From the NCBI RefSeq assembly GCF_007559345.1, contig NZ_VMBH01000003.1, forward strand, positions 30,602 through 54,601: 24,000 nt of DNA, given 5' to 3'. Under the pieces are notes generated by a model. That model was not told where the DNA came from, did no database searches, and was given only the letters and a program-made list of their open reading frames with translations. Origin of the DNA: Cardinium endosymbiont of Dermatophagoides farinae (GTDB lineage Bacteria > Bacteroidota > Bacteroidia > Cytophagales > Amoebophilaceae). The position numbers and the translations under genes were made by a program. How positions within the stretch are numbered: the stretch's first letter is position 1; each line of letters begins with the position of its first letter. Shown here piece by piece: positions 1 through 24,000 of the stretch.

Positions 1-7970: not shown

Positions 7971-8045
7971 TATATTACGCTTGGTATTTTAGGTCTAGCA
8001 AATGGGAAAGAAGATTGGTTTTTTTAGCATGGTGAATTTATAGTT

Positions 8046-9962
8046 ATGGCATTCGCAACATTTAACATCAAGGGCTACCAAAAAGGTTTAATAGGAATTG
8101 GTAAACACATAGATCGTTCTTGTCAGGAAGCTAAAAAAACAGGTGTATTTGAAGATTCAGAAGAGAAAGATTTGGTTTCAGAACTAGGCTTACATATAGA
8201 TCCCTCTAGAACATATTTAAATGAAGAGTGGGTCGATACAGGTGGTAAATCATTATCTGAACTTGTTGAACAAAGGATATCAGAGGGCTATAAATTATCT
8301 AAATCTATTCGATCAGATGCTGTTAAAGCTTTGGGTTTAGTTATGACTGGTAGTCATGACCGAATGAAAGAAATAGAGGCTAATGAAAAATTATTTGAGG
8401 GTTGGAAAAAAGCTAATTGGGATTTCGCTTGTAAGGAGTTTGGTGGAGAAAAAAATATTGTTCGATTTTCTATACATAGGGATGAAAGGACACCACATAT
8501 TCATTGTGTAGTAGTTCCAATTACTCCAGATGGAAGGTTAAGTGCTAAGCACTATCGACATGGTACGATTAAGTTGCAAGGCTATCAAAATAGATATGCA
8601 GAAGCTATGTCTCCTTTTGGATTGGAGCGTGGAATAGAAGTTTCATTAACTGGGAGAAAACATACGACATCAAAGGAATACTACAAAAGTATTAATAAAA
8701 TTGAAAGGGAAGTATCAATAGAAACTAAACATATAAACACTTTAAATCCCTTTCACCGTGAACAAGCCAAAGAGGAGTTAGAAAAAGTACAGGATAAGCT
8801 CCGTTCCTTAGAAGAAGAAAATAGAGGCCTTAAACAAGAAGTTATCTATTCTAGAAATACGCATAAAACGCTTATAGAGAATCGAATTAAAGATGATCTA
8901 GAAAAAGTGAAAAGAGAAGTTAATTTGATCCAACATGCTGCTTCTATGGGTTATGTTTTAGATAAAGAAAAAAGTTCCAAAAACTGGGCCGTTATGGAAA
9001 AAGAAAGTGATAAAATTTTGATTAAAAATGGGCCTAATCAAAATGGTCACTGGATGTATAAATCTTTGGTAGACGAACAAGAGAAAGGAACTATTGTGGA
9101 TTTTATGCAAAAACGTGGGTTTAGTTATCAGAGTATTTGTGGGTTGTCTAGTAGGCATTTAGATGATCGGATTGTTAAAGATCAAAAATCTTTATCTGTA
9201 GAAATAGGGGATGTTTTTTCACAGTGTCATATCGCTCGAGAGGTGTTTGACAGGGTTGTTGAGCATCAGAAAGGTAATTACTTGACTTGTAGAGGTATTG
9301 ATCAAACTACCTATGAGTGTTATACAGGTGTTAAAGTAGGTAATCAAGCTGTATTTGCTTTATACAGGAATATAGATAGCAACGGGAAAGGTACTATATG
9401 CAGCACTATTAGCTACCAGTTTGATGCTAAAGGTACCATGTCAGATGATGGATGTTTTAATAGCACTAAATACTTCCAAAAAGGGCTGCCTCGCGGGTTG
9501 TCTGTTTTGGTTGAGTCTGGTCTACCCGTAAAGCATATTGTGGTCTCAGAAAGTCCTATAGATGCTTTAAGTTATAAGCAGATGAGTAGTTCTTTGAAGG
9601 GCACTATGTATGTGTCTACTTGTGGTAGTTTATCTGAAGGGGTTAAAAGAGAGCTCTCAAATGTGTTGTCTAATGCTAGGGAGAATGGGTGGTCTGTAAC
9701 GTTGGCTTTTGATAGTGATAAAGCGGGTAGGAAGATGGATGAAGAGGTCCGTAGGTTGGCTGATGCGTGTCTGGTAGACTGTAGATCGTCTATACCCTAT
9801 CAGTTTAAAGATTGGAATGAAGAATTGGTATCTGGTTTAGGAAGGCAAGAAATGCTTAGAAAACTCCAAAAGGAGTTGGTAACTAGTGGGCAGGAGCACG
9901 AGTTGCGTAAGAAACGCGAAAGGGGGCCGACCGTGATGGGTATGGAAATTACTTGCGATTAA
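8046..9962 (+). CDS. MobV-family (Pre/Mob, PF01076-type) relaxase fused to DUF3991-like and Toprim domains
   Basis: N-terminus MAFATFNIKGYQKG...GKHIDRS. The MobV signature HxDExxPHxH appears as HRDERTPHIHCVVVP (nt 8475-8504). A central coiled coil follows (EELEKVQDKLRSLEEENRGLKQE). The segment ILIKNGPNQNGHWMYKSLVDEQEKGTIVDFMQKRG is DUF3991-like. Toprim acidic residues are VVSESPIDAL (E at 9549-9551) and AFDSDKAGRKMDEE (DxD at 9711-9719). Confidence 0.9.
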   Translation: MAFATFNIKGYQKGLIGIGKHIDRSCQEAKKTGVFEDSEEKDLVSELGLHIDPSRTYLNEEWVDTGGKSLSELVEQRISEGYKLSKSIRSDAVKALGLVMTGSHDRMKEIEANEKLFEGWKKANWDFACKEFGGEKNIVRFSIHRDERTPHIHCVVVPITPDGRLSAKHYRHGTIKLQGYQNRYAEAMSPFGLERGIEVSLTGRKHTTSKEYYKSINKIEREVSIETKHINTLNPFHREQAKEELEKVQDKLRSLEEENRGLKQEVIYSRNTHKTLIENRIKDDLEKVKREVNLIQHAASMGYVLDKEKSSKNWAVMEKESDKILIKNGPNQNGHWMYKSLVDEQEKGTIVDFMQKRGFSYQSICGLSSRHLDDRIVKDQKSLSVEIGDVFSQCHIAREVFDRVVEHQKGNYLTCRGIDQTTYECYTGVKVGNQAVFALYRNIDSNGKGTICSTISYQFDAKGTMSDDGCFNSTKYFQKGLPRGLSVLVESGLPVKHIVVSESPIDALSYKQMSSSLKGTMYVSTCGSLSEGVKRELSNVLSNARENGWSVTLAFDSDKAGRKMDEEVRRLADACLVDCRSSIPYQFKDWNEELVSGLGRQEMLRKLQKELVTSGQEHELRKKRERGPTVMGMEITCD

Positions 9963-10635
9963 GAGAGAGGGTATTCCTGGTATGTGTCTATATGTGTTTA
10001 TTTTATAAAAAAACAGAATAATATACTTGTTTTATATTTATAAGTCTGAATATCATGTATTTATATTTTTATGAAGTGTTTTTTTGTGTAAAATGGCACT
10101 TCGTATACATATAAAAAATTGATAACCAATAATATAAAGTATGTTTTTACATATATTTTAGTTGGAGTAGTAAAATGATACTTTATAGCGAATATTATTC
10201 TATCATAATGAATAATATAACTGTTTATTATGTATTTAGTGAAGTATTATTGATATAGAAAGACACTTCATATATATATAAACTAATATTCTGTTCCATA
10301 AAATATTTAATTATTTTATATTGATTTGTAGTGTTTTATAAAAATATGATTCCATTATAAAGATGATGAAATTCCTTATTATGAGTTATAATAGAATTTT
10401 TTGTATTGAAAATCAATTATAAATTTATAAATTTTTATATTATTCTCATAACCAATGTTAAACTTGTTGTAGAATTTTAGTATAAAGTATTTATAACTGA
10501 TTTGACATGATATTTCAAATCTATTCTTTACCTGTTTTTTCTGAAGTAGATTTTCTGAGCATAAAAATATTTAAATATCTGATTACCAATTAATATTTTT
10601 ATACCTATATAGAAGGATAGTAAGATATTATATAA

Positions 10636-10658
10636 ATGTTACTATAGATGTTACTATA
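10636..10658. repeat. Tandem direct repeat atgttactata (2 copies, 12-bp period)
   Basis: atgttactata g atgttactata read directly at 10636-10646 and 10648-10658. Confidence 0.9.
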
Positions 10659-10675
10659 TCACTTATAGTATTTAT

Positions 10676-10694
10676 AATATTGATAATCAATATT
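10676..10694. repeat. Perfect 19-bp palindrome aatattgat-a-atcaatatt
   Basis: 9-nt arms and a 1-nt centre, verified by reverse complement. It contains one copy of the dispersed motif GATWAYCAAT (other copies at 10121-10130, 10447-10456, 10581-10590). Confidence 0.9.
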
Positions 10695-10717
10695 ATATAT
10701 ATTTGTATTACACTAAC

Positions 10718-10837
10718 ATAGTAAGATAGTAAGATACTAGTATTATTTTATTTATGTAATATATAATAATAACATATACATACATATGTGTATATATATT
10801 TTATTATATATACACAATAATCTTACTATCTTACTAT
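10718..10837. repeat. Large inverted repeat: 18-bp iteron pair atagtaagatagtaagat / atcttactatcttactat flanking an alternating-TA/CA quasi-palindromic core
   Basis: The left arm (10718-10735) and right arm (10820-10837) are exact reverse complements. Each arm is itself a direct doublet of TAAGATAG. The centre holds catatg (10783-10788) inside atatacatacatatgtgtatatat. Confidence 0.9.
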
Positions 10838-10882
10838 TATTATTATAAAAATCTGTATTTCAGCGTAATATGATTTTTTGTA

Positions 10883-10915
10883 ATCTTACTAAGATCTTAC
10901 TAAGATCTTACTAAT
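10883..10915. repeat. Three head-to-tail 11-bp iterons atcttactaag/atcttactaag/atcttactaat
   Basis: Read directly. The 11-bp period is about one helical turn. Each junction creates the palindrome ATCTTA-c-TAAGAT, so the same TAAGAT half-site used at 10615-10627, 10718-10735 and 10820-10837 recurs. Confidence 0.95.
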
Positions 10916-11324
10916 AGTTACTATTTCCATATTAAAATGTTCGGTTTTTAGCCTAAAACATTGGTTAGTTAGACTATGTTAAGTTTATGTAAATCATCTA
11001 AATACGTATTAATCGTATGTTACGCATTGCAAAACGTATGATATTTTAGTTTTTTATTGATCTATAGCACTTTATACAAATAACAGTTGGTATAGATACT
11101 TGGTTATCTATACTATACTATATGATAATTACATCTGTAAACTGTGTGGCTCGTTTTCTTATTAATAATGCATATTTATAGGCTAAATATGTTGAAACGA
11201 CATATTATGAGTTCTGAGTTTTTCTCCAAAAGTTGAACGATAAGCAGCTTAAAAGAAAAATTAGTAATTTAGCTTCCGCATAATAATTTAAATCCTCAAT
11301 AAGAAAATATGATTTTATATAAGA

Positions 11325-11684
11325 ATGTATTATATTGGAACCATGTATAATAAAGGCATAAAAACATTCGAGGAATTTTTAGAAAATCCTTTTTTAGGTG
11401 AGAATATTGGAAATGCTATAGATATAGAATTTATGCTAAGTCTTTCTAAACCAGCTCAAAATATTATAAGATATATGGTGAAAAAAAAAACGTGTTTAGA
11501 AGATAAATTTTTATTTGACGTAGATGATTTTAATAAATTTTCAGGGTATAAATCTAGAGCGGTTTATCTTAAGGGTGTTATTGATCTAATCATGAAAAAC
11601 GTTTTAGCAAAAACGAAATTGCCTCATTTATATTGGGTCAATAAAGGTATCCTAGATAAGTCATCTTTGATAAGTGTAATGTAA
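11325..11684 (+). CDS. Small conserved protein, paralog family A (winged-helix-like DNA-binding protein suspected)
   Basis: 119-aa ORF; the more likely start is Met7 at 11343 (MYNKGIKTFEEFLENPF). It shares blocks with ORF 22246..22611: FEE.ENPF, NII[RK]Y[ML], E[ED]KFLF....FN[KR]F, VLAKTK.P.LYWVN. It lies at the edge of the iteron region, upstream of the primase-helicase. Confidence 0.7.
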   Translation: MYYIGTMYNKGIKTFEEFLENPFLGENIGNAIDIEFMLSLSKPAQNIIRYMVKKKTCLEDKFLFDVDDFNKFSGYKSRAVYLKGVIDLIMKNVLAKTKLPHLYWVNKGILDKSSLISVM

Positions 11685-11800
11685 CAAGAATCATCAAAGT
11701 ATAAAAAACCCTCCGAAGAAGGCTTTTTCTTACTTTAATTTTGGTAGGGAACCGAAATGAGTGTAAGAACCAGTTTCCAAACGGATTAAAATTCCAGCTT

Positions 11801-14083
11801 ATGATAACAAAAGAACAAATCCTGGAAAAGGTAGGGGGAGAGGAATATCTCATCCGCTACTTGGTTCCTACATTTAATTCAAATGTAAGAAAAAAAAATT
11901 ACAAATCTATATTTTCTGAGAAAGATGATAGACCAAGTATGTCTATTTATAAGGAAAAAAGGACAGGTACGTTAAAATTTAAATCTTTTAATACGGGTCA
12001 TCAGGGAGATGCCTTTAGGATGTGGGCGGATTATTATGGATTAGACTGTAAAACACAGTTTAAGGAACTTTTAGAACTCATTAACCAAGAGATGTGCTTG
12101 GGTTTGAATACTGAAAAGAAATCAAGAGTTGTTCCAAAATCAATTTTTCCTAATTTACCAACTGTTAAAGACATTGGAGTATCTTCACCTTCTCAAACAC
12201 TTCGTATTGAATACATGTCTGATTCAGAATCTTTTATTTCTAGATTATATCTAAAATACTGGCTACAGTATGGTATTGACCAATCTGTTTTAGGAAAGTT
12301 TGATGTTAAACAAGTAAGTTTTTTATCTTATACCGCTAACTCAGGTCGTTATTTGTCTTTTAAATACTTTGAAAAGCATCAGGTTGTATCGGCCTATCAT
12401 GTATCAGGTAGAGTTAAAGTATATATTCCAGAGATATCACCTTCATTTTCTAGTGATCCTTTTTTTAAAGGTCAGAAAAAATCATTTTCGTATAAGAATC
12501 AAAATAAAGATGATGTTTTTGGGTTGGTTCAGTTACCTGAAGGAAATTTAGACTATGTACTGTTTACAGCAGGGGAAAAAGATTGCATGAGTGCTTATGC
12601 ACATGGGTTTAGCAATGTTATTTCTTTACAGTCTGAGCACCAGATGCCTAGTGATGATCTGTTGAGAATTTTACGTAGTAAGACTTCCGTACTATTATGT
12701 TGTTATGATAATGATGAGGCAGGAAAGAATGCTTCTAAGAAGTTACAAGATTCTTTTGGTATTGTATCCGTTGAATTACCAGGAGATGTAAAGGATATAG
12801 CAGAATACTTTAAAAAGCATACTACTGCTGATTTCCAGTTACTTATAGATTATGGTATACAACAGGTAAAATCTATTTCTGTAAATTCTATTGATATCCA
12901 TAGGGTTAGGAAGTTAAGTAATACTAAACGCAGTAAAGTGAAAGCCTATTTAAGTAATAAGTTCAATTTTCGATTGAATGTAGTTACTCAAGAGCGTGAA
13001 ATGAGTACTAAGCGTAATCCTGATTTATGGGAAAAAGTTAACGTAAATGAACTAAGAGATAATTTAGATAGACATGGTTTTGAGTGTAATTTGGACTTAA
13101 TTAATTGTATATTAAAATCGTTTTTTGTAGGGCGTTTTAATCCTATAGAGTCATATTTTTTAGCTTTCGAAGGAAATGAATCTTCTGGTAATGAAGACTA
13201 TATTCATAAATTAGCCAGTTATGTTAATTTAAAGGATTCTACGTTTAATAATAATCAATATTGGTATACGCATCTTAAGAAATGGATGATTAGGGCGGTA
13301 CGTACGGTTTTTGAGGATGGAGAAATCAATAAACATGCTTTAATCTTATGCTCATCTAAAGAAAATATAGGTAAAAGTTATTTTTGTAGATTTTTGTGTC
13401 CTCCTACTCTTAGGAGATATTACAATGGTAATCCGATTATAAGCAATGAAAAAGATGCTCAAAAGGCTCTTATAAGAAACTTTATTATAGACTTGGATGA
13501 GCTACATCAGCTCCGTTCTAACTCAGAGGTAATTAAGACTTGGCTGTCTCAGCCTTATATTAATGTACGTTTGCCTTATCAGGAAGATGAAATAACAGCA
13601 TCACGTATAGCTTCTTTTGTAGGTAGTACCAATAATATTGAATTTTTAAGGTCAGGTTTGGGTAATAGTAGATGGATTAGTTTTGAAATAGATTCCATTA
13701 ACTATTTAGATGATGAGGCTATATATATATTAGAGAAAGCCTGGGAACAAGCCTATAGTTTGTATAAATTAGATCACGGTAGTGGGGAACTACGTGAAGA
13801 AGAATTTTTAGAGTTAAAAACTCGTTCTAATCAATTTAATACTAAGTCTACAGAGTCTGAATTGATAGTCCAGTATCTTTATCCCTCTACTAAGGAAGAA
13901 GGTGAGTTTATGACTACTACTGATATATTGAGATATATACAGAATATTGTTGGTACTACTATTAGATTGAATACTAGATTGGTAGGCAGTGCTCTAAGAG
14001 AATCAGGGTTTATTAGGGTTATGTATGGTAATTTAGATAGGGGACCTTTGTATGGCTATTTTGTTCAAAAGTTAAATGTTTAG
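11801..14083 (+). CDS. Primase-helicase: DnaG-like Toprim domain fused to a VirE / D5-type P-loop NTPase
   Basis: Toprim motifs are YVLFTAGEKDCMSAY and LLCCYDNDEAGKNASKKL...DVKDIAEYF. The C-terminal P-loop is SSKENIGKSYF (GKS at 13370-13378) with Walker B IIDLDELH. I prefer ATG 11801 (MITKEQILEKVGG), because the track start at 11741 is a TTG. Confidence 0.85.
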   Translation: MITKEQILEKVGGEEYLIRYLVPTFNSNVRKKNYKSIFSEKDDRPSMSIYKEKRTGTLKFKSFNTGHQGDAFRMWADYYGLDCKTQFKELLELINQEMCLGLNTEKKSRVVPKSIFPNLPTVKDIGVSSPSQTLRIEYMSDSESFISRLYLKYWLQYGIDQSVLGKFDVKQVSFLSYTANSGRYLSFKYFEKHQVVSAYHVSGRVKVYIPEISPSFSSDPFFKGQKKSFSYKNQNKDDVFGLVQLPEGNLDYVLFTAGEKDCMSAYAHGFSNVISLQSEHQMPSDDLLRILRSKTSVLLCCYDNDEAGKNASKKLQDSFGIVSVELPGDVKDIAEYFKKHTTADFQLLIDYGIQQVKSISVNSIDIHRVRKLSNTKRSKVKAYLSNKFNFRLNVVTQEREMSTKRNPDLWEKVNVNELRDNLDRHGFECNLDLINCILKSFFVGRFNPIESYFLAFEGNESSGNEDYIHKLASYVNLKDSTFNNNQYWYTHLKKWMIRAVRTVFEDGEINKHALILCSSKENIGKSYFCRFLCPPTLRRYYNGNPIISNEKDAQKALIRNFIIDLDELHQLRSNSEVIKTWLSQPYINVRLPYQEDEITASRIASFVGSTNNIEFLRSGLGNSRWISFEIDSINYLDDEAIYILEKAWEQAYSLYKLDHGSGELREEEFLELKTRSNQFNTKSTESELIVQYLYPSTKEEGEFMTTTDILRYIQNIVGTTIRLNTRLVGSALRESGFIRVMYGNLDRGPLYGYFVQKLNV

Positions 14084-14188
14084 TTTTTGTAGAGTGGTAT
14101 ATGTCTGTAATTATTTGCGGATTTTGTGTTTTTTTTGTAAAATTAGGCTTTAATATTGCTTGAATGATAAAGCCGTAGTAATAACAGT

Positions 14189-14196
14189 TAGTTTTG
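14189..14196 (+). promoter_or_regulatory. Possible Bacteroidetes -7 promoter element (TAnnTTTG)
   Basis: tagttttg matches TAnnTTTG and lies 22 nt upstream of the ATG at 14219. No convincing -33 element was checked. Confidence 0.25.
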
Positions 14197-14218
14197 ATTT
14201 AAACTAAAATAAACCAAC

Positions 14219-14836
14219 ATGAATACAAATAAATTTAAAATTATATTGTTCTTATGCGTAATAGGAGTAGTTGGGTGTAACAAAATAGAGAATCCAAGTT
14301 ATATGGATGGCGGAGGTGATAAACCTAAAGAAGTACCAGCGTTGAAATCTTCTATATCCGTTGCGCAAGGTAGTTCTACTACAGCTATTGTTAAGGGATT
14401 CAGTAAAAGTTATGATGAGGCACTGCAATCTTCCCTCAGTTCTATGAAATGTGTAGCTGATACTGCAAAGCAGGTTTCTATTAATAAGCAAGAGGCTGCT
14501 GAACGTGCGATTAAGGCTGCTTCCGATGCTAAAATTGCAGCAGAGATGACACGTAAGGCTGCTGATGATGCAGAAAGAAACACACCAGAATTAGGTGGAG
14601 ATAATACTTTGTATAATAAGGCGTTTCAGGATACTCTTAGTTCTATGAAATGTGTAGCTGATACTGCAAAGCAGGTTTCTATTAATAAGCAAGAGGCTGC
14701 TGAACGTGCGATTAAGGCTGCTTCCGATGCTAAAATTGCAGCAGAGATGACACGTAAGGCTGCCGATGATGCAGAAAGAAACACACCAGAATTAGGTGGA
14801 GGTGATGCTTCTACCTCAACAGGGAGTAAGACGTAA
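14219..14836 (+). CDS. Lipoprotein with an internally duplicated alpha-helical module; function unknown
   Basis: The signal/lipobox is MNTNKFKIILFLCVIGVVGC. The module SSMKCVADTAKQVSINKQEAAERAIKAASDAKIAAEMTRKAADDAERNTPELGG occurs twice. Confidence 0.8.
   Translation: MNTNKFKIILFLCVIGVVGCNKIENPSYMDGGGDKPKEVPALKSSISVAQGSSTTAIVKGFSKSYDEALQSSLSSMKCVADTAKQVSINKQEAAERAIKAASDAKIAAEMTRKAADDAERNTPELGGDNTLYNKAFQDTLSSMKCVADTAKQVSINKQEAAERAIKAASDAKIAAEMTRKAADDAERNTPELGGGDASTSTGSKT
14438..14800 (+). repeat. Tandem duplication: two 162-163-nt copies, 201-nt period, 1 mismatch
   Basis: Copy 1 (14438-14599) and copy 2 (14639-14800) are identical by direct comparison. The one exception is t14563 versus c14764, a synonymous change (gct/gcc Ala). 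Confidence 0.95.
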
Positions 14837-14981
14837 AACTGAATATGGTAGAGAGAAGAGACATAGTGGAATATGCCCTTGTAAGTTTTAACTCATTAAA
14901 GTTTATAACTATGGCTTTATATAATGTTATGTTATTTTAAAAATAAAACCACTAATCACTAATCGATTAACTTTAATTGCA

Positions 14982-15794
14982 ATGTCTAGAAGTATTAATA
15001 TAAAGAGGTTAACATCGCTATTACCAACGTATTTATTTTACGTTATTGTACCAATTTCTTTGATGGGAATGATGCCAGGTGGTGGTCCTCCAGGTGATCC
15101 GTATATTCAAACATATAATACTCTCACAGCACGTTATGCTGCTACTAATCAAAACACTAATCAATTATTAAATAATTACAATGATCAGTTGAGAAATTCC
15201 ATGATTGCCATGAGGGATAGTGCTCAAGATGCCCTTTTGTGGGCTCAACACCAGTTTGCACTTGCTCAAATTGATTTTAATACGGTGGAAATTATACGTC
15301 GGAGAATTGCTATTATGTTTAGTCATATCGGTCAGCATGCTACAGATGCTCAAGGTAGAGAAGCAGCTGTTCTAAATAATGTTCCTGGTGTTGCGCTTTT
15401 ACAAGGTGATCAGGATATTTTAGATGCCTTTGAAGAAGCTAGGGCTATTGATGAACGGGCTCAACTTTCTCTTAATGAAGCCCAAATTGCTGTTGATGAA
15501 ATACAAAATAATGTTATAAATGGTAATAATGGCATTAATAATAGATTGAATATAATTCAGCAAAGAATAATGAATTTACCAATTCTTGGTATTAATTATA
15601 CTAATGCTGATGTTTTAGCCTATAATCAGGCTCTTACAGCCATTAAGAACGCTTCTAATCATATTAATCAACGTACTTTCCCTGCTACATTATCTGCTTT
15701 GACGGCCCATAATTCACTTAATGATATTAGGCAGAGTATGAACGATATCGTCCTATTGGGCAATAATCTTGGTATTCAATTACCTCCATATTAA
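14982..15794 (+). CDS. Hypothetical N/Q-rich helical protein with an N-terminal TM/signal anchor
   Basis: 270 aa. A hydrophobic segment (LLPTYLFYVIVPISLMGMM) is followed by PGGGPPGDP and then long helical N/Q/A-rich sequence. I recognise no family. Confidence 0.6.
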   Translation: MSRSINIKRLTSLLPTYLFYVIVPISLMGMMPGGGPPGDPYIQTYNTLTARYAATNQNTNQLLNNYNDQLRNSMIAMRDSAQDALLWAQHQFALAQIDFNTVEIIRRRIAIMFSHIGQHATDAQGREAAVLNNVPGVALLQGDQDILDAFEEARAIDERAQLSLNEAQIAVDEIQNNVINGNNGINNRLNIIQQRIMNLPILGINYTNADVLAYNQALTAIKNASNHINQRTFPATLSALTAHNSLNDIRQSMNDIVLLGNNLGIQLPPY

Positions 15795-15828
15795 TCGCTA
15801 TACTCGATCTAAAAATATCTTATAAAAT

Positions 15829-15889
15829 CAGGTTTTTGACTATTTATTAAAGTAATTGTAAAGTTATTACTTTAATAGTCAAGAACCTG
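15829..15889. terminator. Long imperfect hairpin after the 270-aa ORF (possible bidirectional terminator)
   Basis: caggtttttgactatt[tatt]aaagtaat - tgtaaagtt - attacttt aatagtcaagaacctg. This gives about 24 bp paired, with 1 mismatch and a 4-nt bulge. T-rich tracts follow on both strands but are not immediately adjacent on the plus strand. Confidence 0.4.
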
Positions 15890-16032
15890 AAAAATTACTT
15901 TTTTGTTTAAATTTTAGTTCGTAAAGGAATTTTTGGTGTCTCTCGTGATCAGTTTTTTTTCCTCGATATCTACCCTGTTCATGCGCTTTTTTGATTCCCT
16001 GCTTCTGTCGTATCTATTCACCGCAGTGGTTT

Positions 16033-16356
16033 TTAAGCGACTATATTTTTTAATTGTGTGAAAGGATTTAGTTTTTGTTGCTTAGCGGTTAGATATAAAG
16101 TGATAAGACGTTCTAAGAATCTATCACCCCTTTCTGATTGGGTAAAGTAAGCGTTTTTACGATAGACCACGTAATGTTTGATTTGTCTTTCAGCTAAGTT
16201 ATTGGTCAAAGGAATGTTTACTGGATCTTCATAAAATCTCCATAGCATAGGTTCTGCTCGCATTATATTTCTGGCCACGAGACTAGCTTGTTCAGCAAGT
16301 GGCAGCCTAGTAATAGCTTTTAAGCCATACCAGGTTTCGCAGTTTTCTAATATGCC
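16033..16356 (-). pseudogene. IS66-family transposase C-terminal relic
   Basis: The open frame without a proper start reads ...LAEQASLVARNIMRAEPMLWRFYEDPVNIPLTNNLAERQIKHYVVYRKNAYFTQSERGDRFLERLITLYLTAKQQKLNPFTQL. This matches the IS66 C-terminal pattern NN.AER.I+....RKN..F..S..G......L..T.K...NP. A stop at 16357-16359 and out-of-frame fragments up to about 16490 indicate decay. Confidence 0.6.
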
Positions 16357-16789
16357 TTAAAAAGACAATTAGCTCAATAGAACGATTCAAAAAAGATTGA
16401 TGCAAGACAAAAAGCTCACTAGCTATCTCTTTTAAATAATAGCCTAATGCTTTAACACCACTGTTCCAACTATGTGCAAACTGAGGCCGTTGTCATAGGT
16501 ATATAGTATAGTTTTGGTATAGTTTTTGGTGTTATTTTTTCTATTAAGGAGCCATGTATTTTATTTTTTATTGATTTTCAATGTTATTTTTTATATTTTT
16601 GTTCATTTTAGATAGACCATCCCCTAAAGACCTCTTAATATGATATTTGGGGCTCTATATAAGTTATAGGCTATTGCTTCCATAACATGTTTCGTATGCG
16701 TTTTATCAAGTCTTATATAACGGGCTTTTCCGCTTCTGAACCAGCTTTGTTAGGTAGGAGGAGGGTATTACTATCCTCCTCCCCCTTAG

Positions 16790-16823
16790 AAACGCAGCTT
16801 GCGAGTTTCCCCGCACTACGCTT
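16790..16823 (-). ncRNA. Group II intron domain V (34 nt)
   Basis: AAGCGTAG-TGCGGG-GAAA-CTCGCA-AG-CTGCGTTT. It has the AGC catalytic triad, a 2-nt bulge, a GNRA (GAAA) tetraloop, and both helices pair (with G-U wobbles). Confidence 0.85.
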
Positions 16824-16830
16824 GGGCCCC

Positions 16831-18399
16831 TTATCTAAGTCCTGTTGTTCTAGAACCGGCTTGTCCGTCATGGTTTAACTTCTTTTGTGGTGACACTAGC
16901 AGTAGTGAATTTTCTTTTGAGAATGAGCTCCTCAATATCTTTGTACGAGTTGCTCTTTCTTCAAAATACTTTTTCCATCTTATATCTAGCGGATTTGCAT
17001 CTGCTCTGATTTTAACATGTCGTCTTATAGGTATATCGCTTAGTTTTAATAAGCGCATTTCCTTTGATTGGTTTCCTGCTATAGATGAGGCAAAGACCCA
17101 TTGGCGCGAACCTCTTATCTTAAAATAACGGTTCTTTATCCAACGTAATCCTTTGCATGGATGTCTTCTCTTTGCCCATCTCCATAGTGACTGCATAACT
17201 TCATGGTCTATTTTACTAAAAGCTTGCTTAGCGCATACATGGCGATAATAGTTTCCCCAACCTCTTAATATTGGATTGAGTAATTTAATGATTATTGCCT
17301 GTGTATTTGCTCTGTTTGCTTTTATTAATGTACGCGCTTTCTTAAGAATGTTCTTGATACCTTCTTTTGAAGGTTTTATGATCAGTTTCTTATTGTATTT
17401 GCGTACATTACAACCAAGAAAATCAAACCCTGCATTAACGTGGGTAATTTTTGTCTTTTCTTCTGATAAGGTAAGCCCTCTTTCAGAGAGAAAGGAAGAT
17501 ATTAATGGCTTAACTTCATCTTCCAGTATTTCACGCGTGTTTCCTGAAATAATGAAGTCGTCCGCATAACGGATTATGATTACTCCACTTCTGAGTCTTG
17601 CTCTTTTTGTACTGCCAATTTTTCCAAAGCGTTCTTCTAATAATCTTTCGAGCCCATCTAAGGTCAAGTTAGCTAGTACCGGAGAGATAATACCGCCTTG
17701 CGGGGTGCCTACCGTTGTCTGGTACAGTGTTTTCGATTCTAGGAAACCGGCTTTTAACCAGTTATTAAGTATCCGTTTTTCTATAGGGATGTGTTTAATA
17801 AGCCATTCGTGGTTAATATTATCAAAACAGCCTTTGATGTCGCCCTCTAGTATCCATTTTGGACGCTTGTCCGCTGCAAGTAGTATATGACTCGCTTGGA
17901 TAGCGTCTGCGCAGGATCTTTTCGGTCTAAAGCCATAGGAATTTCGATCACTGGTTGTTTCAGCTATCGGTTCCAGTGCAAACAAATATAATGCTTGCAT
18001 AGCTCTGTCACGCATCGTGGGTATTCCAAGAGGTCTTCTTTTGCCATTGGATTTACTAATGTAGATCCGTTTTAGCGGAGAAGCTTTGTATCCTCTCTGT
18101 TTTAATTGTTTTATGCCTTGAAATTTAGTCTTGTCAGTCGACCATAATTGACGATCTATGCCTGATGTCCTTTTGCCTTGATTTTCCGTCACTCTCTTAA
18201 CGGCCAAAGCTTTGCCACTAAAAGACCGTGTTAAAAGATGTTGTAAGGCTTTTACCTTACCCCATCTTCCTTTTTGGACCGCCTTAACAATACGTCTTTG
18301 TAGCCGCATAACAACTTTTTGGCATTTTTTCCAGGGTAGCTGGTGCCATGCTTGGGAGTTATCGGTAGGTGCACTTACGCTATATAAACATGTAATCAT
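16831..18399 (-). CDS. Group II intron reverse transcriptase/maturase (no obvious HNH endonuclease domain)
   Basis: 522 aa. Motifs seen: WHQLPWKKCQKVVMRLQRRIVKA, RIYISKSNGKRRPLGIPTMRDRAMQ, GTPQGGIISPVLANL, IRYADDFII (YADD), and maturase X motif LNPILRGWGNYYRH. The C-terminus has no CxxC/HNH pattern. Confidence 0.95.
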   Translation of the reverse strand: MITCLYSVSAPTDNSQAWHQLPWKKCQKVVMRLQRRIVKAVQKGRWGKVKALQHLLTRSFSGKALAVKRVTENQGKRTSGIDRQLWSTDKTKFQGIKQLKQRGYKASPLKRIYISKSNGKRRPLGIPTMRDRAMQALYLFALEPIAETTSDRNSYGFRPKRSCADAIQASHILLAADKRPKWILEGDIKGCFDNINHEWLIKHIPIEKRILNNWLKAGFLESKTLYQTTVGTPQGGIISPVLANLTLDGLERLLEERFGKIGSTKRARLRSGVIIIRYADDFIISGNTREILEDEVKPLISSFLSERGLTLSEEKTKITHVNAGFDFLGCNVRKYNKKLIIKPSKEGIKNILKKARTLIKANRANTQAIIIKLLNPILRGWGNYYRHVCAKQAFSKIDHEVMQSLWRWAKRRHPCKGLRWIKNRYFKIRGSRQWVFASSIAGNQSKEMRLLKLSDIPIRRHVKIRADANPLDIRWKKYFEERATRTKILRSSFSKENSLLLVSPQKKLNHDGQAGSRTTGLR

Positions 18400-19210
18400 T
18401 TGCTTTCCTTCCTTAAGTGGTTAACAAAGTTTCTTGTCACGAGGGACCTAGTGGAAGTCTGCTTGCTTTCGCATGGGTTGATCTTGCAAACCCTATCCAT
18501 GCCGTTACAGAATGGCGTTCGCTTTCTCCACTTTCCTTTACCTGCATGCTCAACAGCTTTCCTTACGGATTACCTGCCTTTGATAAAGGCGAGCATACAG
18601 GCTTACCCTGTTCCTTCTACCATACTTCGGTGATTTAGGTGGCTTCAATATACCGGTGGACTTATTGTTTGCGTACATCCAGTATTAAAAAAATGTATCC
18701 TTTCCACGTACCATTTTGGTTTGAGCTTGTCAGCATCTTTAGCTCATTTTTGGTAACGATACTTGTTAAAACTTCACTTACGTTCACCATATCACTAGCC
18801 TAGACCTCCAACCGCATGATGCTTGCAGTTTATGCACATCTCGCGATGCTGCATTTTCTCTTTTTTTTTTCAAGAAGAGGTTCATTGTCCGTGTCGCTTA
18901 GCACCAATCGGTTGCCCAATTCGCACCGATACGTAGGCTCAGATGGCAAAACATCTGGTTTAATAAGGCTCTAATGTGTTACCTCTTGCGAGGTTCATTT
19001 CATCTCCTTTTAAACAATACAGTAGAAGACTTTCAGGTCGCACTAATACTACCAAATACACGTTCTACTTTGTAGCGTGTTTCACCACCAATTTATTAAA
19101 CCGCTTAGCAGTAGATGATAAGGGATGGTTTCTAGTAGCTTTCTTTTGAATAGCTGATTTAGGGTATTAAGGGTATTAGGCAAAATCGTCCGTAAATACA
19201 CGCTAAGCGC

Positions 19211-19738
19211 TTACCACTTATTTTCATATTCTTCCATAACATGTGCGTCTGTAAAATTGAGATAGATTGCGGTGGTCATTAACCTATCATGACCAAGTAT
19301 TTTTTGAACGGATGCCAAAGATATTCCTTTTTGTAGTGCTAAAGTGGCGAATGTATGACGCAGGACATGCGGGGTAACTTCTTGTGTTATTTTTGCTTTG
19401 TTAGCAATCTGTTTAATAATTTTTTGCACTTGCCTTACGCCAATAGGCCAGGAATTATTAATTGCGAAATAATGCTCAAGTAATGTTTGAACCCGCTTAG
19501 ACATGGGTACCACACGTTTTTTAGATTTTTTCCCATAAGGCCCACCTTTACCAGCAATACGCATCACCTTTTGTTGCCATAGGATTTGCTGTGGAGTAAG
19601 CCCACATAATTCGGATACTCTTAACCCTGTATCTAATAAAGTCCAGACGATTAATTTTTCTTTCACATTTTCACAAGCCTGACATAGTCGATCCGCTTCC
19701 TCAAATCGTAAAGGTTCTCTTACATATTGATAGGCCAT
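19211..19738 (-). CDS. Short tyrosine recombinase (catalytic domain only, XerC/D-integrase family)
   Basis: 175 aa. Catalytic signature: R in DTGLRVSELCGL, HVLRHTFAT (HxxR), LGHDRLMTT, and Y in AIYLNF. There is no N-terminal SAM-like/core-binding domain. Confidence 0.9.
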   Translation of the reverse strand: MAYQYVREPLRFEEADRLCQACENVKEKLIVWTLLDTGLRVSELCGLTPQQILWQQKVMRIAGKGGPYGKKSKKRVVPMSKRVQTLLEHYFAINNSWPIGVRQVQKIIKQIANKAKITQEVTPHVLRHTFATLALQKGISLASVQKILGHDRLMTTAIYLNFTDAHVMEEYENKW

Positions 19739-19755
19739 TTTATGATTTTGGTTTT

Positions 19756-19786
19756 AAGTTCGTAAAGAATTAAAATTTACGAACTT
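19756..19786. promoter_or_regulatory. lox/FRT-like candidate core site: perfect 11-bp inverted arms with a 9-bp spacer, 18 nt upstream of the recombinase ATG
   Basis: aagttcgtaaa gaattaaaa tttacgaactt, with arms verified as reverse complements. The related AGTTCGT motif also occurs at 15916-15926 (agttcgtaaag) and as the IR 19888-19894/19910-19916. Confidence 0.35.
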
Positions 19787-19999
19787 AATTCGTTATTTAT
19801 AAAAAAAGGTAATACTTTATATTAAGTAAAATGTAACAGATAATGAGCTGTAAGTAACTTATTTTTTTTAAGAGCATTTTTCTTTAGAGTTCGTCTTATC
19901 AATCGGATCACGAACTAGCGAAGTTATTGTTTTTTTGCCCAATTTTTTCGGGCTACTATATTCTTAGCGTGCTTTGTTTTCTGTTTCATGAGATCACCT

Positions 20000-20251
20000 C
20001 TAAATACAATATTTTGAGAAAAATTCTTTTAATGCTTTAGAAATAATGAATGAATTACTGATTCCTAATTCTTCTGCATATTTAGATAGTTTAGTATGTA
20101 ATCCTTTATCCATTTTTATAAGGTATTTACCCATGTTAGGTCTAATTGGTCTTCCTATTTTTTTCCGTACTATGGCTTGTTCACAATGCTCTTGCAATGA
20201 GATAGAAGCCTGTTTTTGATTTATATTTTGAAATGGATTATTTGAGCTCAT
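20000..20251 (-). CDS. Ribbon-helix-helix (CopG/ParG-like) DNA-binding protein, partner of ParA
   Basis: 83 aa. The C-terminal segment KYLIKMDKGLHTKLSKYAEELGISNSFIISKALKEFF fits a beta-strand/helix/helix RHH pattern. It lies immediately downstream of parA in the same orientation. Confidence 0.6.
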   Translation of the reverse strand: MSSNNPFQNINQKQASISLQEHCEQAIVRKKIGRPIRPNMGKYLIKMDKGLHTKLSKYAEELGISNSFIISKALKEFFSKYCI

Positions 20252-20309
20252 ACATAAAAATAGATAGATTACATTTAATGTAATGGTTAATTTTTAATTA
20301 AATATATCT

Positions 20310-20854
20310 TTAGTATATACTTAATTCACTAATTAAGGATTTAACCTGTTCTAATGCCTTACCAGTAACCGGTTCAGATAGTACTCTACTAAAGCTAATT
20401 AAATTAGAAAGCTCTGTTTTAGCTTTTTTTATTTCTGAATAGTTAGATTCATAAAGCGCTTTAACTTCTTTATAAGTATTATTATGTGGTTTACGAATTT
20501 CATTAAAAACAATTACAGCTTTTTGTGTCATGTTAAGTTTTTTTAGTTCATCCGAAAGCGCTCTTAATGCAAGTAAATCTGGGTACATAAGTTTACATGG
20601 AATCAATATTAAATCTACCTCTTGTATTAAGCTCTTCAAGTTACCTGTATTATAAGGTGGCGTATCGTGAAGAACAATCTTTTTTGTTATTTTTTCATAG
20701 GTTACTGGTACACGTAAACCAGTAAAGGACGAACTTACACGTATTGTTCCTTGGTTATCGTGATCAATAATATCAGCGTCTAATAAATCTGCTAGTGCAG
20801 ACACTAATGTACTTTTCCACACCCACCTTTTATATTTGCTACTAAAATTTGCAT
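20310..20854 (-). pseudogene. parA: ParA/Soj-type partition ATPase interrupted by a 1-nt frameshift inside the Walker A box
   Basis: ATG at 20854 gives MQILVANIKGGCGK-VH*. The long ORF resumes in another frame as ...KSTLVSALADLL. Adding one extra A to the run at 20813-20816 (ggaaaagt to ggaaaaagt) restores KGGCGKSTLV. The span is 545 nt, which is 3n-1. Confidence 0.75.
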
Positions 20855-20868
20855 ACAATAATATATAA

Positions 20869-20896
20869 TATATCTTTTGTATATACAAAAGATATA
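20869..20896. repeat. Perfect 28-bp palindrome upstream of parA (candidate operator / centromere site, copy 1)
   Basis: tatatcttttgtatatacaaaagatata, verified self-complementary. It starts 15 nt upstream of the parA ATG. Confidence 0.9.
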
Positions 20897-20990
20897 CGTA
20901 AACTCTAGTTTCTTACTACTAAAACTTATAATCTTTTATAGATATTCAACCCTTCAATAAATACCTAATATCAAACTAATTACTAATATA

Positions 20991-21018
20991 ATATATCTTT
21001 TGTATATATAAAAGATAT
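20991..21018. repeat. Second copy of the 28-bp palindrome (1 substitution)
   Basis: tatatcttttgtatatataaaagatata differs from copy 1 only by C to T at position 18. It lies 122 bp away from copy 1. The 5' flank ataatatat is shared. Confidence 0.9.
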
Positions 21019-21267
21019 ATTAATTATATTAATTCTATAAGAGTCCTAATATCATTTATTGTGCTTTCTATTTTTAATCTTACAGATAGATCATTATAAA
21101 ATCAAATAACAACGGTTTACCATTAGGATTGATTATACGTAATATTGTATTATATGAATCTGATATATAGAAGTTTTATTAGATGAAGCATTATGCTTTA
21201 TTTTTTCTATTATTACAGGATGGTTCACGTTTTTAATGCCATTTATTTGTCGTAATGTATTAATCGG

Positions 21268-22239
21268 ATGAGTAAGAAAATAAATAAGAAAAAGGATAAA
21301 AAAGAAGTAGCGGATAAGCCTCATGACACCGTATTTAAAAACACATTCTGTAACAAGGAAGCGATGCTAGATTTTCTAGCTGCTAATTTACCTTCCGATC
21401 TACTTGTGAAAATAGATAAAGAAAATTTAGAATTAACCAATAAAAGCTTTGTTGATCCAGTTGGGAGAAGAGGAGAGTCTGATTTAGTATTCAAAACCAA
21501 TATAAATGGAAAGGAAGGATACCTGTACATTCTTTGCGAGCATCAATCTATTGAGGATGCGTATATGCCTCTGCGCTTCATGGAGTATAACGTTCAGTTA
21601 CTTCGGCAACATCTAAAAGAAAAAGGAAATGGGCCTCTACCAGTGATATTAAATATCTGTATATATAATGGAAATAAGCCATATAAAGGGTCCAATAGTT
21701 TATTGTCAATGTTTGCTGATCCTGAGTTAGCCAGATCGTGCATGTTTGACAAGTTTCATCTGGTTGATCTTTATAGTACGTCTGAAGATGAGCTGCTTAG
21801 TTATAAAAAGGCCGCTTTTGCAGCTATGGTGCTCAAACAAGGCATTTATCGTTCATTTAATCAATGGTTTGCTAATCATATAGACTTAATTGTAGATCTC
21901 TTAGAAAAAGATTATATTAGCTATGCTGATCAAGTTTTTTTGTATATCTTACAGGTGGATAATCATCCAGATTTGTTAGAAACGATTAAACAATCTAACC
22001 CAAAATTAAAGGAAATCGCCATGTCAGTAGCTGAAAGATTAAGACAAGAAGGAGAACAAAAGGGGAGGCAAGAAGGTATCCGAATAGGTCAAGAAAAAGG
22101 GAAACTAGAAGGCAAGCTAGAAGGAGAAACAGAGAAAGCCATTTCTATTGCGAAGTCCATGCTTAATAAGGGCTATCCTATAGAGGATATTATTGCTCTT
22201 ACTGGTTTGTCTCCATCTCGTATCCAGGAACTTGTCTAG
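21268..22239 (+). CDS. Rpn-family recombination-promoting nuclease / YhgA-like PD-(D/E)XK putative transposase
   Basis: 323 aa. The N-terminal block HDTVFKNTF....FL...LP..L is characteristic of the family. It also has GESDLVFK...GYLYILCEHQS (a D...E.Q/K nuclease-core-like motif). A KGRQEGIRIGQEKGKLEGKLEGE repeat and a C-terminal helical tail are typical of this family. Confidence 0.8.
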   Translation: MSKKINKKKDKKEVADKPHDTVFKNTFCNKEAMLDFLAANLPSDLLVKIDKENLELTNKSFVDPVGRRGESDLVFKTNINGKEGYLYILCEHQSIEDAYMPLRFMEYNVQLLRQHLKEKGNGPLPVILNICIYNGNKPYKGSNSLLSMFADPELARSCMFDKFHLVDLYSTSEDELLSYKKAAFAAMVLKQGIYRSFNQWFANHIDLIVDLLEKDYISYADQVFLYILQVDNHPDLLETIKQSNPKLKEIAMSVAERLRQEGEQKGRQEGIRIGQEKGKLEGKLEGETEKAISIAKSMLNKGYPIEDIIALTGLSPSRIQELV

Positions 22240-22245
22240 GCATCT

Positions 22246-22611
22246 TTACTTACAACCATCATCTTCTATGTATTTTGGTTGAAAGATTTCAGTTCTAAAG
22301 AAATCATTATTCACCCAATATAGATCTGGATTTTTGGTTTTGGCTAATACCTTTTTGGAGCATAGTTCTGCTATCCCATCGCATGGATATTCCATATTGA
22401 TGTATATCATAAACCTATTAAATTCGTTTAGCTTAAATAAGAATTTTTCTTCTTTAAATGAATGTTTGAACATTAAATACTTGATGATATTCTTAGCTTT
22501 ATTTGACAGTTCATCTATGAAAAATCCGTCGAATTCTACCTCTGATCTGTAGTTTACGAAAGGATTTTCTTCAAATTCCTTGATTGCTTCTAGATTGTAT
22601 TTGTTGATCAT
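22246..22611 (-). CDS. Small conserved protein, paralog family A, second copy
   Basis: 121 aa: MINKYNLEAIKEFEENPF...NIIKYLM...EEKFLFKLNEFNRF...VLAKTKNPDLYWVN. The same blocks occur in the same order as in ORF 11325..11684. Confidence 0.7.
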   Translation of the reverse strand: MINKYNLEAIKEFEENPFVNYRSEVEFDGFFIDELSNKAKNIIKYLMFKHSFKEEKFLFKLNEFNRFMIYINMEYPCDGIAELCSKKVLAKTKNPDLYWVNNDFFRTEIFQPKYIEDDGCK

Positions 22612-22612
22612 A

Positions 22613-23527
22613 TCAAAATTTACTATTTCTTTTTATTTTACTTTTGACGATATGCTGTATTAGATCATTGTTCAACTTTTCACTATATAAATCTGCAATA
22701 GCTTCTTTATCTTTTTTAGACACTTCTTCCGATTGAACTTGCAACCTATTGATTCGTTCTACTAGTTCTCCCATATCTAAGATATTTTTATTTTTAATGC
22801 TTTCTAGTTGAAAGTATTTTACTGGATCATTTTTGTAAAAATTAGGATTGGATAGCGTTTTATCTATCTTTTTATTTTGAATTTCTAGATTTTTGATCTG
22901 TTCTTTGTAGACTGGAATTAATCTATTATTGGCCTCTTTAGAGGCAATCTTTATCTGATCTGATCTACGCAACTCTCTTTGAATATCTGAGCAAATGGAA
23001 TTTAATCTTTTTTGGTGGCTTTGTGCTTAGGAAATTACTACTTCTACCCGTAAAAGAATCTACCTTACCTAATAGAGATTTTTCTCTGTAACAGGAAAAA
23101 GAACAATCTCTTTTAACTTTTCTAGTACAATCTAAACTAGGAATATAGTCACTTGGGTTGAGACTAATGCCACTTATTTTTTCTGATATACCCAGCACTA
23201 CTTTACCATATTTCGCATCAGATAGATCTTTGAATAATGATTTACCTTGGTTTTTAATAGAATTGGCATCTTCCACACTCTTTTTTAGTTTTCTCATGCT
23301 ATCAGCCGCATCCTTCATTTGCACTAGAACGTTGTTAGAGGCACCTACTTGTTCTTCCATCAATTGGGCAGTCTTCTCTTCTGGAGATAGACCAGGTATC
23401 CACTTCTTTAATCCATTAGGTAATATTTTTGTTTAATCCTGATTGATAGAAGATCCTATACTTGCTGAAGAGGTGATAGTAATAATAAACATACTGCTAT
23501 TATTCCATATTTTTTAAATTTATTCAT
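22613..23527 (-). pseudogene. Secreted coiled-coil protein gene broken into three pieces (signal peptide / middle / C-terminal)
   Basis: A mini-ORF (23456-23527) reads MNKFKKYGIIAVCLLLLSPLQQV*, a signal peptide followed by a stop. The frame of ORF 22965..23363 is open upstream to about 23430 without a Met. The frame of ORF 22613..22972 is open upstream to about 23030, overlapping the previous ORF across a T6/A6 run (23008-23013). A 1-nt shift there fuses them: ...STKPPKK|RLNSICSDIQRELRRSDQIK... Confidence 0.4.
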
Positions 23528-23631
23528 TTTTTCTATTGGTTGAAGGAATACTTTTCTTCTATTTTCTATTGTGATTTTTTGTTCATTTTAAACTGATTTA
23601 ATGCCATCTACTACTGCGCTGCTGATCTCTC

Positions 23632-24000: not shown

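Follow-up and report, generated by a model that had tools for sequence, protein, structure and literature searches.

The window analysed here, 24 kb of DNA, is part of a conjugative plasmid of Cardinium (Bacteroidota), a symbiont of arthropods, and carries tra genes of the Bacteroidota type together with a T4 coupling protein and a MobV relaxase. Downstream of mobV lies an AT-rich intergenic gap, which is followed by a gene for a small winged-helix protein, a conserved hairpin with a T-run and a conserved leader (to 11800), and then by the gene for a primase-helicase. The candidate origin module occupies the right half of the gap 9963..11324. The features of the locus are collected in Table 1.

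Table 1. Features of the candidate replication module and its neighbours (positions in the 24-kb window).
Feature	Coordinates	Strand	Remarks
MobV relaxase fused to a Toprim domain	8046..9962	+	neighbour; the module can do without it
AT-rich intergenic gap	9963..11324		1.36 kb, 79% A+T; mobV on one side, small winged-helix gene on the other
Left block, direct pair	10611..10626	+	degenerate copy (10611-10618) and exact iteron agaaggATAGTAAGAT; 8-bp period
Left block, two inverted variant iterons	10636..10657	-	ATGTTACTAT x2 (ATAGTAACAT on the minus strand); 12-bp period
Perfect palindrome around the TTGATAATCAA box	10676..10694		19 bp
Core left doublet	10718..10735	+	ATAGTAAGAT-AGTAAGAT; 8-bp period
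AT-rich spacer, predicted unwinding element	10736..10819		84 bp, 88% A+T; CATATG at its centre
Core right doublet	10820..10837	-	exact reverse complement of 10718-10735 (18/18), 84 nt away
Right array, four iterons	10883..10926	-	11-bp period; exact except for the last copy, the variant AGTTACTAT (10916-10926)
Small winged-helix protein, family A	11325..11684	+	119 aa
Conserved hairpin and T-run, terminator-like	11706..11730		separates the genes of the small protein and of the primase-helicase
Primase-helicase	11801..14083	+	760 aa from ATG 11801 (listed ORF from TTG 11741)
C-terminal winged-helix domain	13850..14071	+	predicted fold
Wing (beta-hairpin), residues 739-755	14015..14065	+	RVMYGNLDRGPLYGYFV; covaries with the iteron word

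The array comprises 12 iteron sites in both orientations, with repeats of 8-11 bp. A sequence-only reading had described the hexamer TAAGAT in four arrangements, all of which were found where it had placed them, including ggatagtaagata at 10615-10627 and atagtaagatagtaagat at 10718-10735. Its three head-to-tail 11-bp units from 10883 are present, but the third ends in T and not in G (atcttactaaT). It had overlooked the two copies of ATGTTACTAT at 10636-10657, the degenerate copy at 10611-10618 and the fourth unit at 10916-10926; the doublet of a degenerate and an exact copy also occurs in pcBtQ1 and p_A. The bare hexamer is not enriched across the window (27 observed versus 33.5 expected), with 10 of its 27 occurrences inside 300 bp. 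The word AGTAAGAT was found nine times in the 24 kb, versus 1.9 expected, eight of these copies falling within the 294 bp from 10619 to 10912 and a single one in the remaining 23.7 kb; none of 100 shuffles contained nine or more. The true repeat word is longer than TAAGAT.

No duplex in the gap is less stable than the spacer between the two core doublets. Purines and pyrimidines alternate along this spacer at 0.80, and its segment 10753-10812 ranks second among the least stable 60-mers of the 24 kb. No second repeat cluster was detected in the window, and a motif-agnostic scan of the 1.48-Mb genome for any 6-mer doublet of 8-bp period with an exact inverted copy 40-140 bp away returned the TAAGAT module and its paralogues and nothing else. 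DnaA boxes (TTATCCACA, one mismatch at most) are absent from 9963-11324, and a search with Rfam gave no match in the gap, a group II intron being the sole match. As the sequence-only reading had remarked, there is no classical Rep gene: Pfam finds none among the window's reading frames, nor in the smallest of the related circles (∼20.6 kb), and no other recognisable replication protein was seen in that circle.

The primase-helicase contains the Toprim motifs AGEKD (12569) and YDNDEAG (12704) and the motifs of a VapE-like helicase, with the Walker A GKS at 13370 and DLDELH at 13490. It matches PF05272 with E=5e-26, and a profile comparison with the PDB aligned its residues 408-628 with Rep1 of SaPI1 (7PDS, E=3.6e-12); among PDB sequence matches at E≤1, no structure of P4 alpha was found. 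The AF2 model of its tail has the order H-b-H-H-b-b; pLDDT is 86-91 through most of the winged-helix part and drops to ∼71 at the tip of the wing. In a Foldseek search the best PDB matches of this tail were the RFX DNA-binding domains (1DP7, 8ZJR; TM 0.63-0.66, identity 13-14%); E-values were weak, the best being 0.058, and all the good matches are winged-helix DNA binders. The search did not retrieve the C-terminal domain of SaPI Rep, nor was the origin-binding domain of P4 alpha among its top 50 matches. Helix 3 of the predicted fold (RLNTRLVGSALRE, 13964-14002) is conserved in 18 of 21 related proteins.

These 21 primase-helicases come from five places in the source genome, pcBtQ1, pCher (two), the strains cEina3 and cEhis1, and metagenome contigs, and all have the same three-block layout upstream: a convergent left block, a pair of inverted doublets enclosing an AT-rich tract of 80-105 bp, and a phased 10-11 bp array. 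The repeat word differs from module to module. Words taken by eye from k-mer tables include ATAGTAAGAT, AACGTAAGAT, GTGGTAAGAT, AAGGCCAGAT and GGTTGACAGAT, and further AGAGTAAGAT, AATGTAAGAT, GT[AG]GTAAGAT, TAGGTAAGAT, ATAGTCAGAT, TATGCCAGAT, GTTGA[CT]AGAT and TGGGACAGAT. The TTGATAATCAA box between the blocks is conserved in every module and does not covary with the iterons. In the source genome, plasmids carry five modules that differ in their predominant word, and the chromosome has a remnant; the C4 module has 4 of its 11 sites in common with C2, and cointegrates carry two candidate origins. What looked like decay of the second copy in contig C2 proved to be an 18.4-kb repeat (98.9% identical, 121 indels), which may be a duplication or assembly redundancy. 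In p_A/C3 the cognate initiator gene is interrupted by a 3.9-kb insertion and the plasmid persists even so, and in the cEina3 contig-36 module the contig end leaves only the N-terminus of the primase-helicase. A Sphingobacteriaceae outgroup locus (34% identity) was set aside: it has 11-bp TTTGCACA arrays beside a tRNA fragment but lacks the three-block architecture.

The variation in the repeat word was compared with the variation in the enzyme. Across the 21 modules, iteron distance correlates with wing distance (Mantel r=0.59, p=5e-5), also when the rest of the protein is controlled (partial r=0.62, p=5e-5), although the relatedness of the modules means that these p-values overstate independence; the correlation is r=0.00 for the helices of the winged-helix domain and r=−0.13 for the rest of the protein. 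In an unbiased sliding scan of the whole protein, with 18 columns per step, the six best of the 257 segments all fell on the wing (r 0.42-0.59; mean of all segments −0.07, s.d. 0.12). The wing is the sole part of the enzyme that covaries with the iteron word. Pairings of wing and iteron that were predicted blind, before look-up, proved correct in four of five cases, the failure being P0006. A wing class defined by 'RVMY' was too coarse and was abandoned: P0006 has RVMY with RRGFFV in the second strand, and its iterons are ATGCCAGAT. In the distant module P0027 the word of pcBtQ1 goes with another wing, which means that wing and word do not correspond one-to-one. The enzyme encoded on cEina3 contig 49 is pcBtQ1-like at residues 25-270 (87-94% identity to pcBtQ1) and resembles the window enzyme at residues 521-690 (87% identity), in the numbering of the listed 780-aa reading frame; both its wing and its iterons are those of the window.

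The sequence-only reading had proposed three candidate binders, the primase-helicase, the small family-A protein and an RHH protein, and it is the primase-helicase that the repeats track. The small protein, tried as the iteron reader, was rejected: its correlation with the word (r 0.22-0.31) is explained by linkage. The value of 0.22 falls to 0.016 (p=0.41) once the wing is controlled, whereas the wing retains r=0.68 (p=5e-5) when the small protein is controlled. In several modules an unrelated protein of ∼70 aa takes its place, with the same repeat classes retained. The small protein is probably a regulator of the replication operon and not the determinant of iteron specificity. The RHH protein (20000-20251) lies 9 kb away, and nothing was found that ties it to the module. 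A dimeric binder reading palindromes on one helical face, as had also been proposed, is not supported by the comparison: the ATCTTA-c-TAAGAT junctions are particular to the window copy, the right arrays of its relatives being plain direct repeats without junction palindromes, and the likely reader is the winged-helix domain at the end of a helicase that is homologous to the hexameric SaPI Rep.

The reading of the array as an iteron-type, origin-like site for protein binding holds. We put at about 0.8 the probability that the repeats are the iterons of an oriV of a Cardinium plasmid, with the Toprim-VapE primase-helicase of that plasmid, whose gene starts 0.9 kb downstream, as the initiator. 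Since SaPI1 Rep (PDB 7PDS) is a homologue of the helicase, an origin of the SaPI type served by a self-loading helicase is the best reading. Under this model, the C-terminal winged-helix domain would read each ∼10-bp site, with the variable wing on the variable 5′ half (ATAG in ATAGTAAGAT) and helix 3, which hardly varies, on the conserved 3′ half (..AGAT). The inverted doublets 10718-10735 and 10820-10837 would be the assembly point for two helicase rings, which would melt the 84-bp AT-rich tract between them, and the fused Toprim primase could then prime synthesis without DnaA. The two outer blocks, convergent on the left and phased at 11 bp on the right, may be auxiliary, acting in cooperative loading, copy control or autoregulation. 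The supply of initiator may be controlled by the gene of the small winged-helix protein and by the hairpin that resembles a terminator.

Other functions for the array have to be weighed against an oriV. It could be only an operator, bound by the primase-helicase or by another factor, for the operon of the small gene and the primase-helicase or for mobV, with replication initiating elsewhere. It does lie upstream of that operon, at ∼100-140 bp (right array to small gene) in some modules, and many plasmid initiators regulate themselves by binding to the iterons of their own origin. Cumulative GC skew was followed in the window and in three inferred circles, C1, C3 and C4. The minima of the window, C1 and C4 fall ∼2.5 kb from the repeats, at the divergent T4CP/mobV junction, and that of C3 is nowhere near the module, gene orientation being a confounder in all of them. 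However, the inverted doublets stand a conserved 80-105 bp apart on either side of the gap's least stable duplex, which follows the logic of an origin and not of an operator. The distance from the array to the small gene is not fixed (98 to 432 bp across modules), the searches turned up neither a Rep gene nor a further element resembling an origin, and a scan for promoter-like sequences stayed at background (18 observed versus 20.3 expected). We consider an operator-only role quite improbable.

A role in transfer, as oriT or as an accessory site for the adjacent MobV relaxase-Toprim protein, is suggested by the position of the array directly 3′ of mobV and by the conserved hairpin units in the mobV-proximal half of the gap, which are possible relaxase sites. 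Four modules (p_A/C3, L046, L049 and L055) nevertheless keep the iteron architecture beside the primase-helicase without a complete mobV next to it; the upstream neighbour is a 272-aa Toprim-only reading frame in L046, a coupling-protein gene in L049 and a NikA-like gene in L055. Moreover, the repeat word follows the helicase wing. Origins of transfer of the MobV family (pMV158) have a hairpin-plus-nick layout, from which inverted doublets flanking an AT-rich tract differ, and we regard this role as highly improbable. The same low standing is given to the centromere that the sequence-only reading had named beside iterons, taken here as a parS-like site bound by a small adaptor, the family-A or an RHH protein. 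Short phased arrays are typical of type I centromeres, and several relatives encode ParA and a protein of ∼87 aa directly 3′ of the primase-helicase, but the window contains neither ParA nor ParB, the repeats track the primase-helicase, and the correlation of the small protein with the word vanishes after control for the wing. Modules with unrelated small proteins have iteron classes in common, and an AT-rich tract between inverted sites serves no function in a centromere.

With the oriV reading, a likely Cardinium replicon can be named, with its origin, its initiator and a probable regulator. The searched text of two Cardinium genome papers (PMC3486910, PMC4007549) gives no account of plasmid replication and mentions neither iterons nor primase nor a plasmid origin, and Penz et al., in one of the two, describe pCher as a "large cryptic plasmid". 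A named replicon is the first need for vectors in unculturable symbionts that manipulate arthropod reproduction, and it may account for the coexistence of several closely related plasmids in one cell. With 21 naturally occurring pairs of protein and DNA, and a word of ∼5 bp that can be predicted from a hairpin of ∼17 residues, the modules amount to a compact, testable recognition table for the wing of a winged-helix domain. If the wing does read the word, exchanging RVMYGNLDRGPLYGYFV for RSVNKKLYGYFV should move the preference to AACGTAAGAT. We further suggest, as a tentative idea to which we give less than even odds, that the wing is a fast-evolving, recombining specificity cassette by which many paralogous replicons coexist in a cell, and that the arrangement in three blocks amounts to an origin grammar of its own. 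In that case the outer blocks (on one side convergent sites with 8-20 bp between them, on the other a phased 10-11 bp array) would have a role absent from SaPI origins, such as copy-number handcuffing or a link with the transfer region next to the module.

As a design this is already familiar from P4 alpha and from SaPI Rep. In SaPIs the initiator Rep loads itself, and its C-terminal winged-helix domain binds short iterons; the origins have 6-12 iterons, with at least two per side of an AT-rich centre and in opposite orientation (PMC9371898). The Cardinium module resembles this Pri-Rep-ori arrangement in its homologous VapE-like helicase, in a primase fused to the helicase, as in PriRep5 of SaPI5, in a predicted C-terminal winged-helix domain as origin reader with no DnaA or separate loader, and in its 12 sites, with doublets flanking an 84-bp tract of 88% A+T. 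It differs in position, for SaPI origins lie immediately downstream of the rep reading frame whereas the Cardinium origin is 0.4-1 kb upstream of the initiator gene, before the small gene, in all 21 modules. Its words are also longer (8-10 bp versus 5-6), and it has two extra blocks, the convergent left and the phased right. The replicon, moreover, is a conjugative plasmid of a Bacteroidota endosymbiont and not a phage satellite; it does not fit the description of a PICI (integrated island, integrase, helper-phage-responsive repressor, packaging interference), and the replication module alone is SaPI-like.

In satellite phage P4 a single polypeptide, alpha, has primase and helicase parts and ends in a winged-helix domain that binds the origin; P4 has direct and inverted octamer iterons and a small regulator gene, cnr, just upstream of alpha, and needs a second, distant site, crr. 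The Cardinium module resembles P4 in its single-polypeptide design, its iterons in both orientations and its small upstream gene; the window has no second repeat cluster that would correspond to crr. In pRN1 a small DNA-binding repressor gene (orf56) followed by a large primase-helicase gene (orf904) forms the minimal replicon (PMC4234260), an order of genes like that found here; the archaeal plasmid differs in its prim-pol primase, its host, and a stem-loop origin located downstream without an iteron array. Classical iteron plasmids of the Rep_3 type (pSC101, R6K, RK2) likewise place repeated initiator sites beside an AT-rich unwinding element, and the specificity classes would act like incompatibility groups, but the 17-22 bp tandem direct repeats, WH1-WH2 Rep, DnaA boxes and host DnaB/DnaC of those plasmids have no counterpart in the Cardinium module. 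The RFX proteins, which provide the best structural matches to the predicted tail, differ in being eukaryotic transcription factors. In RFX1 (1DP7) it is the wing, and not helix 3, that reads the major groove, which fits the mapping of specificity to the wing in the Cardinium enzyme.

The window's array comprises 12 sites in three blocks and lies in the gap between a MobV relaxase gene and a small gene (table below). The four TAAGAT arrangements described in the sequence-only reading were all found in place, except that the third 11-bp unit has T, not G, as its last base; a degenerate copy, an inverted variant pair and a fourth 11-bp unit had been overlooked. The hexamer itself is not enriched over the window (27 occurrences, 33.5 expected). 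The real repeat unit is the longer AGTAAGAT, with nine copies versus 1.9 expected, eight of them within 10619-10912, a count reached in 0 of 100 shuffles. Purine-pyrimidine alternation in the core spacer is 0.80, and one of its segments is the least stable 60-mer of the gap and the second least stable of the 24 kb (dG -53.7; mean -71.7, sd 5.4).

Features of the window's module and of related loci (window positions unless another sequence is named; C, contigs of the window's genome; L, related loci)
Feature	Position	Description
MobV relaxase-Toprim gene	8046-9962	one flank of the gap
Gap	9963-11324	1.36 kb, 79% A+T; contains the array
MobV-proximal units	9963-10600; L005 500-1000; L040 1600-2100; L043 540-1150	2-5 units of ~100 bp, each an inverted repeat, then a (T)CATAATCAG box
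TGATAATCA-type boxes	10121-10694 (e.g. 10680-10690)	GATWAYCAAT
Left block		two direct then two inverted copies
Degenerate copy	10611-10618
Inverted variant pair	10636-10657	ATGTTACTAT x2
Core, direct doublet	10718-10735	followed by 84-bp spacer
Least stable segment	10753-10812	within the spacer
Core, inverted doublet	10820-10837
Right block		four inverted copies, 11-bp period
Fourth 11-bp unit	10916-10926
Small gene	11325-11684	119 aa; other flank of the gap, with the primase-helicase gene
Hairpin and leader	11706-11800	hairpin + T-run, then leader (..ATGTAAGAA.TAGCCTTTCAAGGGATTAAAA..), between small gene and primase-helicase start
Primase-helicase gene	ATG 11801 (most likely start)	Toprim + VapE-like; small-gene side of the gap
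Tandem duplication	14438-14801	201 bp, 1.8 copies, 99% identical; within a 205-aa ORF downstream of the primase-helicase
Group II intron	16749-18958 (minus strand)	complete; Rfam D1-D4 and domain V-VI matches; encodes 522-aa reverse transcriptase/maturase
~70-aa slot protein	C1 ~67100-67300 (minus strand); L040 2684-2890; L043 2022-2243; L049 2190-2405	MN.KE.KI.RNYS.KMS.E.Y..LR...
Chromosomal remnant	C5 572.9-576.2 kb	mobV, small gene, full iteron architecture, word AAGGCCAGAT
Module of p_A	L003 2078-8318 (= C3)	primase-helicase split just past Walker A
Repeat containing the window's module	C2 7239-25487 and 36354-54705	18.4 kb, 98.9% identical, 121 indels
ATTTGCACA arrays	L041 570-880	two, 11-bp phased, flanking a tRNA 3' fragment

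As the iteron-like interpretation first given to these repeats would have it, they occur in related replicons as well: the architecture recurs across the 21 modules compared, with differing words (the iteron consensus of each module, taken by eye from k-mer tables). The three-block layout precedes the small gene and primase-helicase gene in plasmid pcBtQ1 of whitefly Cardinium, in the co-resident plasmid p_A, at four more places in the window's genome (one a chromosomal remnant), in pCher (two modules), in strains cEina3 and cEhis1 and in metagenome contigs. Doublets have a period of 8 bp (7-9 bp in three distant modules) and start-to-start distances of 84-106 bp over an AT-rich tract, and the right array has a period of 10-11 bp. 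The words fall into the classes ATAGTAAGAT, AGAGTAAGAT, AACGTAAGAT, AATGTAAGAT, GT[AG]GTAAGAT, TAGGTAAGAT, ATAGTCAGAT, TATGCCAGAT, AAGGCCAGAT, GTTGA[CT]AGAT and TGGGACAGAT, every one terminating in ..AGAT or a near variant. Scanning the 1.48-Mb genome for any doublet with an exact inverted copy 40-140 bp away returned these modules only. The palindromic junctions stressed earlier are particular to the window's copy, since the right array of its relatives consists of plain direct repeats. The TGATAATCA-type box, present in 4-6 copies per gap (the window, L002, L003, C4, L052, L054), is located between the iteron blocks in all modules and stays constant while the word varies, probably reflecting a second, conserved binding factor (a host protein or a conserved domain).

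The aligned primase-helicases diverge sharply in one short stretch close to the C-terminus, the wing. Iteron Hamming distance correlates with this stretch across the 21 modules (Mantel r=0.59, p=5 × 10−5; partial r=0.62, p=5 × 10−5, controlling for the remainder of the protein), p-values that overstate independence because the modules are related. The corresponding values are r=0.00 for the preceding helices of the winged-helix domain and r=-0.13 for the remainder of the protein. To guard against post-hoc choice of region, the whole alignment was scanned in 18-column windows (257 in all; mean r -0.07, sd 0.12); the top six all overlap the wing (r 0.42-0.59). Five wing-to-word predictions were recorded before further sequences were looked up, and four proved correct (proteins P0014, P0017, P0018 and P0021). 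The failure, P0006, shares the RVMY wing class with a different second strand and has the word ATGCCAGAT. Nor is the relation one-to-one, P0027 having the word of pcBtQ1 but another wing. The mapping of word to wing is further supported by a natural chimera, the enzyme on contig 49 of cEina3 (listed as a 780-aa ORF), which is pcBtQ1-like over residues 25-270 (87-94% identity) and window-like over residues 521-690 (87%), with wing and iterons both of the window's type.

Both the acidic motifs of Toprim and the Walker A and B motifs are retained in the window's primase-helicase, and a profile built from the primase-helicases matches SaPI1 Rep1 (PDB 7PDS) over the helicase core (E=3.6 × 10−12). 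ATG 11801 (MITKEQ...) agrees with the start of the homologues and is most likely the start rather than the listed TTG 11741. Modelled with AlphaFold2, the C-terminal 161 residues are predicted to form a canonical winged helix (H-b-H-H-b-b; pLDDT 86-91 over most of it, ~71 at the wing tip), in which the covarying stretch is predicted to be exactly the b2-turn-b3 wing. All good local Foldseek matches of this model are winged-helix DNA binders, the best being RFX DNA-binding domains (8ZJR_M, TM 0.66; 1DP7_P, TM 0.63), with weak E-values (0.06-0.3); the SaPI Rep tail is absent from these matches. In the 1DP7 structure the RFX wing reportedly reads the major groove. Such wing reading would agree with the mapping of specificity to the wing and with the near-invariance of helix 3 (RLNTKLVGSALRE) in the primase-helicases.

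The family-A small protein, proposed earlier as a TAAGAT binder and modelled as a generic winged helix, was also considered as the iteron reader and rejected. Word and small protein correlate weakly (r=0.31 in 18 modules; r=0.22 in the 16 where both proteins are present), and this correlation disappears once the wing is controlled for (0.016, p=0.41), while the wing retains r=0.68. The version in the window shares 67-68% identity with its counterparts in GGTTGACAGAT-type modules and just 29-32% with those in modules bearing the window's own word, and in several modules an unrelated ~70-aa protein, ribbon-helix-helix-like by eye, occupies the slot with iteron classes still shared, both of which argue against this protein as reader.

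The window belongs to contig C2 of a five-contig genome and matches plasmid p_B, from a Cardinium symbiont of Dermatophagoides farinae mites, at 99.9% identity. The C2 repeat is either a real duplication or assembly redundancy. Terminal overlaps of C1, C3 and C4 imply circles of ~75.7, 31.5 and 20.6 kb. The chromosomal remnant has no primase-helicase; an intact cognate enzyme, P0009 (wing RMKYHMLDRRGYFV), is found on metagenome contig L053. The p_A enzyme is split by a ~3.9-kb insertion with a serine recombinase gene, and no second enzyme of its wing class was found in the window's genome. pCher (57.8 kb; L032 + L033) has the words GTAGTAAGAT and ATAGTAAGAT, its second primase-helicase being frameshifted. 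In a Sphingobacteriaceae MAG (L041), a VapE-only helicase (34% identity) is preceded at 2 kb by the ATTTGCACA arrays; the Cardinium layout is absent, and the locus possibly represents an integrated element that has a repeat system of its own.

We propose that each ~10-bp site is bound by the primase-helicase through its winged-helix tail, in which the wing would recognise the variable bases at the 5' end and the conserved helix the common ..AGAT. The inverted doublets would serve as loading sites for two helicase rings, which would open the 84-bp tract; synthesis would be primed by the fused Toprim domain, and the outer blocks would act as auxiliary sites. The small gene, whether its slot holds a winged-helix or RHH-like protein, and the terminator-like hairpin and leader probably control initiator supply, a parallel being the small repressors of pRN1-type operons (PMC4234260). 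Thirteen modules conserve the hairpin and leader, the stem showing what look like compensatory changes, and these elements are possibly an attenuator of initiator expression.

An oriT role for the array is disfavoured, as in p_A/C3, L046, L049 and L055 the array persists although no complete mobV adjoins it (L046 has just a Toprim-only ORF upstream). The MobV-proximal units, whose stem varies by lineage (GAAGTGTC/GACACTTC versus AAACCCCT/AGGGGTTT), are themselves candidate oriT or single-strand initiation signals. Nor is the array a classical Rep_3/DnaA iteron origin: the gap has no DnaA box at up to one mismatch, and no further replication protein was recognised in the smallest related circle (~20.6 kb). 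No ParA/ParB was found in the window, and GC skew gave no informative signal on origin position.

The analysis yields a putative Cardinium plasmid replicon, whose origin would be read by the primase-helicase wing, and a table pairing wing with word in 21 cases, with support from the blind predictions; it may plausibly also bear on how several paralogous replicons coexist within one cell. The searched texts of two Cardinium genome papers (PMC3486910, PMC4007549) make no mention of iterons, primase or plasmid origin. In its proposed steps of binding, loading, melting and priming the module would work like a SaPI Pri-Rep-ori module, and SaPI Rep is a homologue of its helicase. SaPI Reps are self-loading helicases serving as initiators, whose C-terminal winged-helix domain recognises iterons of 5-6 nt; SaPI origins have 6-12 iterons, with two or more on either side of an AT-rich centre and oppositely directed, and in SaPI5 the primase is fused to Rep (PMC9371898). 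By contrast, the proposed Cardinium origin lies upstream rather than downstream of the initiator gene, its words are longer, it has two additional blocks, and it is carried by conjugative plasmids of a Bacteroidota endosymbiont instead of a phage satellite.
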